Source: a virus (lineage: Duplodnaviria > Heunggongvirae > Uroviricota > Caudoviricetes). From it: DNA of 64,000 nt. Of the stretch, positions 1 through 64,000 are shown one piece after another (within the stretch, counting starts at the first letter, position 1; every line of letters begins with the position of its first letter). The stretch lies in IMG/VR virus record IMGVR_UViG_3300032322_001781; one strand, given 5' to 3'. The notes beneath the pieces were generated by a model. The model made no database searches, had not been told where the DNA came from, and saw only the letters and a program-made list of their open reading frames with translations. Position numbers and translations under genes: made by a program.

Positions 1-61
1 GATTTCAGCAAATAACAATCATCAAACTTTTACTTTGAATAGAAAACATCACTCTGTATTT

Positions 62-147
62 GGGGGAGCTGCTCAGATGGTGGATGGGCACCAGACTGTA
101 AATCTGGCACATAAGAAACGCAGGGGGTTCGAATCCCTCCTTCCCCA
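62..147 (+). tRNA. tRNA-Tyr (anticodon GTA), type II with long variable arm
   Basis: Manual cloverleaf: 7-bp acceptor gggggag/cttcccc, anticodon loop ctGTAaa, T-arm ggggg-ttcgaat-ccctc, 15-nt variable arm. Confidence 0.8.
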
Positions 148-205
148 CGTCTAGACTGTTATACTTTCATAGACGGTGAACAACCGTAGCATAGAAAGTT
201 AAAAT

Positions 206-277
206 GCCTCTGAAACATATATGGTGATGTGCTAGTCTTGTAAACTAGATAATCCGATTCGAGTTCGGACAGAGGCT
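206..277 (+). tRNA. tRNA-Thr (anticodon TGT)
   Basis: Acceptor gcctctg/cagaggc, D-stem acat/atgt, anticodon stem ctagt/actag with loop ctTGTaa, T-arm tccga-ttcgagt-tcgga. Confidence 0.85.
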
Positions 278-383
278 CAAAAGAATGAAAAGAAATCTCA
301 GAGATGGTTGACATGTGTTACGACTGAAGGCGGCACTAATAGGTTTTTTCCAACATGAAGTACAAGTGTTGGATAGTTCATAT

Positions 384-457
384 GCATCATTCGCCTAGTT
401 GGTATGGCACCACACTTCCAATGTGGAATAGGGTCGGTTCGAGACCGACATGATGCT
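384..457 (+). tRNA. tRNA-Gly (anticodon TCC)
   Basis: Acceptor gcatcat/atgatgc, anticodon stem ccaca/tgtgg with loop ctTCCaa, T-arm gtcgg-ttcgaga-ccgac. Confidence 0.85.
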
Positions 458-524
458 CTGTGGTTATGGGACTGTTTATGATTTTATCGACTTGGCATTT
501 CAAGGAACGTAAAAAATCAACAAT

Positions 525-598
525 GTCGGTGACGCATAATTGGTGGTGCACCACCTTGCCAAGGTGGAATAGAGTGGGTTCGATTCCCATTACCGACT
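525..598 (+). tRNA. tRNA-Gly (anticodon GCC)
   Basis: Acceptor gtcggtg/taccgac, D-stem gcat/gtgc, anticodon stem ccacc/ggtgg with loop ttGCCaa, T-arm gtggg-ttcgatt-cccat. Confidence 0.85.
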
Positions 599-979
599 CG
601 TAAGTCGCTGGGACCTTAACCGTGCGAAATTCAAATAAGACAGTGAAAGGTGACGGGTGCAGAGAGAGGCACATAACGGGAGGGTTGAAATGGTAGAACA
701 ATACATTTTGACTAAAAAATGTTTACAGCAAAAAACACAAAATTCAAACAAACAGTAAATTTGCGTAACGTAGGTGCGACTCCTACCCCTCCCAATCAAT
801 CAAGTTAACTCGCTTCCACGTAGCGATTGATGGAAACAGGTAAAGCTGGCTAAGAAGTTAAAAAAATTATTAATAAAAAATAAAAACTACATTATGAAAA
901 AGATGTCCTTCAAATTTAAACGAAAATCCAAACGTTAAAGGCATCTGTAGATAACCTACGGATGCTTAATATTATATAC

Positions 980-1053
980 TGGCGTGTATCCGTAAAGGCA
1001 TTCGGTCCTCCCTCTTAAGGAGATTTATGTGGGTTCAACTCCCATCACGCCAA
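980..1053 (+). tRNA. tRNA-Lys (anticodon CTT) by manual fold
   Basis: Acceptor tggcgtg/cacgcca, anticodon loop ctCTTaa, T-arm gtggg-ttcaact-cccat; starts with T and 4-bp anticodon stem, so moderate confidence. Confidence 0.6.
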
Positions 1054-1058
1054 CTAAT

Positions 1059-1146
1059 GACTCTGTTCCCGTAGTTGGCCGAACGGTCCAGCCTTTTAAG
1101 CTGATGTGTGCAAACACCACCGTGGGTTCAAATCCCACCAGGGTCA
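1059..1146 (+). tRNA. Type II tRNA (Leu/Ser/Tyr-like architecture, 17-nt variable arm hairpin gtgt-gcaa-acac); anticodon uncertain (my fold gives TTT)
   Basis: Acceptor gactctg/cagggtc, perfect T-arm gtggg-ttcaaat-cccac, long variable arm; anticodon arm ccagc-cttttaa-gctga. Confidence 0.6.
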
Positions 1147-1162
1147 CAAAATTTTATAAAAA

Positions 1163-1372
1163 ATGATAAACATAGAATCACAGCTTTTAGAGGCTTACCC
1201 TCAATTTAGGAGGATTTGGGTTCAATATTCAAATCATAGGGGTTATCATGTGTGTATAACGTTATTTCCACAAGGCCATGAGCGTTATAAAATGTTATTT
1301 GGTGAAGTTAATAAAATAACGTTTGAAGTAGTTGATTCTTTGATTAGAAAACATTTGGTTAATTCAAATTAA
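1163..1372 (+). CDS. hypothetical small protein
   Basis: ORF immediately after tRNA cluster; no recognisable motif. Confidence 0.3.
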   Translation: MINIESQLLEAYPQFRRIWVQYSNHRGYHVCITLFPQGHERYKMLFGEVNKITFEVVDSLIRKHLVNSN

Positions 1373-1389
1373 TTTAATACCTTTGTATT

Positions 1390-2106
1390 ATGATTTATAT
1401 TCAATCCGATTCTGAACGTTTAAGACCTCATCATTTTGATTGTGCTTGTGGCATGTTTGGTGCTATAGAAACAGATAATAAATATCGATTAACTTCTTTT
1501 GAAGAAGTTGTTAGTGGTAAGTTTGATAATTTAATTAGAAATAATTTATTTATTGGTTCGGTTGAATTTATGCGTGAAGTTTTTAAACGTATTGGTTTGA
1601 ATAACGTTAAGTTACCTAAAAATTCTAATAGGGAACATGAAATAATTACATTAGGTGAAGCTTTATCTCGTTCAAAATCTGGTGAAGAAATTTTCATTAA
1701 ACCTTTGGAAATTAAATTATTTACTGGTTTCGTGTTAGATAAGTCTATTTACACTTGTTTAAATGGTATACCTAATGAAACTAAAGTTATGGCGTATAAA
1801 CCATTTGAACAACCCTTAGAAACAGAATGGCGGTTTTATATTCATAATAATAAAATTGTTGATGCTAGAAATTATTCTGGTGATTTCTTTAAAATACCTT
1901 CTTCGGAATATGTGTTAAAATGCGTGGCTGAAAATAGAGAAAATTTTCCCATTGCTTATACTATAGATGTTGGAATTATGGGTAAAGAAATGGTTGTTAT
2001 AGAATATAATGATATGTGGTCTATTGGTAATTATGGGGTGGATAATATAACATATCTTAAATTATTAAAAGACAGATATTTTGAAATAGTTAGAAAAAAT
2101 TTTTAA
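1390..2106 (+). CDS. hypothetical protein, possibly ATP-grasp-like fold
   Basis: 238-aa ORF; weak resemblance to phage ATP-grasp-like proteins (IFIKP...WRFYI...VIEYNDMW). Confidence 0.4.
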   Translation: MIYIQSDSERLRPHHFDCACGMFGAIETDNKYRLTSFEEVVSGKFDNLIRNNLFIGSVEFMREVFKRIGLNNVKLPKNSNREHEIITLGEALSRSKSGEEIFIKPLEIKLFTGFVLDKSIYTCLNGIPNETKVMAYKPFEQPLETEWRFYIHNNKIVDARNYSGDFFKIPSSEYVLKCVAENRENFPIAYTIDVGIMGKEMVVIEYNDMWSIGNYGVDNITYLKLLKDRYFEIVRKNF

Positions 2107-2118
2107 AATTTTTAACCA

Positions 2119-2448
2119 ATGCAATGTACAACACTTGACAGGGTAGAAGAAAATGGAATTATGGTTATGAGACCAAAAAAACAATTTGACACATTAGATA
2201 AAGCAATTGCAGTTGCTAAGATTGAAAATGCTAAACCTGAGCATTTACATAAGGTTGTTGCTTATAAGTGTAATATTTGTTATAAGTACCATATTGGTAG
2301 AAATGGTAAACCTTTAACTGTTAAAGAGCGTAATAAGCGACAGCAAGAAATAAAACAATCTGTTGAGGTTAAAGAAGCTAAACATCAACATGCGTTGGAT
2401 AATTTAAAAGTTGTTGGTTATATTGATTTAAATAAAATAAAATATTGA
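2119..2448 (+). CDS. hypothetical protein
   Basis: ORF; Cys pair CNICYKYH; true start may be downstream Met. Confidence 0.4.
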   Translation: MQCTTLDRVEENGIMVMRPKKQFDTLDKAIAVAKIENAKPEHLHKVVAYKCNICYKYHIGRNGKPLTVKERNKRQQEIKQSVEVKEAKHQHALDNLKVVGYIDLNKIKY

Positions 2449-2451
2449 AAA

Positions 2452-2563
2452 GCTGTTATAGTTTAATTGGCTAGAACACCGCAAATCCCAGCGGAAAGAG
2501 AACCAAGTCACTTCTAGTGTGGCGTTAGGTGAAGTAATTTAGGTTCGAATCCTAATGACAGCT
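2452..2563 (+). ncRNA. tRNA-like element of atypical length (~112 nt) with canonical T-arm
   Basis: T-arm ttagg-ttcgaat-cctaa at 2539-2555 and acceptor pairing gctgtta/tgacagc, but intervening length does not fit a standard cloverleaf (possible insertion or other small RNA). Confidence 0.35.
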
Positions 2564-2579
2564 CAAAATTAATTACAAA

Positions 2580-3704
2580 ATGGAAACGAGTAATAATTTA
2601 AATATAGATAAGAAGATATTGGTAGCTCTTAGTGGTGGTATCGATTCAACCGTATCAGCCATACTTCTTAAAGAACAAGGTTTTGATGTAATTGGAGTCA
2701 CAATGAAGACTTGGGATTATACTAGTTCTGGTGTCGTTGAGTCTTCAAAGAAAACAACTGGTTGTTGCTCTTTAGATGATATAAATGATGCTAGACAAGT
2801 TTGTGTAGATTATGATATACCTCATTATATTCATGATATAAGAAATGATTTTAACGATTCAGTTGTAAATAACTTTATTGATGAATACATGGAAGGTCGA
2901 ACTCCAAACCCTTGTATTATTTGTAATACACATATTAAATGGGGTGCTTTATTACGTATTGCTGATAAATTAGATTGTAAATATATTGCAACTGGTCACT
3001 ATGCTAATATTCGTAAAGAAGATGACCGTTATATTCTATCGAGTGGTGTAGATGTAACCAAGGACCAATCTTATGTATTATGGGGTTTAACTCAAGAAGT
3101 ATTAGCTCGTACTATATTTCCAGTGGGTGGTTATGAAAAGACGCAAATAAGACAAATGGCTTTAGATAGAGGTTATGCTGATATAGCAAAGAAGAGCGAA
3201 AGTTATGAAATTTGTTTTATTCCAGATAACAATTACCGAGCTTTTTTATCAAGAAAGCGTGACATAACCAAGGGTAACTTTTTGGATACTGCTGGAAACG
3301 TTATTGGCACACATGATGGGTTTCCATTCTTTACTATAGGTCAAAGAAGAGGTCTTGGTATAACAAATTCCGAACCTTATTATGTAACAGACATCAACCC
3401 AATCACCAATGAAGTAACGTTGGGTTGTGAAGTTGACCTTATGAGACAATCAATGATTGTTTCAAATGTTAATATCATAAAGTATTCGTATGCTTTGTTG
3501 AATGGAATGGATGTTCTTGCTAATGTAAGATATCGTGGTAAGACAGTACTAGGTAATGTGACATGTTTGGGTGATAGAATGATTAGAATTGATTTTAATC
3601 ACCAAATTAGAGCAATAACTGCTGGTCAATCCAGTGTGTTTTATGACCCATCAAATCCATCCGATGTTATTGGTGGTGGGCATATTCACCAAGTAATATT
3701 ATAA
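2580..3704 (+). CDS. mnmA: tRNA-specific 2-thiouridylase MnmA
   Basis: PP-loop SGGIDSTV near N-terminus, conserved catalytic Cys region (CCS, CNT..KWG), full-length similarity to MnmA/TrmU. Confidence 0.9.
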   Translation: METSNNLNIDKKILVALSGGIDSTVSAILLKEQGFDVIGVTMKTWDYTSSGVVESSKKTTGCCSLDDINDARQVCVDYDIPHYIHDIRNDFNDSVVNNFIDEYMEGRTPNPCIICNTHIKWGALLRIADKLDCKYIATGHYANIRKEDDRYILSSGVDVTKDQSYVLWGLTQEVLARTIFPVGGYEKTQIRQMALDRGYADIAKKSESYEICFIPDNNYRAFLSRKRDITKGNFLDTAGNVIGTHDGFPFFTIGQRRGLGITNSEPYYVTDINPITNEVTLGCEVDLMRQSMIVSNVNIIKYSYALLNGMDVLANVRYRGKTVLGNVTCLGDRMIRIDFNHQIRAITAGQSSVFYDPSNPSDVIGGGHIHQVIL

Positions 3705-3729
3705 AGCCGACATATGTCGGCTTTTTTTG
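3705..3729 (+). terminator. rho-independent terminator after mnmA
   Basis: Hairpin agccgacat-atgtcggct followed by T7 run. Confidence 0.75.
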
Positions 3730-3772
3730 TTTATTTTATGTAAGTTTCAATTATATTTATTGGAAAAACATT

Positions 3773-4333
3773 ATGAATATCAAAAATAGATTAAGAATGG
3801 CGTTATTAGAAGCAAAACATAAAAACCATAAGAATGATTATGGTTGTATAATGGTTTATTTGAATGTGGACCAAGATAAATGGGATGCTATGCAAGATAT
3901 GATTGATGAAGAAGATTTATACCAACCAGAAGATGACCCAAGCTATGGCAAAGAAACTGAACCGCATGTAACAGTTTTGTTTGGATTACATAATGACATT
4001 CCAGATTCAGATATTGAAGATGAAATCAATAAAATAAAAGAACCTAAAATAAAATTTGGTGATATATCATCTTTCTCTAATCCAAAGTTTGATGTATTGA
4101 AATTTGATGTTGATAGCAAGGACATGCACCAGTTAAATAAGAAGTTTAGAGAATTTCCATATACCAGTGATTACCCAGATTACCATCCTCATTGTACAAT
4201 AGCTTATTTAAAGTCCAATATGTCCAAAAAATACATCAAAAAACTAAAAGATTTTGTTGATATTGATATGGAAACCAGCCATGTGGTATATTCTAAATCT
4301 AACGGAAAAAAAAAGTCCTATAAATTGCCCTAA
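3773..4333 (+). CDS. 2H phosphoesterase superfamily protein (LigT / 2'-5' RNA ligase-like)
   Basis: Two H-x-T/S-x motifs: EPHVTVLFG and HPHCTIAY, spaced as in LigT/CPDase. Confidence 0.65.
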   Translation: MNIKNRLRMALLEAKHKNHKNDYGCIMVYLNVDQDKWDAMQDMIDEEDLYQPEDDPSYGKETEPHVTVLFGLHNDIPDSDIEDEINKIKEPKIKFGDISSFSNPKFDVLKFDVDSKDMHQLNKKFREFPYTSDYPDYHPHCTIAYLKSNMSKKYIKKLKDFVDIDMETSHVVYSKSNGKKKSYKLP

Positions 4334-4364
4334 TTGGTAAATTTTTGATATTTATTAGTAAAAA

Positions 4365-5489
4365 ATGAAACAACTAATTAAAAAAATCTTAAACGAAAAT
4401 CTAAACATAATATATGAAATAGATTTGCAAGGAACGTTTAAAGATGTCTCCTTCAAACAATTGTCTATAGATGAAGCTAGAGAGTATCTAGAAAGAGTAA
4501 TATCTAATTGTGAGAAAAAACCAGCTGAAAGAGAAAAATTAGCAGCAAATAAACCATATATTCACGGAAAAGCTATACCTAAAAGCGAGGGTGGTGAAAT
4601 AGACATGGATGCTTTCATTCAAAAGATAACTTCTATGCCAAATGAAATTTTAAGTATAAATTCAAAAATGGCAAAATCGGCTGATGATAATTCATTTACT
4701 GTTAATATTGGTATACCAGCATTAAGAGGTTTGGTATATGATTTGGATGCTGGGGTTTTTTATATAGTCAATACTTGTCCAGGGGCTGGTGCCTGTGCTT
4801 TATTTTGTTATGCTAGGCAGGGTAGTTATGTTATGTTTCCAAATGTGTTTGTTAATCAAACCAGAATATTAAATTTGCTACTCAATTTCCCAGAAAGATT
4901 TGAAAAATTATTATTTAGGGAATTAGAATCAGTTGCTTTAAAAAATCCAAACATGTCCATAAAAATGAGATGGAACGATGCTGGTGATTTTTTCAGTGAA
5001 GAATATTTCAACATTGCTTTTAGAATTACCAAAAAATTAAAAGCGGATGGTTATAATGTAACATCATATGCTTATAGTAAAATGGCTAATGTTGCTAATT
5101 TAGAAGATGACGATTTCATTGTAAATGTATCTGGAGATATCAACGTTAAACAATCTAAACAGATAAAGGATATTGAAAGCAAAAAAACACAAGTAACGGT
5201 ACCTAAAGATTTGTTTGACGACTTATTATTAAAGGATAAAAGACAATATGCTGTAAATGAAAAGGGTAAAGTCATATTTAAGAATGGTCAAGATGGTATA
5301 GATGCCTTGAAAAAGAGAATATCTTTAAAATATGACGTACCAGTTGAAACATTATTAACTTACGATGAGATGATGAAAACACCAAAAGGTGAGAAAAATC
5401 AATACAATGTAGTTATAATGCCAAGAGGTGATGGTGACATAGCTGCACAAAGAATGGATGTTAAAACTAGTTTTTTATTAATTCACTAA
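4365..5489 (+). CDS. hypothetical protein, Cys-rich motif CPGAGACALFCYA
   Basis: 374-aa ORF, no confident family assignment. Confidence 0.5.
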   Translation: MKQLIKKILNENLNIIYEIDLQGTFKDVSFKQLSIDEAREYLERVISNCEKKPAEREKLAANKPYIHGKAIPKSEGGEIDMDAFIQKITSMPNEILSINSKMAKSADDNSFTVNIGIPALRGLVYDLDAGVFYIVNTCPGAGACALFCYARQGSYVMFPNVFVNQTRILNLLLNFPERFEKLLFRELESVALKNPNMSIKMRWNDAGDFFSEEYFNIAFRITKKLKADGYNVTSYAYSKMANVANLEDDDFIVNVSGDINVKQSKQIKDIESKKTQVTVPKDLFDDLLLKDKRQYAVNEKGKVIFKNGQDGIDALKKRISLKYDVPVETLLTYDEMMKTPKGEKNQYNVVIMPRGDGDIAAQRMDVKTSFLLIH

Positions 5490-5595
5490 TCACTTACCTT
5501 GACCTTCATATTTTTTGGTTTTAGGACTGTATTTATTTGCTATTCTTTAAAAATTATCAATAAATAGTTGTTATTTTTAAAAAAATGTAGTACCT

Positions 5596-5886
5596 TTGAC
5601 AAAAATTACCATGAAAAATTTAATTATCATAGATATAGACACCGAAAGAGAACAAATAGTTCAGATTAACAAATCAGCTGATTTCGTATTACCGACAACT
5701 CCAGATGAAGCTAAAAAGATGATAATAAATGATATATCTTGTACTCTTGAGGCTTTATGTACTTTGATAAAAATTTCAGACGCAAATCATTACGCAAATA
5801 AAAAAGAACTTATTTCAACCTGTTTTAAATATTTAAACGATGTTTTAAACGAAGATAGTAATAATTTTAAAAACGGTAATTCATGA
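5596..5886 (+). CDS. hypothetical protein
   Basis: ORF. Confidence 0.4.
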   Translation: MTKITMKNLIIIDIDTEREQIVQINKSADFVLPTTPDEAKKMIINDISCTLEALCTLIKISDANHYANKKELISTCFKYLNDVLNEDSNNFKNGNS

Positions 5887-6058
5887 ACAGATTAAGAAAA
5901 GAAATTAAAGGTGATGAGCTTTATCTTTATAATGAAAAAAATGAATTAATATTTAAACGTTGGATAAAATTGGGTTATTCAAAAGTATTTGATGTAATAC
6001 CATATGGTAAAAACGACACGTATATATCTATTACAGATGAAGGAATTAAATATAAAAG

Positions 6059-6385
6059 ATGAGTTTAGATAGGAAAAAAGTTGATAAAAAACCGATAAAT
6101 TCAATAGTACCTAAAAAAAGAGAGATTGAAACACATAAAGAGGAGAAAAAACAAAATGATATCGGCTCAAATAACGATGAGTACTCATTATTACCAAAAT
6201 TTATAAAACAAAGTGTTTCTGAAACAAAAAACAGTTTAAAATTTATTAGAATTAGTTTAGATGCTGATATGGAAGAAAGAAAAAAAATTAGCGATAAACT
6301 TTCAAAAAATGAAATAAAACTTCAGTTTTTTGGTGTTGATGGTAATAAATCTTATCATTATTATTTAGAAATTAAAAAAAATTAA
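6059..6385 (+). CDS. hypothetical protein (Lys/Glu-rich)
   Basis: ORF. Confidence 0.4.
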   Translation: MSLDRKKVDKKPINSIVPKKREIETHKEEKKQNDIGSNNDEYSLLPKFIKQSVSETKNSLKFIRISLDADMEERKKISDKLSKNEIKLQFFGVDGNKSYHYYLEIKKN

Positions 6386-6386
6386 C

Positions 6387-6818
6387 ATGATGTTAAAAGA
6401 AAAAATAAACAATGATTTCATGGAGGCTTATAAAGCTAAAAACATGGAAAAGAAAAACTTTTTGGGTGTTCTTAAAGGGGCTATTCAAACACAAGAAGGC
6501 AAGATGATAGAATCTACCGATGAAAACGTTTTAAAAGTTATAAAAGCTTTAGAAAAAGGTTTGATTGAGACGATTGAAAGTAAAAATAGAATAGGTCAAG
6601 ACCCTAGTAAAGTAGAAACTGAATTGTCATACTTACAACCATATTTACCTTCGCTTATGAGTGAAGATGAAATTCGTTATGTTGTAAAAGAATTGTTAAA
6701 TAGAGAAGGTATTAACAAAAACCTAGGGTTTCTTATGGGTATGTTTAACAAAGAACAAAGAGGAAAGTCTTTTGATAACAAAGCCGTTTCAAAAATCATA
6801 AACGAAGAACTAGGATGA
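6387..6818 (+). CDS. GatB/YqeY domain protein
   Basis: Aligns along length with YqeY: N-term LKE.IN.D...A.KAK and C-term LMG...N.....S.D.K.VSK.I.E.L. Confidence 0.65.
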   Translation: MMLKEKINNDFMEAYKAKNMEKKNFLGVLKGAIQTQEGKMIESTDENVLKVIKALEKGLIETIESKNRIGQDPSKVETELSYLQPYLPSLMSEDEIRYVVKELLNREGINKNLGFLMGMFNKEQRGKSFDNKAVSKIINEELG

Positions 6819-7183
6819 GTTTAAGCGTAATTTTTTCAATTATTTTTATCCATTGGTTTTCTGATTTTGTTCTACAAACTCACTGGCAAGCAACGAACAA
6901 AAGCAAGGATAACAAAGCCCTTACTATGCATGTATTATCATATAGTGCTGTATGGTTTTTAACAGCAAATGTATATAGTATAATAACTGGTAATTATTTG
7001 GTTTTGGCTTTATTCACACCAATTACATTTATTTGCCATTGGATTACCGATTATTTTACCAGTAGATTAAATAGTAAATTATGGGCCAAAGGCGACATTC
7101 ATAATTTCTTCGTTAGTGTTGGTTTTGACCAAGTGCTGCATTATTTACAACTTTTCTTAACGTTTTACTTTTTAACAAAATAG
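6815..7183 (+). CDS. hypothetical membrane protein
   Basis: Multiple hydrophobic segments. Confidence 0.45.
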   Translation: MSLSVIFSIIFIHWFSDFVLQTHWQATNKSKDNKALTMHVLSYSAVWFLTANVYSIITGNYLVLALFTPITFICHWITDYFTSRLNSKLWAKGDIHNFFVSVGFDQVLHYLQLFLTFYFLTK

Positions 7184-7190
7184 AGTTTAT

Positions 7191-7781
7191 ATGAATCAAG
7201 AGCAAATTCACGCAAGTTTGGATAATATGCTTGCCAATCCTAAATCTAGAAATTTTTTGAACCACCTTGTTAGGTCTTACATGCCAATTTCAAATGTTGA
7301 AAAAGTTTGGGAAACACCAGAAAAAGATTTTAAATGTGTGATAACAAAAGACCAATTATTTTCGGCTTCTGATATTTTAAAAGGTATCCAAAGTGAAGAA
7401 TTTCAAAATGATTTTATGAATCATTTGAAATCATTATTCTCTGAAGATAAGGCAGAGTCTCCAATTGCTAAATTGATTGGTGAGAAGAAAATGGGTGTTA
7501 CTGGTAAAGACACCACGACTTATATGTCTTACCCAGCTTTTCAAGAGTTCTACAATTGGGTTGTTACCAAATCGCTTAAAGGAGATAAACATATTAACTG
7601 GCTTTTAGGTTCAATTAGACGGGCTTCATTTATAGAAAGAGCTGAGAAGATTGATGATAAGACTGTTCAAAAAAAGGTTGAAAACTTTAAAAAAACAACT
7701 GGTTCATCTTCAACTTATACTTTGGGTGATGCCAGTGATGCACTTTTAAAATTAAAAAATAAATTAGAAAATAAAGAATGA
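7191..7781 (+). CDS. hypothetical protein
   Basis: ORF. Confidence 0.45.
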   Translation: MNQEQIHASLDNMLANPKSRNFLNHLVRSYMPISNVEKVWETPEKDFKCVITKDQLFSASDILKGIQSEEFQNDFMNHLKSLFSEDKAESPIAKLIGEKKMGVTGKDTTTYMSYPAFQEFYNWVVTKSLKGDKHINWLLGSIRRASFIERAEKIDDKTVQKKVENFKKTTGSSSTYTLGDASDALLKLKNKLENKE

Positions 7782-8470
7782 GATTAAATGTAGATTTTAC
7801 ACAAGAAAATCGTAAAAATTTATTTTTCACATCCGACTTTCATTTGTTTCACAAGAATGTGTTGAAATTTGATAACAGACCGTTCTCAGATGTAAATGAA
7901 ATGCACATTGAGATTGAAAAAGGGTGGAATAAGGTTGTTAAACAAAATGATATTGTAATTTACCTAGGTGATTTGAGCTTTGCTAGAAATGAAGACAAAT
8001 CAAGTGTTCAAGCTATGTTAAATAGACTTAACGGTACCATTCATTTTGTTATGGGTAACCATGATAAATTGGACGATATAAAGAAAATGACACGATTCCA
8101 ATCAGTACAGGATTATTTGGAAGTAAGGGTTAAACACGTATTGGACTATAATGAAGTAGAAACATTGTTCTGTTGTATGCATTATCCAATATATTCATGG
8201 AATAAATCACATCATGGAAGTTGGTTAGTTCATGGTCATTGCCATATGAATTTACTTAATGAAGAATCAACATGGTTTTCAGAAATGAATAGTTTTTGTG
8301 ATTTTATTCCGTCAGACCAATTAGAAAAATTTAAATTGTTAATAGCTCAAAAAAATTATTATAATAGACGTGTATTTGATGTTGGTATTATGGGTCATGA
8401 TTATAAACCAGTATCTTATTTAGATATTTTAGCTATGACCAACAGTAAAACATTATCTAAGCATCATTAA
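7778..8470 (+). CDS. calcineurin-like metallophosphoesterase
   Basis: MPP motifs DFHLFH, GDLSF, GNHD, GHCH. Confidence 0.7.
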   Translation: MRLNVDFTQENRKNLFFTSDFHLFHKNVLKFDNRPFSDVNEMHIEIEKGWNKVVKQNDIVIYLGDLSFARNEDKSSVQAMLNRLNGTIHFVMGNHDKLDDIKKMTRFQSVQDYLEVRVKHVLDYNEVETLFCCMHYPIYSWNKSHHGSWLVHGHCHMNLLNEESTWFSEMNSFCDFIPSDQLEKFKLLIAQKNYYNRRVFDVGIMGHDYKPVSYLDILAMTNSKTLSKHH

Positions 8471-8492
8471 ACTATAAAAATATCTAAATAAA

Positions 8493-9782
8493 ATGAGAAA
8501 TAAAATGAGAAATAAAAAAAATATGTTAAGAGCCGAAAAAGCTCTTAGAAGCGTCAATGAAGCTATTGCTGAAGCGGAGCAAATGGGTATACCAGAACTT
8601 ATTGAAATAGATGAGGATGAAGAGTATAATGCTCATTCAAACACGTTTGAGATAAGTTTTATCGAATTTGCTATTATAAATATGTATCTTCATAATTCAT
8701 TTAAGGGTAAATATAATGATGTAATTGTTTCATCTTATGGTCAAGTAGATAGTTCTGGACGATTATCTTTTGGTGGTGTTTTTGAAAATACTGGTTCTTA
8801 TTGGTTTAGTGGTAGATTAAAAGATGTTGATAATGATTTTATTTTTCAAACCAAAATGTATCTTGATTCTAGGAATGAACTAAACATACAATTACATATA
8901 AGTGTTAAAAAAGCAATATCTTATGAATTATTTGATAAGTTTAAAAAAACAATTATGGAAATGGCTTTTAATAACTCTGAATATAAGGGTAAGTGTATTA
9001 AAGTAAAAATGAAAGATGGTCGTTTCAGAGGTATTGAAATCATAGACATCGAACAATCTAGAAATGAACTCATATTAAATGAAGTTCAAAAGAAATTTAT
9101 TGACCATTTTGTTTTTCGTGTTGAAAGAGGTGGAAATGCCAGATATTTGTTGAATGGGGAACCAGGTACTGGAAAGACCGAAAGCATACGTGATATTGCT
9201 CGTAGGCTTATACCTAAAGTAACATTCATAATTCCAGATTTTGACACAAGCGATGACCTTACATCAATTATGGAAGCTTGTGAAATTTTTAAAAATGGTG
9301 TTATTATTATGGATGATATTGACTTGTATTTGGGTTCACGTGACAATGGAAGTTACACCAAACTTTTAGGGCAATTTTTATCATTCTTTGATGGAGTTAA
9401 AAAACGTAAAATTAGTCTTCTAGCATCAACCAATGATAAAGGGTTGGTTGACAAAGCTGCCGAGAGACCAGGTAGATTTAATTTCACTTTGGATTACAAT
9501 TTCTTGGATGTTGAACAAATCGTTAAGGTTTGTAATATTCATTTGCCAGAAAAATGGAGAATTCAAGAAGTGTATAACGCACTTACTGAAAAAATAAATG
9601 GTAAAAAAGTGAACATTACAGGTGCGTTTATAGCAAACTTGGCTGAAAACATTAGAGAAATGTCGGAAGGTGATGATAACTGGTCGGTTGAAGATACAAT
9701 TAGTTTGATTAAAGAATCTTACAAAGGCTTCTATTCTAGCCAAATTGAGAAAGAAAAACAAAATTTAGGTTTTAAACTATAA
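8493..9782 (+). CDS. AAA+ ATPase
   Basis: Walker A GEPGTGKT, Walker B IIMDDID. Confidence 0.7.
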   Translation: MRNKMRNKKNMLRAEKALRSVNEAIAEAEQMGIPELIEIDEDEEYNAHSNTFEISFIEFAIINMYLHNSFKGKYNDVIVSSYGQVDSSGRLSFGGVFENTGSYWFSGRLKDVDNDFIFQTKMYLDSRNELNIQLHISVKKAISYELFDKFKKTIMEMAFNNSEYKGKCIKVKMKDGRFRGIEIIDIEQSRNELILNEVQKKFIDHFVFRVERGGNARYLLNGEPGTGKTESIRDIARRLIPKVTFIIPDFDTSDDLTSIMEACEIFKNGVIIMDDIDLYLGSRDNGSYTKLLGQFLSFFDGVKKRKISLLASTNDKGLVDKAAERPGRFNFTLDYNFLDVEQIVKVCNIHLPEKWRIQEVYNALTEKINGKKVNITGAFIANLAENIREMSEGDDNWSVEDTISLIKESYKGFYSSQIEKEKQNLGFKL

Positions 9783-9786
9783 AAAA

Positions 9787-9818
9787 TTTGGTAAATATAA
9801 AATTTTTTAATACCTTTG
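9787..9818 (+). promoter_or_regulatory. Bacteroidetes-type promoter (-33 TTTG / -7 TACCTTTG), drives nadM-like gene
   Basis: tttggtaa-N-tacctttg, 20-nt spacing. Confidence 0.6.
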
Positions 9819-9834
9819 GGTATAAATAAAAAAC

Positions 9835-10776
9835 ATGAGTAACATATTAAATATTAAACCAGATGTTGACCCATCAACAGCCCAAATTGGGGTGATAATG
9901 GCCCGTTTCCAAGTAGCTCAACTTCACGAAGGTCATAAACAACTTATAGATACTGTATTACACTATCATAAAAAAGTTATAATTTTTCTTGGGGTGTCTA
10001 AAAAATCTTCCGACAAGAATAGTCCTCTTGATTTTGCTAATAGAAGGGCTATGATTCATGAATCGTATCCAAACGTTATCGTGCTTCCTCAATTGGATGT
10101 GCGTGATGACCACAAATGGTCTGCAAATTTAGATGCACAGATTTCATTACCGTTTGGTGAGTTATCTGCTGTGATTTATGGTAGTAGAGATTCGTTTATT
10201 CCACACTACCATGGCAAATACAAGGTTATTGAAGTTTTGCCTAAAACACCAGTTAACGGAACTTCAGAAAGATTGGCTATAGCTAGAGAAGTTATCCCTA
10301 GTGTTGATTTTAGAAAAGGTGTTATTTACCAAACATTTACACAACGCCCAGTAACCTATCCAACTGTTGATGTGGTTGCTTACAATGACAATGGTCAAAT
10401 CCTTTTGGCTAAAAAACCCAACGAAATTCTTTATCGTTTTGTTGGTGGTTTTGTTGACCGTACTGATGAATCTTGGGAATCTGCCGCTAAACGTGAGTTC
10501 ATGGAAGAAAGTGGTGGATGCGAGATAGGTGATTTGAAATACGTTGCTAGTGCTAAAATCAACGATTGGAGATATGCCAAATCAGAATCTGGTATCATGA
10601 CAACATTGTTCTTGGGTAAATTCATGTGGGGCAATGCAAAACCATCAGATGACATTGCAGTTTTAGATTGGTTGAACCCAGAAGATATCAACCCAGAAAA
10701 AGACATCATGTTGGAACACCGTGAACTCTTCATCAAATTGATTGAGTTTATGAAAGCACAAAAGTTGATAAAATGA
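9835..10776 (+). CDS. nadM: bifunctional NMN adenylyltransferase / Nudix ADP-ribose pyrophosphatase (NadM-like)
   Basis: N-terminal nucleotidyltransferase H-x-G-H motif (LHEGH); C-terminal Nudix box GGFVDRTDESWESAAKREFMEESG. Confidence 0.8.
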   Translation: MSNILNIKPDVDPSTAQIGVIMARFQVAQLHEGHKQLIDTVLHYHKKVIIFLGVSKKSSDKNSPLDFANRRAMIHESYPNVIVLPQLDVRDDHKWSANLDAQISLPFGELSAVIYGSRDSFIPHYHGKYKVIEVLPKTPVNGTSERLAIAREVIPSVDFRKGVIYQTFTQRPVTYPTVDVVAYNDNGQILLAKKPNEILYRFVGGFVDRTDESWESAAKREFMEESGGCEIGDLKYVASAKINDWRYAKSESGIMTTLFLGKFMWGNAKPSDDIAVLDWLNPEDINPEKDIMLEHRELFIKLIEFMKAQKLIK

Positions 10777-10882
10777 AAGTAGCTGTAATAGGTAGTGGCA
10801 TTTTGGGACCAAAATAGTAGCGGTACGAAAGACTCAATTAAAAAAGCTGATAAGGCTGGTAAAAAAATATTGATAATTACAT

Positions 10883-10913
10883 TTTGATAATTCAAATATT
10901 ATTCGTACCTTTG
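10883..10913 (+). promoter_or_regulatory. Bacteroidetes-type promoter upstream of NAMPT
   Basis: TTTG ... TACCTTTG. Confidence 0.55.
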
Positions 10914-10943
10914 CACAAATAACAACAATTAAAAAATAAATAT

Positions 10944-12566
10944 ATGCAATCCGCAAGTCGTTTTTTAAAAAGAAAGCTAGGTCTTAAATCAGTGATTAAA
11001 GACCGCTTGGCTGAAGCCATCAAGAATCGTGATTGGGCTTCCATCGAAAATTTACAAGACCTTATTGCTAAGGCTTTGGATAAACCGTATAACCTTGTAC
11101 TTATGGGTGATGCTTACAAGTATTCACATCATAAGTTTTATGAGGACAATACTACCAAGGTTTATTCTTACATGGAGTCACGTGGTGGAAAATTCAGTGA
11201 AACCGTAGTTTACGGTATTCAAATGTTCATCAAAGAATTTATCGAAGGTGTTGCAATCACTCAAGAAGAGTTGGATGAAGCATACGAATACTTAGGTACA
11301 AAATTGGGTGTGTTCGGACGTGAAGACGTATTCGACAAATCCAAATTCCAATACATAATTGACGTTCACGGTGGCCGTCTTCCAGTTCTTATCAAAGCTG
11401 TTCCAGAAGGAACCGTTGTTGGTGTAAAGAACGTATTGGTAACTATTGAAAACACCGACCCTAATTGCTACTGGTTGACCAACTTCCTTGAAACTATCAT
11501 GATGCAAGTTTGGTATCCTATTACCGTAGCTACCTTATCTCACGAAGTTAAAAAAATTGTTCGTGAGTACTTCCAAAAAACATCAGACCTTCCAGAAAAT
11601 ATCATGGACACGGTTATTGAGTTCGTATTGAACGACTTTGGTTTCCGTGGTGTGTCTTCCGTACAATCGGCTGGTATCGGTGGCTCTGCTCACCTTGTAA
11701 ACTTCTTGGGTTCTGATACAACTTATGCTTCAAAACGTATCTGTGAATACTACAACTCTGACCGAGTATTTGGTTTGAGCGTACCAGCGACTGAACACTC
11801 TATCATGACAATGAGAGGTGAAGCTGGTGAAGTTGAAATGATGAGACGTACACTTGAAAAATATCCTACTGGTATTGTTGCTTGTGTATCTGACTCTTAC
11901 CACATCCTTCGTGCTTGTTCACAATATTGGGGAACTGAATTGCGTGACCTTATCTTGAGTCGCCCAGCAGAACCAGGTAACCAGTTGGTTATTCGCCCAG
12001 ACTCTGGCCACGTTGTGAATACACTTAAAGCTGTATTTGAAATCTTGTTTGACAAGTTTGGTTACACAACCAACTCAAAAGGATTCAAAGTATTACCTCC
12101 ACAAGTCCGTGTTATCCAAGGTGATGGTGTAAACATCGGTTCTATTGGTGAAATCTATGAAGAACTTTACAAGCTAGGTATTTCTGCTGAGAACATCGTG
12201 TTTGGTATGGGTGGAAAGTTGTTACAAGCTGACATCAACCGTGACACACAAAACTTCGCAACCAAAGCGTGTTTTGCAGTTGTTGATGGTGTTGAGCGTG
12301 ACCTTGTAAAATCACCAACAGAAGTTGATGAAAATGGTGACTTGAAACCTTCATTCAAGAAATCAAAACAAGGTCGTTTGAAACTTGTTAAGAATGAAGA
12401 TGGAACTTACCGCACTGTAACATCACGTGATGCTGACTTTGATAGCGTTAATGATGAATTGGTTCCAATATTCCAAGATGGTGAAATACTTGTAGAATAC
12501 ACATTCGAAGAAATCAGAGAAAGAGTTCAAGCTACTTTCAAAAAACAAGAATTGGAGGTTGCGTAA
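10944..12566 (+). CDS. nadV: nicotinamide phosphoribosyltransferase (NAMPT/NadV)
   Basis: Strong NAMPT-family similarity (DAYKYSHHKFY.., VVYGIQMFIKEF, GSDTTY motifs); about 48-aa N-terminal extension relative to canonical NAMPT. Confidence 0.85.
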   Translation: MQSASRFLKRKLGLKSVIKDRLAEAIKNRDWASIENLQDLIAKALDKPYNLVLMGDAYKYSHHKFYEDNTTKVYSYMESRGGKFSETVVYGIQMFIKEFIEGVAITQEELDEAYEYLGTKLGVFGREDVFDKSKFQYIIDVHGGRLPVLIKAVPEGTVVGVKNVLVTIENTDPNCYWLTNFLETIMMQVWYPITVATLSHEVKKIVREYFQKTSDLPENIMDTVIEFVLNDFGFRGVSSVQSAGIGGSAHLVNFLGSDTTYASKRICEYYNSDRVFGLSVPATEHSIMTMRGEAGEVEMMRRTLEKYPTGIVACVSDSYHILRACSQYWGTELRDLILSRPAEPGNQLVIRPDSGHVVNTLKAVFEILFDKFGYTTNSKGFKVLPPQVRVIQGDGVNIGSIGEIYEELYKLGISAENIVFGMGGKLLQADINRDTQNFATKACFAVVDGVERDLVKSPTEVDENGDLKPSFKKSKQGRLKLVKNEDGTYRTVTSRDADFDSVNDELVPIFQDGEILVEYTFEEIRERVQATFKKQELEVA

Positions 12567-13054
12567 TGGTTAAGAATAACATGGTCTTATTTTGGGGAGG
12601 AACATTCTCTCAGTGGTTCCCATCTGATTTCATCATAGATGGAATCAAATACGTAACAGCAGAACAATATATGATGGCTAGAAAAGCCAAACTTTTTGGT
12701 GATAATGATGCTTATCGTGAAATCATGAAATCAAAAGACCCAGCTTATCAAAAACGAATTGGCCGTCAAGTAAAAGGATTTGAAAAAAATGAATGGGAAT
12801 CTATTTGTCGTCAAATTGTTTATGATGGAAACTACGCTAAATTCAGTCAAAATCCAAGTATGAAAGCTGAATTAATGGCTACTGGTGAGTTGGAAATTGT
12901 AGAGGCTAGTCCATATGATAAAATTTGGGGTATTGGTCTTCACGAAACAGACCCACGTGCTTGGGATAAAGCAACGTGGTTAGGAACCAACTGGCTTGGA
13001 ATTGAAATTATGAAAGTAAGAAAAAAACTTAGAGAAGATGACGCAAATTCATAG
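12566..13054 (+). CDS. NADAR (YbiA/DUF1768) domain protein
   Basis: FWGGTFSQWFP...YVTAEQYMMARKA...SPYDKIWGIG matches YbiA-like N-glycosidase/NADAR family. Confidence 0.75.
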   Translation: MVKNNMVLFWGGTFSQWFPSDFIIDGIKYVTAEQYMMARKAKLFGDNDAYREIMKSKDPAYQKRIGRQVKGFEKNEWESICRQIVYDGNYAKFSQNPSMKAELMATGELEIVEASPYDKIWGIGLHETDPRAWDKATWLGTNWLGIEIMKVRKKLREDDANS

Positions 13055-13141
13055 ATACGAAGAAAGTGTAAGTGCATTTGTTTAAAGATGAATTTTTAGA
13101 CAAATTAAAACAAATAACAAATTTTTTAAAACTTAAATAAG

Positions 13142-13597
13142 ATGATTAAATATGTAGATGGTGATTTACTCAAACTTGCCGATGAGGGTTATTTCGATGT
13201 AATTGCGCACGGAGCGAATTGTTTTTGCAATATGGGTGCTGGTATAGCTCCACAAATTAAAGCTAAATATCCAGAAGCTTATAAAGTTGATTGTGAAACT
13301 ATTGTTGGTGATATAAATAAGTTAGGAACGATAACTTATACTAAAAATACAACACCTATTGTTGTTAATATTTATTCTCAGTTCGACACAAAAGGTCGAA
13401 GACAGGGTAAAATTGATTTAGACTATGAAGCTTTACGTTCTGGTATCAAAGCTATGAAAGAAAAATTTTCTGGTAAACGATTTGGACTCCCATACATAGG
13501 AACGGGTTTGGCGGGAGGCAATGAAGCTAAGGTTATAGCTATAATAGAGGAAGAAATGAGAGGTGAGTACGTAACTATGGTTAGATACGTACCATAA
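13142..13597 (+). CDS. macrodomain protein (ADP-ribose binding / ADP-ribosyl hydrolase)
   Basis: Macro motifs DVIAHGANCFCNMGAGIAPQI and GLPYIGTGLAGG. Confidence 0.75.
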   Translation: MIKYVDGDLLKLADEGYFDVIAHGANCFCNMGAGIAPQIKAKYPEAYKVDCETIVGDINKLGTITYTKNTTPIVVNIYSQFDTKGRRQGKIDLDYEALRSGIKAMKEKFSGKRFGLPYIGTGLAGGNEAKVIAIIEEEMRGEYVTMVRYVP

Positions 13598-13618
13598 TTC
13601 TTTAAAAAAGTATTAAAT

Positions 13619-13804
13619 ATGTCTAAACAAACGATTACAATTGGCGTTGCCAATGAAAAAGAAAAAAACATAGATGTTGAAGAATTAAAAACATGGGTAC
13701 CTAAAAATATTAGTTATTTTAGCGATACTGTTTATTTTAAACAGGATAAAGTTTATTATTCGATGAAAAGATTGGATTTTGATAAAATATTTCCTAAAAA
13801 ATGA
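13619..13804 (+). CDS. hypothetical small protein
   Basis: ORF. Confidence 0.3.
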   Translation: MSKQTITIGVANEKEKNIDVEELKTWVPKNISYFSDTVYFKQDKVYYSMKRLDFDKIFPKK

Positions 13805-14238
13805 GTGTAGTTAAAGCAATAGAAAAATTTTACCAAGATAAAGAAAAACGTGGTTGGGAAAAAGGGTTTTTTTTCTTTGATATTCATGGGACTATTCTTA
13901 AGCCAAATTATGAGTATGGTAATACACCAAAAGAATTCTATCCATATGCTAAAGAAGTTCTGCAACTTTTTAGTAAACGAAAAGATGTTTGTATGATACT
14001 TTATACTTGCTCACACCCAGATGAAATTGAAGAATATCTTAAACTTTTTGAGAATAATAACATAAAATTTGATTATGTAAATGAGAATCCAGAAGTTGTA
14101 ACTGATGTAAATGGTTATGGTTGTTACGATAAAAAACCATATATGAATGTCTTATTTGAAGATAAAGCTGGTTTTTATGGTGAAGAAGATTGGTTACCAG
14201 TTTTAAAGCTTTTAAAAGAAAAATACCCAGACGTGTAA
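13801..14238 (+). CDS. hypothetical protein
   Basis: ORF. Confidence 0.45.
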   Translation: MSVVKAIEKFYQDKEKRGWEKGFFFFDIHGTILKPNYEYGNTPKEFYPYAKEVLQLFSKRKDVCMILYTCSHPDEIEEYLKLFENNNIKFDYVNENPEVVTDVNGYGCYDKKPYMNVLFEDKAGFYGEEDWLPVLKLLKEKYPDV

Positions 14239-14318
14239 ATATAATTTGTCTTTTTTATTTATTAAACTTCTTGTTTTATTGAAAAATAACTAGTACTTTT
14301 GTGTAAATTAATTACATT

Positions 14319-14606
14319 ATGAAAAAACTAAACACAATTTTTGCCTTAGTCATATTAACATTTTTACTATATGGTTGTTTTCCACGTGAAATTCATTCTA
14401 ACAATACAAATGAGTTACCAGGTTTTTGGTTGGGTACGTGGCATGGTATGATAAGTGGTTTTTCATTTATAGGTAGCTTATTCGATGATTCGATTAAAGT
14501 TTATGCAATAAATAATAATGGACATTGGTATGATTTTGGTTTTGTTGGTGGGTTATTTTTTATTTTTAGAATATTTTTTAGTATGATAAATAGTAAAAAA
14601 GATTAA
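14319..14606 (+). CDS. hypothetical membrane protein
   Basis: N-terminal TM/signal, second hydrophobic segment. Confidence 0.4.
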   Translation: MKKLNTIFALVILTFLLYGCFPREIHSNNTNELPGFWLGTWHGMISGFSFIGSLFDDSIKVYAINNNGHWYDFGFVGGLFFIFRIFFSMINSKKD

Positions 14607-14607
14607 T

Positions 14608-14907
14608 ATGAGTTATAGGCCGCTACCAAGTTATTTAACGATAAAACCATCTATATTAGATGGTCTTGGGTTATTTGCAACCGATGATATTGATGAGAAT
14701 CATGTTCTTGGTATATCACATGTTTTTCATTCCAATTTTCAAGATGGGTATATCAGAACTCCTTTAGGTGGATTTTTTAATCATTCTGATTCACCTAATT
14801 GCAAAATAGTTGATAAGGGAGCTTATCTAATATTGCAGACGATAAGAAAAATAAATGCTGGTGAAGAAATAACAGCTTATTACACATTATATAAACTAGA
14901 AAAATGA
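14608..14907 (+). CDS. SET domain protein (putative lysine methyltransferase)
   Basis: GLGLFA, NHSDSPNC (NHSCxPN-like) and EEITAYY (post-SET-like) motifs. Confidence 0.65.
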   Translation: MSYRPLPSYLTIKPSILDGLGLFATDDIDENHVLGISHVFHSNFQDGYIRTPLGGFFNHSDSPNCKIVDKGAYLILQTIRKINAGEEITAYYTLYKLEK

Positions 14908-15269
14908 GCGTAATTAAATTTGAATTAAAAAAAGAACACGTGCTTTTGCTGAAAAATTTACGTTGGAGCGTAAACAGTCGGGGTATTATTAGTGGTGTTG
15001 CTGATGAAGGTGATGAAATAGCGCCTCCATTTGGTGAAACAAACATATATGATGCTATTAGTCTGATATTAAATGGAAAACCAGAAAATGTTGATTTGTT
15101 AACACATGATGAATTTTTTATTTACACAGATGAACAAAAAGCTGAATGGGATAAATTATATTCTGAGTTGCCAACAGCTCTAGAGATTATTCTTAGTAAT
15201 AATAGTTTTGATACTGGTATTTATAAAACAAAATATCATTTACGAGACTGGAAAAAAATTAATTCATAA
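14904..15269 (+). CDS. hypothetical protein
   Basis: ORF. Confidence 0.45.
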   Translation: MSVIKFELKKEHVLLLKNLRWSVNSRGIISGVADEGDEIAPPFGETNIYDAISLILNGKPENVDLLTHDEFFIYTDEQKAEWDKLYSELPTALEIILSNNSFDTGIYKTKYHLRDWKKINS

Positions 15270-15449
15270 AAATGAATAAGATAAAGTTTTTATCACTATT
15301 TTTTCTTATATTAATAGTGTTTGTCTCTATTAAAATTTTTTTAATATCCTTATCTATAATTTTTACTTTTTTAAAAATTGTAATTTTTAGTTTTTTAATA
15401 ACATGTGTTTTGTTTTTAATTATTTATTTTAAAAATAAGTTTAAATAAT

Positions 15450-15481
15450 TTTGTTAGTTATATATTTTTTTAATACCTTTG
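15450..15481 (+). promoter_or_regulatory. Bacteroidetes-type promoter
   Basis: TTTG ... TACCTTTG. Confidence 0.55.
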
Positions 15482-15496
15482 TAAAAATTCTATTAC

Positions 15497-15688
15497 ATGA
15501 CCTATAAAAAATCTTATGCGATTGTTAAAACCTTTAAAGAAAAGGGTAAAATAAAATCTATTTTATTAGTTGACACACATTCTGAAATATGGGAATTTGA
15601 TGATTTTAATGAAGCACAAGCAATTGCTGATGTTTTAACAAAAAATTCTGATTCTGGTTGGATGTATTTTGTAAGGTCTATTAATTAA
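15497..15688 (+). CDS. hypothetical small protein
   Basis: ORF. Confidence 0.35.
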   Translation: MTYKKSYAIVKTFKEKGKIKSILLVDTHSEIWEFDDFNEAQAIADVLTKNSDSGWMYFVRSIN

Positions 15689-15699
15689 AAATAACAATC

Positions 15700-16656
15700 A
15701 TGGAATCTATAATTTTTTCATTAGATGGTAGAGTAGATTTGATGAACTCTATTTTAGAACATTATAATAAAATTTCAGAAAACAAAAACACTATTATAGG
15801 TGAATTCAACCATCAAAAATTTTCAGATGGTGAATTATGTGGTGATTATAGCGTATCTGTAAGAGGTAAAAGAGTTTATCTTTTATCAAGTGCTAATGAT
15901 AGTGACAAAATTATTAGTCTAATTTTAGCAATTGATGCTGCAAAAAGGGCTGCTGCGTCCGAAATCATTCCAATACTCCCATATTTTCCTTATGCTAGAC
16001 AGGATAAAAAGGACCAAGTTAGAGGCCCTATTGGAGCTAAAGTTATTGCAAGTATGTTAGAAAATGCTGGTGCAACATCCATAATCACATTTGACTTACA
16101 CGCAGACCAAATTCAAGGTTTTTTTGATATTCCTCTTACGCACATAGAAGGTAAAAACGTTTTCGATGATTACATATATTCAATTTCTAACGAAAATACT
16201 GTTTTGTGTGGACCAGACGCTGGCTCTGGCAAGAGAGTTAAAAGAATGAAAGACCAATTATTAAATCATTATGGTTTAGATTTAAATTATGTTATGATGG
16301 ATAAAACCAGAAAAGTTGCTAATGAGGTTGATAAAATGGTTATAATTGGAGATGTTCAAGATAAAGATGTGATAATTTTGGATGATATGGTTGACACAGC
16401 TGGGACTTTATGTAAAGCTGCTAGTGTGATTATAGAAAACGGGGCTAAAAGTGTTATGGCTATAATTAGTCATGGTGTTTTATCTGGGAATGCTTATAAA
16501 AATATTAATTCTTCAGTTTTAAAAGAATTGGTAATAAGTGATTCACTACTTAAAAAAGATTTACCTAATAATATTATAACAATAAGTATTGATTTTCAAA
16601 TAGCGAAAACTATCGCTTCAATAAACAATAATTTAAGTTATGAATTAATAAAATGA
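15700..16656 (+). CDS. prs: ribose-phosphate pyrophosphokinase (PRPP synthetase) family protein
   Basis: Prs architecture: DGE..G.....VRGK.VYLL.S N-domain and PRTase-type C-domain (VIILDDMVDTAGTL). Confidence 0.8.
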   Translation: MESIIFSLDGRVDLMNSILEHYNKISENKNTIIGEFNHQKFSDGELCGDYSVSVRGKRVYLLSSANDSDKIISLILAIDAAKRAAASEIIPILPYFPYARQDKKDQVRGPIGAKVIASMLENAGATSIITFDLHADQIQGFFDIPLTHIEGKNVFDDYIYSISNENTVLCGPDAGSGKRVKRMKDQLLNHYGLDLNYVMMDKTRKVANEVDKMVIIGDVQDKDVIILDDMVDTAGTLCKAASVIIENGAKSVMAIISHGVLSGNAYKNINSSVLKELVISDSLLKKDLPNNIITISIDFQIAKTIASINNNLSYELIK

Positions 16657-16788
16657 GTGAAGAACAAATAAAACAGTTTGGGATTTTATGTTTACGAATA
16701 ATCCTAGCATTAGCCGCTTTTATTTTGGCATATAATAAAATAGAAGGATGGGGTTGGATATTAGTAATTTTATTTTTAACAATGTAAT

Positions 16789-17589
16789 ATGAGTAAAGAT
16801 TTAAATGTAAGAATGAAAGCTTACGAAGCTTGTTATGATTTCAAAGTTCCTTCTAGAACATATGTTATTATAAGGCTTGATGGGAAAAATTTTAGCAAAT
16901 ATACGAAAATGTTTAATAAACCATTTGATGATAATTTATCAAATGTTATGGATATTGCAACTATTGAACTTTGTAAATTATTTAACCCTAAATTTGCTTA
17001 TACGCAATCTGATGAAATTAGTTTGTTACTTACAGATATTGAAAATATTGAGTCTGAGCTTATTTTTGATGGGTCTGTTCAAAAACTTTGCAGTATATCA
17101 TCTTCAAAAGTAACAGCAGCTTTTAATAAAGCTATGTTGAAAACATTAGCCAGTACCAAATATAATCAAGAAAAATTATTTGAAAAAATTTTATCTGGTG
17201 ATTTCGCTGAAATTGATGCTGTATTTGATTCTCGTGTTTATATAATACCAGATTTTCGTGAAGTTTCAAATTATTTTATTTGGAGACAACAAGATTGCAC
17301 ACGTAACAGTATAAGTATGGCGGCTAGTGCTAATTTTAGTTCAAAAAAACTTGAAAAAAAATCTGGTAGTGAAAAACAAGAAATGCTTTTTATAGAAAAG
17401 GGTATTAACTGGAATGATTATTTAAGCAAATACAAAAGAGGTGTTGTAATAAAAAAAGAAAATGTTTTCGTTCAAGGTAAAAATGGCGATGTGGTTCAGA
17501 GGTCTAAATGGCTTCCAGATTATGAGACACCTATTTTTACTCAAGAAAAAGAGTATCTATATAATTTAATTCCAACTATATCTCTATAG
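16789..17589 (+). CDS. Thg1-like protein (tRNA-His guanylyltransferase / 3'-5' nucleotide polymerase family)
   Basis: Thg1 motifs: VIIRLDGKNFSKY (cf. RIDGRNFHKF), YTQSDEISLLL (cf. GQSDEYSF), IWRQQDC (cf. SWRQADC). Confidence 0.75.
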   Translation: MSKDLNVRMKAYEACYDFKVPSRTYVIIRLDGKNFSKYTKMFNKPFDDNLSNVMDIATIELCKLFNPKFAYTQSDEISLLLTDIENIESELIFDGSVQKLCSISSSKVTAAFNKAMLKTLASTKYNQEKLFEKILSGDFAEIDAVFDSRVYIIPDFREVSNYFIWRQQDCTRNSISMAASANFSSKKLEKKSGSEKQEMLFIEKGINWNDYLSKYKRGVVIKKENVFVQGKNGDVVQRSKWLPDYETPIFTQEKEYLYNLIPTISL

Positions 17590-17664
17590 TTGGGTTTTTA
17601 CTTGCAAATTTAGAGTTATTATAGTATATTTGCAATAAAATAACAGAGTTATAAACTAAATTTA

Positions 17665-19266
17665 ATGAGATTCAAAGAATTAACAAATGAAATAATTGAA
17701 AAAGCTAAGTCCATATATGTTGATAAAACGTTATCATGGGACGAAAGAATGAAATTACTTACAGAATTATTTGGACGTTCAGAACGTACTGTTCGTAGAT
17801 GGTGTAGTGAAAAACTTTCTTTTAAAGAAAAAGTTGATGTTGAACCTGAACAATATATAAAAGCCAAACAAAAACAAATTAATTTAGAGAAAAATAGATT
17901 TATTATTACTTGGGCTCAAAATAACACTCCAATTAATGTTAAATTTTTAAAAAATATTGAGGCGTATGCTGAACATATAAATGCGGATATTCATGTCATA
18001 GCTGGTAGATATAAAAATCCAACTAGTATTTGGACAAATGAACAAGAAAATGAAGAATTCTGGGATTCAAGAATTTTAAAATATTTGGATGCTAATAGAC
18101 ATGATGTGCATAAATTCTTATCAATCTTGTCAGATATCAAGATTCAACCAACAGCTGTTAATCCAATGGTTGGTATGCAAGCATTAAGTGGTATTAATTC
18201 TTGTGTTTTTGGTAGTCCAAAAGTTCAATTGGAAATGATTCCAGTTTTGGAAAATAACGTACCTAAAATGATGTTAACTACTGGTGCGATAACATTACAA
18301 AATTATACTGATTCTAAGTCTGGTAAAGTTGGGGCGTTTCATCACACATTTGGTTTTGCTATTGTTGAGATTAGTGATGAAAATGTTTTTCATGTTAGAC
18401 AAGTAACGGCTGATGATAAATCAGGTAATTTTTCTGATTTATTTTATAGGGTTGAAAATGGGAATGTAACTGAATTAAATAAAATAGAAGCTATTATATT
18501 GGGTGATTTACATTGTGGTCATCACGATGAAAATGTTTTGAAAGCTACGTTTAAATTAACTAGTAAGTTATCACCTACACACGTTGTGTTACATGATGTA
18601 TTCGATGGTGATTCTATAAGTCATCATCAGATGAAAGACCCATTTGTTCAATATGGAAAAGAAGTACAAGGAACCAATGATTTGGGTAAAGAAATTGATA
18701 ACATGATGGGTGTTTTAGATAATTTTATACATTTTGAAAACGTTGTTATCGTTCGTTCAAATCACGATGATTTTGTTGATAGATGGTTAAAAAATGAAGA
18801 TTGGAAGAAACAACCAACATTTAAAAACGCACCATTATATATGGAGTTAAGTGCCAGATTATTAAAACAATATGGTAAAGGTAATGAACATGTAATTGGT
18901 GTAATCCCAGAACTAATTAAAGAGCGTTTTCCTAAGTATATTACTTTAGATAGAAGTGCTTCTTATAAGGTAAAGGGTGGTTGGGAATTAGGACAACATG
19001 GTGATATTTCAGCTAATGGGTCTAGAGGGTCGTTGATTAATTTTAGAAAATTAAACACCAAAATCATAGTCGGTCACTATCATACGCCTGGACGAAAAGA
19101 CGGAGCTCTTTCAGTTGGAACCACTACAAAATTAAGAGTTGGCTATAATTTAGGCCCGTCATCATGGTTACAAAGTCACGTAATAATACATAATGACGGA
19201 CGTGCCCAGCACATTAATTTCATTCATGATAAAAATGGAATAGCTAATTTTACAACATTTATTTAA
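17665..19266 (+). CDS. large protein with C-terminal metallophosphoesterase domain
   Basis: GDLHCGHHD, SNHDDF, GQHGD, GHYHTPG motifs in C-terminal half. Confidence 0.5.
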   Translation: MRFKELTNEIIEKAKSIYVDKTLSWDERMKLLTELFGRSERTVRRWCSEKLSFKEKVDVEPEQYIKAKQKQINLEKNRFIITWAQNNTPINVKFLKNIEAYAEHINADIHVIAGRYKNPTSIWTNEQENEEFWDSRILKYLDANRHDVHKFLSILSDIKIQPTAVNPMVGMQALSGINSCVFGSPKVQLEMIPVLENNVPKMMLTTGAITLQNYTDSKSGKVGAFHHTFGFAIVEISDENVFHVRQVTADDKSGNFSDLFYRVENGNVTELNKIEAIILGDLHCGHHDENVLKATFKLTSKLSPTHVVLHDVFDGDSISHHQMKDPFVQYGKEVQGTNDLGKEIDNMMGVLDNFIHFENVVIVRSNHDDFVDRWLKNEDWKKQPTFKNAPLYMELSARLLKQYGKGNEHVIGVIPELIKERFPKYITLDRSASYKVKGGWELGQHGDISANGSRGSLINFRKLNTKIIVGHYHTPGRKDGALSVGTTTKLRVGYNLGPSSWLQSHVIIHNDGRAQHINFIHDKNGIANFTTFI

Positions 19267-19274
19267 TGTGAAAG

Positions 19275-19306
19275 TTTGTAAAATAAAAAAATATTTAGTA
19301 CCTTTG
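19275..19306 (+). promoter_or_regulatory. Bacteroidetes-type promoter
   Basis: TTTG ... TACCTTTG. Confidence 0.55.
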
Positions 19307-19353
19307 CAAACATGGGAAAGAAATTGAACGAGTTTTAGGTATAAAAAGAAGTA

Positions 19354-19908
19354 GTGTTAGTCAATGTGTTAAAGGTGGTATTAAAACCTCTGGTGGGTTT
19401 ATATGGAAATATAATAAAAATAAAGATTATGAGTAATTTAAAAAAAGAAAGTATCACAATCAATTGTGATTTTGACGGAACTGTTGTAACACATGACTAC
19501 CCAGAAGTTGGGAGGGATATAGGTGCTGTACCTGTTTTAAAAAGACTTGTGGCTGAAGGGCATCAATTAATCTTGTTCACTATGAGAAGTGATAAGGAAT
19601 TTGTTGAAAGAGATGGAAGTGTTACTACTCGTGGTCTTAAAGATGCGATTGATTGGTTTGTAAAGAATGATATTCCATTATATGGGGTACAAACAAATCC
19701 AACTCAACACACTTGGACTAATTCACCTAAAAGTTATGCACAATTAATGATTGACGATTCATCAATTTTTGCCCCATTAATTTTTGATGAAACTATTTCT
19801 AATAGACCATTTATTAATTGGGTTGAAGTTGAAAAAATATTAGAGGTTCGAGGAATATTAACACAAAAAACAAAAGAAAATGGAGAACAAGCAACAAATA
19901 ACGTTTGA
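19354..19908 (+). CDS. HAD-superfamily hydrolase (5'(3')-deoxyribonucleotidase-like)
   Basis: HAD motif I DFDGTVV near N-terminus. Confidence 0.5.
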   Translation: MLVNVLKVVLKPLVGLYGNIIKIKIMSNLKKESITINCDFDGTVVTHDYPEVGRDIGAVPVLKRLVAEGHQLILFTMRSDKEFVERDGSVTTRGLKDAIDWFVKNDIPLYGVQTNPTQHTWTNSPKSYAQLMIDDSSIFAPLIFDETISNRPFINWVEVEKILEVRGILTQKTKENGEQATNNV

Positions 19909-20224
19909 TGAATTCTTAGCTATTGAAGCTAAGTTAGAAATAAAGATTGGGCTTATAACTATGGCTGAAACCGTACCAAAAAGCTATGGTCTTAAATTGA
20001 CTGTTGATTTTGGTAATGGTGATTTACGCACCGTTTTCACCAATATAGGTAAAACACATTTACCAGAACAATTGATTGGTCTTACAATGCCTTTTATCAC
20101 CAACCTTGAACCAAGTGTTATCAAAGGTGTGAATAGTCAAGCTATGATTATGGTTGGTACTGGGACTGAAGGTCAGTTACAAGTTGGGTTAGATTTCATT
20201 GGAGTAGGTACTAGATTAATGTGA
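19880..20224 (+). CDS. tRNA-binding domain protein (Trbp111/CsaA/EMAP-II-like OB fold)
   Basis: FDEFLAIEAKLEIKIGLI...LKLTVDFG...RTV resembles Myf/tRNA-binding domain (F..LDLRVG.I). Confidence 0.6.
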   Translation: MENKQQITFDEFLAIEAKLEIKIGLITMAETVPKSYGLKLTVDFGNGDLRTVFTNIGKTHLPEQLIGLTMPFITNLEPSVIKGVNSQAMIMVGTGTEGQLQVGLDFIGVGTRLM

Positions 20225-20691
20225 TGAAAACAATAGCGGCTGGTTTATTTTTGGTTAATAAAGATGGTAAGTTATTAGTTTGCCACCCTACAAACCATAA
20301 ACCTGATTTTTGGAGTATCCCGAAAGGAAAAGTAGATGTTGGTGAGAATATTATAGACGCTGCCATACGTGAAACTTATGAGGAGACAAATTTAATTGTT
20401 CCTAAAGACTGTAATTTTATTGAATTACCAATGGTAAATTATAAACATGGAAAAAAAGCTATTCATGGTTTTTTAGTTTTAGAAGAACAAAACATGTCGT
20501 TAAATTTAATGGATGTGGTATTAAAATGTAATTCATTTGTGCCATTAGAAATGGGTGGGTTCCCAGAAATGGATAATTATAAATGGGTTGATTTGGATGA
20601 AGCTAAACCAATTCTACACGAAACTCAAGCACAATCAATAGATATTATAAAAAATATCATCAAAGATATTAAAAACACTTCTTTAATTTAG
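20221..20691 (+). CDS. Nudix hydrolase
   Basis: Nudix box GKVDVGENIIDAAIRETYEETNL. Confidence 0.75.
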   Translation: MMKTIAAGLFLVNKDGKLLVCHPTNHKPDFWSIPKGKVDVGENIIDAAIRETYEETNLIVPKDCNFIELPMVNYKHGKKAIHGFLVLEEQNMSLNLMDVVLKCNSFVPLEMGGFPEMDNYKWVDLDEAKPILHETQAQSIDIIKNIIKDIKNTSLI

Positions 20692-20709
20692 ATATTTATT
20701 ATAAAAAAT

Positions 20710-20892
20710 ATGAAGTTAACAAAAAAAATAGATTTCGGTGAGTATCTAATTATTGCAACTTACGATGATGTTAATGGTTCGTTAGAAGTTTCGGTTTTTG
20801 ATGAATTAGAAGATGTTATAGAGAGTATAAATATAACAAACGATAACGATTCTGACCAAAATGATTCGTTAATAAAACCTAGTTTAAATTAA
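20710..20892 (+). CDS. hypothetical small acidic protein
   Basis: ORF. Confidence 0.3.
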   Translation: MKLTKKIDFGEYLIIATYDDVNGSLEVSVFDELEDVIESINITNDNDSDQNDSLIKPSLN

Positions 20893-20895
20893 TTT

Positions 20896-21363
20896 ATGAG
20901 TAAAGGGATTGAAGTACAAGCACCAAAGCCGCTTGTTTTTAAAAATGACTATATAACCTTATTTTTAGGTGGTTCTATAGAAATGGGAAAAGCTGAAGAT
21001 TGGCAAAAAAAACTAATAAAATCGTTAAAAGACGAAAAAATTATATTTTTCAACCCAAGACGTGATGATTGGGATTCTTCTTGGGAACAAAAAATAACAA
21101 ATCCTGAGTTTAAGAAACAAGTTACTTGGGAACTAAAAGCATTGGAAAGTTCGGATGTTATAGTTATATATTTTGACCCAAAAACAAAATCTCCAATATC
21201 TTTACTTGAGTTAGGTCTTCACGCTAAAAGTGAAAAATTAATTGTTTTATGTCCAGATGAATTCTATCGTAAGGGTAATGTTGATATTGTTTGTGAAAGG
21301 TATGGTATAAAACAAGTAGAAACATTTGAAGATTTAGTATCAGAAATAAAATCTAAAATTTAG
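20896..21363 (+). CDS. nucleoside 2-deoxyribosyltransferase-like protein
   Basis: Rossmann-like pattern LFLGGSIEMG...FNPRRDDW...LESSDVIVIYFDP...LELG resembling Nuc_deoxyribosyltransferase-like family. Confidence 0.45.
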   Translation: MSKGIEVQAPKPLVFKNDYITLFLGGSIEMGKAEDWQKKLIKSLKDEKIIFFNPRRDDWDSSWEQKITNPEFKKQVTWELKALESSDVIVIYFDPKTKSPISLLELGLHAKSEKLIVLCPDEFYRKGNVDIVCERYGIKQVETFEDLVSEIKSKI

Positions 21364-21554
21364 TGATGAATAAAAAAAAAGAAAAACAACACAAACTAAA
21401 TTCATAAATTAAGCATCAAATTGTTCGTGTTGGCGAACATGGAGTTATGCCAATAAAAGAAGCCCAACAAATGGCTGATGACCAAGAATTGGTAATTATT
21501 GTAGACAAAAAGACCATACAAAAAATAAATTAGGTTTGATTTATAAAATAGATT

Positions 21555-22061
21555 ATGAAAAAACAAAATAGGAAAGAAAAATTAAATAAAGAAATTAAAA
21601 TTCAAAAAATAAGACTAGTTGGGGCTTTTAATGGTGAAATAGTTACTTTAAAAGATGCTTTAATTAAGTCAGAAGAAATGGGTTTGGATTTAGTTTTGAT
21701 TTCTGAAAATAATGATATAGGCGTTTGTAAAATAATGAACTATGAAAAGTTCTTATATGAGCAAATGAAAAAAGAAAAAGACAAACCTAAACCTTTGGAT
21801 GTGAAAGAAATTAAGATTGGTCCAAATACATCGGAAAATGATTTGGATTATAGGATAAAACACATGTCTGAATTTTTACAAAAAGGTCATAAAGTAAAAA
21901 TAACCATGCAATTTAAAGGTCGTGAAATGTCTTTTTCAACCAAAGGTGAAGAATTAATGTTAAAACTTATATTGAAGTTAACTGATTTCGGTTCAGCTGA
22001 AGCAATGCCTAAATTTGAAGGTAAAAAGATGTTTGTTACTATTAAACCAGTTAAAAAATAA
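21555..22061 (+). CDS. infC: translation initiation factor IF-3
   Basis: Near full-length alignment to bacterial IF3: IRLVG..GE...L..AL..AEE.GLDLV.IS.N....VCKIM.Y.KFLYE; C-domain VKEIK..P.T...D...K.....FL..G.K.KIT..F.GREM. Confidence 0.9.
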   Translation: MKKQNRKEKLNKEIKIQKIRLVGAFNGEIVTLKDALIKSEEMGLDLVLISENNDIGVCKIMNYEKFLYEQMKKEKDKPKPLDVKEIKIGPNTSENDLDYRIKHMSEFLQKGHKVKITMQFKGREMSFSTKGEELMLKLILKLTDFGSAEAMPKFEGKKMFVTIKPVKK

Positions 22062-22089
22062 GTATTAACCAACAACATTTATTTGGAAG

Positions 22090-22121
22090 TTTGTAAAGCT
22101 CAAAAATATTTATTACCTTTG
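22090..22121 (+). promoter_or_regulatory. Bacteroidetes-type promoter
   Basis: TTTG ... TACCTTTG. Confidence 0.55.
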
Positions 22122-22132
22122 CGAATATTAAT

Positions 22133-22471
22133 ATGAAAAATAAAACATACTTTACTAGACGTGGAAAACTGAAAAGTATTTTGGAGTTAAATTTCTTAAA
22201 TAAAAAAGTTGGGGCGACTGAAATAGAAGCTATCCTCAATATGGTTGATGAGTATGAAAAAGATAATCTAGACACCATTGAAAAATTAAAAAGACAAAAA
22301 AAAATTGAATTAAATAAAATCAATGGGGCTTTAAAACAAACCATAAATGTACATTCTAGTATTACTAAAGAGCTTATTGGCTCGGCCAGCAAACGCATTT
22401 ATGGGGCGTTGCTTGAAGATAAACCAAAACAAACTATTTTAAGTAGAATAATAACTTTTTTTAAATTATGA
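22133..22471 (+). CDS. hypothetical protein
   Basis: ORF. Confidence 0.4.
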   Translation: MKNKTYFTRRGKLKSILELNFLNKKVGATEIEAILNMVDEYEKDNLDTIEKLKRQKKIELNKINGALKQTINVHSSITKELIGSASKRIYGALLEDKPKQTILSRIITFFKL

Positions 22472-22989
22472 GAAATATTACCAAATTGGCTGTGTTTGAT
22501 TTCGATGGGACCTTAATTATGTCACCTTTGCCAGACACGGGTAAAAAATTATATCAAGAAAAAACTGGTAAACCTTGGCCATACCAAGGTTGGTGGGGGC
22601 GTGAAGAATCGTTGGATACAACTATCTTTGATATGCCATCTAATCCTAGTGTAATCGCTGATTACCAAAAGGAAAAAGCTGACACTAACACTGCTGTAAT
22701 CATGTTGACTGGACGTATGACAAAGTTAGCTGATAAGGTAAAAGATATTTTGGATTCTAAAGGGTTAACTTTTGACGGTTATTACTACAACAGAGGTGGT
22801 AGTACAGATGTTGAAAAGATTAAGACGTTAAATGAAATTTTAGAAAAAATTCCATCTATTGAAGTTGTTGAAGCTTGGGATGACCGTTTAGAACACATCC
22901 CAACGTTTGAACAATGGGGTAAATCTAAAGTTGAAGAGGGAAGATTAAAAGACTTTAAAATAAACGTGGTGTTCTCTGGACATCACTAA
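22468..22989 (+). CDS. HAD-superfamily phosphatase
   Basis: Motif I VFDFDGTLI. Confidence 0.5.
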   Translation: MRNITKLAVFDFDGTLIMSPLPDTGKKLYQEKTGKPWPYQGWWGREESLDTTIFDMPSNPSVIADYQKEKADTNTAVIMLTGRMTKLADKVKDILDSKGLTFDGYYYNRGGSTDVEKIKTLNEILEKIPSIEVVEAWDDRLEHIPTFEQWGKSKVEEGRLKDFKINVVFSGHH

Positions 22990-22993
22990 AAAT

Positions 22994-23020
22994 AAACCCA
23001 CTAAAAAGTGGGTTTTTTTA
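22994..23020 (+). terminator. rho-independent terminator
   Basis: aaacccac-taaaaa-gtgggttt + T run. Confidence 0.75.
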
Positions 23021-25039
23021 TTGCAAAAAGAAAAATTTGGTAGTATATTTGTAAAAATGATTAAAATAAACGAAATATTAGAAGGTAGATTAAGCATGAA
23101 CGCTAGTTGTTCAGCTTATTTGGTTAGCAACGATTTACCCAAGGACATTTACATTAGCAAAAACAACACAAATAAAGCTCTTCATTTAGATACCGTTAAG
23201 GTTAGAGTGATTGAAGGTAATGGCCGTTCAATTGAAGGTGAAGTAATTGAAATCATAGAACGATTTAGAAACGATTTTGTTGGTACTATACAAGTGTCAC
23301 CACGATATGCTTTCTTCATTCCAGATAGCAACAAGTTACCAATAGACTTTTTCATACCATTGGCCAAATCCATGGGTGCCAAAGATGGTCAAAAAGTTGT
23401 TGCCAGATTGGTTGAGTGGAAAGACGATGCCAAAAACCCCAATGGTGAAATCATTCGTATTATAGGGGATGCTGGAGAACATGAAACAGAAATACATTCG
23501 ATACTAGAAGAATATGGTTTACCATATGACTTTGATGGCGATGTAATAGCTGAATCAGAAGCCATTTCAGAAATCATCCCACAATCAGAGATTGACAAGC
23601 GTAGAGATATGCGTAATGTACTTACATTTACCATTGACCCAGCGGATGCCAAAGACTTTGATGATGCTTTGAGTGTTGAATGGGTGAACGGTGAATTGTT
23701 TGTTGGTGTTCACATTGCCGATGTATCGCATTATTTGCGTCCAGACACTGAATTGGACAAAGAAGCGTATGCTAGAGGTACTTCGGTATACCTAGTAGAT
23801 AGATGCGTTCCAATGCTTCCAGAAAGGCTTTCTAATGGCTTATGTAGTCTTAGACCAAACGAAGATAAGCTTTGTTTCTCAGCGGTTTTTAAATTGGACC
23901 ACAACGGCCATGTATTGGAAGAATGGTATGGTAGAACTGTAATTAACTCCAATCATCGTTTCACTTATGAGGAAGCACAAGAGGTTATAGAATGGAAAGA
24001 TTATAATGCTATGTCAAACCTATGTAAAAAAATTGGACTTGTTGATTTTAGTGTTGATGAAAAAGTAGATGAGGATTTAATAAAAGCTCATGGTTTAATC
24101 AACGCAATCAAGACACTTGACAAGATTGCCAAGAAGATGCGTAAGGTTCGTTTATCTAAGGGTAGTATATCATTTGATAAACAAGAAGTTAGATTTAAGT
24201 TGGATGAGAAGAACAAACCAATTGATATTATATTCAAGGTTGGCAAGGACTCAAACAAATTGATTGAGGAATACATGTTATTGGCAAACAGACATGTTGC
24301 ACAGTTCCTTAATTCAAAAGGAATACCTAGTGTTAATCGTGCACATGATAAACCCAACGAAGAAAAGCTTAACAGTTTAAAAGACTTTATCAAACAATTT
24401 GGTTATGACATAAAAACCCATGACCCAATTGAAATAACCAAAACACTCAATAAATTGCTTGAAGATGTAAAGGGAAAACCAGAAGAAAATATGATTAATA
24501 ATCTTGTTGTTCGTGCCATGCAAAAAGCAGATTACAGAACCAAGAACATTGGTCACTATGGATTAGGGTTTAAAGACTACACTCATTTTACTAGCCCAAT
24601 TAGACGTTATCCAGATGTAATTGTACATAGATTATTAGGAAGGTTATTAGAAAATAAAGTATCACCTAAGATAGAAAAATTAGAGGCTAAATGTGTTTAT
24701 TTATCAGAAAGAGAGAAGAAAGCTCAAAAGGCTGAACGTGATTCTATCAAGTATATGCAATGCATTTACATGACTAACAATGTTGGTAGAATATACAAGG
24801 GTATAGTTACGTCTGTTGCCGAATATGGATTATTTGTAGAAATGATTGATAACAAATGCGAAGGACTCGTTAGATTATCAGAAATTGGTGGTGACACTTA
24901 CATGGCTGATGTAAATAATTATTGTGTTAAGGGTTTTAATACTGGACAAATTATAAGGCTCGGTGATGAAGTTATGGTGGTTATAAAATCAGTTGATATT
25001 GAAAAGAAAAATATAAATTTGACGCTTATTAGACTATGA
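23021..25039 (+). CDS. rnr: ribonuclease R / RNase II family 3'-5' exoribonuclease
   Basis: RNB catalytic motif TFTIDPADAKDFDDALSVE, N-terminal cold-shock/OB region, C-terminal S1 domain; start may be internal Met (23054). Confidence 0.85.
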   Translation: MQKEKFGSIFVKMIKINEILEGRLSMNASCSAYLVSNDLPKDIYISKNNTNKALHLDTVKVRVIEGNGRSIEGEVIEIIERFRNDFVGTIQVSPRYAFFIPDSNKLPIDFFIPLAKSMGAKDGQKVVARLVEWKDDAKNPNGEIIRIIGDAGEHETEIHSILEEYGLPYDFDGDVIAESEAISEIIPQSEIDKRRDMRNVLTFTIDPADAKDFDDALSVEWVNGELFVGVHIADVSHYLRPDTELDKEAYARGTSVYLVDRCVPMLPERLSNGLCSLRPNEDKLCFSAVFKLDHNGHVLEEWYGRTVINSNHRFTYEEAQEVIEWKDYNAMSNLCKKIGLVDFSVDEKVDEDLIKAHGLINAIKTLDKIAKKMRKVRLSKGSISFDKQEVRFKLDEKNKPIDIIFKVGKDSNKLIEEYMLLANRHVAQFLNSKGIPSVNRAHDKPNEEKLNSLKDFIKQFGYDIKTHDPIEITKTLNKLLEDVKGKPEENMINNLVVRAMQKADYRTKNIGHYGLGFKDYTHFTSPIRRYPDVIVHRLLGRLLENKVSPKIEKLEAKCVYLSEREKKAQKAERDSIKYMQCIYMTNNVGRIYKGIVTSVAEYGLFVEMIDNKCEGLVRLSEIGGDTYMADVNNYCVKGFNTGQIIRLGDEVMVVIKSVDIEKKNINLTLIRL

Positions 25040-25779
25040 CAGACGAACAATTAGTTAAATCTTTTTTGGATAAAAATTACAGTTTAAAAGCCTCATTTGT
25101 AAGGTATTATGTTGTTGAAAAACAATCAGATAAAGAATTTAGTGAAAAATCTTTTAATGATGAAATATCTAACATTTTTGGTCACATAAATGGGTTAAAA
25201 AGTTACTTTGAAGAATGGTTTGATAACAAAAAAAGTGACTTATTAAAAGAAATCTATGATGAATTTGGTTTATTGGATTTTAGTAAAAGAAGTGTTGAGC
25301 TAATGGCAGTTCTATTCGAATTGGAGTTAAGTAAAAAATACGACAAGCCCTTTGTTGTACAAGTGTTTGAAGATTATTATTTTAATTATGTGTTAAAATA
25401 TAAACTTAAAAACTTTATCAAAGAAACTTATGAGGACAAAAAGACATGTAGTTCTGATTTGATTAGATTGGCGTTAGAACTATTAAACGGAGAAACACCA
25501 AGTATAGTTGAAAAGTCAGAGGCGATGATTAATGAATGGTATTTTGAAAACGTATTTTCAAAAAAAATAGATTTTTTCTTCAAAGAAGCTAAATTAGTTT
25601 TGGGACCGACTAATTGGATGGTTATACACCCATATTATGGAAAATTAAACACAGATAAATTAAGCAAACATTTTCCAGAAGAAACCATTTATCAAACATC
25701 TGTTTTAAATAAACAATATGATGATTGGTACAACGAAAAAATTTTGGAAGTCTCTGAAAAAATTATGAAAGAATTTTAA
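25036..25779 (+). CDS. hypothetical protein
   Basis: ORF overlapping rnr stop by 4 nt. Confidence 0.5.
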   Translation: MTDEQLVKSFLDKNYSLKASFVRYYVVEKQSDKEFSEKSFNDEISNIFGHINGLKSYFEEWFDNKKSDLLKEIYDEFGLLDFSKRSVELMAVLFELELSKKYDKPFVVQVFEDYYFNYVLKYKLKNFIKETYEDKKTCSSDLIRLALELLNGETPSIVEKSEAMINEWYFENVFSKKIDFFFKEAKLVLGPTNWMVIHPYYGKLNTDKLSKHFPEETIYQTSVLNKQYDDWYNEKILEVSEKIMKEF

Positions 25780-25791
25780 AACAAAACTTGT

Positions 25792-25819
25792 TTGGTTAAT
25801 TTTAATTATGTACCTTTGC
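25792..25819 (+). promoter_or_regulatory. promoter-like element (atypical spacing)
   Basis: TTTGG ... TACCTTTG with about 16-nt spacer. Confidence 0.35.
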
Positions 25820-26952
25820 TGAAAAAAATGAATTTAATAGATAAACTACTCAACAACACGCTTTATAGAAATAAATATAAAACGGATTCCGAGGCTGTTA
25901 TTATAGCCTGTTATTTCAACCCTCAGAATAATCCATATAGATTAAAAGCATTTAATATATTTTATGATTCCATAAAACATTTAAATCATAGAATTGTTGA
26001 GTGTACTATTAATAACTCTGAACCTGAATTACCAAAAACTAAATTCATAACTCATATTCACACTTCTAGTTTATTATGGCATAAAGAGGCTCTTTTGAAC
26101 AATATTATAAAAAATTTAGACCGAAAGTTTAAGTATGTTTTTTGGTTAGATGCTGATATAATTTTTACCGATAAACATTGGTTGGTAAATTCGGTTGAAG
26201 TGTTGAAATATAAAAATATTTTACAACCATTTGAATATTGTGTTCATCTAGAAAAAGATAAATTAACACCAACATTTAAAACTAAAGATTATCACCCAAA
26301 TTGTTTATTATCTGAGAAAAAACTTAGACACCCAAATTTATGGCGTAGTTTTTGTGCTAATTATGTTACCACAAACTTATCTGAATCTGAAAATTACGAT
26401 TTACATGGACATGTTGGTTTTGCTTGGGGTGCTAGAAGAGATGCTCTTGATAAGATACTTTTGTATGACCGTGCATTGATTGGTGGTGCTGACCATATTA
26501 TGGCACATGCCGCTGCTGGACATATAGGTCATACATGTATAACTAAATCATTCACAGATGATATTGAAGCTGTAAATGATTGGTCTAGAAAATTTTATTC
26601 TGTGATTGGTGGTAGCATCGGTTATGTAGAAGGTGAAGTTAGACATATTTGGCATGGTGATTTAACAAAGCGTGATTATTTGAATAGAATTAAAAATTTC
26701 ACAAATACTTCTAAAACAATTACAGAAAAAGACTCTAATGGTCTTCATATTACATCGGATGATTCATATGTTAAAAGATACTTTGAGCAACGTGAAGTTA
26801 AATCGGATAATGATGGTGATTTTTTAACTTCTATGGTTGTTGCTAATATGACTGATTCGGCTATTATTGGAAATGCTATTGGTGGTAACATGATGGGTTC
26901 TATTTTAGGTGAATCATTAAATGATGATAAAAATAATGAAAATTTTTCATAA
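25792..26952 (+). CDS. hypothetical protein, possible DXD-type glycosyltransferase
   Basis: YVFWLDADIIF resembles GT-A DXD region; weak. Confidence 0.45.
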   Translation: MVNFNYVPLLKKMNLIDKLLNNTLYRNKYKTDSEAVIIACYFNPQNNPYRLKAFNIFYDSIKHLNHRIVECTINNSEPELPKTKFITHIHTSSLLWHKEALLNNIIKNLDRKFKYVFWLDADIIFTDKHWLVNSVEVLKYKNILQPFEYCVHLEKDKLTPTFKTKDYHPNCLLSEKKLRHPNLWRSFCANYVTTNLSESENYDLHGHVGFAWGARRDALDKILLYDRALIGGADHIMAHAAAGHIGHTCITKSFTDDIEAVNDWSRKFYSVIGGSIGYVEGEVRHIWHGDLTKRDYLNRIKNFTNTSKTITEKDSNGLHITSDDSYVKRYFEQREVKSDNDGDFLTSMVVANMTDSAIIGNAIGGNMMGSILGESLNDDKNNENFS

Positions 26953-27365
26953 TGGAAGAAGAAAAAGAATTTAATATTGAGGAGTTTAAAAAACTTTTAT
27001 CAACGTTTATTAAACGTAACCTTAAAGGCTATCATTTTGTAGCTGAAGCTATTGATAAGGCTGAACCAACAGAACGTTCATTATTATCTAAATTAAAATG
27101 GTATGCTGAAGATTTATTTGAAGCTTTGGATGGTGAGTCTAAAGATTTAGAAGGTGAGATTTCAGACCTAGAAGACGATGTACGTAAATTAGAAGGTGAG
27201 ATTTCAGACCTAGAAGACGAATTGGAGGAGTCTAGGTTAACCATTGGTAGTACCTTAAATGATGAATATAAGATTAAATTCTTTAGAGAATATCATGAAA
27301 ATTATACTCCGTGGGAGATAGAGGAATTATTGATGAATGGTAAAAAATATCTTAATAAAACATGA
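26952..27365 (+). CDS. hypothetical coiled-coil protein with internal 42-nt tandem duplication
   Basis: Repeated LEGEISDLED[D/E] encoded by identical 32-nt stretches at 27147 and 27189. Confidence 0.45.
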   Translation: MEEEKEFNIEEFKKLLSTFIKRNLKGYHFVAEAIDKAEPTERSLLSKLKWYAEDLFEALDGESKDLEGEISDLEDDVRKLEGEISDLEDELEESRLTIGSTLNDEYKIKFFREYHENYTPWEIEELLMNGKKYLNKT

Positions 27366-28018
27366 AAATAGTTTGTATATCTGACACACACTCAAAACAT
27401 AATCAAATATCTAGCGAGTATATTGATAACAAAGACGGTTCAATAGACATGATAATTCACGCTGGTGATGTATCTAATCGTGGTTATGAAAATGAAATTA
27501 TAAATTTTTTATCTTGGTATAATGAATTAAATTATAAACATAAAATATTAATTGCTGGAAATCACGATTTTTACTTTGAAAAAACGAACCCAGAAACAAT
27601 AAAAAAATTATTTTCTGAATTTCCAAACATTACCTATCTCAACGACAGTGGTGTTGAAATAGAAGGTTTTAAAATTTGGGGTAGTCCTGTTCAACCATGG
27701 TTTTATAATTGGGCCTTTAATAGAACCTCATCAATGATTAATGAACATTGGGAAAGGATACCTTTAGATACCGATATACTTATTACACACGGACCAATGA
27801 ACGGATGTTTAGATTTAACTAATGGGGGTGAACCAGCTGGTTGTCCGCTTTTAAGGGATAAAATATATAAATTAAAAAATTTAAAATTACATGTCGTTGG
27901 TCATATACACGAAGCTTATGGAAGAATTGATGTTCAAGATGGACCTATATTTATTAACGCTAGTCTTTTAAATTTGAATTATATTATGAAAAATTTACCA
28001 ATAATTGTTGAACTTTAA
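27362..28018 (+). CDS. metallophosphoesterase (YfcE/MPP-like)
   Basis: CISDTHSKH, HAGDVSNRG, AGNHD, GHIHE motifs. Confidence 0.7.
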   Translation: MKIVCISDTHSKHNQISSEYIDNKDGSIDMIIHAGDVSNRGYENEIINFLSWYNELNYKHKILIAGNHDFYFEKTNPETIKKLFSEFPNITYLNDSGVEIEGFKIWGSPVQPWFYNWAFNRTSSMINEHWERIPLDTDILITHGPMNGCLDLTNGGEPAGCPLLRDKIYKLKNLKLHVVGHIHEAYGRIDVQDGPIFINASLLNLNYIMKNLPIIVEL

Positions 28019-28208
28019 AATAATAAAAAAAATGAACTTATACAAATACATTTTCTGGTATAATGAATATGAGGGCCTATGGTACGCTATTGAAAGAGAC
28101 GATGAAATTTTATTCTTTAATGGGAAAAGAAAAGAACTTAAAAATATTTTATCTAACAAAGATATAAATTTATTAATAAGAAAAGTTAATAGACTGTTTA
28201 AAAAATGA
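28005..28208 (+). CDS. hypothetical small protein
   Basis: ORF. Confidence 0.3.
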   Translation: MLNFKIIKKMNLYKYIFWYNEYEGLWYAIERDDEILFFNGKRKELKNILSNKDINLLIRKVNRLFKK

Positions 28209-28933
28209 GTAGAATAATAGCTATTGGAGACACCCACGGGCGCTCAACATGGAAAAGAATTTTAAAAAAAGAAACAGAATTCGATAAGTGTATATTCATT
28301 GGTGATTATTTTGATACTCATGACAATGATTGTACACCTGATAAACAAATAGTAAACTTCAAAGAGATAGTCGAGTTTAAAAAAGCGAATCCAGACAAGG
28401 TTATACTTCTTACGGGTAATCATGATTACCACTACATTAGGGGTGTTGGTGAAACATATTCTGGGTATCAAGCTTCGTATGCTTTAGAAATAGGTGAGCT
28501 AATCGAACAGGCTATCAACGATGATATTATGCAGATGTGTTATCTGCATAATGATTTCTTTTTTAGTCATGCTGGCCTCACAAAAACTTGGGTACAATCC
28601 ATATTAGCGCCTAATAACATTAACCCTCTGGTCGATGATGTTATGGTGCAAACAATCAATGATTACCTTAAATTTCAACCCAGAGTGTTTGGGTTTATGA
28701 TGGGTAACAACTTTGACCAAACTGGTAATGATATAACTCAGGGGCCCATATGGGTGAGACCACAATCTTTGGTAAAAGATATGGTGGAAGGTATAACATG
28801 TGTTGTTGGTCACACTCAAGTTCCTGAGCTAACGTATTTGCCAGATTATAAGCTTATACTTATTGATTGTCTAGGTAGTGTGGACGAATATTTTGTAATA
28901 GATAATGGGGTAACAAAAATTGGAAGAATTTAA
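28205..28933 (+). CDS. Ser/Thr protein phosphatase family (PPP / ApaH-lambda phosphatase-like)
   Basis: IAIGDTHGR, IGDYFDTHD, LTGNHDY, GHTQ motifs. Confidence 0.7.
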   Translation: MSRIIAIGDTHGRSTWKRILKKETEFDKCIFIGDYFDTHDNDCTPDKQIVNFKEIVEFKKANPDKVILLTGNHDYHYIRGVGETYSGYQASYALEIGELIEQAINDDIMQMCYLHNDFFFSHAGLTKTWVQSILAPNNINPLVDDVMVQTINDYLKFQPRVFGFMMGNNFDQTGNDITQGPIWVRPQSLVKDMVEGITCVVGHTQVPELTYLPDYKLILIDCLGSVDEYFVIDNGVTKIGRI

Positions 28934-28940
28934 CCAATTA

Positions 28941-28972
28941 TTTGGTAAATTAAAAACTATTATTTACCTTTA
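28941..28972 (+). promoter_or_regulatory. promoter variant (-7 TACCTTTA)
   Basis: tttggtaa-N20-taccttta. Confidence 0.4.
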
Positions 28973-29012
28973 TTAAAATTTTTAAAGATGTTAAAGGAAA
29001 AAATAGTAACCA

Positions 29013-29252
29013 TTGTTTTCATTTTATTTTTTTTTGGTAACTTTATTAGTTGTCTTTTTTTACGAACCACCTAATTGCAAATACGAGCTTAAACGAGTCA
29101 GAATTGATTCTGTGTCATGTAGAGATAGATATACTTTTTTACCTGACAAACTGTGGCTGTATTATACCAAATATGGTGTTGTGATTACCTCACGTAAAAA
29201 ATATAATGTTGGAGATTCCATAGAAATTAAAAAATTTAAAAACTTTGAATAA
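29013..29252 (+). CDS. hypothetical small protein
   Basis: ORF. Confidence 0.3.
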   Translation: MFSFYFFLVTLLVVFFYEPPNCKYELKRVRIDSVSCRDRYTFLPDKLWLYYTKYGVVITSRKKYNVGDSIEIKKFKNFE

Positions 29253-29724
29253 TAAAGAATTCATCATTGGAAAGTTAAAAGAAAAAGATTTTGCGAAGCT
29301 TTTTACTAATGTTGTTAGTTCGTCAACAATTGAAGATGTCTATGAACACTGGGACTTGTTAATTAAAACAAAAATTGATGTAAAATCTATAAAAAAAGAA
29401 TCTAGAGGTGATTTAAAACCAAACGAAAACTTTCATTGGGTTGAACTTAAAAACGTTAGAGGTAAATTGTCATGGCTTTATGGAAAAGCGGATTTTTTTT
29501 CTTTTGAAACTGAAGACTATTGGATTATTGTAGAAAAAGAGTCTCTTCAAAAATTCATTGAAGAAAAATGTAAAGGTAAACAAATTGGACCCTCTAAAGA
29601 CCCATATGAATTATATCAACGTATTGGTAGAAAGGATGTGATTGTAAAAGTTAAAACAATAGACCTTATTTATATTTCTATTACATTAATTAAAAAATAT
29701 GAGCAAACTGATAGTCAAAAATAA
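29245..29724 (+). CDS. hypothetical protein
   Basis: ORF. Confidence 0.45.
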   Translation: MNNKEFIIGKLKEKDFAKLFTNVVSSSTIEDVYEHWDLLIKTKIDVKSIKKESRGDLKPNENFHWVELKNVRGKLSWLYGKADFFSFETEDYWIIVEKESLQKFIEEKCKGKQIGPSKDPYELYQRIGRKDVIVKVKTIDLIYISITLIKKYEQTDSQK

Positions 29725-30145
29725 AAAAGCTTATTATGAATACAACATTTTAGAAAAAGTTATTGCAGGTGTTCAACTTAAAGGTTCTGAAGTTAAGTCA
29801 GTTAAATTAGGTAATGTGACTATAAGTGAGTCTTATTGTTTTGTTTTAGATAATGAGATATTCATAAAGAATATGCATATATCAGAACATAAACAAGGTG
29901 GTATTTATAATAATCATGAACCTTTGCGTGATAGAAAACTTTTATTAAGAAAAAAAGAGATTTTGACATTAAATGAAAAAGTTAAACAGAAAAGTTTGAC
30001 TATTATACCATTGGCTGTTTTTTTATCAGAAACTGGTTATATAAAAATCGAAATTGGTCTAGCTAAGGGTAAGAATACTTACGACAAAAAAATGTCACTT
30101 AAAATAAAGACATTAGAAAAAGAATTAAGAAAAGATTTAGATTAA
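29699..30145 (+). CDS. smpB: SsrA-binding protein SmpB
   Basis: Collinear with SmpB: KNKKAYYEY.I......G..L.G.EVKS...G...I..SY......E......HI.E...G.....NHEP.R.RKLLL.K.EI..L..K....GLT..PL......G..K.E..LAKGK...DK. Confidence 0.9.
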   Translation: MSKLIVKNKKAYYEYNILEKVIAGVQLKGSEVKSVKLGNVTISESYCFVLDNEIFIKNMHISEHKQGGIYNNHEPLRDRKLLLRKKEILTLNEKVKQKSLTIIPLAVFLSETGYIKIEIGLAKGKNTYDKKMSLKIKTLEKELRKDLD

Positions 30146-30157
30146 AAATTAACATAT

Positions 30158-31054
30158 ATGAAGCAACTTGTAATAACAAATAGACTTACTAATAGGGAAA
30201 ATGAATCATTCAAACAATATCTTAAAGATATCGCTGAAATTGATGTATTCACTCCAGAGGAAGAAACTATTTGTGCTGAAAAGGCTAGTCAGGGTGATGA
30301 AGAAGCGATAAAAGAATTGGTGAGAAGAAATTTACGTTTTGTAGTATCGGTAGCCAAACAATACGCAACATCTCAAAATCCATTGCAAGACCTTGTGAAT
30401 GAGGGAAACATAGGACTTATTATTGCGGCTGAAAAATTTAACCCAAAAATGGGTTTTAAATTTATTTCTTATGCTGTTTGGTGGGTACGTAAAATAATAA
30501 TGGAACACCTTTCAAAACATGGTCGTTTAGTTAGATTACCAGCAAATAAAATAAATAGTCTATCAAAATTAGATAAAGAAATGTCTGTATTAGAACAGCG
30601 ATTAGGAAGAACAGTAAGCGTTCAAGAAGCCATAGATGTATTAGCCAATTCTGGTAACTATGATTTAGTTTCTTTAAAGAAAAAGAGTGAAGAATATGAA
30701 TTTTTAGATGTTTTATCGTCTTATCATATGGATTCATTAGACCGTGATATAGGTGGTGATGATGGAAACGGAACGTTACTATCAGATACTATTTCAGACG
30801 ACAGCATATTTAAACCTACTGACTATGGTATTAACAATGCTGATGTAAAAAATGAAATAAATAAGTTATTAAACACACTGAAACCTAGGGATAGAAAGGT
30901 CATTGTTGCTTTATTTGGTTTGGATGGAAGTATACCTAGAACACTTAAAGATATTGGTGACGAAATAGGTGTTACACGTGAAATGGTTAGACAAATAAAA
31001 GAAAAATGTTTAACTAAAATGCGTAAAAAAATGGAAAACTCTGAAATAATTTAA
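30158..31054 (+). CDS. RNA polymerase sigma factor, sigma-70 family
   Basis: Region 2 (LRFVVSVAKQY, ISYAVWWVRKII) and region 4.2 HTH (LKDIGDEIGVTREMVRQIKEKCLTKMR). Confidence 0.85.
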   Translation: MKQLVITNRLTNRENESFKQYLKDIAEIDVFTPEEETICAEKASQGDEEAIKELVRRNLRFVVSVAKQYATSQNPLQDLVNEGNIGLIIAAEKFNPKMGFKFISYAVWWVRKIIMEHLSKHGRLVRLPANKINSLSKLDKEMSVLEQRLGRTVSVQEAIDVLANSGNYDLVSLKKKSEEYEFLDVLSSYHMDSLDRDIGGDDGNGTLLSDTISDDSIFKPTDYGINNADVKNEINKLLNTLKPRDRKVIVALFGLDGSIPRTLKDIGDEIGVTREMVRQIKEKCLTKMRKKMENSEII

Positions 31055-31371
31055 TGGAAGACTTAATTTTCAATTATTTAAATAAAAATTATAGATTTAC
31101 TTTAGATACTTATGAAAATTTTATTGTAAAAAATAAAATAACTGGTGAAGATGAAAAGTTGTCATCAGTTATTTCATCATTGCATACAATTTTTAACGAA
31201 GAGGAAAACTTTATTATGCGTATTTTTGATAGGTGGGCTGATTACCAAAATGCTTTTCTTTATAATAGAATAACAGACATAAGAGAAAACTTATTAAAAA
31301 ATGGTACTGAAATAAACCTTACTGTTGATGAAATTGTATCATACATACCACATGAAAACAATCAAGCATAG
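31054..31371 (+). CDS. hypothetical protein
   Basis: ORF start overlaps sigma gene stop. Confidence 0.4.
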   Translation: MEDLIFNYLNKNYRFTLDTYENFIVKNKITGEDEKLSSVISSLHTIFNEEENFIMRIFDRWADYQNAFLYNRITDIRENLLKNGTEINLTVDEIVSYIPHENNQA

Positions 31372-31450
31372 GTCATGTACACATTTGAGTACATAAACAA
31401 AATTAGAAGTTTTAAATATTTTCAGATATTTATTATTAAGTTTAAAACCT

Positions 31451-31798
31451 ATGGAAAAGAGTAAAATAAAAGAATTATTGAGAGAAACTTTTACACAACC
31501 TATTCTAGAAAAAGAAGAAAAGGATAGCAACAGTGAAAAGGAAAAATCAAAAGGTACCGAAAAAGACTACGGTGAAGTCACTAGGAAACTTGACGGAACC
31601 ATGTTAAAGGCTAGTCAAGTAATGGCGGCTGCTGGTTTGGGTAACCCAAAAAATGCAACAGATAGGTCTCTTTTCAGCAAAAAAGTAAGGCGTGAAAAGA
31701 ATGAAGAAGGGGGTGTTTACCAATTCAATGATGAGGAATTGGCAAAGATTGTGAAAATAATCAACAACCCAGCAGCTTATTTAAATGTAAAAGCATAA
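31451..31798 (+). CDS. hypothetical protein
   Basis: ORF. Confidence 0.4.
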   Translation: MEKSKIKELLRETFTQPILEKEEKDSNSEKEKSKGTEKDYGEVTRKLDGTMLKASQVMAAAGLGNPKNATDRSLFSKKVRREKNEEGGVYQFNDEELAKIVKIINNPAAYLNVKA

Positions 31799-31932
31799 CT
31801 ATAACCTCCATAAAAATATGGGTTTATTATTTTAATTAACTTCATACAATTTTTTAGAAGTCAAAGGTACGAATTATTTTTGATAAAAAAATATTTTGTA
31901 AAATTTTGTAGTTTGAAAAATTTTTACTACTT

Positions 31933-32535
31933 TTGTCTAAAATAATTAAAATGGCGATAGAGATTCAAAAGATTTACGAATTAGAATACAATGAAGTTTT
32001 AGCTATATCTGTAATTGAGTCAGATGAAGATTTGCGTTCAATATTTTGCGATGAAATAAAATTACCTTTTAACATGGTAAGGACATTATCAATTGAAAAC
32101 AAATTAAATGATGAGGCTAAAAACCTTATAAAACAATTATTTGACAAAATTATACTCACCAAAGAACAACTTTGCGAAAAGTATAAAAGATTATCTCATC
32201 AAAATATTGCTGAAGACAAGCAAATCGAAGTAGTCAAAGAGGTTGTTGTTGAAACAAAGACAGAAACACCAAAAAAAGTCAAAGCTTTACCTAGAAGATA
32301 CGGTAAAGTTCAAATAAACAAGGATGTTCAAAAACAAGGTGGGAAACCCACCAATGCTCAATTAACAGCTTTGGCTGTAAATGATTTGAAAAACTTGTAT
32401 GTTAATCTTAGTAATAAAATGATTCATGATATGTTGAGTGGTTCACCTTTGTTAAGCGATGAAGAATATAGAGAAATCAGGTCAACAATCACCATATTGA
32501 AAAATAAAATGAAACCCATACTTAAAAAAAAATAA
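31933..32535 (+). CDS. hypothetical protein
   Basis: ORF. Confidence 0.45.
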   Translation: MSKIIKMAIEIQKIYELEYNEVLAISVIESDEDLRSIFCDEIKLPFNMVRTLSIENKLNDEAKNLIKQLFDKIILTKEQLCEKYKRLSHQNIAEDKQIEVVKEVVVETKTETPKKVKALPRRYGKVQINKDVQKQGGKPTNAQLTALAVNDLKNLYVNLSNKMIHDMLSGSPLLSDEEYREIRSTITILKNKMKPILKKK

Positions 32536-32541
32536 TTTAAT

Positions 32542-32919
32542 ATGGGAAAAATTAAAGTTCGTTATAATCTAGGTAGGGGTGTTAATTATATGAAGTGGAA
32601 AATTTCCTATCCAGACGGAAAGGCTGAATATTATAATCCAACTGAAGTTCAATTGGTAATTAAAAAACCAAAAATTAAGAACAATAAGCGTCTTGCTAAT
32701 AAAATATTTGAAGGTGGTTCAAAAGTTGTATGTGCGTGGATTGTTTGTGAAGATATCCAAATTATAACTCAAAATTTTAATCAATCAGATTTACAAGGTA
32801 AACGAATTAGTTATAACCCACGTATTCACCCTAATTGGTCAATGGATGGGGTTAATATAGATGAATTTGAATTTAATCTGATTGAAAGTTTTGATTATGG
32901 GTTATATGTAATGGATTAA
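32542..32919 (+). CDS. hypothetical protein
   Basis: ORF. Confidence 0.45.
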   Translation: MGKIKVRYNLGRGVNYMKWKISYPDGKAEYYNPTEVQLVIKKPKIKNNKRLANKIFEGGSKVVCAWIVCEDIQIITQNFNQSDLQGKRISYNPRIHPNWSMDGVNIDEFEFNLIESFDYGLYVMD

Positions 32920-32924
32920 AATAT

Positions 32925-32955
32925 TTGGTAAATTAAAAAATAAATAGTACCTTTG
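32925..32955 (+). promoter_or_regulatory. Bacteroidetes-type promoter
   Basis: TTTG ... TACCTTTG. Confidence 0.55.
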
Positions 32956-32974
32956 TATAACTAAAAATAATAAA

Positions 32975-33253
32975 ATGGGAAAAACTACTAAAGAAAGTGA
33001 AAACAAACATTTGACCAAAATGTTGGAAACTATGAATAAAGCAATTGCAGATGGTCAAAAAAGTGTGATTGTTTTTACAACCAAAAGAAAACATTATAAA
33101 ACAAATAAATCTAGTCCATACGGTTTTAGTTCTGAGGACCTTAAGTCTAAGTTTTACGAAGCATATAAATACTTTTTATGCCAACATGATGTAACCACAC
33201 GTCTTTTAAATCCAAATGAGTTATCTGTTGAATGGGTGGTTAAATTGCGTTAA
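32975..33253 (+). CDS. hypothetical protein
   Basis: ORF. Confidence 0.4.
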   Translation: MGKTTKESENKHLTKMLETMNKAIADGQKSVIVFTTKRKHYKTNKSSPYGFSSEDLKSKFYEAYKYFLCQHDVTTRLLNPNELSVEWVVKLR

Positions 33254-33256
33254 AAC

Positions 33257-33589
33257 ATGGCAAAATTAAAACAATTCGACTTAACCCATTATTACAGAGG
33301 TATTGAACTTCGTGTAATTTGTGTTACAAGTTCGCAAAAGAAATTTGCCGAACTTACGAAAACTTCACCCAATAACATCAAGAACTACGCTCATTATTAT
33401 GAGCCAAGGAATCAAGAATGTATTGATAACCCAGACACCTTGTTTGCTGAAATAGGACTAGGTGGTGAGGGTATATATGTATTTGAACGCAACAAGATAT
33501 TACCATATACAGAGTATATGGCGATGATTGATAAGCACAGAGAAACATATGGTTCTTATCGTGATTATCTCGAAAAAACTGGTAAATAA
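33257..33589 (+). CDS. hypothetical protein
   Basis: ORF. Confidence 0.45.
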   Translation: MAKLKQFDLTHYYRGIELRVICVTSSQKKFAELTKTSPNNIKNYAHYYEPRNQECIDNPDTLFAEIGLGGEGIYVFERNKILPYTEYMAMIDKHRETYGSYRDYLEKTGK

Positions 33590-33599
33590 ATTAATTTAA

Positions 33600-34073
33600 A
33601 TGAAATTTTACAATACACGAAAAACTTCATCTGGGCAATATTGGACAACTGAGTTCTCTGCTAATGAAATGACAAATATAAATGTCATAACATTAGTTAT
33701 AGTGTCATGCATATTAGCTCCGTTAGCGGCAATAGCTTCAGGTATATTGGCTCTTGTAACCATTCATGATTTGGAAGATGAAGGGGCGGTCCCAAGCATA
33801 TTCGGGGTCTTAATAAGTGTGATATTTTTATTGGATATATATTATCATTTTATCATAAGGGTTATTCTCTATATCATGTTTGGTGAGCAATGGATTAAAG
33901 TATTTTATGATTTGAATGTTGCTTATATTGCGGCACATATATTTTTGATATTTTTTGGTCGATTTACTTATAATCGTACTGGAGAAAAAAGTGTATTGTT
34001 TATTATTTGTGCAGCTATTGGGGTTATAGTTTATTTTATATCCAGTGCATTGATTACAATAAAACCTTATTAA
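33600..34073 (+). CDS. hypothetical membrane protein
   Basis: 4 predicted hydrophobic helices. Confidence 0.45.
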   Translation: MKFYNTRKTSSGQYWTTEFSANEMTNINVITLVIVSCILAPLAAIASGILALVTIHDLEDEGAVPSIFGVLISVIFLLDIYYHFIIRVILYIMFGEQWIKVFYDLNVAYIAAHIFLIFFGRFTYNRTGEKSVLFIICAAIGVIVYFISSALITIKPY

Positions 34074-34085
34074 TAATTAAAAAAC

Positions 34086-34379
34086 ATGAAGATAAATAAA
34101 AGTATATTGGATATGTCTGATGTGTATTGTAAACTATCTCATTTTGAAACTATTTGTTTTTTAGATGAATTACTTATTATGCAATATGAGTTAGAAGATT
34201 TATTAGATGAGTTAACAAATGATATGAATAATTCATCATTAATTGTTGAAATTGAAGGGGAAATAGCTTATCTTAAAGAAAACATAAGAGTTGTTGAAAA
34301 CGCTTTATTATGTCATGAATCAAAAATAACAAAAAGGTTCAGTATATCTGGTGAAATTAATTATATTTTTTTTAATTAA
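34086..34379 (+). CDS. hypothetical protein
   Basis: ORF. Confidence 0.4.
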   Translation: MKINKSILDMSDVYCKLSHFETICFLDELLIMQYELEDLLDELTNDMNNSSLIVEIEGEIAYLKENIRVVENALLCHESKITKRFSISGEINYIFFN

Positions 34380-34389
34380 CGTTTTGCAG

Positions 34390-34416
34390 CTATGCGCTCG
34401 TTTTAATGGCGCATAG
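34390..34416. repeat. hairpin with conserved loop TCGTTTTAATG (stem ctatgcgc/gcgcatag)
   Basis: Member of loop-conserved/stem-covarying hairpin family (see 43023, 44621, 44949, 44352). Confidence 0.6.
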
Positions 34417-34470
34417 GTGCTGTTATAAGTAGTTGCGGATTATTAGTAAAAACTTCAAAATAAAAAGAAA

Positions 34471-34680
34471 ATGATAGAAAATTTAAAAGCAAGATTTAAA
34501 GCCCAAAAGTATAATATTTGGACTGAACAGATTGACCCCAAAAGAAAAGCCGATAGTTGGTTTACTGGTTATTGGTATGCAAATGGTAAATTATACTATG
34601 GGCATCCTTTACTCATTTTCTTTTTATCATCACAAAATGATTGGTTTAAAGACAAATGTCCAAACGGAGACAAATGGTAG
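34471..34680 (+). CDS. hypothetical small protein
   Basis: ORF. Confidence 0.3.
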   Translation: MIENLKARFKAQKYNIWTEQIDPKRKADSWFTGYWYANGKLYYGHPLLIFFLSSQNDWFKDKCPNGDKW

Positions 34681-34687
34681 CAATTAC

Positions 34688-34783
34688 TTATAACGGTTGA
34701 GTGTATGAGTAGTGTGGCTTTGCACATACTTTCAACTAACAGATAAACTTATTTAGCCACATTACTTATACACTTTGTTATAG
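34688..34783. mobile_element. MITE-like palindromic element (TATAAC...GTTATA termini, ~30-bp imperfect TIRs)
   Basis: Start ttataacggttgagtgtatgagtagtgtggct vs reverse complement of end acctataacaaagtgtataagtaatgtggct. Confidence 0.55.
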
Positions 34784-35195
34784 GTATGTAAAACAACCGA
34801 TATGAAAAAGAAGATAATAATTTCAATTTTAGGATTATGTTTATTAATGGCAATACACGCTTCAATAAATATTTTCTTATTACATAGAGAAATGGAAAAG
34901 ACTATGATAATGATGCCAATATTTACAATGGTTTATATTGGATACATTCAAATAGTAATAAGAAAATATTTAAAGTTGTAGGTTGTTTTATTACTTATAA
35001 CGTTTTGCGTGTATATGTCAGGTGGCGATTAGAAGCACTACGCTTGATTATACCACAAAAGTTTGATAGAATAACAAATGTTGAATAAACCACAGAACCG
35101 CCACTTGCATATACACGCTGTTAGTTGCAGTTGCGGATATTACCACAGAACTTCAATCGAAGCACTAAGACATTTTTATTCTTTTTGTGCGGTTA

Positions 35196-35474
35196 CTAAA
35201 ATGTATCCATTAATGCACCCCAATTAGGACCGCTTGATACTGGCTCAACCTTTATACTATTAATATCAAGATGTCTAAAATTAGGTGATTTAATATCAAT
35301 AGTATTTAAATGTTTTTCAGCTTCTTCTTTACTATTATATAATAAATCAGTTAAATATAATGTACCACCTCTCGTGTCCTTTCCTATAATCCACCATTTT
35401 TTGCTTTCTTCTTCCTTAATAATCTGTTTTACTAAAGTTCTTAATTCATTTAAAATATTTTTTTTTGTTGCCAT
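35196..35474 (-). CDS. hypothetical protein (only convincing minus-strand gene; divergent from integrase)
   Basis: 92-aa ORF in repeat-dense integrase-proximal region. Confidence 0.45.
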   Translation of the reverse strand: MATKKNILNELRTLVKQIIKEEESKKWWIIGKDTRGGTLYLTDLLYNSKEEAEKHLNTIDIKSPNFRHLDINSIKVEPVSSGPNWGALMDTF

Positions 35475-35671
35475 AATATTTTATATTTACATATAAATAT
35501 GCAGAAAATTTGTTTTTTCAAAATTTTTTTAGTAATTTTGTGGTGTGGGGATAAAAAAAAGAATAAAAATGTTTCCATAAATGTTAAATTGGAAGATGAA
35601 CTTAGCAATTGCAACTAACTATTATATAGATGTACCTTTTTAAAACCAATTAATTATCAATGTTTTAGAAC

Positions 35672-36472
35672 ATGGAAAAAACAAATTATTACGAAATTTG
35701 TAAACAAAAATTGAAGTATTTGAACTATTCAGAAAAGACAATAACAAATTATCTTTTCCATATAAATCAGTTTTTGAATAATTCCAACGTATCTCCAACC
35801 AGATTACAATCCAAGGATTTTCAGTCATATTTGGATAACTATAAATTCAGCTCCACATCTCAACAGAACCAAATAATAAACTCAATTCGTTTTTTATATA
35901 AATTTGGGTTGAATAAGAAATACGACAAGGTTTCTTTCAAGAGACCAAAATCTGAGAAGAAACTACCTAGAGTAATTGATGGTGATTGCATAAAAGAAAG
36001 ATTGAGTAAGATTGAAAATCTAAAACATAAATCAATCCTAACTTTAACATATTCTGTTGGATTGAGAGTCTCTGAGGTTGTAAATTTAAAGATTGATGAT
36101 ATTGATTCCAAAAGAATGTTAATTCACATTAAAAACGCTAAAGGTAGAAAAGATAGAATAGTTCCCTTATCACCAAATGTTCTTAATTTGCTTAGAGAGT
36201 ACTTCAAAGAATATAGACCTTCCGAATATCTTTTTAATGGCCAGTTTTCTTCCCAGTATTCGATAGGTAGTTGCCAGAAAATATATAAGAAATATATTGA
36301 GAACGATGGACATATCCACACTCTTAGACATAGTTGTGCAACCAATCTATTGGAAAAAGGTACTGACCTAAAATTAATCCAGAAGATTTTAGGTCATTCA
36401 AGTGTTAAAACAACTGAAATATATACCCACGTTTCAAATCAATTATTAAGTAAAATTGAACTTCCTGTATAA
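35672..36472 (+). CDS. tyrosine recombinase / phage integrase (XerC/D family)
   Basis: C-terminal catalytic region LRHSCATNLLEKGTDLKLIQKILGHSSVKTTEIYTH (R..H-x-x-R...Y), upstream R (GLRVSE) box. Confidence 0.85.
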   Translation: MEKTNYYEICKQKLKYLNYSEKTITNYLFHINQFLNNSNVSPTRLQSKDFQSYLDNYKFSSTSQQNQIINSIRFLYKFGLNKKYDKVSFKRPKSEKKLPRVIDGDCIKERLSKIENLKHKSILTLTYSVGLRVSEVVNLKIDDIDSKRMLIHIKNAKGRKDRIVPLSPNVLNLLREYFKEYRPSEYLFNGQFSSQYSIGSCQKIYKKYIENDGHIHTLRHSCATNLLEKGTDLKLIQKILGHSSVKTTEIYTHVSNQLLSKIELPV

Positions 36473-36476
36473 TTTA

Positions 36477-36508
36477 TTTGGTAATATCAAATATTCTTCT
36501 TACCTTTG
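36477..36508 (+). promoter_or_regulatory. Bacteroidetes-type promoter
   Basis: TTTGG-N20-TACCTTTG. Confidence 0.6.
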
Positions 36509-36531
36509 TATCCTAATCAAAAACAATAACT

Positions 36532-36942
36532 ATGGAAAACATGACAGAACAAGAAATGGAATTTGAACGTCAAGAACGTGAACACCAAAGACTTGAAAAA
36601 GAAATTCGTGATGCCAAAGAAGTAATTGACACACTCGGAAATTACGTTAACTATAGGAGGTCTAGCAAAGCCTTTGCTGAAGCATTCAAACGTGAGCATC
36701 GCACCCTCCAACAATCAGCCTTTAAAATGTTCTTGGAACTAATGGAAGAAATGGCTACCGAAAACTATCATACAGATGGTCGTAACGAAGATAGCAAGAA
36801 GATGGCTAAAACACTCTTAAAAGGATTTCAACTGGCTAAAAAACAAGAATACATCGAACAAGGTGTCTCAGAACAACGTGCTGAAGAATACGTTACATTG
36901 GGTGATGGTGGCAAACCTAGTAGATATATCCGACATATATAA
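36532..36942 (+). CDS. hypothetical protein
   Basis: ORF. Confidence 0.45.
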   Translation: MENMTEQEMEFERQEREHQRLEKEIRDAKEVIDTLGNYVNYRRSSKAFAEAFKREHRTLQQSAFKMFLELMEEMATENYHTDGRNEDSKKMAKTLLKGFQLAKKQEYIEQGVSEQRAEEYVTLGDGGKPSRYIRHI

Positions 36943-36947
36943 AAAAA

Positions 36948-37289
36948 ATGAATAAAACTTACTTTCGTGTGTGCCACAAAGATTCCCTACAGGGACTTTG
37001 GTATGCTTTTAATGGTGAATTTACTGGACTTATCCATGATAAATTTAAATTCTGTAAAAACACAGAACTGAAAATGGATTTTGATATAGAATTAGTTGGT
37101 TGGCTGTCAGCAGTTGATTCCTTAGAGAAATTATATCATTGGTTTACAGAAGACGATATTCGTAAACTACAAGAACATGGTTGGTTTATCCATGAGTTTG
37201 AAGCTGTGGAAACAAAATTTTATGATAGGTTTCAACATCTAGTTATAAAACAAGATTCTTCACGAGTTATTAACATAATAGAAATTTAA
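36948..37289 (+). CDS. hypothetical protein
   Basis: ORF. Confidence 0.45.
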   Translation: MNKTYFRVCHKDSLQGLWYAFNGEFTGLIHDKFKFCKNTELKMDFDIELVGWLSAVDSLEKLYHWFTEDDIRKLQEHGWFIHEFEAVETKFYDRFQHLVIKQDSSRVINIIEI

Positions 37290-37293
37290 TATT

Positions 37294-37653
37294 TTGACAC
37301 GTATAAATGTTGGGATTCCACCAAAAGAATTAACAAAAAAACACCTCATTGCTGAACATCGTGAGATAAAACGCTTACCTAATTGTGTTTCAAAAGGTAA
37401 ATATAATTTAAAAGGGCAACCAAAAGAATTTACTTTAGGTACTGGTCATGTAAAGTTTTTCTATACTCGGTTAGGTTATCTTAGACAACGATATGAAGAA
37501 TTATACCAAGAATGTGTTGAACGTGGTATAAATGTTCAATATTATGGTAATGCTTGGGATAATGTTCCTGAACATCTAATGGGTAATTATATACCTACAG
37601 AAGAAGATAAACGAATAATAAGAGAACGAATAGCTGAAAGATTAGGAAAATAA
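37294..37653 (+). CDS. denV: pyrimidine dimer DNA glycosylase, T4 endonuclease V homolog
   Basis: Very close to T4 DenV: MTRIN.......L...HL.AE.RE..R........G.......F.LG.GHV.FFY..L.YL..R..EL..EC..RG.N. Confidence 0.85.
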   Translation: MTRINVGIPPKELTKKHLIAEHREIKRLPNCVSKGKYNLKGQPKEFTLGTGHVKFFYTRLGYLRQRYEELYQECVERGINVQYYGNAWDNVPEHLMGNYIPTEEDKRIIRERIAERLGK

Positions 37654-37654
37654 A

Positions 37655-37686
37655 TTTGGTAATCTTAAATTTATTTAATACCTTTG
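37655..37686 (+). promoter_or_regulatory. Bacteroidetes-type promoter
   Basis: TTTGG-N20-TACCTTTG. Confidence 0.6.
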
Positions 37687-37690
37687 CATT

Positions 37691-38071
37691 ATGGAAATAA
37701 ATTTAACACTATACGCTGTTCAAAACGAGAAAGGTCAATTTTTCAGAGCCAAAGGTTATAATGCTTCTGGTAGCACATGGGTTGATGATATAAACAAAGC
37801 CAAAATATATCCTAAGATTGGTGGGGCTAGAGGGACCATAACATGGTTTGCTAACAACTACCCAAAATTTCCAACGCTCAAATTACTTAAACTAACTGTT
37901 AGCAATGTTGAAGAATTGGATGAAACTGAACGTGTAAACAAAGCCAAAGCCAAGAAAAAACGTGAGGAAGCTGAACGTATGAAACGTCAAGCTGAAAGAG
38001 AAATGGAACAAGCCAAAAGACAATTGGCTGAGGCACAGGCAAAAATAAATAAATTGAAAAATAATGGATAA
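37691..38071 (+). CDS. hypothetical protein with KR/E-rich coiled-coil tail
   Basis: ORF. Confidence 0.45.
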   Translation: MEINLTLYAVQNEKGQFFRAKGYNASGSTWVDDINKAKIYPKIGGARGTITWFANNYPKFPTLKLLKLTVSNVEELDETERVNKAKAKKKREEAERMKRQAEREMEQAKRQLAEAQAKINKLKNNG

Positions 38072-38396
38072 ATCACAAATTAAAAAAGGTACGTATGTTC
38101 GTTGGACTGCCGACAGAATGTTTAAATCTTGGGATACTTATGGAATTATTACCAAAGTAACTGATAAAGAAGCCACCATTAAAACCTTTGATGATTTAAA
38201 GGAAACTACTATTTGTATTGAAGGTGAAGCCATGACAGAAGAAGTTAGATGTGTTAGTAAAATAGAAGTTCAAAAGTATATTGATAAAGCTATAATGAAA
38301 CTTAAACATCGTATTGATGAACTTGAACTGGAACATAAGGGGACTATTAGTTCTCTAAATGAGAAGATAAAATTCTTGGAAGAAACTACCTTATAA
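38064..38396 (+). CDS. hypothetical protein
   Basis: ORF. Confidence 0.4.
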   Translation: MDKSQIKKGTYVRWTADRMFKSWDTYGIITKVTDKEATIKTFDDLKETTICIEGEAMTEEVRCVSKIEVQKYIDKAIMKLKHRIDELELEHKGTISSLNEKIKFLEETTL

Positions 38397-38397
38397 A

Positions 38398-38429
38398 TTA
38401 GGTAATGTCAAAATAATTATTTACCTTTG
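38398..38429 (+). promoter_or_regulatory. promoter variant (-33 TTAG, -7 TACCTTTG)
   Basis: ttaggtaa-N20-tacctttg. Confidence 0.45.
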
Positions 38430-38433
38430 CATC

Positions 38434-38832
38434 ATGGATAAACTACAACTATTAGATAAGGTTAAAAATTTACCTAATCTCCAACAATCAGAAAAAGATA
38501 AAATTTTAGGTTGGGTCCAAGCTATGCCTAGTGGAGTAAGTAAAGTAAAACCATCAGTTTATAAAATTGGTGACGTTTTTCTTCACCCAATTTTTTTACA
38601 CCCTTACATCCTGCTTCAAAAAAAAAGAAATGAATGGATTTGTGGGTTACTGACTTCTGAATCAGAATGTAGTGAAATATTAGAACAATGTGAAAGTAGA
38701 TTTTTTGATGTTAATTATTTCACTAAGGTTATTTTTACTGCCAAAGAACCTATAGGTGCTTTTATGGCATCGTATGATAATAACATTCATCTAAAAAAAG
38801 TTTATAAACAACTTAAAGGAATTTTTAATTAA
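38434..38832 (+). CDS. hypothetical protein
   Basis: ORF. Confidence 0.45.
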   Translation: MDKLQLLDKVKNLPNLQQSEKDKILGWVQAMPSGVSKVKPSVYKIGDVFLHPIFLHPYILLQKKRNEWICGLLTSESECSEILEQCESRFFDVNYFTKVIFTAKEPIGAFMASYDNNIHLKKVYKQLKGIFN

Positions 38833-38835
38833 AAT

Positions 38836-39783
38836 TTGGTTTATTTTGGCATTATGAAAAAACAAGAACAAATAGAAGCTAAGAAAAATAAACCAATTGA
38901 AGTTGGTGATTTGGTCAAAGTTTCAACAAATTATTTTAAAACCGTAACCGAAACGGTAAAGGTTGGAAGGAAGAGAGAATTCATTAATAAGGAAGTTGAA
39001 AAAAAATTTACCTTTGAAGGAACTGTTCTAAAAATAGAGAACGATAAATACTATGTTAAGTTAAATAGTAAATCTGTTCCATATGAATTAAACGAAAAAT
39101 TACCTAGTAAACATACGGATAAAAACGAGAAATATTGTATTGCTGATATTTCAATAATTACACCTACTGTTTATGAATGTGGTGCTAATCCGTTCTGTAA
39201 AGAGAAAAGACGTATTTCTTTTTATAACCAAGACATTTGGCAAATTCTATTCAAAGCTGGTTATGGTAAAATAACTGACGACTATTCTAAGCTTGAATCT
39301 ACCGAAGATTTTGGTTACGTAAACTTTAACCCATTCATTATTGATGCTAATGGAAATCGTCAATATTATCAACGTGACCTTGTATGGACACTTGAACAAA
39401 AACAATTACTAATTGACAGCATCTACCAAAATATTGAAATTGGTAAATTTTTATTCCGTTATAATTCTTGGGAAAGAATGCAACTAGAAAAAAAAGAAAC
39501 AGGTGTAGGTCATGGTTGGGATTGTGTTGATGGTAAACAACGATTCTTTGCTATTGTCGAATTTTTACAAAACAAATTCCAAGATAACTATGGTAATTAT
39601 TGGAAAGATTTGAGTGCTAATGCACAGCGTAGATTTCTAAACTTTCCGAATTTATCTTATGGAGAGTTACCAGAAACAGCAAGTGATGAAGATGTTATTG
39701 ATAATTTTTTAACACTTAATTTTACGGGCACACCAATGTCACGTGACCATATTGAGTATGTTAAATCATTTAACATGAAATAA
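38836..39783 (+). CDS. DUF262 (ParB/GmrSD-N-like nuclease domain) protein
   Basis: C-terminal half: YYQRDLVWTLEQKQLLIDSI ... VDGKQRFFAIVEF matches DUF262 FQR..VW...Q...L.DS / DGQQR signature. Confidence 0.6.
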   Translation: MVYFGIMKKQEQIEAKKNKPIEVGDLVKVSTNYFKTVTETVKVGRKREFINKEVEKKFTFEGTVLKIENDKYYVKLNSKSVPYELNEKLPSKHTDKNEKYCIADISIITPTVYECGANPFCKEKRRISFYNQDIWQILFKAGYGKITDDYSKLESTEDFGYVNFNPFIIDANGNRQYYQRDLVWTLEQKQLLIDSIYQNIEIGKFLFRYNSWERMQLEKKETGVGHGWDCVDGKQRFFAIVEFLQNKFQDNYGNYWKDLSANAQRRFLNFPNLSYGELPETASDEDVIDNFLTLNFTGTPMSRDHIEYVKSFNMK

Positions 39784-39784
39784 A

Positions 39785-39816
39785 TTTGGTAATATCAAAT
39801 TTATTTCATACCTTTG
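39785..39816 (+). promoter_or_regulatory. Bacteroidetes-type promoter driving ORF-free structured region
   Basis: TTTGG-N20-TACCTTTG followed by TCACGTTCATTGA. Confidence 0.6.
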
Positions 39817-39821
39817 TATCA

Positions 39822-40080
39822 CGTTCATTGATAAACAACTTTGGCTCGGTAAAGCCTCTTGCGAAAGCAACGTAACCGATGCCGTAGATATTAGGATAGG
39901 GGTTATGCTGGCTGATTACGTTATCTGCCCGATAATGAATGCTCAACCATAAGTTTCCAAACTTCCCCGATTCCTATTAACATGATTAGAGTTTGGAAAC
40001 CGAATACGTGCCAGTATTTGATTAGCGTTTGGTTGGGAAAAGGTAAAATCGGAAAGTGGGGAGGATAGACCTCCCCATAA
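39822..40080 (+). ncRNA. candidate structured ncRNA (~260 nt), unknown family
   Basis: No ORF; higher GC than flanks; internal stems (gtttccaaac...gtttggaaac); ends with GC hairpin ggggag-N-ctcccc. Confidence 0.5.
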
Positions 40081-40102
40081 TCCTTTAAAATTAAAAATTA
40101 AA

Positions 40103-40435
40103 ATGATAAATATGCAAAAAAATCCTACACTGGAGGATATGTTTATAGATAAATTACGTGATATTTTTTCTCTTAAGAAAAAGAAAATTAATGTTGGTGA
40201 TTATGGGGTTTATCAAGATGTATTATCTATAGATACAATAAACGATGGTACACATTCACTTAAATATGACATATACACCAAAGTTAAAGCCGTTGCTATC
40301 TATCAAAATTTGGTTGAAATAGAAATAGTTGAAATATTTACCATAAATTCTTGTAATCAAGATGTTAGGGAATTGATTGAAAAAAACATGCCAAAGTACA
40401 TTCACCCTAAATACATAAGATGGGAGATAAAATAA
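40103..40435 (+). CDS. hypothetical protein
   Basis: ORF. Confidence 0.45.
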   Translation: MINMQKNPTLEDMFIDKLRDIFSLKKKKINVGDYGVYQDVLSIDTINDGTHSLKYDIYTKVKAVAIYQNLVEIEIVEIFTINSCNQDVRELIEKNMPKYIHPKYIRWEIK

Positions 40436-40445
40436 GTTTTTAAAC

Positions 40446-40658
40446 ATGTTAATTCAATTCAAAAAATTAAAGTGTAATATATTTGGTCATTCGTGGCTTT
40501 ACAATTTCCCAGTTATGGCGAATAAAAGAATTTGTAAAACTTGTAATACAAAAATGGTGTTAAACTTAAAAGAAGCTAAGTGGTATGAAATAGATAGCTT
40601 CAACCCAATATTAGGGACTGATAAAGAAATTAAAAAACGTTGGATAAGTTTTAAATAA
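40446..40658 (+). CDS. hypothetical Zn-ribbon-like small protein
   Basis: C..H ... CKTC pattern. Confidence 0.35.
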   Translation: MLIQFKKLKCNIFGHSWLYNFPVMANKRICKTCNTKMVLNLKEAKWYEIDSFNPILGTDKEIKKRWISFK

Positions 40659-40678
40659 AATAATTTTTAAGTGTTACA

Positions 40679-40975
40679 ATGAAAACAAAGCTTTTAAAAA
40701 AACTTCATAAGACATATGATTGGTACTTTAATTCAGATGGGTTTCCAGTACTGATAAATCACGTTAAACAATCTGTTATATTATACGATGTGGAATACTT
40801 ATGCCAAAGAATGAAATATAAGGTGGAAGACCTACCAACGTTGGTAAAAGTTCATCATACCGAATGGGCATTGAGAATGATGAAATTGGATATCCTACAA
40901 GAATATGGCTGGGATATGTCACGTGTCAGATATAAACAAGCTATAAAAAGATTTAAACAAAAAAGAAACAAATAA
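40679..40975 (+). CDS. hypothetical protein
   Basis: ORF. Confidence 0.4.
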   Translation: MKTKLLKKLHKTYDWYFNSDGFPVLINHVKQSVILYDVEYLCQRMKYKVEDLPTLVKVHHTEWALRMMKLDILQEYGWDMSRVRYKQAIKRFKQKRNK

Positions 40976-41007
40976 TTTGGTAAATTCAAAATTTATTCGT
41001 ACCTTTG
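40976..41007 (+). promoter_or_regulatory. Bacteroidetes-type promoter
   Basis: TTTGG-N20-TACCTTTG. Confidence 0.6.
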
Positions 41008-41214
41008 TATCACTAAAATAAAAAAATATGGTATTAAAAACTAGTCTAAAAATTCTAGCTGTTTTGTTCCTTCTCTATGTGAGTTGGTATGTATTCAGTT
41101 TTTTCTCAGCATGGGGTGGAATAGCAATTATTGTTGCTACCCTAATAGGTGTCGGTGTCTACCTAGAAAATGTCATCAAAAATAATTTTAAATAAAAACA
41201 AAAAAAAAACAAAA

Positions 41215-42027
41215 ATGAAAAAAAGCATCCTATCGATTCTTAGCGTAATCACACTAGCAATGTTTATGCAATCATGTGACACCGTACAACCTAACTATGT
41301 TGGTGTACTAATGACAAATTTTGGTAAAAATGGAAAATCAGATTTCGAACTGGTCAAAGGAAGGGTACCCACATATTCGCCAGGGACACAACTCTATCAA
41401 GTGCCTTTGTTTGAACAACGTGCAAATTTTGGTGACCAAACGTTACATTTAAAAGCAGCTGACAATACAGAATTTACAGCAAAACCACTCTACTCTTATC
41501 AAGTAATTGAGGAACGTTCTGTAGACGTAGTATTTCAAAATGCTCGTTTGGGTAGTGGTTCTGAATTCATTAAATCATTAGAAGACAATGTACTTGAACC
41601 ACATATCTATGATATAATTAAAGAAGAAAGCCGTAAATACATTACTGATTCTCTAATGGCTAATGGAGGTTCGTTAAAATTTGAAGAAAGAGTACAAACT
41701 TTGGTTATTAAATCTTTTGAACAAAAGGGTTTGAAATTAATATCTTTTAGTTGTAACCTAGATTTTTCTGCTAAAGTAAAAGAAAAGATTGATAATCGTA
41801 ACGAAGTAAACACCAACTTATCAGTTCTGGACCAACAAATTCAAGAACAAAGAAAAAAGAACGAACTAGCAGAACTCAAAGCACAAGAAAATATCATATT
41901 ATCAAGAGGCTTGACAGATGAAATTTTAAGAAAAACAGCAATTGATGGATGGGTTAAAAATGGTTGCCCAACCCCTCAAGTTGTCGGAAGCGATTCAAAA
42001 ACGTTTTATAACCTTGTTACCAAATAA
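41215..42027 (+). CDS. lipoprotein, possible SPFH/band-7 domain
   Basis: Signal peptide + lipobox (LAMFMQSC); track ORF start 41170 is upstream of likely Met 41215; preceded by unlisted 55-aa membrane ORF 41029..41196. Confidence 0.5.
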   Translation: MKKSILSILSVITLAMFMQSCDTVQPNYVGVLMTNFGKNGKSDFELVKGRVPTYSPGTQLYQVPLFEQRANFGDQTLHLKAADNTEFTAKPLYSYQVIEERSVDVVFQNARLGSGSEFIKSLEDNVLEPHIYDIIKEESRKYITDSLMANGGSLKFEERVQTLVIKSFEQKGLKLISFSCNLDFSAKVKEKIDNRNEVNTNLSVLDQQIQEQRKKNELAELKAQENIILSRGLTDEILRKTAIDGWVKNGCPTPQVVGSDSKTFYNLVTK

Positions 42028-42047
42028 AACAAATATTAAACAAATAA

Positions 42048-42077
42048 AAAACCTTACCAATTGGTGAGGTTTTTTTA
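42048..42077 (+). terminator. rho-independent terminator
   Basis: aaccttacc-aatt-ggtgaggtt + T run. Confidence 0.7.
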
Positions 42078-42086
42078 CTATTTTAA

Positions 42087-42434
42087 ATGGAAATTAAAAA
42101 AATTGATTATGATTTGGTTCAAAAAGAATTTGCTGAATTAAAACCAGATTTATTAGATAATTATGCCACATATTATGGTTGTTTTATTAAAGATGAGTTA
42201 GTTGGCATTGTTTCTTATGTTGAACACCCACATGTGATTTATCTATGTCACGCTTACGTTAAAGATAGTTTTAGAAATAGAGGAATTTACAAATTACTTT
42301 GGAATTACCGAGATTCAAAAATTAAAGAAACGAATAAAATTGTTTATGCTCACTGTAATGTTGATAGTTTAAAATACTTCATAAACAATGGTTACTCAAT
42401 TGAAAAAGCTTTATTTAAAGTAGTTAAAAATTAA
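42087..42434 (+). CDS. GNAT-family acetyltransferase (putative)
   Basis: Motif A-like FRNRGIYKLL after beta-strand VGIVSYV. Confidence 0.5.
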   Translation: MEIKKIDYDLVQKEFAELKPDLLDNYATYYGCFIKDELVGIVSYVEHPHVIYLCHAYVKDSFRNRGIYKLLWNYRDSKIKETNKIVYAHCNVDSLKYFINNGYSIEKALFKVVKN

Positions 42435-42441
42435 AAAAAAA

Positions 42442-42639
42442 ATGGCATTAATTAGAAAGGAAATCTTAGTTGAAGTTAAAGTTGGTGACGTAGTTAAAGC
42501 ACCTAATACGATATATCGTGATGATTTAACACTATATGTTTGTCATATAGAAGATGATTTACTTTACATTTCTGATGAAATTAACACACCTAAAAAAGGG
42601 TGCGAAACATCATTTGTTGAAGATTGTTATTTAGTATAG
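42442..42639 (+). CDS. hypothetical small protein
   Basis: ORF. Confidence 0.35.
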   Translation: MALIRKEILVEVKVGDVVKAPNTIYRDDLTLYVCHIEDDLLYISDEINTPKKGCETSFVEDCYLV

Positions 42640-42660
42640 ACAATAATTTTTGTTTAATTG

Positions 42661-42812
42661 CCTATAACGTTTTGCAGATAGGCGATGTGGCGGATTTTGG
42701 AACACAAAACTTTCTGCAACCACTAAAATTAATTTGAAAACGAAAACTTAATATTAACCGAGAACCCCGCCTTATTGCCTATGTGCTGTTATAGGTAGGG
42801 CTTCTCACAAAT
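42661..42812. mobile_element. MITE-like palindromic element (TATAAC termini)
   Basis: gcctataacgttttgcagataggcgatgtggcgg vs reverse complement of end gccctacctataacagcacataggcaataaggcgg. Confidence 0.5.
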
Positions 42813-42821
42813 TTTTATAAA

Positions 42822-43004
42822 ATGACAAAAGCAGAATTACTCGAAATTATTAAAGATTATCCCGATGATGTGGATTTGGTTTTTACACAGGAAACGGAAA
42901 GACAAGCTGGCGATGTGTCAGATATGTATTTAGACCACTTGACTGAATGCAAGGCGTTCAATTATATCAATCTTTATTTCAAATGGACTGATGTTGGGGA
43001 ATAG
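42822..43004 (+). CDS. hypothetical small protein
   Basis: ORF. Confidence 0.35.
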   Translation: MTKAELLEIIKDYPDDVDLVFTQETERQAGDVSDMYLDHLTECKAFNYINLYFKWTDVGE

Positions 43005-43011
43005 CTTTACC

Positions 43012-43072
43012 TATAACGTCCGATGATAAACAATCGTTTTAATGTTGTTTATCATTTGTTATGTGTAGGTGT
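43012..43072. repeat. 60-nt intergenic repeat copy 1 (contains hairpin gataaacaa-TCGTTTTAATG-ttgtttatc)
   Basis: Near-identical copies at 44610 and 44937, each directly after a small ORF stop. Confidence 0.8.
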
Positions 43073-43103
43073 TTTTTTATTGCGAAAAATAAATATATAA
43101 ATT

Positions 43104-43424
43104 ATGGAAAGAAAAAGAATTAGAAATTTTGAAACATTTACAAATTCATCAATAATTAAAAGGATTAGAAATATTTATTCTAAATTTATGAATATTGAAC
43201 TTTTTGATATGAGTGATAGTAATGACTATGATATTATATGGGAAGGTGGTTTATTAACAGATGAAAAATATAAACAATTCATCAAAAAGTTAGAAGATGA
43301 ATTTGGAATATCAATACTTGATGAAGTATGGAATGATGAAGAAGGTTTCAAAGATTTAACAGATGATAAATATAGAACATTTAATGGGTTAGGAGAATAT
43401 ATTTATTCACAAACGAATTCTTAA
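43104..43424 (+). CDS. hypothetical protein
   Basis: ORF. Confidence 0.4.
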   Translation: MERKRIRNFETFTNSSIIKRIRNIYSKFMNIELFDMSDSNDYDIIWEGGLLTDEKYKQFIKKLEDEFGISILDEVWNDEEGFKDLTDDKYRTFNGLGEYIYSQTNS

Positions 43425-43435
43425 CACTTACACAT

Positions 43436-43563
43436 AACGGCTGACGCTATACGAAGGCAGGGGTTGGATGCACACCCTTTCAGCCTTACACAAATGATAA
43501 ATAGATGCACACCGCTTGTATTAGCAGTAAAGCCCCTGCTTTTGTATAGCGTATGTTATAGGG
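43436..43563. mobile_element. MITE-like palindromic element (TATAAC termini)
   Basis: ataacggctgacgctatacgaaggcagggg vs reverse complement of end ataacatacgctatacaaaagcagggg; overlaps spurious N-terminus of track ORF 43464. Confidence 0.55.
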
Positions 43564-43580
43564 CGTTTATTTTAGTTAAA

Positions 43581-43859
43581 ATGGAAATTAAAAACATACA
43601 CGAACACGCAGGGTGGTTTGCTTCATATATGAATGCTCCCGATGGCGGTAATGATGCACAAGGTGAGGCTCTTGTTAAATGTCAAATCAAAAAAATAAAA
43701 CAGTTGACCGAATTAATAGAAAATATTAAAGGTGAAATAGAACTCACTGACAATCCAAAGGAGTTTTCGGAAAGAACTGTTTTAAATTCAATTAAAGCAA
43801 TGATTGAACAAAAGAAAGAAGTTGAACATACGAGTGGTTATTTTAAGTGGGTTGGCTAA
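43581..43859 (+). CDS. hypothetical protein (start re-assigned to Met 43581)
   Basis: Track ORF 43464..43859 begins inside palindromic repeat; MEIKNIHEH start follows it. Confidence 0.4.
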   Translation: MEIKNIHEHAGWFASYMNAPDGGNDAQGEALVKCQIKKIKQLTELIENIKGEIELTDNPKEFSERTVLNSIKAMIEQKKEVEHTSGYFKWVG

Positions 43860-43910
43860 ATGCCCTATAACGGTCACAGATAAATGTAGTTTTAACAAAA
43901 ACTTAATAAA

Positions 43911-44126
43911 ATGGAAAAAGATAATAACAAAGTTGATAATTGGGATGAATATAATGAAAAATTACATTTATCTGATGTTATGTTTAGTATTTTCACACTT
44001 GATGAAATAAGGACAATTATAAAACATAGACAATTTAGAGGAATGAAAACTCTACAAATGTCAAAAGATAAACAAGATGAGTTTAGAGAAATAATTAAAA
44101 AAATCGAAGATATGTTTGATGTGTAA
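43911..44126 (+). CDS. hypothetical small protein
   Basis: ORF. Confidence 0.35.
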   Translation: MEKDNNKVDNWDEYNEKLHLSDVMFSIFTLDEIRTIIKHRQFRGMKTLQMSKDKQDEFREIIKKIEDMFDV

Positions 44127-44351
44127 AAATATTGAACATAACGGTTGCAAATATATGTTGTTTAATAAAAAATTAAAAATATGTTTATTACATTGAATTA
44201 CATTTGGAATAACTACTGGAAGACAGTAAAGCGAGGAAAACCTAATATGAGAGCATTTTTAATTTTTTTACGAATGCTTGGTTTGGAATTAAAATGTTTA
44301 TTATTAACGGGATATTCAACAGATGAAATACTTAAATAACATATATTTGCT

Positions 44352-44380
44352 GTTATAAAATCGTTTTAATATTTTATAAC
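44352..44380. repeat. hairpin gttataaaa-TCGTTTTAAT-attttataac followed by TATAACGGTTGCAAATAT box
   Basis: Same loop as 34398 and 43032 hairpins with a different stem; TATAACGGTTGCAAATAT also at 44136. Confidence 0.6.
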
Positions 44381-44609
44381 GGTTGCAAATATGAGAAGTA
44401 AAATTTTCCTTTAAAATTTTTTATTTCAAAATTTATTTCTTATATTTGTTGTTATAAATACGTAATTTAAAATACACACAATATGAAAAAAATTAATTCA
44501 ATTTACAAGAAATCAGTTTGAAACAAAACCTTTTGGTGGAATAGTTGGTATATCTATAATCTTAATTTTTTCACTATTAATGATTTTAGGTGTATTTTAA
44601 ATTATTGTT

Positions 44610-44660
44610 TATAACGTCCGATGATAAACAATCGTTTTAATGTTGTTTATCATTTGTTAT
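44610..44660. repeat. 60-nt intergenic repeat copy 2
   Basis: tataacgtccgatgataaacaatcgttttaatgttgtttatcatttgttat. Confidence 0.8.
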
Positions 44661-44726
44661 ACACAGTATTTTTGTGGGAGGGTTGATAAATTAGAAATAA
44701 ATTAGTATATTTGTAAAAAACTGAAT

Positions 44727-44942
44727 ATGGATAATAATAGAAATAAGGTACATTGTTTAGTATATGATTATACTGGTGACACTAATAATGTTTATGTAAG
44801 AGTTTCAAAAGTTCACGAAGTAGATGAAAATGTTTATCTTAAAATACAGAACCCTGTTGTGAATAAAGGGTTACTTCAATATCAACATAAAGATTTATGT
44901 GGTACTGGTTGGGATGAGGGTGAAAAAAAATATTGTGTATAA
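44727..44942 (+). CDS. hypothetical small protein
   Basis: ORF. Confidence 0.35.
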   Translation: MDNNRNKVHCLVYDYTGDTNNVYVRVSKVHEVDENVYLKIQNPVVNKGLLQYQHKDLCGTGWDEGEKKYCV

Positions 44943-44998
44943 CGTCCGATGATAAACAATCGTTTTAATGTTGTTTATCATTTGTTATGTGTAGGTGT
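44937..44998. repeat. 60-nt intergenic repeat copy 3
   Basis: Identical to copy 1 including gtgtaggtg tail. Confidence 0.8.
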
Positions 44999-45225
44999 GG
45001 ATTAATAATAAAAAATATAATAAAATAGAATAAAATGAATGAACAAGAAATGCGTGAATACTTAAAAGGTAAATCTCAAGAAGAAGTTAGGGATTTTATT
45101 ATTGATAGGTTAAAGAAAATCTGTGAAGAAGGTGAAAAATTATCTGTTAATGATGAAGATTACGAAAAGGCTGGTGAATTACTTAAAATTAAAAACAGAT
45201 TAAAGTGATGAATGTAACACTTACA

Positions 45226-45320
45226 CATAACGGTTGGGTGTATGAGAAGGTTTGCTTAGATGAACTTTCAAATTACCACTGAACTTAATAGCAAACTTTC
45301 TTATACACCTTGTTATAACC
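45226..45320. mobile_element. MITE-like palindromic element (TATAAC termini)
   Basis: ataacggttgggtgtatgagaaggtttgct vs reverse complement of end ataacaaggtgtataagaaagtttgct; same architecture as 34688 copy. Confidence 0.55.
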
Positions 45321-45474
45321 AGTACGGATAAATTAGCACTGAACTTGATACGAAGAACGAATAAAAACTTTTTAAAAATGTGCGGTGGAAAACTTGATTA
45401 ATTTAAAAATAAGTAGTATATTTGTAATATCATAATAATAAAATAATAAACTAATAAACTAAAAAATTAAACAA

Positions 45475-46068
45475 ATGGCAAAATTTATTGAAACAATTTA
45501 TCCAACTATTGAAGATAGAGTAAGTAGATGGGAAACAATGGGAATGTTACATATAGTTAAATCTGATGATTCTAAAAAATTGGTAGCGATGGCACTTGAT
45601 GCAACTGCAATATATCTTACAGAATTTAATTTTAAAAATTTTGATAACGATACAAAAACGGTTTTAATACCAGTAATTGTAAGAATTTTCAACGAAACAA
45701 ACAAAGATTTCACATTAGAAACATTAACTAAATCAGTTAGAAGAATAATTGAAGATTTTGTGGAAAAATATGAAGAAGCAAAACCTAAGTTTAACCCATT
45801 AACTTCCGAAAGAGATGATGATGCTGAATTTATTGCGTTATATTGCGAAAACTATTCTTTTGATGAAAACAAAATTAAAATTAAATTTAAAATTACATTT
45901 TGGAAAGATATTCCAGAAAGAACATTTATAATTGATGATACCAACTTCTTTCCAAAATATTTTATGGGGTTGGATGGTATTTTATATGAAAATTATGGAA
46001 CAGAGGAAAAACCAATGTGGGAAAATGTTTTTGATAGTGACTATGAGATTGAAATTGTTAATCTTTAA
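45475..46068 (+). CDS. hypothetical protein
   Basis: ORF. Confidence 0.45.
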   Translation: MAKFIETIYPTIEDRVSRWETMGMLHIVKSDDSKKLVAMALDATAIYLTEFNFKNFDNDTKTVLIPVIVRIFNETNKDFTLETLTKSVRRIIEDFVEKYEEAKPKFNPLTSERDDDAEFIALYCENYSFDENKIKIKFKITFWKDIPERTFIIDDTNFFPKYFMGLDGILYENYGTEEKPMWENVFDSDYEIEIVNL

Positions 46069-46195
46069 GGTGGGAAATTTTTAAAAAGTTTTCCTCACAG
46101 AACTTAAATATGGAACACGAATGTAGTATTGGTTATAACGTAAAAGTATTGGCGATGTTGGGGATTAAAGAGTACAAATGTTTAAATAACAACAA

Positions 46196-46621
46196 ATGAT
46201 AGTAAAAAGCACAAATGTTCAAATTAAGAACGAAAGCCCCAATATTGCCAATGCAGTGTTAGGTGCAGTTACATTCCCGAAGCGTAACACCCGTTTCAAA
46301 TTAAAAGACTTCTTTCAAGTGGAAGTTGATGATTTTCATAGTGGGGAATTTCTATTTTTGTCGGCTAAAAAAGTCAAAACAAAAAGTGATAAAAAGCTAT
46401 TTGATGAAGTAGAAAGTTTTGATGAATATGGATGGATAATAAGCACTTGGTGCTATGACCGTAAATATTACTACAAAATTTTTGTTTGCCAATACCGACA
46501 AAAAGCGTGGAAAAATCATTACCACATTGAAAGTATGTTGGCAGGATTAAACGGGTGTGATGGTTATGCAGTAAATAACACTATTGAGGAATTTGCTGAA
46601 TGGATGGAAGTGTCGCAGTAA
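46196..46621 (+). CDS. hypothetical protein
   Basis: ORF. Confidence 0.45.
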   Translation: MIVKSTNVQIKNESPNIANAVLGAVTFPKRNTRFKLKDFFQVEVDDFHSGEFLFLSAKKVKTKSDKKLFDEVESFDEYGWIISTWCYDRKYYYKIFVCQYRQKAWKNHYHIESMLAGLNGCDGYAVNNTIEEFAEWMEVSQ

Positions 46622-46765
46622 TTGCACCTAACGAGTATATATACACACCTATAGTCTAACCCATTTAAAATCAATATTTTGAACCAAAAAATTATAAAGA
46701 TTTGTGAACAAAAGTTTATATATTTAAACTAATCAGATAAGAGTATTAGGTTATATGCTTCTTAC

Positions 46766-46796
46766 TTTGAAATATCAAAATTTATTCGTACCTTTA
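46766..46796 (+). promoter_or_regulatory. promoter variant (-7 TACCTTTA)
   Basis: TTTG-N19-TACCTTTA. Confidence 0.4.
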
Positions 46797-46807
46797 TAAA
46801 AAACAAA

Positions 46808-47407
46808 ATGAAAATTAATTTTACAGAATCCTTTTCTAAATCATTAAAAACTTTATACTGGCAAAATACTCTTCCTTATAAAGTATATTCTTTTTTCAGA
46901 TATGATTTACCTAGATTTCTAAAAAACATTTGGAAATTTAGGAAAGCATTGTATAACCATTATTGGTTTGACCATCACGGAATTCTTATGTTTATGGAAA
47001 TAGGGTTAACTGACATAGCTAATAATATTGAAAAACATGGAATTGAAGTGGAAAGCTCTAGAATGAAAAAAGTTGAAAAAATGCGTAGAGTCATTCAATT
47101 TATTAAAAATTATAATGAGGACTTATATATTGAAATGGCTGAAAAAGAATTAGGTGAATTGATATTACATAAATTGGAATTTGAACCCGCTCCTGATTAT
47201 CCAAGCAGTTATCAGTTAGTTGATAAAGATACTCCTGAAGAAAAAGAACATAATAATAAAGTGTATACTAGAGCGAGAGAATTTGGAGAACAAGAATGGG
47301 CTGAATTGTGGAATATCATTAAAGGACAAGACTACTCAAAATTTGACGAAAATATTGATTTTGATAATCAATTTGATGGTTCAGGATTAAGAGGTTGGTG
47401 GGATTAA
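46808..47407 (+). CDS. hypothetical protein
   Basis: ORF. Confidence 0.45.
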   Translation: MKINFTESFSKSLKTLYWQNTLPYKVYSFFRYDLPRFLKNIWKFRKALYNHYWFDHHGILMFMEIGLTDIANNIEKHGIEVESSRMKKVEKMRRVIQFIKNYNEDLYIEMAEKELGELILHKLEFEPAPDYPSSYQLVDKDTPEEKEHNNKVYTRAREFGEQEWAELWNIIKGQDYSKFDENIDFDNQFDGSGLRGWWD

Positions 47408-47412
47408 TTTTA

Positions 47413-47444
47413 TTTGGTAAATTCAAAAATTATATGTACCTTTG
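47413..47444 (+). promoter_or_regulatory. Bacteroidetes-type promoter
   Basis: TTTGG-N20-TACCTTTG. Confidence 0.6.
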
Positions 47445-47475
47445 TCATAAGTTTAATTAGAAGAAAATTAATCAT

Positions 47476-47749
47476 GGAATTTGTTATAATAGAAATAGGT
47501 AGTAAAGAATGGGATTATATGTGGGAATGGTTATCAAATCACCCCATAAATAAAGACTTGGAAGAACCAAGTGTTGCTCTTAATGAAGGTGAAGCTTGGC
47601 AATATATGGGAAGTTATAAACAAAATGATAGCGTTATTCATTCTTTCCGACATAGGTCACATCCTTTAACCAATAGAATAGAACAAATTAGTCTATATTC
47701 ATCAAATGAATTCTCAACAGACCAAATAAAAAAAAGTTATAAGTTGTAA
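47476..47749 (+). CDS. hypothetical protein (start moved downstream of promoter to Met 47476)
   Basis: Track ORF start 47414 lies inside the promoter. Confidence 0.4.
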
Positions 47750-47763
47750 TTTTATTTAATACA

Positions 47764-48060
47764 ATGGAAAACTTAAAAGCAATACTGTTAGTGTTAGAAG
47801 AGCAAAATAAAAAACTAACTGAATTAAGTAAAACACTTGAAGAATGTACTTTAGACGAATGTACTAAATATTTACATTGGGGCCAGAATTATGATGCTGA
47901 TATGAATAAATTACCTAAAACTATATTTAAACCTATATGTGAGTTAAATACAGGTCATATAGAATCTATATTAGAAGGTAATTATTGTAAGAATGAGATG
48001 TATTTAAAAGTATTTGCGTATGAATTAAATAAAAGAAAAAATGAATTACACACTACATAA
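47764..48060 (+). CDS. hypothetical protein
   Basis: ORF. Confidence 0.4.
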   Translation: MENLKAILLVLEEQNKKLTELSKTLEECTLDECTKYLHWGQNYDADMNKLPKTIFKPICELNTGHIESILEGNYCKNEMYLKVFAYELNKRKNELHTT

Positions 48061-48688
48061 ACTAGAAACAGGATTTATTGTTGTTTCTGATGAAAAAATT
48101 AAAGTTGGTGATACTTGTATATCAGATAAAAATATTATTGATATAGGTAAAATTCACAACCAATGGACCATGTTTAAACCTTCTACACAAGAACATTTAA
48201 ATATTTTAAAATCTTGTAAAAAAGTAATAGCCCAAGAACCTAACATCATATTCTCAGACCTCAAAGAAGAGGAACAGAGAAGGATTGGATGGTTTGATGT
48301 TGATTTTATTGTTAAAGACGTTTGTGGATATGATAAAAATGTACCACTACCAGAAAATGATAATGAAGTAAATACTGCCTTAGATTGTTTAAAACGATTC
48401 CAAAAAGCCCAAGAACTTTTATCTGATAAAAGGTTTACTTTGGAAGATTTAAGAAAAGCGTTTAATGCTGGAGATGATTACAGGTATTACGAAAATGGTG
48501 GTTTTAGAAGTATTCCAAGTGATGTTTTAGATGAAGATGGATATATCCAATCGCTATCTCAACCTAAATCTTGGCCTGTTAAATTAGAGATGGAAGATTA
48601 CGATTTTAAAGTAAAAGATGCAAGAAATTATTTACCTATGAAACCAAAACTAACTGATGGTAAAGTAAGAATATTAAAAGTATTGTAA
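48041..48688 (+). CDS. hypothetical protein
   Basis: ORF. Confidence 0.45.
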   Translation: MNYTLHKLETGFIVVSDEKIKVGDTCISDKNIIDIGKIHNQWTMFKPSTQEHLNILKSCKKVIAQEPNIIFSDLKEEEQRRIGWFDVDFIVKDVCGYDKNVPLPENDNEVNTALDCLKRFQKAQELLSDKRFTLEDLRKAFNAGDDYRYYENGGFRSIPSDVLDEDGYIQSLSQPKSWPVKLEMEDYDFKVKDARNYLPMKPKLTDGKVRILKVL

Positions 48689-48777
48689 TATTTAAAAAGC
48701 GGTTAGGTAGCTCCTAAATGAACTTAGAGGGTCTTCGGGAAAATCTAAGAGAGATTGAAAAATAACCCGACCATTGG

Positions 48778-48844
48778 GGAGATACACTTAAAGTTGGCCA
48801 CAGGTAAAGTGATAAGATTGTAAGTTCGAATCTTACTCTCTCCA
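48778..48844 (+). tRNA. tRNA-like element (short, ~67 nt) with canonical T-arm gtaag-ttcgaat-cttac
   Basis: Acceptor-like pairing ggagata/tctctcc but D/anticodon arms do not fold canonically. Confidence 0.3.
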
Positions 48845-48895
48845 CAGAATTAACACAGGTATACATGTGCTTAATGGACTGCTAGAAATAGCAGA

Positions 48896-48964
48896 AGTAG
48901 AATCGTCTAATTGGTAGGGCGCATCAGGAAAGGTGAAATTTAGGTTCGACTCCTAGTTCTACTA
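48896..48964 (+). tRNA. tRNA-like element (short, ~69 nt) with T-arm ttagg-ttcgact-cctag and D-loop-like aattggtag
   Basis: Perfect 7-bp acceptor agtagaa/ttctact, D-stem gtct/gggc, but no canonical anticodon arm (loop ggaaagg lacks U33). Confidence 0.35.
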
Positions 48965-48980
48965 CTAAATTTTAAATAAA

Positions 48981-49337
48981 ATGAATGAAATAGAAAAAGA
49001 ATTTATACCATATAATTTGGCTGTAGAGCTTGATAAACTTGGGTTTAACAAACCTTGTTTTGGTTATTTTGATAAAGAAGATGAAAATAGTTTAAAATGT
49101 GATGTAGTTTATGACAATAAAAATTTATCAGCTCCTACTTATCGACAAGCGTTTAAATTTTTTAGAGATAAATATAAACTTTCTATCTGGATATATAATA
49201 GTGATTTAGATAAATACTTCTTTACAATATTACAAAATGGTAGAATTATAAAAGCTAATCAATCAACAAGTAGTTATGAAGAAGCTGAATCAGAATGTTT
49301 AAATAAATTAATAAAAATTTGTAAAAATGAACAATAA
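48981..49337 (+). CDS. hypothetical protein
   Basis: ORF. Confidence 0.4.
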   Translation: MNEIEKEFIPYNLAVELDKLGFNKPCFGYFDKEDENSLKCDVVYDNKNLSAPTYRQAFKFFRDKYKLSIWIYNSDLDKYFFTILQNGRIIKANQSTSSYEEAESECLNKLIKICKNEQ

Positions 49338-49728
49338 TATAGAACCACATTATGTAAGTTATGATTTTGCTAAATTCTTAAAAAGTAAAGGATTTAATGT
49401 GTTTTGTAGACAAGCTTTTTATGGTGATGTAGAAGATGAAGAAATAGAAAATAATGAACCTACTACAACGGGAGATGATTTTATTTTAGGTGAATATGAT
49501 TGTTATGCTCCTGAACACTGGGAAGTAGTTGACTGGTTATACAAAAATTATGGTATTTGGGTGCAAACTACTTGGGTTAAAGATAACACTTTCAGATGTG
49601 GTGTAATTGATACTGATAATAAAACAGAGTTCATTATTAGAACTAAAGATGAACAACTTTATCATAAAACACCAGAGGAAGCTTATTCAGCAGCGTTTGA
49701 TTACATAAAAACTAAAGGATTAATATGA
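49327..49728 (+). CDS. hypothetical protein
   Basis: ORF. Confidence 0.4.
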   Translation: MNNNIEPHYVSYDFAKFLKSKGFNVFCRQAFYGDVEDEEIENNEPTTTGDDFILGEYDCYAPEHWEVVDWLYKNYGIWVQTTWVKDNTFRCGVIDTDNKTEFIIRTKDEQLYHKTPEEAYSAAFDYIKTKGLI

Positions 49729-49798
49729 AAAAAGTAACTAAATATATCATAGCTTTTATTATGACTGTAGAATATTATTTTAGAAAAATATTTAAACT

Positions 49799-50134
49799 AT
49801 GACACAACAAGAAATACAAGATAGAAATGTTGAAATAGCAAGAATGCTTGGTTATAAAACTAATTGGTTAGACAAACTTTTCTACACTTGGAAGTGTAGA
49901 TTTTTGTATGACTGGAATCTTTTAATGGAAGTAGTTGAATTTATAAGATTAAAAAATTGGTCTTATGATATGTATTGCCCTTCAGATATTATGGATACAG
50001 ATGGTTTATTTGAATGTAATTTTTGGGATAAAATTAATCCTGAAATAGAAGGAAGAAGTAAAAATTCATTAAAAGAAGCAGTATTTATAGCAGTATCAGA
50101 TTTTGCTAAAAAATTTAATAATAAAGAATTATGA
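49799..50134 (+). CDS. hypothetical protein
   Basis: ORF. Confidence 0.4.
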   Translation: MTQQEIQDRNVEIARMLGYKTNWLDKLFYTWKCRFLYDWNLLMEVVEFIRLKNWSYDMYCPSDIMDTDGLFECNFWDKINPEIEGRSKNSLKEAVFIAVSDFAKKFNNKEL

Positions 50135-50300
50135 AAACTATTTCTACTGATAAACATACAAGCCTTTTTATAGATTGGGTGAAAGAACTTTTAACGGAAG
50201 AAGAAGGTCAAAATATCACTAGGCAGGGTTTAAATTATCTTGAAATTCTTTATAAAGAATGCACTGGTAAAGAAGCTAAAAAATTTAACAACAAAGAATT

Positions 50301-51260
50301 ATGAAAAATATATTTATATTACCAACGAATAAACCAAGTAGATTATATAAAGCTAGAACATTTGATTATGGACTTTATGAAAAACCTAAAACTTATACTG
50401 TAAAAAATCAAGGACAACATGTCTATATTACATCTGATGAAGAAATTAAAGAAGGAGATTGGATTTTGGATAATATATTGGTAAATAAAAAACCAATTAG
50501 AGTAACAAAAGAATTATTAGAAGATGGTTTTCTTAAAGAAGATAAAAAAATTATATTAACAACAGACCCAGATTTAATTGCAGATGGAATACAAAGTATT
50601 GATGATGAATTTTTAGAGTGGTTTGTTAAGAATCCAAGTTGTGAGTATGTTGAGGTAAAACAAAAACAACATTTTGAACCTAATAAAACTAAAAGAACTA
50701 ATCCTTTAAATGGTGTTTATTATTCTTACAAAATTCTAATTCCAAAAAAAGAACCTAAACAAGAATTACCAGGAACAAATATGACATCTTTTGAAATAGA
50801 ATTAGATAAAGATTGTTTTCCTAAAAATGTAGAAGTTGAATCAGCTAATGGTGAACATTTAGGAACAGTTAGTATTATACCTATACCTCATATAGATTAT
50901 ATTCCAAAAGAAGAAAAATGTACTTGTGAGAATCCTACCGATAATACTTGTGATTATTGTGAAAAAGAAAACAAGATTGAAATACTAGAAGAAGCTAAAA
51001 AAAGAGCTTTAGAAGAAGAATTGGAAGAAGCAGCTAATAGATTATTTCCTATATCTAAAGGAGGTTTAATGTGGATGCCTTCAACACATGATTGTAATCA
51101 AGCAAATAAACAAGAAGGATTTATTGTAGGTGCTAAATGGCAAGCTGAAAGGATGTATAGTGAGGAAGATTTATTAGTTGCATTTGAAGCAGGAATGATG
51201 TTTATTGGTGAGGATAAAGGAAGTTTTAGAGAATGGTTTGAACAATATAAAAAGAAATAA
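50301..51260 (+). CDS. hypothetical protein
   Basis: ORF; C-x-C...C..C cluster mid-protein. Confidence 0.45.
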   Translation: MKNIFILPTNKPSRLYKARTFDYGLYEKPKTYTVKNQGQHVYITSDEEIKEGDWILDNILVNKKPIRVTKELLEDGFLKEDKKIILTTDPDLIADGIQSIDDEFLEWFVKNPSCEYVEVKQKQHFEPNKTKRTNPLNGVYYSYKILIPKKEPKQELPGTNMTSFEIELDKDCFPKNVEVESANGEHLGTVSIIPIPHIDYIPKEEKCTCENPTDNTCDYCEKENKIEILEEAKKRALEEELEEAANRLFPISKGGLMWMPSTHDCNQANKQEGFIVGAKWQAERMYSEEDLLVAFEAGMMFIGEDKGSFREWFEQYKKK

Positions 51261-51523
51261 TGAAAAAAATTAACTTAATTAAATTAGAAACATTAACTAC
51301 TGCTGAGTATCCTCAAGAAAATAAATATCCTTCTGGTAATATTATAGCAAAAGGTTTAATGTTTAATTGGTCTAAACCTGAAATTGACAAATGTTTTTAT
51401 GTATATAAAGCTAAATTAAGACCAGTATTTGCAACTAGTTTAGTTCAAAATATTGAAGAAATTGAAGATGGATACATAATTACAACAATTAATTCAAAAT
51501 ATAAAATTGAAATTGTAAAATGA
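51260..51523 (+). CDS. hypothetical protein
   Basis: ORF. Confidence 0.4.
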   Translation: MKKINLIKLETLTTAEYPQENKYPSGNIIAKGLMFNWSKPEIDKCFYVYKAKLRPVFATSLVQNIEEIEDGYIITTINSKYKIEIVK

Positions 51524-51638
51524 AATAATATGAATAAATATGACACTCAACAACATATAATAGTATGGATAATGATACTAATACCTTTATTATGTTTGTT
51601 TTTATGTGATTAAGGTTTGAACAATTTAAAAAGAAATA

Positions 51639-52097
51639 ATGAAAAATAACTTATCCTTTAAATTTAGTAAAATGACACACAAAATAGAATTAAACTTTGA
51701 AGAATTATGTTTAGTAGAAAGAGCATTAGAGTTATATGGTAGGGTAGGTATGTATCAATTTGACTATTTAACTCTTAATTACAGCCTTCAAAAGCAAATA
51801 TGGGATAAAGACATATCTCAAGAATTTAGAGACAAAGCTGATGAATTAAAAGCTTTATTTAGTTATTCTAAAAATGCAAATCCAGGGATATTAAATAAGG
51901 AAGAAGTTGGTGATGACTGTAGGCTAGCAATTCATATATATCAGCAAATTAGATATCAAAGATATTTGGATAGAGCAAAAATAAATCCTCAAGAGGAGGC
52001 TGAACATCATGGTGTTGATAAATATCCAGCAGACACTTGTCAATTAGCAGATATGTCTTTACCTAATTTCAAAATAACAACTAATGACCAAACCTAA
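51639..52097 (+). CDS. hypothetical protein
   Basis: ORF. Confidence 0.4.
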   Translation: MKNNLSFKFSKMTHKIELNFEELCLVERALELYGRVGMYQFDYLTLNYSLQKQIWDKDISQEFRDKADELKALFSYSKNANPGILNKEEVGDDCRLAIHIYQQIRYQRYLDRAKINPQEEAEHHGVDKYPADTCQLADMSLPNFKITTNDQT

Positions 52098-52317
52098 TTT
52101 TGTTTTAGAAAGAACTAAAGCTATTTTTTCTGATGAATCTAATAGAGATATTCAAAATAAAATATATTTAGATTACATTAATAAAAGAAATAAAGAAACT
52201 TCAAAACCATGTTATTGTGGCAAAGTAACATTTTGTCTTTGTGGTAATCCATCATTTGAAGAATTTAAACATAACTTACTAAATAATAATATAAATGAAA
52301 GGAATTTATTTAACTGA
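52084..52317 (+). CDS. hypothetical small Cys-rich protein
   Basis: ORF. Confidence 0.35.
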   Translation: MTKPNFVLERTKAIFSDESNRDIQNKIYLDYINKRNKETSKPCYCGKVTFCLCGNPSFEEFKHNLLNNNINERNLFN

Positions 52318-52579
52318 AGAAGGTAAAAAAGAAATTGAAAATAAGATAGCTGATTATGAAAGAAGTGAAGCTTATGATGATGAATATTATGAAAGGGAAC
52401 TTCAAGGAAAATATAAAATTCATAAAGAAATCCTAGCATCAGCAATAATACTACCTGTTGAGGAAAGTTGGGAAAAATTAGAAGAGAATCTTTTAGAAGG
52501 ATTACATGAACATACAAGATTAGAACATGTAATTTCTATTGATTATCCAAATGGAGTTATAATACAACCTAAACAATAA
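52295..52579 (+). CDS. hypothetical protein
   Basis: ORF. Confidence 0.4.
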   Translation: MKGIYLTEEGKKEIENKIADYERSEAYDDEYYERELQGKYKIHKEILASAIILPVEESWEKLEENLLEGLHEHTRLEHVISIDYPNGVIIQPKQ

Positions 52580-52582
52580 AAC

Positions 52583-52762
52583 ATGGCACAAACTAAAAAA
52601 CAACAAGAAGAAGTTAAACAAGCCATGCAACAATCTCCACCAAAAGATGAAAGAAGTTATCTTTTTGATATTACTGGTTGTCCTAGATATGAAGGTTATA
52701 TACCTAAATCATTAGGACATGAAGTATGTAAATATTGTGGAAGACATAGTTATTATCATTAA
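52583..52762 (+). CDS. hypothetical 59-aa Zn-ribbon-like protein (not in ORF track)
   Basis: MAQTKKQQEE...GCPRYEG...CKYCGRH; below 60-aa track cutoff. Confidence 0.35.
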   Translation: MAQTKKQQEEVKQAMQQSPPKDERSYLFDITGCPRYEGYIPKSLGHEVCKYCGRHSYYH

Positions 52763-52843
52763 AATTTATTAAAATGCTAGACTTAAATAAATTGGAATAA
52801 AGAATAAGCGTCTTATAAAATGAAATAATTTTTTCAAAATAAA

Positions 52844-52875
52844 TTTGGTTATGTCAAAATTATTTCATACCTTTG
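52844..52875 (+). promoter_or_regulatory. Bacteroidetes-type promoter driving 900-nt ORF-free region
   Basis: TTTGG-N20-TACCTTTG followed by TCACGTTCATTGA (same +1 box as 39817). Confidence 0.6.
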
Positions 52876-52881
52876 TCTCAC

Positions 52882-53786
52882 GTTCATTGAAATACTAAAA
52901 AAAATTAGGCTTGATATTTGCCTTTGTGAATGAATTAGTCAGAGCCAGTAATGGACAAGAGCTTGAGAACTCTTATAATTCACATAAAAAGTTGTAGTAA
53001 TAAAAAGGTTGGTGGTTAGACTTTGATAGGTTGCCGAAGTCCTTAGAGATGAGTAGGAAGTTCTTAGTCGTTAAAGAAGAACACCAGTTATTACTACAAA
53101 TTGTGTTGTTTCTCTGATTTGAGATAAGAGAAATGCTAATAGATTCACATAAATAAACTGATAATAGTGAAAAGCTGAGTTATCGCAACACAAATATCAA
53201 TCTCAATCTAATTGTTTTGTAATAGTCTTGAAATATAGGGTAACTACTTATAATAAAAATAGCGATTTGAGAGTGCCGTAAGGTAACAGATTATGAGAGC
53301 TATTACAAAACATTAGAATATTCTATACCAATAAACTTGTTGTTAGTCAACATATAATAGTCAGAAAATATTGGTAGAAGATATAAATCACTATTGAAAA
53401 TAGTATGAATGTAGCTGCTCACGGCTACAAAGCTGGTAAAAACTTTGTAAAAAATGTGAGACTCCAAGCAAGAAATTGTGATGGTACAAAGAATTCAGGT
53501 GAATACTATATAACCTAAGTAAATAGTGACACATAATGGTGGCTGTAGTAATACAGTAGTGGCAGCATATTGTATAAGAAGGCATTAGTTTAACTCTTTA
53601 TTGTCAGAACATCTTATAGTATGCCTTAAACATAGTAATATGTTTATAGTAGTTTCTAATACGACATACATAGAAATATGTGTTTGCAAAATGAAACATT
53701 GTGCGAGCCTACTGTGGTGGTAGGAAAATATTAACAATTAAAACTTAACATGATGAATATGTTAGCAAAATTGCTTACTTTTACGT
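52882..53786 (+). ncRNA. candidate large structured ncRNA (~900 nt), unknown family
   Basis: No ORF >60 aa on + strand across ~900 nt in an otherwise gene-dense genome; numerous local and long-range complementary segments (tgtgaat/attcaca, attgtgttg/caacacaat, gtaatagtc/gctattac). Confidence 0.5.
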
Positions 53787-54533
53787 ATGAAAAAATTAAA
53801 CCACTTACAATTTTTAGAAAAATTAGAATTAAAAAATACCTATTACGCTAAAAAAGAATTTGTTGTAAGTGGTTTTTATGTTGATAGTAGAACAAAAATA
53901 GAAGTAGAAACACTATTTGGTAAATGTTTAATATTACCAACAAGTTTACTAAAAGGTTTTAATCCTACTATAGAAACAGCGATTGATAAAAATAATTATA
54001 TTATAGCACAATTTAAAAATGTTCATGGTGATAAATATAATTATGATTATGTGCATTATAAAAATATGAGAAATAAAGTCATTATTTTCTGTGAAAAACA
54101 TAACATGAAATTTTCTCAACTTCCTTCATGTCATTTATCTGGAAGAGGGTGTCCTTGTTGCGGAAAAAATATGATTAGTTTAAATAATCAAAAAAATTGT
54201 ACAACATGGAGTTATTCTGATTGGGAATCTATTGGAAATATATCTTTATATTTTGATTGTTTTAAAGTTTATATAGTAAAATGTTGGGATGAAAATGAGG
54301 AATTTTATAAAATTGGTAAAACTTTTACAAATATAAATAAAAGATTATCTAAAAATAATTTACCTTACAAATATGAAGTATTAAAAATATTTACAGGTAC
54401 AGCTTTAGAAATATCTAAATTAGAGAAAAAATTAATTGATATAAATAAAGAATATAAATATATACCTAAACAAAAATTCAAAGGTATGTATGAATGTTTT
54501 AACAATATAAATAATATAATATGGGAAATTTAG
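53787..54533 (+). CDS. hypothetical protein with Zn-ribbon (C..H...C.CCG); weak GIY-YIG-like stretch
   Basis: CHLSGRGCPCCG; VYIVKCWDENEEFYKIGKT loosely resembles GIY-(10)-YIG. Confidence 0.4.
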   Translation: MKKLNHLQFLEKLELKNTYYAKKEFVVSGFYVDSRTKIEVETLFGKCLILPTSLLKGFNPTIETAIDKNNYIIAQFKNVHGDKYNYDYVHYKNMRNKVIIFCEKHNMKFSQLPSCHLSGRGCPCCGKNMISLNNQKNCTTWSYSDWESIGNISLYFDCFKVYIVKCWDENEEFYKIGKTFTNINKRLSKNNLPYKYEVLKIFTGTALEISKLEKKLIDINKEYKYIPKQKFKGMYECFNNINNIIWEI

Positions 54534-54946
54534 CAAAAGCCATTCAAATAGCAGCAACAGCTCATTTGAATCAAACAGATAAAGGTGGTAAACCTTATAT
54601 TCTACACCCATTATGGGTAATGGATAGAGTAAGACATTTAGGAGAAGATTACATGATTGTAGCAGTATTACATGATGTAGTAGAGGATTCTGATTGGACA
54701 TTAGTACAATTGGCAAATGAAGGTTTTAATACAAAAGTTATTGGCGCATTATCATTATTAACTCATGATAAATCCCAATCTTATGATGATTACATTAAAG
54801 CCATTTCAACAAATCCTATTGCAAAAGCTGTTAAATTGCGTGATTTAGAACACAATACTAAAATTACAAGACTCAAAGGTTTAAGAAAGAAAGACTTTGA
54901 TAGGCTTGAAAAATACCACAGGGCATACACTTATTTACTAGATTAA
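54521..54946 (+). CDS. small alarmone hydrolase (RelA/SpoT-type HD domain, Mesh1-like)
   Basis: AATAHLNQTDKGGKPYILHPLWV...IVAVLHDVVEDS matches (p)ppGpp hydrolase HD signature (AH.GQ.R.SG.PYI.HPL.V...LHDV.EDT). Confidence 0.75.
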   Translation: MGNLAKAIQIAATAHLNQTDKGGKPYILHPLWVMDRVRHLGEDYMIVAVLHDVVEDSDWTLVQLANEGFNTKVIGALSLLTHDKSQSYDDYIKAISTNPIAKAVKLRDLEHNTKITRLKGLRKKDFDRLEKYHRAYTYLLD

Positions 54947-54958
54947 TAATTAAATCAA

Positions 54959-55153
54959 ATGATAAACTCAATTATATTAGCTCTAGATTTTATGTCAGAG
55001 CATAAAATCATAACTGCTGAATTAAAACAAAGAGCTGAAGATGAATATAAAGCTGCATTAAAAATGCCTAGAAAGAAGAAAAAACAGGCTAAAAAATCAG
55101 CAGAATTGTTATATTCAATAGCTTGTCATGGTGACAATTTACTAAATTTTTAA
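54959..55153 (+). CDS. hypothetical small protein
   Basis: ORF. Confidence 0.35.
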   Translation: MINSIILALDFMSEHKIITAELKQRAEDEYKAALKMPRKKKKQAKKSAELLYSIACHGDNLLNF

Positions 55154-55165
55154 CAATTAAAAACA

Positions 55166-55381
55166 ATGAAAAAAACAATAATTAAAACATTATTAATAGT
55201 ATTTTTATTTCTGATTACATTTGGTTGGGCGTTTATACCTGAAGATGTTTTATTTGTAAATTATCATGACAATGTGAAAACTCCATTTGGCAATATTATA
55301 TTGACTGTAAGTGGACTATTTTTAGGATTTTTTGCTGGAATGGGAATATTTCATGAAGTAAATAATTTAATGAGAGATTAA
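55166..55381 (+). CDS. hypothetical small membrane protein
   Basis: two hydrophobic helices. Confidence 0.4.
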   Translation: MKKTIIKTLLIVFLFLITFGWAFIPEDVLFVNYHDNVKTPFGNIILTVSGLFLGFFAGMGIFHEVNNLMRD

Positions 55382-55388
55382 AAATAAA

Positions 55389-55420
55389 TTTGGTAATCTA
55401 AATAATTTATCATACCTTTA
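55389..55420 (+). promoter_or_regulatory. promoter variant (-7 TACCTTTA)
   Basis: tttggtaa-N20-taccttta. Confidence 0.45.
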
Positions 55421-55440
55421 CATAAATCAATAAAAAAAAA

Positions 55441-56001
55441 ATGAAAAAACAAATTTTAATTCTATTTGCTGTATTATTTAATACAGCCATTTTCGCCAAG
55501 TCTTCAACAGAAACTGTTCTAGATAAGGTAGAACAAGTAGCTGACTCAGCTAAACAATCAGTGAAAAATGGTGTAACTGCTGTAGATACATCGTCTAATT
55601 TTCGCTTAATATATACCGATATGAAAGAAGGTATTGCTGCTTTAGCCACATCCCTAAAAGTAGGAGCCGAACATGTATATATTGTTATTGTTAAACAACA
55701 AGTTGTATATGCAATTACTTATACTATCTTAGATTTATTCTTATTATCATTTGCATTATTCTTCTTAATATCATTTTATAGATGTTATCGACATACTTTA
55801 GATAAAAAGCATGATTGGTATCGTCACGACTTACATGACCATTTTGGATTAGTAGGTAACTTAATAATTGGGATACTCATTTTAATTTTATCGTTTATCA
55901 TAATTAGTCATAATTTAACATATATAGTTACAGGTTTTGTTAACCCTGAATATGGCGCAATTCAAACCATTATTGATATTGTTAAAGACGCTAAAAAGTA
56001 A
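55441..56001 (+). CDS. hypothetical membrane protein with signal peptide
   Basis: N-terminal signal, 3 C-terminal TM helices. Confidence 0.45.
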   Translation: MKKQILILFAVLFNTAIFAKSSTETVLDKVEQVADSAKQSVKNGVTAVDTSSNFRLIYTDMKEGIAALATSLKVGAEHVYIVIVKQQVVYAITYTILDLFLLSFALFFLISFYRCYRHTLDKKHDWYRHDLHDHFGLVGNLIIGILILILSFIIISHNLTYIVTGFVNPEYGAIQTIIDIVKDAKK

Positions 56002-56004
56002 AAA

Positions 56005-56036
56005 TTTGGTAATCTAAATTATTTATCTTACCTTTG
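56005..56036 (+). promoter_or_regulatory. Bacteroidetes-type promoter
   Basis: TTTGG-N20-TACCTTTG. Confidence 0.6.
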
Positions 56037-56060
56037 CATAAACCAATTAAAATTTAAAAA

Positions 56061-56612
56061 ATGAAACACCTTAAACTAATCGTAATCTCAACCCTAATTT
56101 TTATTCCTCTATTGATAATCGGGATACAATTGATTTCTCTTTCAAATTCAGATACCCGCCTAAGAAATCAATTTAAACAAAAAATTGATGAACGGACCGC
56201 TTTTTACGATAATATGTGGAAAACACTTTCTCAGAAATCACAAATAGCTGTTAAAAATGATTCTAGTTTTTATAGAAACATTAATGCTATTATGTCATCT
56301 AGGAAAGATGCATCAGGATTATTTATGAAATGGATTACAGAATCTAACCCTAATGCCAATTACCAAGAAGTATCTAAGCTCTATTCAGATTTATCTAGAA
56401 CTGTAGAAAGTAAAAGAGATGAATTTTTTGAAAGAGAAAAAATGCTTCAAGATATAAAACTACAATCCGATAACTTGTTAACTTTATTCCCTAGCGGATG
56501 GATACTTAGAAACATATTTGGTAGAAAATACCTAGTATATAAACCTATAACATCAGATAGAACTGATGAAGTTATGACAACTGGAAAAGACAATAACGTT
56601 CAACTTTTTTAA
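56061..56612 (+). CDS. membrane-anchored protein, possibly LemA-like
   Basis: N-terminal TM then helical domain of LemA-like size; weak. Confidence 0.4.
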   Translation: MKHLKLIVISTLIFIPLLIIGIQLISLSNSDTRLRNQFKQKIDERTAFYDNMWKTLSQKSQIAVKNDSSFYRNINAIMSSRKDASGLFMKWITESNPNANYQEVSKLYSDLSRTVESKRDEFFEREKMLQDIKLQSDNLLTLFPSGWILRNIFGRKYLVYKPITSDRTDEVMTTGKDNNVQLF

Positions 56613-56614
56613 AT

Positions 56615-57775
56615 ATGATTATTTGGTACGCAATGATAATACCCCTACTAGCTGTAGGGGTTTTATATTTATTTTTTAAACATAAAACACATGTTTATGA
56701 AATATTAGGACTAATAAGCATCCCAGCAATAGTTATTCTTATATTTTATTCGATTGCCTCAAATTATGATATCCAAGACACTCAATTTAAAAGTGAACTT
56801 ATTACTAGAATAAGATACTACGAATCTTGGGAAACTTGGAAACATAGAACTTGTTCTTATACTACTTGCTCAGGCTCAGGTAAAACTAGAATATGTACAA
56901 CTCATTATTATGACTGTAGTTATTGTGATTATAATAAAGAACATTATACAGCAGTTACAATATCAGGTAAAGAATTTTCCCTTACTAGAGAAAAATATCA
57001 AGAACTCCTTAATAGATGGAAAGCAAAACCTAAATTCGTTGAATTAAATAGAAGTATAAATTATCATGGTGGTTGCGGTAAAGATGGTGATATGTATGAA
57101 TCATCTTGGAATTTTGATAAATTTACTACCGAATCAGCAACAATTGAAACTTCCTATGATAATCGTACTCAAGTAGCTTTAAGCGCATTTAATTACCCTA
57201 AGATTTCAAAAGAAAATGCCGATTCATTAGGTCTTTTTTCTTACCCAGAAATTGATGGTTATATTCAACCAAATATAGGCTTTAATTCCTATTGGTGGAA
57301 AAATAAATCAGATAAAAGATTTAATCTATATCAACACTTAAATGGTTTCATCGGACCAAATTATAAAGCTCATGTGTTCTTGTTATTCTTTAAAGATAAA
57401 GATGTAGATATCGCCTTTAAACAAGAAGCTTATTGGGCTAATGGTAATCAAAATGAAGTAGTTATTTGTATAGGTTATTCAGGTAATAAAATTAATTGGG
57501 TAAGACCTTTTAGTTGGTCCGAAAATAAAAGAACTTTGGTGGATTTAAGAGAAGATATATCTGAATTGAAAACAATAGATTTAAATAAGATATATCCATT
57601 AATCCTAAATTCAATAAAACTCAATTACCATTATAGAGACTTAGATAAAGATTTTGAATATTTATCTGTTGATTTAACTGAACATGAACTAATATCAGCA
57701 TATGTTTTAATCCTAGTCTTAACATTCGCCCTTTGTTATTATTTTGTAACAAACGATTTTGAACACGAAAAATAA
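56615..57775 (+). CDS. hypothetical membrane protein with Cys-rich segment
   Basis: 2 N-terminal TMs, CSYTTCSGSG..C..HYYDCSYCDY, C-terminal TM. Confidence 0.45.
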   Translation: MIIWYAMIIPLLAVGVLYLFFKHKTHVYEILGLISIPAIVILIFYSIASNYDIQDTQFKSELITRIRYYESWETWKHRTCSYTTCSGSGKTRICTTHYYDCSYCDYNKEHYTAVTISGKEFSLTREKYQELLNRWKAKPKFVELNRSINYHGGCGKDGDMYESSWNFDKFTTESATIETSYDNRTQVALSAFNYPKISKENADSLGLFSYPEIDGYIQPNIGFNSYWWKNKSDKRFNLYQHLNGFIGPNYKAHVFLLFFKDKDVDIAFKQEAYWANGNQNEVVICIGYSGNKINWVRPFSWSENKRTLVDLREDISELKTIDLNKIYPLILNSIKLNYHYRDLDKDFEYLSVDLTEHELISAYVLILVLTFALCYYFVTNDFEHEK

Positions 57776-57776
57776 A

Positions 57777-57808
57777 TTTGGTAATCTAAATTATTTGTCT
57801 TACCTTTG
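57777..57808 (+). promoter_or_regulatory. Bacteroidetes-type promoter (duplicated copy A)
   Basis: Near-identical to 56005 and 60235 promoters. Confidence 0.6.
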
Positions 57809-57823
57809 TATAAATAACTAATC

Positions 57824-58330
57824 ATGGAAATTAACCTAAACAAAAATTCGATTACAGCTAAGCTGTATCGCTGGTTCTACAATGTGGATACTTTACCACA
57901 AAACCTATGTCCCTACTTTTGGAAAGTAGTAATAATGTATTTACTATTACCATTTTTAGGTATCCCTGCCTTAATAGGTCAACTATTTGAAAAAGATTGT
58001 GATGCTTTTACTAAATCAATTCTTACAATTGCAGTGACAGTTTTTTTTACAGCTGGTTTAATAGGAATTGGTTCATTAATAGTAAGTCCAATAGTAGTGT
58101 TTAATTGGGTAGTACTAAACATAAAACCTAATCAAATGTATGAAAATATGATGGTAGGGGGTTTAACTGGATGGTTTTCCTTGTTTATATATGGATTTTG
58201 GGTTGGAGGCGTAGAATTATATAAATATCTGACCAATAAAAAAACAAATACCCCTAAAGAATCTAACATTATTTTAGCTTTTGTTAAGGCTAAATACCAT
58301 AAATATTGCTTACCAATTAACTGGAACTAA
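57824..58330 (+). CDS. hypothetical membrane protein, paralog A
   Basis: Closely similar to ORF 60286..60780 (MEINLNKNS.T..LY.WFYNVD.LPQNLCPYFWKVVIMY.LLPFLGIP). Confidence 0.55.
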   Translation: MEINLNKNSITAKLYRWFYNVDTLPQNLCPYFWKVVIMYLLLPFLGIPALIGQLFEKDCDAFTKSILTIAVTVFFTAGLIGIGSLIVSPIVVFNWVVLNIKPNQMYENMMVGGLTGWFSLFIYGFWVGGVELYKYLTNKKTNTPKESNIILAFVKAKYHKYCLPINWN

Positions 58331-58332
58331 TC

Positions 58333-58413
58333 ATGAAACCAATAGCTATGCGCTGCTCAAAAGAGCAATTTGAAGAAATTAAACCTATTTTAGAGAAAAA
58401 TAGAAGAAATTAA
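58333..58413 (+). pseudogene. truncated copy of gene 60783..61757 (26 codons then stop)
   Basis: MKPIAMRCSKEQFEEIKPILEKNRRN* vs full-length MKPIAMRCNEQQFEEIKPILEKNGLSVKYL... Confidence 0.6.
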
Positions 58414-58437
58414 AGAGTACGAAAATTTTATATAAAC

Positions 58438-58686
58438 ATGGAAAAACAAACTACCGAATACTTAATGAGTGTCCATTATAAAATTAGAGAACTTTTTGAA
58501 AGCGGAGACAGGACAGGCTTGGAAAACTACTTGAAATCTTTTTGTACAGAAGAAGCTACCGCTGGCGAGTTAAGAATAGCACTTGTGATTTGCAAGGACA
58601 TAAAAAAAATTTCTGATTTCATTCCAGAAGATACTTTTGAAGAAATGAAAAGATTACTATTTAGCAAAACCAATAGCAAATATTAA
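58438..58686 (+). CDS. hypothetical protein
   Basis: ORF. Confidence 0.4.
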   Translation: MEKQTTEYLMSVHYKIRELFESGDRTGLENYLKSFCTEEATAGELRIALVICKDIKKISDFIPEDTFEEMKRLLFSKTNSKY

Positions 58687-58687
58687 A

Positions 58688-59050
58688 ATGATTGATTTAG
58701 AAAAATTAGAAACGGAATCAAATAAAGTTTTAGAAAACGAAACCAAAGAATCATTAACCAAATTTATCATGGAGAAAAGAAAAAAGCAATTTCAGCCTTA
58801 TGAACAATTTGAGGTTGAACATGTAGCCTTCAAAGGAACGGGCGAAGGAACATTTAACTACGAATTTTCGTTTAACAAAAAGTTGAACAGTGAAGGTTAT
58901 TTTAAAGCTATCGAAAAAGCTTTGAAAAACCAAGACTACGTTTACTATTTGCACGATAAAGCAAAATGGAACAGGGAAAACAACCCGACACAAAAAGAAA
59001 AATTAGTTAAGTGGTGGAATAACTTAATCGGTAAATTTTTAATTAAGTAA
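58688..59050 (+). CDS. hypothetical protein
   Basis: ORF; shares 30-nt ENETKESLT-encoding block with 59491 ORF. Confidence 0.4.
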   Translation: MIDLEKLETESNKVLENETKESLTKFIMEKRKKQFQPYEQFEVEHVAFKGTGEGTFNYEFSFNKKLNSEGYFKAIEKALKNQDYVYYLHDKAKWNRENNPTQKEKLVKWWNNLIGKFLIK

Positions 59051-59052
59051 TT

Positions 59053-59331
59053 ATGGAAGATTTGAATAACTCTAAAGACCTCAAAGTAATCGCCAAAGGA
59101 ATTGATGAAATTCTTGCCAAGGAAACGCCTGAATCTTTTCAAAAAGGGTTTGAAAATGATTTTGAGGGCGAATTAACAGGATTTGAAATGCTTGAACTTG
59201 GCAAACGTGCAAGTGATAAGGCCGACCTGTTTATGATGGCAACTTATCAAATAAGAGAATCAATGAAACTGCACGAAATGAATAGGGAAATAGGCCCTAT
59301 TCTGTATGTAATTAATAAATTCAACCTGTAA
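59053..59331 (+). CDS. hypothetical protein
   Basis: ORF. Confidence 0.4.
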   Translation: MEDLNNSKDLKVIAKGIDEILAKETPESFQKGFENDFEGELTGFEMLELGKRASDKADLFMMATYQIRESMKLHEMNREIGPILYVINKFNL

Positions 59332-59490
59332 AATGGACGAAATAACCAAACGAGAATTAAAAGGCGCAATAATTATGCTATTAGGCGTTTTGGCTGTTGT
59401 AATATCGGAACATTGGGCGGCTAATACATTTGGGTTAATTATGGCCTTTATATCGCTAAGCTATTTTTCACATTTATTTAAGTAAAACGC

Positions 59491-59841
59491 TTGGACAAAG
59501 CACTTGAAAACGAAACCAAAGAATCATTAACTAATTGGATAAACAATAAACGAATGGAAAACAAAATATTTAAAATAGTAAACAAGCCGTTTAAATTAAG
59601 CTACTTATTTAAGCCAGTTTTTTGGAGGCTAATTAGGTACGCAATAAAAGTTAAGTGGACAAAGCTTTTTGTTATTATATCCCATGACAGGGATAACAGC
59701 TTAATGACCATAGGGCTTGAATACCCTCTTTCTGTTTTACTTGAAAAGGGATACACCCCATCTTACGGAGGTTATGTTCTATGGGAACCTATAATGATTT
59801 ATTTTCTTAAAAACAACAACACCAATGACAAAATTTTATAA
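59491..59841 (+). CDS. hypothetical protein
   Basis: ORF. Confidence 0.4.
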   Translation: MDKALENETKESLTNWINNKRMENKIFKIVNKPFKLSYLFKPVFWRLIRYAIKVKWTKLFVIISHDRDNSLMTIGLEYPLSVLLEKGYTPSYGGYVLWEPIMIYFLKNNNTNDKIL

Positions 59842-60058
59842 CATTCTTTTTGTATATTTTACCGTAAGCTATGTGCTTGGCATACTTTACATGATTTGGA
59901 AAACGTGTATTTTAGATGGACAATATTACAAAGACCCCTATCTTAGAAGGGATTGGTATTTTTTTATTTTTACGGGATACATTACAGCAGCCCTTTTAAT
60001 TATAGTAGCATTGGTGGAACTTCTTATTCACGACATTAAAAAAATAAAATGGAAATAA
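59825..60058 (+). CDS. hypothetical small membrane protein
   Basis: two TM helices. Confidence 0.4.
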   Translation: MTKFYNILFVYFTVSYVLGILYMIWKTCILDGQYYKDPYLRRDWYFFIFTGYITAALLIIVALVELLIHDIKKIKWK

Positions 60059-60234
60059 CATTAACTGAAATGCTCAAAGACTACTTTGCCAAAACACCAC
60101 TTGCACAAGTGAAAAAAGACTGGGAAAAATCACAAGAATATGACAAAGTTGGGCCAACCTTTGATGAATATATGAAATTCTTGGAGGAAAAGAAAGAACA
60201 TGGCAAAGGTGGTACTGAGAAAAAAGAAAAATAA
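60049..60234 (+). CDS. hypothetical small protein
   Basis: ORF. Confidence 0.35.
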   Translation: MEITLTEMLKDYFAKTPLAQVKKDWEKSQEYDKVGPTFDEYMKFLEEKKEHGKGGTEKKEK

Positions 60235-60266
60235 TTTGCTAGTCTGAATTATTTTTCATACCTTTG
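60235..60266 (+). promoter_or_regulatory. Bacteroidetes-type promoter (duplicated copy B)
   Basis: TTTG-N20-TACCTTTG. Confidence 0.55.
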
Positions 60267-60285
60267 TATAAATAAATAACTAATC

Positions 60286-60780
60286 ATGGAAATTAACCTA
60301 AACAAAAATTCCTTTACACCTAGACTATATAAATGGTTCTACAATGTAGATTATTTACCACAAAACCTATGCCCATATTTCTGGAAAGTAGTAATAATGT
60401 ATATATTATTACCATTTTTAGGTATTCCAATTTTAATAGGACAACTAGCTGAAAAAGATTCAAATGCTTTTGTGAAAACAGGTGTTGGAATCATTTTAAT
60501 CGTTCTTTCTATATTCTTAATATCTACAATAATATCTCCAATAGTATTATTTAATTACTTAGTTTTACATGTTAAACCTAATGAAATGTATGGGAAAATA
60601 ATGGAGTTAGGTTTAACTATATGGTTTCCTTTAATTGTATTTGGAATATGGACAGCATGTGAAAAATCATATGAATATATAACTAATAGAAAAAAACCTA
60701 TCCCTGAAGAATCTAATGTAGTAGTCGCTTTTGTTAAAGCTAAATTTCACCAAATTTGTCCATCAATAAATTGGAAGTAA
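60286..60780 (+). CDS. hypothetical membrane protein, paralog B
   Basis: Paralog of 57824..58330. Confidence 0.55.
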   Translation: MEINLNKNSFTPRLYKWFYNVDYLPQNLCPYFWKVVIMYILLPFLGIPILIGQLAEKDSNAFVKTGVGIILIVLSIFLISTIISPIVLFNYLVLHVKPNEMYGKIMELGLTIWFPLIVFGIWTACEKSYEYITNRKKPIPEESNVVVAFVKAKFHQICPSINWK

Positions 60781-60782
60781 AT

Positions 60783-61757
60783 ATGAAACCAATAGCTATG
60801 CGCTGTAATGAACAGCAATTTGAAGAAATTAAACCTATTTTAGAAAAGAATGGTTTATCAGTAAAATATTTAGATAATTTTAAAATTTGTCCATATTTAG
60901 TAAATAATATATCAGGTTATAGAGCTATTTCAAATGTTGTTCCATCTAATAAAACTAGTCATAAAAGAGAAATATTTGAAGAATGGGATATGAATACATT
61001 CCTAGAATATTGTGATATTAAACCTGAATTGCCTAAGTCGTTTGCCATTAAACACAAACCATGCAGATTGTGGTTTGAGTATATCAATTGGTTAAATTGT
61101 AAATATGAGTCAAATTATGCTGGAAATGCTAGGAATACACTTTATGGTGTCAATAGTTATGGTAAAGCTGACTATTTTAATAGAATAGAAGGTTTTGCTA
61201 GAGATGCAGTAGAACTAACCCTAGAACAATGGGATAAAATTGTAAACAATCAAACTAAACAACCAATGAATAAAACAGTTAAAGGAATAGATGTATTAAG
61301 AATACATGCTATCGTGTGTACAGAATGGAAAAACAAAATAGTTAACGACTATTTGCATAGAATTACTGTATCTGGTGAAATCACATTTACTCAAGAAGAA
61401 ATCAATGAAGGTTTTAAAGCTGCTAAAACAGCAAGCAATTCTAGTGAAGTAATAACCCTGCTTGAAGAAGTATTTGGTAAACAAGTAAAATCTATTGATT
61501 ATGATAAAATCAAAACTGGTTCTAAGGTAATGTTAAAATACACTGGTGATATTTGTGGTGAGCATTGGAATAATTGTATTATAACTGAACCATTTACTGT
61601 GGTATTTTATAAAACTGAGCATTATATAAATAACTCAAATACATTCTATAAACAAGGTACTTGTAGAAGTTATTGTACTTTTCATCAAGGTGGTAAATTT
61701 GTATTATTTGCTGCTAACTCGAATGTGGATTATATTGTAGAAGTTTTAGAATATTAA
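60783..61757 (+). CDS. hypothetical protein (start at Met 60783)
   Basis: Track ORF start 60756 overlaps upstream gene; MKPIAMRC start matches truncated copy at 58333. Confidence 0.5.
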   Translation: MKPIAMRCNEQQFEEIKPILEKNGLSVKYLDNFKICPYLVNNISGYRAISNVVPSNKTSHKREIFEEWDMNTFLEYCDIKPELPKSFAIKHKPCRLWFEYINWLNCKYESNYAGNARNTLYGVNSYGKADYFNRIEGFARDAVELTLEQWDKIVNNQTKQPMNKTVKGIDVLRIHAIVCTEWKNKIVNDYLHRITVSGEITFTQEEINEGFKAAKTASNSSEVITLLEEVFGKQVKSIDYDKIKTGSKVMLKYTGDICGEHWNNCIITEPFTVVFYKTEHYINNSNTFYKQGTCRSYCTFHQGGKFVLFAANSNVDYIVEVLEY

Positions 61758-61801
61758 AACCCCATCAAAAACGATATCATTAGAAAAAAAAATAAAATAA
61801 A

Positions 61802-61833
61802 TTTGGTATATTCAAAATTATTTCATACCTTTG
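61802..61833 (+). promoter_or_regulatory. Bacteroidetes-type promoter
   Basis: TTTGG-N20-TACCTTTG. Confidence 0.6.
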
Positions 61834-61857
61834 TCAAACATTAAAATAAAAACAAAA

Positions 61858-63015
61858 ATGAAAGAAAAACTAGAACAACATGAAATCGACTTAATGTCAG
61901 TTGTTAGTAATAAATGGATAAAATTAGCATTCGACAAATGCTCGGATGGTATTAATAAACCAGCCTTCGAAGAAGGTATTGCTTGGCTGTATAAAAGATT
62001 CCTAGACTTGGGCGCACCCCAAGTAGTTTATTGCGAGTCAATGCTGGATGCTGTAATTAAAATCACTCTTGTAAAAGATTATGGTAAAGAATTGTCAGAT
62101 TTCTCACCAAAAATCATGGATGACTTTCACAATGGTGAATTAGATGCTGATTTTGTCGCTAAAATAAAAGAAAACTATTCCCTAAAATCAACTTATATCG
62201 GTTGGTCTAACTATGGTTGGGTTAGTTTCTACGATTTCTTCACTCAAATTAACGTTCTCAATCACGAAGACTTCAACAACTATCAAAAGCTGATTGAATC
62301 AAATGTATTTGAATGTTTTGAATTTGAAAATGTGGTTTTCGCTGTTCAACCACCAAGCAAAGTCATTTACAATGAAGCATTGCTTCCACATAACCTAGAA
62401 GGCCCTTCTATCATCTTCAACGATGGTTCAGATTTCTACCATGTTAATGGGTTTTCAATATCTCATGAATTATTTGAAAAATTGAAAACCAATACCTACA
62501 CATTTCAAGACTTCATTAGTGAAGAAAATGAAGAAATAAAATCAGCCATTATTTCGTATTTGGAACTTAAAAACGGTCCAATCGGTGTATATGATTTTAT
62601 CAAAGATAATCTTAAAGAAGTGGATTCTTTCGTAGATAAAAAAGAAGACCGTTTTATGGAAGGTACTACCAAAAGCATGAATATAGGTGTGTATACCCTA
62701 TTCAAAGGGAATATCAATAACATTGATATAGCTTATGTTAGATGCTACTGCCCATCCACTGATAGAATGTTCTTCTTAGGCGTGGACCCAGAAAACACCA
62801 ACGCTAAAGATGCTATCGCCTCTCTATTTAGAGTACCAACTGTTTTGAAAAACAAAATCAAAACCATCTCAAGACAAGGTGAAAAATTTTCGATAGAATT
62901 TGATGAGGAAACTATCGCAAAATTACAAAACAATCAATTTTCACAAGAAGAATTAAATACTTATACAACAGTATCAGGTGATGAATACTTCTCCCTTATG
63001 AAATATGAATTTTAA
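61858..63015 (+). CDS. hypothetical protein (first ATG after promoter)
   Basis: Track start 61831 has no ATG and lies in promoter. Confidence 0.5.
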   Translation: MKEKLEQHEIDLMSVVSNKWIKLAFDKCSDGINKPAFEEGIAWLYKRFLDLGAPQVVYCESMLDAVIKITLVKDYGKELSDFSPKIMDDFHNGELDADFVAKIKENYSLKSTYIGWSNYGWVSFYDFFTQINVLNHEDFNNYQKLIESNVFECFEFENVVFAVQPPSKVIYNEALLPHNLEGPSIIFNDGSDFYHVNGFSISHELFEKLKTNTYTFQDFISEENEEIKSAIISYLELKNGPIGVYDFIKDNLKEVDSFVDKKEDRFMEGTTKSMNIGVYTLFKGNINNIDIAYVRCYCPSTDRMFFLGVDPENTNAKDAIASLFRVPTVLKNKIKTISRQGEKFSIEFDEETIAKLQNNQFSQEELNTYTTVSGDEYFSLMKYEF

Positions 63016-63056
63016 AAATTTCTATAACAATAACAATATCCTAAACTAAAACAAAA

Positions 63057-63293
63057 ATGGAACAAATGGAAAAAATGGTTAATGTTGCACCAACAAGCAC
63101 AAGCGGTCACTTTATTAAAGGGGCAAAAAATGTAGTTAACATCGACAATATCAACGATACGTATTTCGTTGATGGTGAAAGTGAATTGGTTACTCAAAAC
63201 CATACTACACTTAAACAAGATAATTCTTGCTTAATCACCACTCAAATGGTTTTTAACCCATTTTCAAAAATGTTTGAAAAAAGTCTCGACTAA
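63057..63293 (+). CDS. hypothetical protein
   Basis: ORF. Confidence 0.4.
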   Translation: MEQMEKMVNVAPTSTSGHFIKGAKNVVNIDNINDTYFVDGESELVTQNHTTLKQDNSCLITTQMVFNPFSKMFEKSLD

Positions 63294-63316
63294 ACAAACA
63301 TGTCTTGTTAATAAAC

Positions 63317-63352
63317 AAAAAGAGCATATTTTATACATATGCTCTTTTTTAT
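63317..63352 (+). terminator. rho-independent terminator
   Basis: agagcatat-tttatac-atatgctct + T6. Confidence 0.75.
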
Positions 63353-63362
63353 TTTAATCTAT

Positions 63363-63578
63363 ATGGAACTAGGTAATTCAGTATATAATTCAGTATGGAA
63401 TTCAGTAAGTGTTTCAGTATATAATTCAGTATGGAATTCAGTATATGATTCAGTAGAGAATTCAGTACGGAGTTCAGTATTGAATTCAGTAAGTGATTCA
63501 GTAAGTAATTCAGTATGGCTTTCAGTAAGGGATTCAGTAACCAGACAAATTCAAAATATAAAACATGAAACTAGGTAA
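63363..63578 (+). CDS. small ORF 1 of tandem array: (N/D)SVx tetrapeptide-repeat protein
   Basis: MELGNSVYNSVWNSV...; stop overlaps next ATG. Confidence 0.4.
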   Translation: MELGNSVYNSVWNSVSVSVYNSVWNSVYDSVENSVRSSVLNSVSDSVSNSVWLSVRDSVTRQIQNIKHETR

Positions 63579-63744
63579 ATCAATAAGTAATTCAGTAAGG
63601 AATTCAGTAAGGATTCCAGTAAATGATTCAGTAACTAATTCAGTATGGGGTTCAGTAAGGGATTCAGTATGGGATTCAGTAAGGGATTCAGTATGGAATT
63701 CTGTCATTCGACCAACTAGAAATATAAAAAATGAATATAGGTAA
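63565..63744 (+). CDS. small ORF 2 of tandem array (59 aa, not in track)
   Basis: MKLGKSISNSVRNSV...TRNIKNEYR*; overlaps ORF1 end and ORF3 start. Confidence 0.4.
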   Translation: MKLGKSISNSVRNSVRIPVNDSVTNSVWGSVRDSVWDSVRDSVWNSVIRPTRNIKNEYR

Positions 63745-63901
63745 TTCAGTTAAAAGCAAAGTAACTAATTCAGTATTGAATTCAGTAAATGATTCAGTAA
63801 GTAATTCAGTATGGAATTCAGTAAGTAATTCAGTATATTATTCAGTAAATGATTCAGTAACTAATTCAATAACCAGACCAACCAGAAATATAATAAAATG
63901 A
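63731..63901 (+). CDS. small ORF 3 of tandem array (56 aa)
   Basis: MNIGNSVKSKVTNSVLNSV...; stop TGA overlaps next start in ATGA. Confidence 0.4.
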   Translation: MNIGNSVKSKVTNSVLNSVNDSVSNSVWNSVSNSVYYSVNDSVTNSITRPTRNIIK

Positions 63902-64000
63902 ATATAGGTAAACCAATATGTAATTCAGTAAGGAATTCAGTAAGTAATTCAGTATATGATTCAGTAAGGGATTCAGTATTGGATTCAGTATGGGATTCAG
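63898..64000 (+). CDS. small ORF 4 of tandem array (partial, runs off window)
   Basis: MNIGKPICNSVRNSVSNSV... Confidence 0.35.
   Translation, partial: MNIGKPICNSVRNSVSNSVYDSVRDSVLDSVWDS

Follow-up and report, generated by a model that had tools for sequence, protein, structure and literature searches.

The window, meaning here the whole 64,000-nt stretch of DNA analysed, is phage DNA, with PHROG matches and 5-8 tRNA genes. Its largest gap free of + strand ORFs lies at 52763-53786 and measures 1024 nt, against a median gap of 51 nt; ORFs within this interval reach at most 40 aa on the + strand and 64 aa on the - strand, and a 37-aa ORF inside it falls in a non-conserved cassette. The initial annotation had described about 900 nt without a + strand ORF longer than 60 aa, in a genome where gaps are typically below 60 nt, and this held. 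The strong consensus promoter that it placed at the head of this stretch also held, but its type is corrected: it is of the Bacteroidota type and not a sigma-70 consensus. The window contains 21 copies of the motif TTTG-N17-21-TAnnTTTG, where 5.6 would be expected (none of 100 shuffles reaches 21), and 20 of the 21 copies are on the + strand, mostly just upstream of ORF starts; enrichment of sigma-70 elements (TTGACA/TATAAT) was absent in a simple scan. In two homologues (L068 and L082), block A is preceded at a distance of 60-70 nt by a promoter of the matching type. From the general layout of Bacteroidota promoters, transcription of the window RNA is inferred to begin at about 52881-52883. 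No intrinsic terminator was found downstream of the RNA element, and the window RNA could stay joined to the downstream mRNA in this phage.

Three different conserved blocks used as queries retrieved about 25 distinct homologues of 650-1000 nt, all from IMG/VR or metagenome contigs and all colinear with the window RNA (nhmmer E 1e-159 to 1e-35); one short member, L060, measures about 690 nt. The cultured Leptolyngbya phage Lbo-JY46 carries a further, 3'-domain copy (PP438436.1, about 8.44-8.94 kb; E 9e-23), found by BLAST of the L062 element against GenBank phages at E<=1. When the window region itself was compared by BLAST with GenBank phages, nothing matched at E<=1e-5, a result that is misleading because conserved blocks of 20-40 nt cannot attain that E-value. 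Exact-block scans of 185,579 prokaryotic species genomes found no copy; an exact scan with a 16-mer from a variable cassette gave 15 matches, all due to chance and inside coding sequence, and exact scans with a 21-mer and a 20-mer from cassette 0 gave nothing.

The homologues have in common about 14 near-invariant sequence blocks, which are the bases of 13 helices (P1-P11, P4a and, as the thirteenth, a pseudoknot formed by the P1 loop with the strand following P4; Table 1). The order of the blocks is invariant in every full-length member. Conservation is strongest in the helix bases and in the single-stranded stretches that join one helix to the next, and not within the cassettes. The RNA has two separable domains, P1-P5 (5' domain) and P6-P11 (3' domain), which are also found apart, with the 5' domain alone in L064 and the 3' domain alone in Lbo-JY46; L074 contains several tandem partial copies.

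Table 1. Features of the RNA locus and its downstream flank, in window coordinates
Feature	Position	Strand	Description
Bacteroidota-type promoter	52844-52875	+	-33 TTTG, 20-nt spacer, -7 TACCTTTG; full sequence TTTGGTTATGTCAAAATTATTTCATACCTTTG
5' leader with motif GTTCATTGAAAT	52882-52905	+	GTTCWTTGARAT also present in L059/L067, L062, L068 and L082, 15-25 nt before block A
P1 hairpin	52907-52923	+	AGGC-UUGAUAUUU-GCCU; the 9-nt loop (52911-52919) is the 5' pseudoknot strand
P2	52925-52931 / 52978-52984	+	TGTGAAT/ATTCACA; encloses variable cassette 0 with a CCA-GUAA-UGG hairpin
P3	52992-53003 / 53088-53099	+	Encloses variable cassette 1 (53004-53087)
P4	53103-53108 / 53186-53191	+	TTGTGTTG/CAACACAA; encloses hairpin P4a and variable cassette 2; 98% of cells paired
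P4a hairpin	53109-53115 / 53127-53133	+	Loop contains UUGAG
Pseudoknot 3' strand	53192-53200	+	AAAUAUCAA; 9 bases complementary to the P1 loop; stacks on P4
P5	53213-53225 / 53300-53312	+	GTAATAG/CTATTAC is part of it; encloses variable cassette 3 with a GCC-GUAA-GGU hairpin
P6	53318-53332 / 53370-53384	+	Encloses cassette 4; contains a C·A and an A·G mismatch, both conserved
P7 long-range helix	53388-53395 / 53522-53529	+	Encloses conserved strands GAAAAUA and UAUAACCUAAGUA, and cassette 5
P8	53565-53572 / 53617-53624	+	Encloses cassette 6; preceded by conserved strand GGUGGCA
P9 hairpin	53627-53646	+	8 bp with GUAA tetraloop cap; 99% of cells paired; 6 of 8 pairs change both sides
P10	53652-53656 / 53693-53697	+	Encloses cassette 7; 4 of 7 pairs change both sides
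Conserved strand, P11 terminal hairpin and tail	53698-53731	+	Strand AUUGUGCGAG; P11 53708-53712 / 53720-53724 with loop UGUGGUG; tail AAAAUAU
Conserved HD-gene leader	53738-53768	+	AAAACTTAACATGATGAATATGTTAGCAA; the HD gene is ppGpp-hydrolase-like
Homing-endonuclease-like gene	53787-54533	+	248 aa; optional insertion between the RNA and the HD gene

In the 5' domain, 3 sequences close P1 with C-G and 13 with U-A. One position of the pseudoknot pairs as A-U in 15 sequences and as G-C in two contigs, L079 and L076, that are related to each other; the outermost two pseudoknot pairs are poorly maintained across members. P2 is paired in 91% of cells, with one-sided changes yielding G·U, and its cassette measures 32-99 nt in different members; P3 is paired in 95% of cells and has U-A or C-G as its outermost pair. 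Compared by eye, most members have the P4a stem UUUCUC/GAGAAA; L062 and L066 have UUUAAC/GUUAAA, and L064 has UUUCUA/UAGAAA. A contact of the P4a loop with CUCAA and a GCA/UGC junction helix remain candidates only, being invariant and hence without covariation. P5 forms 13 perfect pairs in the window, and 5 of its 14 counted pairs change both sides family-wide. All three helices proposed in the initial annotation, TGTGAAT/ATTCACA, TTGTGTTG/CAACACAA and GTAATAG/CTATTAC, held: they are P2, P4 and part of P5, each of them conserved.

In the 3' domain, P6 is paired in 96% of cells, and 3 of its pairs change both sides. The stem of P7 is UCACUAUU/AAUAGUGA in the window and UCAUUGU/ACAAUGA, UUAUUGU/ACAAUAA or CCAUUGU/ACAAUGG in other members. 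P8 (95.5% of cells paired), in which three pairs occur as 3-4 standard pair types each, was also recovered by RNAalifold. Most members have a GUAA loop in P9; L079 has GUGA there, and L072 and L082 have other loops. Overall, six of seven tetraloops in the constrained fold are GNRA. P10 is built from GUUUC/GAAAC in the window and from GUUGUU/AACAAC, GUUUUGUU/AACAAAAC or GUUUGUUG/CAACAAAC elsewhere. Six of the seven P11 pairs change both sides, with stems CCUAC/GUAGG, UCUACU/AGUAGA, CCUGA/UCAGG, AAUCAGG/CCUGAUU and AAUACCU/AGGUAUU. Binding of the tRNA 3'-ACCA by UGGU of the P11 loop was considered as a candidate, and is weakened by UGGA in L062 and UGAU in Lbo-JY46 (loop UGUGAUG).

Conservation of the helix bases is accompanied by free replacement of what they enclose: inside each long helix lies a cassette that is not conserved and that phages exchange with one another, and these interiors are unrelated between members. 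For example, L004/L005 have an entirely different cassette 1 in an RNA region that otherwise matches that of the window with 94.5% identity, and cassettes 2 and 3 are replaced in L010. Cassette replacement, together with a deletion in L007, shows frequent recombination at the locus. Such an architecture raises the possibility of a precursor that is cut into several small RNAs (decoys, guides or tRNA-like), with the swapped cassettes as functional, fast-evolving parts and the conserved stems as processing signals. In favour of this reading are the linear series of stem-enclosed cassettes, their swapping between otherwise identical genomes, the separate 5'-only and 3'-only domains (L064 and Lbo-JY46), the tandem partial copies in L074, and the shared orientation with tRNAs, which are themselves processed from precursors. 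It is nevertheless unlikely, since conservation peaks in the joiners and helix bases, the signature of a folded core, while the pseudoknot and the long-range helix P7 link distant parts, and block order does not vary in full-length members.

Support for the helices was assessed from pairing and from changes on both sides of a pair. In the P8-P11 region, 91.8% of cells are paired, against 74.2% in shuffled and 30-52% in slid alignments, 19 of 30 pairs change both sides, and the covariation score is 0.507 against 0.164; RNAalifold run on unedited sequences predicted P8-P11 unaided, with 19 of 34 pairs compensatory. For P6/P7, 93.5% of cells are paired against 34-60% when slid, with five pairs changing both sides (1 of 500 shuffles). 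The 5' domain has 91.5% of cells paired against 33-54% with slid partners, and 10 pairs that change both sides, a number reached by none of 500 shuffles. A 3-column slide likewise yields 10 such pairs, however, and most pairs never vary, so that the structure of this ultra-conserved domain rests more on complementarity than on covariation. Covariation is thus strong in the 3' domain and weaker but present in the 5' domain. Over all named pairs, 34 of 106 change both sides and 91-94% of cells are paired, as expected of a structured ncRNA whose pairs are kept by compensatory change in independent lineages. The core alignments were author-built, with cassette interiors excised and the two domains aligned separately, and the structure was derived from the same sequences; because these are related, the shuffle controls overstate significance. 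The covariation test in relatives suggested with the initial annotation, carried out here by our own pairing and shuffle counts and by RNAalifold, supports a conserved structured RNA on the + strand.

The strand itself is given by the ratio of G·U to A·C in the helices, which is 81:19; this excess indicates that the RNA strand is the + strand. Single substitutions in the near-identical contig L010 likewise lead to G·U on the + strand only. Folding energies (z = -3.2 for the + strand and -3.5 for the - strand) do not discriminate between strands. This equality, and the frequent recombination seen as cassette replacement and the L007 deletion, would be compatible with a DNA-level element, such as a replication origin (the alternative named in the initial annotation), a packaging site or an inverted-repeat recombination hotspot. 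Such an element is very unlikely, because the 81:19 ratio fits only a + strand RNA, GNRA loops are kept (GUAA changing to GUGA), neither iterons nor a skew inflection are present, and the element has an upstream promoter and shares its orientation with tRNAs. A decayed coding sequence or degenerate tRNA array is suggested only by the position of the HD gene within tRNA arrays in related phages, and can be all but excluded. The covariation results effectively refute it, no tRNA was found in the region by ARAGORN or by the Rfam tRNA model even at E<=10, no protein remnant of the upstream gene's alternative neighbours is present there, and the conserved blocks are separated by indels of any length and show no reading frame.

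The genomic setting of the element varies. In at least five lineages (L059, L067, L081, L074 and L058) it is adjoined by tRNA genes in the same orientation, and the downstream neighbour differs by lineage, being tRNAs, unrelated ORFs or a protein of about 220 aa without known function. The latter adjoins the element in five lineages, is absent from the window, and gave a marginal Pfam CPDase match in one of four tested members and no PHROG match. No constant protein partner of the element was found in 19 loci. In the window, the next gene encodes a 248-aa protein with matches to PHROG endonuclease families (4.5e-21), a DUF723 annotation and a weak Pfam MUG113 match; it is missing from L004 and L005, which keep the RNA, and is an optional insertion rather than part of the RNA element. 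A group I intron with a homing endonuclease was considered and rejected, as no split gene flanks the element and the endonuclease-like gene is absent from L004/L005.

An HD gene lies downstream of the element in the window lineage, in L058 (the first diverged copy, reached through one HD homologue, P0007) and in Lbo-JY46. The gene is mobile, with flanks unrelated at the DNA level, and its neighbours in related phages are mostly tRNA arrays. Its short conserved leader also occurs directly upstream of HD genes in L027, L028, L047 and L055-L058, among which only L058 has the element, and this segment of the window probably lies outside the RNA proper. A giant cis-acting 5' UTR controlling the downstream endonuclease-like and HD phosphohydrolase genes would be consistent with the lack of a terminator before the next gene and with the recurrence of the HD gene in these three settings. 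Against this very unlikely reading, the downstream neighbour differs in most lineages, and the HD gene has its own leader in phages without the element.

Known RNA families do not account for the element. A cmscan with Rfam 15 gave no family over it at the gathering score, and searches of 1.1-1.5 kb at E<=10 with the laxest filters gave nothing on window positions 52500-54000 or on the L062 element; at E<=1, six homologue loci gave no match over the element. The covariance models of GOLLD (RF01998) and ROOL (RF03087) were not matched in any of these searches, and there was no match over the element to the Rfam models of HEARO / IsrB omega-RNA, OLE, raiA, RNase P, tmRNA, or group I/II introns. 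The sole tmRNA match (20 bits, L062 7425-7512) is outside the element. The initial annotation had proposed a large ornate RNA, either a member of GOLLD or ROOL or a new class, and an Rfam/Infernal scan as the check: the scan, now run, gave no GOLLD, ROOL, HEARO or intron match. The large ornate ncRNA is supported by the comparative analysis, whereas membership of GOLLD or ROOL failed, and it is therefore the new-class branch that stands. A highly divergent member of either family, unrecognised by the Rfam models, would explain the similar size range, the phage-borne tRNA-island context and the mixture of variable and conserved parts. It is, however, very unlikely given the absence of any match at E<=10 (window and L062) or E<=1 (six loci), and the 3' region of GOLLD is described as universally conserved (PMC12286853), so that a true member should score. 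A list of 10,006 unnamed viral RNA candidates has been published (PMC10690425), and the present family could already be among them.

GOLLD and ROOL are RNAs of phages and tRNA islands, with variable regions, that form nanocages (PMC12286853). The present RNA resembles GOLLD, an ornate RNA of more than 800 nt that phages and prophages encode, often beside or around tRNA genes, and that has conserved and variable regions, no protein partner and no known function (PMC12286853). It differs from GOLLD in lacking a sequence or structure match to the Rfam model, in having invariant cores in both domains with variability confined to helix interiors, and in that its two domains occur separately in some phages; moreover, GOLLD is known from prophages, whereas no copy of the present RNA appeared in the exact-block scans of prokaryotic genomes. 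ROOL, too, is large, occurs in phages or prophages close to tRNA islands and has no known protein partner; it contains multiple pseudoknots and forms an RNA-only cage (PMC12286853). The present RNA has no Rfam match to it and, at 650-1000 nt, is longer; ROOL measures about 580 nt. The stable RNAs species 1 and 2 (RNA C and D) of the phage T4 tRNA cluster are non-tRNA transcripts of about 120-140 nt, co-transcribed and processed with tRNAs, and their function is unknown. They are similar in being non-tRNA RNAs encoded within a phage tRNA cluster, but are short and not ornate.

A different comparison is offered by the UG27 reverse transcriptase (RT) ncRNA arrays, in which a unit of about 150 nt with the motifs AUCN7UANAG and UUYA is repeated beside an RT and two accessory genes, sORF and bORF (bioRxiv 10.64898/2026.09.22.753630). 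These arrays also belong to Bacteroidota phages and combine conserved structure with diverse hairpin interiors and gain or loss of units, so that the conserved stems and diverse interiors seen here could be read as an RT template array (a UG27 array or a retron msr/msd), the variable interiors being copied into cDNA. This too is very unlikely. A Pfam search of 10 neighbouring proteins and a PHROG search of the 10 largest proteins in the window revealed no RT, and RT-like protein clusters did not recur around the element in 19 loci (contigs, not whole genomes). The UG27 motif AUCNNNNNNNUANAG has no copy in 52876-53760 and 9 copies in the window against 9.3 expected. No repeated unit was found; the helices are non-repetitive, each with its own sequence conserved across genomes.

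Window positions of about 52882-53731 (+) are therefore best explained as the gene for a structured ncRNA of about 850 nt from a previously uncatalogued phage RNA family. This is the likely reading, although there is no transcript evidence and the ends are inferred; the further proposal of a GOLLD/ROOL-like trans-acting scaffold is made by analogy. The window RNA would be transcribed from its own Bacteroidota-type promoter, while relatives would co-transcribe it with tRNAs, where processing by RNase P and RNase Z would set its ends. It may accumulate as a stable species during infection and act in trans, putatively as a scaffold composed wholly or mainly of RNA, by analogy with GOLLD and ROOL, although no self-complementary conserved loop has been demonstrated. 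By the same analogy, the invariant single-stranded joiners and GNRA loops would form a compact core, possibly of a homo-oligomer, with the variable cassettes exposed to solvent as expansion segments, and the target would probably lie in the sphere of tRNA and translation.

Large ornate RNAs without protein partners are rare, with GOLLD, ROOL and OLE as the classic examples, and two have recently been shown to form RNA-only nanocages of unknown function. If a further class occupies phage tRNA islands and neither its sequence nor its secondary structure is detectably related to theirs, phages would seem to have evolved such RNAs more than once, which sharpens the question of their function. The present family offers handles beyond those of GOLLD and ROOL: two domains that occur separately in nature, swapped helix interiors that provide a natural map of dispensable parts, and a cultured phage-host pair, Lbo-JY46 on Leptolyngbya boryana, which is amenable to deletion and RNA-seq and through which the biology of the group would become genetically testable. 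A bolder reading, which is no more than possible, is a third giant phage RNA class, structurally unrelated to GOLLD and ROOL, that acts on the host tRNA/translation machinery as a self-assembling RNA-only particle or a tRNA 3'-end binder, with cassettes diversified under selection, e.g. in escaping host RNA-targeting defences. The RNA contains near-invariant GUGGU/GGUGG elements that are complementary to ACCA.

The window is phage DNA, in which essentially all ORFs longer than 100 aa lie on the + strand, 5-8 tRNA genes stand at the start, and PHROG matches include a nuclease, a DNA-transfer protein, a nicotinamide phosphoribosyltransferase, a ribose-phosphate pyrophosphokinase and a QueC-like protein. 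The last three comprise an NAD salvage pair and an enzyme of the 7-deazaguanine pathway. The largest ORF-free gap, 52763-53786 (1024 nt; the median is 51 nt), contains no + strand ORF longer than 40 aa and no - strand ORF longer than 64 aa, confirming the ORF-free stretch reported in the initial annotation. The "consensus promoter" placed there by the same annotation held only in part, since a promoter is present but is of the Bacteroidota type, characterized by -33 TTTG and -7 TAnnTTTG, and not the sigma-70 consensus. This pattern occurs 21 times in the window against 5.6 expected, a count reached in 0/100 shuffles, and 20 of the copies are on the + strand, most of them immediately 5' of ORF starts.

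Relatives of the element, the ~850-nt candidate RNA in this gap, were first obtained by exact look-up of the 59-aa protein encoded upstream, which returned near-identical metagenome contigs. The non-coding region is shared by contigs L004 and L005, which lack the 248-aa gene that follows it in the window, and the aligned region is identical except for one substitution, a 1-nt indel and the ~85-nt segment 53004-53087, which is wholly replaced, with limits coinciding exactly with inverted-repeat arms. Contig L010 retains this segment and has two others replaced, each helix-bounded. A homologue (P0007, 86% identical) of the protein encoded by the downstream ppGpp-hydrolase-like (HD) gene led to L058, a 120-kb contig whose element copy is diverged yet colinear, allowing the conserved blocks to be identified. 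Exact scans with three of these blocks recovered IMG/VR contigs (six, five and three) as well as ten metagenome contigs, nearly all of which match a profile of the first alignment colinearly (E 1e-159 to 1e-35). De-duplication left ~25 distinct element sequences, which are 650-1000 nt long and come from contigs as large as 310 kb. Two exact-block scans of 185,579 prokaryotic species, with one genome per species, found only one 24-nt block, on a 2.7-kb MAG contig. BLAST of the element of contig L062 against GenBank phages (E<=1) identified Leptolyngbya phage Lbo-JY46 (PP438436.1), which contains the 3' domain only, inside an unannotated 590-nt gap (nhmmer E 9e-23), with a ppGpp-hydrolase-like gene 1.2 kb downstream.

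The element is phage-encoded, often within tRNA clusters, and its conserved RNA fold comprises two domains and a pseudoknot, in which the joiners are invariant and the helix tips can be exchanged or dispensed with. About 14 blocks are common to all members, in constant order. The paired blocks form the helix bases, including those of the helices named in the initial annotation, all of which are present, and each long helix encloses a cassette of 19-150 nt, unrelated from member to member in both size and sequence. Conservation is among the highest in the joiners that connect the helices (for example UAAAAAG, UCUAAU, UUAGAUAAU, GAAAAUAC, UAUAACCUAAGUA, GGUGGCA, UAGUAG and AUUGUGCGAG). With the helices imposed, 6/7 tetraloops in the window RNA are GNRA, a count that is merely supportive because the energy model favours such loops. 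The two halves also occur apart, as P1-P6 followed by an ORF in L064 and as P6-P11 in Lbo-JY46, while L081 is without the P1-P4 part. Contig L074 has a ~3.8-kb non-coding stretch with several partial or complete copies in tandem: the 5' domain is there three times and 3' parts two or three times, and between them lies a tRNA-Met gene.

Coordinates of the element helices (window numbering, pairing verified) and of other features
Feature	Contig	Position	Strand	Remark
Promoter	window	52844-52875	+	TTTGGTTATGTCAAAATTATTTCATACCTTTG
P1	window	52907-10 / 52920-23	+	9-nt loop
Pseudoknot	window	52911-19 / 53192-200	+	P1 loop with strand 3' of P4
P2	window	52925-31 / 52978-84	+	
P3	window	52992-53003 / 53088-99	+	
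P4	window	53103-08 / 53186-91	+	
P4a	window	53109-15 / 53127-33	+	
P5	window	53213-25 / 53300-12	+	
P6	window	53318-32 / 53370-84	+	two conserved non-canonical positions
P7	window	53388-95 / 53522-29	+	long-range
P8	window	53565-72 / 53617-24	+	
P9	window	53627-34 / 53639-46	+	GUAA loop
P10	window	53652-56 / 53693-97	+	
P11	window	53708-12 / 53720-24	+	loop UGUGGUG
HD-gene leader	window	53738-53768		AAAACTTAACATGATGAATATGTTAGCAA
248-aa gene	window	53787-54533		
NAD salvage pair; QueC-like	window	10944-12566, 15700-16656; 2580-3704		
Tandem copies	L074	1152-4972	-	
~220-aa protein	L062	5568-6230		
~220-aa protein	L068	457-1122		
~220-aa protein	L072	1433-2089		
~220-aa protein	L078	10605-11207		
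~220-aa protein	L082	8784-9467		
Long/odd tRNA-model match	window	2452-2563, 48896-48964		second tRNA-like by Rfam only
Long/odd tRNA-model match	L058	~4785-4965		
Long/odd tRNA-model match	L060	2564-2685, 3111-3208		
Long/odd tRNA-model match	L061	7318-7417, 8321-8434		
Long/odd tRNA-model match	L062	5278-5395, 10602-10715		
Long/odd tRNA-model match	L031	8988-9099, 9229-9334		

Cassettes at 53004-53087, 53135-53185 and 53226-53299 are replaced wholesale relative to L004/L005 and L010, the flanking RNA being otherwise 100% identical, and some cassettes are common to otherwise different members (L060/L069; L067/L070, with a diverged relative in L075; L061/L064; L064/L072), implying frequent cassette-level recombination.

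On the + and - strands alike the element folds with lower energy than shuffles do (z = -3.2 and -3.5), so folding energy is uninformative on strand. The RNA is assigned to the + strand, co-oriented with the genes, because G·U exceeds A·C within helices (81 vs 19) and both single substitutions in L010 convert Watson-Crick pairs to G·U on this strand, where the other strand would have C·A. For covariation, cassette interiors were cut out, the conserved segments were joined by NNNNNN and aligned, and pairs were counted for our named structure, cells being sequences and not evolutionary events. In the 5' domain P1-P5 (18 sequences, 55 pairs), 91.5% of cells are paired, against 33-54% when slid, and 10 pairs changed on both sides (a count reached in 0/500 shuffles), with a covariation score of 0.109 vs 0.078 in shuffles. 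P6 and P7 (11 sequences, 21 pairs) gave 93.5% against 34-60% and five such pairs (1/500 shuffles), and P8-P11 (14 sequences, 30 pairs) gave 91.8% against 30-52% and 19 such pairs (0/500 shuffles). Shuffles of P8-P11 pair in 74.2% of cells, and its covariation score is 0.507 vs 0.164 shuffled and <=0.131 slid. The shuffle counts are not probabilities, as the sequences are related. The covariation check on related phages suggested in the initial annotation yielded compensatory pairs in all three alignments. The signal is weaker in the 5' domain, where conservation is so high that roughly half of the pairs show no variation, and where sliding by 3 columns likewise leaves 10 pairs changed on both sides. 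In the pseudoknot a single position is compensatory (A-U to G-C), in two related contigs, and the two outer pairs are poorly kept. As a check independent of the named structure and editing, RNAalifold was run on 12 unedited 3'-domain sequences, cassettes included; unaided, it predicted P8, P9, P10 and P11, with 19/34 pairs compensatory, and added an invariant GCA/UGC helix closing the junction. We consider a conserved structured RNA gene very likely.

Other readings were rejected. Coding sequence would not accord with conserved blocks separated by indels of any length, and the sole ORF from gene callers, of 37 aa, sits in a non-conserved cassette; comparison likewise ruled out remnants of genes that replace the element in other variants. 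A tRNA array was rejected, with neither ARAGORN nor the Rfam tRNA model matching in the element region. The replication origin, offered as an alternative in the initial annotation, failed for want of iterons or a skew change. An intron was excluded, there being no split gene and the endonuclease-like gene being optional. For a UG27-type RT template array, no RT was found among the 10 neighbouring or the 10 largest window proteins or as a recurrent protein in 19 loci, the element has no AUCN7UANAG motif, and its helices do not repeat a single unit.

Rfam 15 returned only tRNAs at gathering score on the window. No relevant match appeared at E<=10 on the element region or on the L062 element by itself, nor at E<=1 on the loci of six homologues. 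The GOLLD, ROOL, HEARO, OLE, raiA, RNase P, tmRNA and intron models had no match over the element in these scans, so that the large ornate RNA proposed initially held as a structured RNA, on its "new class" branch, and not as a GOLLD or ROOL member. The block sequences were not found in the literature searched, and a 2023 catalogue built from IMG/VR, which lists 10,006 unnamed viral candidates, could hold fragments of the element. We class the element, which has no Rfam family, as a new class of the known kind "large ornate phage RNAs" that is set apart by its modular features.

A Bacteroidota-type promoter lies 60-70 nt 5' of block A, a conserved block near the element 5' end, in the window lineage, L068 and L082. 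For L059 and L067, what precedes the element is instead a tRNA-Ile gene, ending a few bases upstream. Downstream, at no more than a few tens of bases, are tRNA genes in L059 (tRNA-Met then tRNA-Leu), L081 (tRNA-Arg), L074 (tRNA-Met) and L058 (a tRNA gene with its halves separated by ~140 nt). Because no terminator-like site was found 3' of the window copy, transcription, ends and stability are inferred, not shown. We infer that the element yields a stable RNA acting in trans, which would be transcribed from its own promoter or else be cut by RNase P and RNase Z out of tRNA precursors. By analogy, the closest functional parallel is with GOLLD and ROOL, which are phage RNAs found near tRNA islands and have protein-free folding, cage assembly and disordered or variable regions (PMC12286853). 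On this model, invariant joiners and GNRA loops would build the core and any inter-subunit contacts, with cassettes as surface expansion segments; resting on analogy, such a scaffold or oligomer mechanism is the leading candidate, at somewhat less than even odds. Binding of tRNA 3'-ACCA ends by the near-invariant P11 GUGGU loop and GGUGG joiner, as T-box and RNase P RNAs bind tRNA 3' ends, is possible but only a lead; at this place in the P11 loop L062 has UGGA and Lbo-JY46 has UGAU.

No constantly adjacent protein was found among the element loci compared. Two proteins of unknown function recur, one of 319 aa in six loci and one of ~220 aa, absent from the window, beside the RNA in five; the motifs of the latter are STRELALEWW, EIEEIWRKE and NQKQFKEFNPELFKAYIDKFSDEDK, and just 1/4 tested members had a marginal Pfam CPDase match. 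The HD gene is a direct neighbour of the element in just two cases, the window lineage and L058. Its ~30-nt leader, which includes a small hairpin, is also found immediately 5' of HD genes in L027, L028, L047 and L055-L058, where the genes share 75-82% DNA identity and the flanks are otherwise unrelated; gene and leader are likely a mobile unit. The 248-aa gene has PHROG endonuclease-family matches, a DUF723 annotation and a weak MUG113 match, and is present in the window, L003 and L006; with its absence from the otherwise nearly identical L004 and L005, it is probably an optional, free-standing, homing-endonuclease-like insertion immediately 5' of the HD gene start.

The promoter box is a long sequence, TTTGGTAAnnTCAAAnTTATTTnnTACCTTTG, shared by 52820-52868 and 20 other promoter sites, and at 52820-52868 it sits inside a 20-nt inverted repeat. 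In T4-type phages, promoter stem-loops bound mosaic segments, of which this repeat is reminiscent. In contig L007, the 59-aa gene and promoter box are fused straight to the gene at window 61858-63012 (99.5% identical), so that the ~9 kb that separates two promoter-box copies (window ~52.9-61.8 kb), the RNA with it, is missing, either through recombination between the repeats or as an assembly chimera. These phages also contain many tRNA-model matches of 98-122 nt missed by ARAGORN, possibly tRNA genes with insertions or introns. The end of the window (63339-64000) is a run of small ORFs or repeats encoding reiterated "NSV(R/W/Y)xSV" peptide motifs, where the 111-aa and 59-aa proteins of L007 gave several tblastn matches that overlap.

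What the first reader, a model, noticed from the sequence alone, without database searches (positions are those of the whole stretch)
63300..64000. Tandem array of overlapping mini-genes built from a 12-nt repeat with invariant TTCAGTA core
After a terminator, at least four consecutive ~170-nt units each start with ATGAAYWTAGGTAA and then run 10-13 copies of a 12-nt repeat (e.g. aattcagtatgg). In the coding frame these read (N/D)-S-V-x and end in a conserved TRPTRNIK tail. Adjacent ORFs overlap, with the stop lying within or next to the next ATG (ATGA-type). Across about 45 repeats the Ser and Val codons are always TCA and GTA, with no synonymous variation, while the fourth codon varies at all positions. 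That pattern fits DNA- or RNA-level constraint (iterons or protein-binding sites such as a replication origin, or a recombination-homogenised array) better than relaxed protein evolution. Alternatively it is a hypervariable repeat-protein cassette. The array runs off the window end.
Basis: seen in the sequence. Interest (0 to 1): 0.8.

Follow-up and report, generated by a model that had tools for sequence, protein, structure and literature searches.

The report
Hypervariable phage array of repeat-protein mini-genes
The window ends inside a multi-kilobase tandem array of tiny overlapping phage genes, each encoding one helix built from a four-residue repeat; the array is scrambled between otherwise near-identical phages and is the detached form of a repeat module normally embedded in the neighbouring DUF6745-like protein.

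Summary
From 63363 to the window end there are four head-to-tail units. Each has its own ATG, 9-14 copies of a 12-nt repeat with core TTCAGTA, a conserved tail, and a stop overlapping the next start.

The iteron or origin reading is not supported. The x-S-V-x frame has no stop in 589 variable codons (about 25-52 expected). An aliphatic residue every fourth position persists where the DNA core has decayed. A profile of the mini-proteins matches the internal repeats of DUF6745 proteins at E 1e-55.

The adjacent gene (61858-63015) is a DUF6745-like protein that lacks those repeats. Contigs with 99-100% identical flanks carry complete arrays of 10 or 27 units. Relatives carry about 39-44. The arrays share 12-mers but no 48-mers.

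Homologous arrays elsewhere use other codons (TCC/TCT-GTG, TCA-GTC, AAT-GTC). Codon uniformity therefore reflects concerted evolution plus diversification of two exposed residues, as described for mycobacteriophage Tweety gp54.

The function is inferred, not shown: a variable host-interaction or counter-defence repertoire. It remains unexplained why several lineages with saturated synonymous sites all keep TCA-GTA.

The parts
61798..61833 (+). Two Bacteroidetes-type -7 promoter-like motifs (TAAATTTG at 61798-61805, TACCTTTG at 61826-61833), just upstream of the DUF6745-like gene. Probable start of the transcription unit that includes the array.
   Evidence: No further TAnnTTTG motif lies between here and the window end. 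The same paired motif sits upstream of the homologous gene in L084. This is a consensus match only.
61858..63015 (+). DUF6745-like gene of 385 aa. It has the N-terminal (about 75 aa) and C-terminal (about 270 aa) domains of the family but lacks the central tetrapeptide-repeat segment found in many homologues.
63057..63293 (+). Conserved 78-aa gene between the DUF6745-like gene and the array.
   Evidence: It is present in the same position in L002, L004-L008, L084 and L088-90. A possible distant relative follows the DUF6745 gene in L019 and L213 and precedes it in L062 (hhalign probability 43%).
63317..63359 (+). Intrinsic-terminator-like hairpin (13 bp stem) plus T run, 14 nt before the first mini-gene. 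Probably attenuates read-through into the array.
   Evidence: It is 100% conserved in L001, L002 and L084.
63363..63578 (+). Mini-gene 1 (71 aa): MELG head, 14 x-S-V-x repeats, tail TRQIQNIKHETR.
   Evidence: The stop TAA lies inside the head of unit 2.
63565..63744 (+). Mini-gene 2 (59 aa): MKLGKSIS head, about 11 period-4 repeats, tail IRPTRNIKNEYR.
   Evidence: AF2 with a 46-sequence alignment gives one helix over residues 3-58, pLDDT 87.7.
63731..63901 (+). Mini-gene 3 (56 aa): MNIGNSVKSKV head, about 11 repeats, tail TRPTRNIIK. ATGA overlap with unit 4.
   Evidence: The identical protein is called on an independent ENA contig, L001.
63898..64000 (+). Mini-gene 4, truncated by the window end (MNIGKPICNSVRNSV...).
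   Evidence: Contigs with the same flanks continue for 10 units (L084) or 27 units (L002).

Best explanation
The region is the start of a protein-coding tandem multigene array in a phage, probably of a Flavobacteriia or other Bacteroidota host.

Each unit of about 155-280 nt is a separate mini-gene. It encodes a 52-103-aa, mostly basic protein predicted to be one long alpha-helix. The protein has a short conserved head (M-K/N/E-L/I-G-K/N-S/P-V-K-x-K-V), 8-20 tetrapeptide repeats x-S-V-x, and a conserved tail ((I/T)RPTRNI(R/I)K). Consecutive units are never in the same frame, and every junction overlaps, so they are probably translated by coupled termination and re-initiation from one transcript. 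That transcript probably starts at the promoter of the upstream DUF6745-like gene and reads through a hairpin.

The mini-proteins are the detached version of the tetrapeptide-repeat segment that in many homologues sits between the N- and C-terminal domains of the DUF6745-like protein. Here that protein has lost the segment.

The array evolves by repeat-mediated recombination: slippage, unequal crossing-over and short-tract conversion among the 12-nt repeats and the roughly 170-nt units. This homogenises the 7-nt core, synonymous sites included. Meanwhile the two exposed residues per repeat diversify through one-step codon neighbours (TGG, AGG, AGT and so on).

Inferred, not shown: the array supplies a co-expressed, rapidly changing repertoire of repeat helices that act with the DUF6745-like protein in phage-host conflict. 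This is analogous to the repeat-number-tunable counter-defence protein gp54 of mycobacteriophage Tweety.
For: Coding:
- 0 stops in 36, 215 and 338 variable codons, against 2-3, 10-19 and 12.5-30 expected.
- All 27 units of L002 and all 10 of L084 are complete ORFs.
- 26 of 26 junctions in L002 overlap: -14, -4 (ATGA), -10 or -23 nt.
- Unit lengths differ by multiples of 12 and are never a multiple of 3.

Protein-level constraint:
- 290 of 321 tetrads keep an aliphatic third residue although the DNA core has 2 or more mismatches; background 0.257, P about 1e-132.
- Degenerate units keep the period-4 pattern.

Homology to the fused repeats:
- A profile of the mini-proteins hits 3249 cluster representatives. 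The best hits (E 1e-55 and beyond) are 370-590-aa proteins with several internal matches, and those tested score above the Pfam DUF6745 cut-off at 46-88 bits.
- The linker SVIIPIHEAIKN in P0071 resembles the mini-gene tail SVIIPIQNIRN.

Split versus fused:
- Adjacent mini-genes occur next to repeat-less DUF6745 genes in the window lineage and in L004, L005/L006 (about 39 units in L006), L019, L062 and L213/L214 (at least 44 units).
- About 25 loci whose DUF6745 gene has internal repeats show no adjacent array.

Concerted evolution with drift between lineages:
- Each array is codon-homogeneous, but the codons differ between lineages. Mini-gene arrays: TCA-GTA here, TCC/TCT-GTG in L213, TCA-GTC in L215, AAT-GTC in L062. 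Internal repeats of fused DUF6745 genes: TCG-GTC, TCT-GTA, AGC-GTG.

Hypervariability:
- Flanks are 99.3-100% identical, yet copy number is 10 versus 27.
- The arrays share 73-88% of 12-mers, 0-2% of 36-mers and no 48-mers. One degenerate unit is 100% identical between arrays.

Structure: AF2 gives a single helix with pLDDT 87.7.

Analogy: Tweety gp54 has a 12-bp unit with invariant third positions and variable first and second positions (PMC2884959), and changes in its repeat number tune counter-defence (PMC9262239).
Against: - There are no expression or proteomic data.
- A terminator-like hairpin sits 14 nt before the first unit, and no promoter motif lies inside the array, so expression may be low.
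- The functional link to the DUF6745-like protein rests on gene neighbourhood and domain-fusion logic. Two arrays (L212, L215) have no DUF6745 gene within 10 kb.
- Tweety gp54 is not homologous (hhalign probability 0.2%), so the counter-defence role is only an analogy.
- No match to PADLOC, PHROG functional families, the PDB or Rfam.
- TCA-GTA, with AGG for Arg, is retained in the window, L004, L005/L006, L019 and L212 lineages. Yet conserved Ser and Val residues in the flanking genes share a codon in only 8 of 42 cases. Simple neutral concerted evolution does not predict this.
- All comparison sequences are metagenome assemblies. They are replicated across samples, and no more than 3% of 60-mers are repeated within an array.
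Confidence: 0.75

Rival explanations
1. The repeats are DNA-level elements: iterons or another protein-binding array such as a replication origin, partition site or titration sponge. On this view the ORFs are incidental.
For: - The 7-nt core TTCAGTA is far more conserved than protein coding requires. TCA is 93% in the array against 29% genome-wide, GTA 91% against 34%, and the rare AGG and GAG codons are used.
- The same core is kept in lineages whose flanking genes are synonymously saturated.
- All copies are on one strand.
- The array follows a terminator and has no obvious promoter of its own.
Against: - Strong stop avoidance in exactly one frame.
- Conserved ATG, head, tail and overlapping stop in every unit.
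- Protein periodicity is retained where the core is lost.
- Homologous arrays and fused proteins use other nucleotide cores.
- The 12-bp period is out of phase with the DNA helix.
- Hundreds of copies, with copy number 10 versus 27 in near-identical phages.
- No accumulation of the motif at promoters or elsewhere in the window: 3 copies in 63 kb.
- No origin-like change of GC skew across the array.
Confidence: 0.05
2. The array is a silent reservoir of repeat cassettes that are recombined into an expressed gene, for example the DUF6745-like gene, as in pilS/pilE or vls antigenic variation. The units themselves would not be translated.
For: - The upstream DUF6745-like gene lacks the repeat segment that homologues carry.
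- The array lies behind a terminator.
- The arrays are scrambled at the scale of 1-2 repeats.
Against: - Each unit keeps its own start codon and an overlapping stop, which a silent cassette does not need.
- The DUF6745-like gene in these lineages has a non-repeat linker with no homology to serve as a recipient site.
- That gene is 99% identical among phages whose arrays differ completely.
Confidence: 0.07
3. The array is a selfishly or neutrally expanding tandem duplication of one small gene, with no adaptive value in its multiplicity. The variation would be relaxed drift.
For: - Copy number varies freely (10, 27, about 39, at least 44).
- Some units are degenerate or truncated, such as the 23-aa unit at L002 5296.
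- Close relatives such as L007 manage with one unit or none.
Against: - A phage genome pays for 2-8 kb of extra DNA.
- All units remain open with intact starts and stops.
- Non-synonymous diversity at the x positions is 3-4 times the synonymous diversity at the neighbouring Ser and Val third positions, the opposite of relaxed drift.
- Large arrays arose in several lineages with different heads, tails and codons.
Confidence: 0.1
4. The differences between arrays, or the array itself, are artefacts of short-read metagenome assembly across repeats.
For: All comparison sequences are metagenome contigs, and many contigs end inside the arrays.
Against: - Identical arrays were assembled independently from different samples or pipelines: L002 equals L003 over 4493 nt, and L084, L085 and L086 agree.
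- Within an array, no more than 3% of 60-mers and about 0% of 84-mers are repeated, so reads of 100-150 nt can resolve them.
- The array is in the given window itself.
Confidence: 0.03

Closest known systems
Mycobacteriophage Tweety gp54, with Che8 gp57 and PMC gp51: tetrapeptide-repeat proteins, with gp54 acting as a counter-defence against Phrann gp29/gp30
   Same: - A 12-bp DNA unit encodes a tetrapeptide. Two residues are invariant and their codons are invariant, third positions included. Variation is confined to the first and second positions of the other two codons.
- Repeat number differs among related phages (48, 26 and 15).
- The authors read the pattern as selection for variation (PMC2884959).
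- Escape mutants change repeat number and so tune counter-defence (PMC9262239).
- The fused DUF6745-type relatives share the layout: N-terminal domain, repeats, C-terminal domain.
   Different: - The repeat is A-A-(G/W/Q)-(S/Y), not x-S-V-x.
- The flanking domains show no detectable homology (hhalign probability 0.2%; no Pfam hit).
- gp54 is one polypeptide. Here the repeats are split off as dozens of separate mini-genes.
- No counter-defence activity has been shown for this family.
Pfam DUF6745 (PF20530) proteins with internal (xSVx)n or (xNVx)n repeats
   Same: - The adjacent gene is a homologue, with E-values down to 1e-255 for close relatives, many of them labelled PF20530.
- The mini-protein profile matches the internal repeats of these proteins at E 1e-55.
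- The family is found in phages and in Bacteroidota genomes (Chryseobacterium, Chitinophaga, Prevotella).
   Different: - In this locus the repeats are not in the DUF6745-like polypeptide. They lie in a downstream array of independent ORFs.
- The window protein itself scores just under the Pfam cut-off (24.5 against 27 bits).
- The family has no known function, no solved structure and no literature.
Bordetella phage BMP-1 VR2 in gene bbp36
   Same: A tandem element with a constant part and a 5-bp variable spacer, repeated 9-20 times depending on the isolate, in a non-essential phage gene (as cited in PMC2884959).
   Different: The unit is 24 bp within one gene. It is not a multigene array, and no homology was tested here.
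Iterons of plasmid and phage replication origins
   Same: Many direct repeats with an invariant core on one strand.
   Different: Iterons are non-coding, few in number (typically fewer than 10; from general knowledge), about 17-22 bp long and next to an initiator gene. Here there are hundreds of copies inside maintained ORFs.
Pentapeptide-repeat proteins (A(D/N)LXX)
   Same: Similar residue pattern: small residue, then N, D or S, then an aliphatic residue, then a variable one. Some relatives read (A/D)N(L/V/I)x.
   Different: The period is 4, not 5. There is no Pfam Pentapeptide hit. AF2 predicts an alpha-helix, not a beta-helix.

Membership tests
Tetrapeptide-repeat module of DUF6745-type proteins (mini-proteins as members) | Period-4 repeat x-(S/N)-(V/I/L)-x over many consecutive copies | tested here: met
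   9-14 copies per unit in the window and 8-20 in L002. The third residue is aliphatic in over 90% of tetrads.
Tetrapeptide-repeat module of DUF6745-type proteins (mini-proteins as members) | Significant profile similarity to the internal repeat region of DUF6745 proteins | tested here: met
   hmmsearch of profile A4 against 1.84 billion representatives gave best hits at E 1e-55 to 1e-30, in 370-590-aa proteins with 2-6 internal matches. P0241, P0243 and P0250 score 46-88 bits on PF20530. Caveat: the repeats are compositionally biased.
Tetrapeptide-repeat module of DUF6745-type proteins (mini-proteins as members) | Repeats embedded between the N- and C-terminal globular domains of one polypeptide | tested here: not met
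   Each unit is a separate ORF of 52-103 aa with its own start and stop. The neighbouring 385-aa protein has no repeats.
Pfam DUF6745 (adjacent gene 61858-63015) | Score at or above the Pfam gathering threshold (27 bits) | tested here: inconclusive
   24.5 bits for the 394-aa ORF read from TTG 61831 and 21.6 bits for its 99%-identical homologue P0003, both below the cut-off. Many close homologues carry a precomputed PF20530 label, and the distant relative in L213 scores 42.9 bits.
Tweety gp54-like tetrapeptide-repeat counter-defence proteins | 12-bp unit with invariant codons (third positions included) and variation at first and second positions of the other codons | tested here: met
   compared with PMC2884959.
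Tweety gp54-like tetrapeptide-repeat counter-defence proteins | Sequence homology of the repeat (A-A-x-x) and of the flanking domains | tested here: not met
   hhalign of A1 against gp54 gives probability 0.2%. The repeat motif differs.
Tweety gp54-like tetrapeptide-repeat counter-defence proteins | Repeat or copy number varies among closely related phages | tested here: met
   10 units (L084) against 27 units (L002) with 94-100% identical flanks. Repeat number per unit ranges from 8 to 20.
Tweety gp54-like tetrapeptide-repeat counter-defence proteins | Neutralises a host or prophage defence system | not testable with these tools
   Needs genetics. No PADLOC or other functional match was found.
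Iterons / replication origin | Non-coding direct repeats that bind an initiator encoded nearby | tested here: not met
   The repeats lie in ORFs with stop avoidance. No initiator-like family was found among the flanking genes scanned. There is no skew switch across the array.
Pentapeptide-repeat proteins | Period-5 repeat recognised by the Pfam Pentapeptide models; beta-helix fold | tested here: not met
   No Pfam hit. The period is 4, and AF2 predicts a helix.
Diversity-generating retroelement target | Template and variable repeat pair, reverse transcriptase, adenine-specific substitutions | not tested
   The window ORFs were not screened systematically for a reverse transcriptase. The variable positions show A, T and G alternatives at five contiguous sites in hundreds of copies, which does not resemble a TR/VR pair.

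The most novel reading that the evidence does not exclude
The invariant 7-nt core is itself functional. It would act as a built-in microhomology or recombination signal that drives very frequent, always in-frame shuffling of the 5-nt variable cassettes among hundreds of repeats. The locus would then be a dedicated combinatorial diversity generator for a library of single-helix binder proteins. These would be co-expressed from one operon and would work with the DUF6745-like protein against host defences. Such a phage hypervariation mechanism would be distinct from diversity-generating retroelements and from simple changes in repeat number. It would also explain why TCA-GTA is retained across lineages whose other synonymous sites are saturated.
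Probability: 0.2. Interest if true: 0.85.

Novelty: new variant of a known kind. Interest (0 to 1): 0.68.

Why it matters
Phage genomes are compact. Spending 2-8 kb on 10 to more than 40 near-copies of a 60-residue gene, and scrambling them between otherwise identical genomes, suggests strong and changing selection of the kind expected in phage-host conflict.

The only experimentally studied tetrapeptide-repeat phage protein, Tweety gp54, is a counter-defence factor tuned by repeat number. The present family shows the same DNA-level signature. It is also much more widespread: over 3000 protein clusters match the repeat profile, the best-scoring of them DUF6745 proteins, and the DUF6745-like gene occurs in phages and in Bacteroidota genomes. 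It has both a fused form and a split, massively amplified form.

This gives a tractable entry point to the function of a large family of unknown function. It also offers a natural experiment on how repeat proteins diversify, setting concerted evolution of a core against diversification of exposed residues. It may also point to a new hypervariation mechanism.

For annotation, it shows that such arrays are genes, not origins or assembly debris.

Tried and rejected
- Known phages: blastn and tblastn of the region and of the DUF6745-like protein against INPHARED phages found nothing. Only the A1-like protein placed the phage, near Maribacter and Flavobacterium phages at 44-47% identity.
- Function databases: Pfam, PHROGs and PADLOC on the mini-proteins and neighbours gave no functional family. 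Rfam found nothing in the array.
- Extending the window: exact look-ups of the 394-aa ORF and of units 1 and 2 were not on record. Two exact-pattern scans of metagenome contigs returned nothing. The true length of this window's own array is therefore unknown, and extension relied on contigs with identical flanks (L001, L002, L084).
- A scan of IMG/VR for three TTCAGTA cores at 12-nt spacing returned mostly unrelated simple repeats and added no new family members.
- Homology between Tweety gp54 and this family was rejected.
- The pentapeptide-repeat and beta-helix idea was rejected.
- Phage tRNAs for TCA or GTA as an explanation of the codon choice: none found. The window has tRNA-Tyr, Thr, Gly, Gly and Lys only.
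- Literature searches for DUF6745 and for the repeat peptides as strings found nothing.
Full report
**1. Observation**

The last 640 nt of the window contain four head-to-tail units starting at 63363, 63565, 63731 and 63898.
- Each unit opens with ATG-R-A-N-H-T-W-GG-Y-M-A. It then runs 9-14 copies of a 12-nt repeat (consensus AATTCAGTAWGK) and ends in a tail encoding (T/I)RPTRNI(K/I)K.
- Tandem Repeats Finder gives period 12 with 40.7 copies.
- TTCAGTA occurs 36 times here, all on the + strand, with 31 spacings of exactly 12 nt. It occurs only 3 times in the remaining 63.3 kb.
- A 13-bp hairpin plus T run (63317-63349) precedes the array by 14 nt.

**2. What lies beyond the window**

An exact-protein look-up of unit 3, followed by look-ups of homologues, gave contigs with the same flanks.
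- L002 and L003 share 525 of 525 upstream bases with the window. They carry 27 complete mini-ORFs over 5,068 nt, followed by about 1.1 kb of non-coding DNA.
- L084, L085 and L086 have an upstream flank 99.3% identical to the window and a downstream flank 94-97% identical to L002. L084, the only one of the three that reaches the downstream flank, carries only 10 units over 2,048 nt.
- L001 is a third mosaic variant.
- Phages whose DUF6745-like protein is only 43-59% identical have the same layout: about 39 mini-ORFs in L006 (running to the contig end), 7 in L005, 2 in L004 and 5 in L019.
- More distant lineages have arrays with other heads and tails. L213/L214 has at least 44 units on both sides of a bona fide DUF6745 gene on contigs of 260 and 135 kb. 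L062 has x-N-V-x units on both sides. L212 and L215 are further examples.

**3. It is coding**

- Taking only the DNA-defined core and reading the next codon, no stop occurs in 36, 215 and 338 cases (window, L002, L006). Between 2-3, 10-19 and 12.5-30 are expected.
- All 27 units in L002 and all 10 in L084 are intact ORFs.
- All 26 junctions in L002 overlap, by 14, 4 (ATGA), 10 or 23 nt.
- Unit lengths differ by multiples of 12 and are never divisible by 3. Each unit therefore needs its own initiation, and the array is not a broken long ORF.
- Where the nucleotide core has 2 or more mismatches, 290 of 321 tetrads still have V, I, L or M at the third position. The background is 0.257, giving P about 1e-132. 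Degenerate units such as L002 1952 keep 13 of 13 aliphatic residues at that position.

**4. What the proteins are**

- The upstream gene (61858-63015, 385 aa) belongs to a large family with 634 hits. It lies at the edge of Pfam DUF6745: 24.5 bits against a cut-off of 27.
- Longer homologues carry 16-58 copies of x-S-V-x, x-N-V-x or x-N-L-x between an N-terminal domain of about 75 aa and a C-terminal domain of about 270 aa. The window's protein has an unrelated 40-aa linker instead.
- A profile of the mini-proteins searched against 1.84 billion representatives finds 3249 clusters. The best (E 1e-55) are such fused proteins, and those tested pass the DUF6745 threshold.
- A second architecture joins the same repeats to a small LWxxGxxPSFDGxxWRLH C-terminal domain.
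- Among full-length loci, adjacent mini-genes occur only beside repeat-less DUF6745 genes. None occurs beside about 25 repeat-bearing ones. This is a fused-versus-split complementarity and argues that the mini-proteins work with that protein.
- A direct search found 162 free-standing mini-proteins, none of them annotated.

**5. The codon puzzle**

In the array, Ser at position 2 is TCA in 93% of cases (29% genome-wide). Val is GTA in 91% (34% genome-wide). Arg is AGG (9% genome-wide) and Glu is GAG (14% genome-wide). Diversity at the five variable nucleotides is 3-4 times that at the Ser and Val third positions.

Across the family, each array is codon-homogeneous, but lineages differ:
- Mini-gene arrays: TCC/TCT-GTG in L213/L214, TCA-GTC in L215, AAT-GTC in L062.
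- Internal repeats of fused DUF6745 genes: TCG-GTC, TCT-GTA, AGC-GTG, AGC-GTT and TCC/TCA-GTT.

This is the signature of concerted evolution of a recombining repeat under protein-level selection, together with diversification of two exposed residues. The top variable codons everywhere are TGG and AGG, which are one-step neighbours. This suggests rapid W/R/S toggling rather than optimised codon usage.

One thing remains unexplained. The window, L004, L005/L006, L019 and L212 lineages all keep TCA-GTA. Yet conserved Ser and Val residues in the flanking genes of the window and L006 share a codon in only 8 of 42 cases. Transfer of arrays between phages, or a constraint on the core, are both open.

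**6. Hypervariability**

- The window array and the L002 array have flanks that are 100% identical. They share 88% of 12-mers, 20% of 24-mers, 2% of 36-mers and no 48-mers. The window against L084 is similar.
- Best unit-to-unit identities between arrays (0.78-0.84) are no higher than those between paralogues within an array.
- In contrast, one degenerate unit that lacks the repeat core is 100% identical between L084 and L002.
- The difference between arrays is therefore repeat-dependent scrambling on the scale of one or two repeats, not general divergence.
- Assemblies are reproducible across samples, and the arrays contain almost no exact repeats of 60 nt or more.

**7. Structure and expression (inferred)**

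- AF2 predicts unit 2 as a single helix over residues 3-58, with pLDDT 87.7.
- In a fused homologue the two globular domains are modelled confidently. The repeat is helical but at low confidence.
- The mini-proteins are mostly basic: median pI 10.3, with 22% Ser, 17% Val, 11% Asn, 9% Arg and 4% Trp.
- Two Bacteroidetes-type -7 motifs lie just upstream of the DUF6745-like gene, and none lies between them and the array. The array is therefore probably co-transcribed through the hairpin and translated by coupling at the overlaps.

**8. Function and closest known case**

No database or fold search gives a function.

The closest documented case is mycobacteriophage Tweety gp54. It has a 12-bp unit with invariant codons, third positions included. 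Its first and second positions vary, and repeat number differs among relatives (PMC2884959). [quoted passage not shown] It is not homologous to the present family, so this is an analogy of mechanism, not membership.

My best-supported reading is a co-expressed, fast-changing repertoire of repeat helices acting with the DUF6745-like protein in phage-host conflict. I put about 0.75 on the structural and evolutionary description and about 0.3-0.4 on the counter-defence role.

**9. Rivals**

The four rivals are iterons or an origin, a silent cassette store, a neutral amplification, and an assembly artefact. Each is contradicted by the tests above. Details and refutation criteria are given in the rival explanations.

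**10. Novelty**

Tetrapeptide-repeat phage proteins and DUF6745 are known. I found no description of the x-S-V-x family, or of its split form as a giant, hypervariable, translationally coupled mini-gene array. I therefore class it as a new variant of a known kind. The nucleotide-level question stays open and could raise its importance.

Noticed in passing
window 62-1147, 2452-2563, 48896-48964: A phage tRNA cluster: Tyr-GTA, Thr-TGT, Gly-TCC, Gly-GCC and Lys-TTT by ARAGORN. Rfam adds tRNA-like hits at 980-1053, 2452-2563 (112 nt, unusually long) and 48896-48964. None decodes the TCA or GTA codons that dominate the array.
   Followed up: partly
window 10944-12566, 17665-19266, 23021-25039, 35672-36472, 53787-54533: All long ORFs lie on the + strand. 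They include a nicotinamide phosphoribosyltransferase, a T5 A1-like DNA-transfer protein (best hits Maribacter phage Panino and Flavobacterium phages, 44-47%), a large nuclease, a tyrosine-integrase-like protein (phrog_1, E 3e-46) and an HNH endonuclease. An integrase in a phage with a T5 A1-type gene is an odd combination.
   Followed up: partly
window 63057-63293; L019 11269-11655; L062 9535-9909; L213 12017-12313: A small protein of 78-128 aa lies next to the DUF6745-like gene in all lineages examined: after it here and in L019 and L213, before it in L062. The window-type and the longer type share an SGH..H motif and a Q..YNP...EK..D C-terminus (hhalign probability 43%, E 2.5e-4), with a weak cupin-like hint. 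It may be a third component of the system.
   Followed up: partly
L002 5600-6690: About 1.1 kb of non-coding DNA lies directly after the array. It contains short tandem repeats (TATAAAGGTA x4.4 at 6056-6099; a 24-nt unit x3 at 5986-6052). Paired TAnnTTTG promoter-like motifs at 6632 and 6659 precede the next gene. Its role is unknown: a regulatory region, an origin or a packaging site.
   Followed up: no
window about 61794; L084 about 3526: A mosaic boundary. L084 is 99.3% identical to the window from the promoter of the DUF6745-like gene onward but unrelated upstream. The DUF6745 gene, the 78-aa gene and the array therefore travel as one exchangeable module.
   Followed up: partly
P0260, P0298, P0330; L121: A second architecture for the same x-S-V-x repeat. 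Proteins of about 170-290 aa have a short N-terminal region, the repeats, and a C-terminal domain of about 60 aa with the motif LWxxGxxPSFDGxxWRLH and no Pfam match. The repeat therefore behaves as a mobile spacer or rod module.
   Followed up: no
window 1-63300: Outside the array TTCAGTA is rare on both strands. There are 3 copies, whereas whole-window shuffles give about 13 in total. The motif may be mildly avoided elsewhere, or this may be chance.
   Followed up: no
L027-L079, many loci: Many viral contigs end exactly inside the repeat segment of their DUF6745 gene, with matches starting at residues of about 95-150 at a contig end. These repeats routinely break short-read assemblies, so the family is probably under-counted and often mis-annotated as truncated genes.
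   Followed up: no
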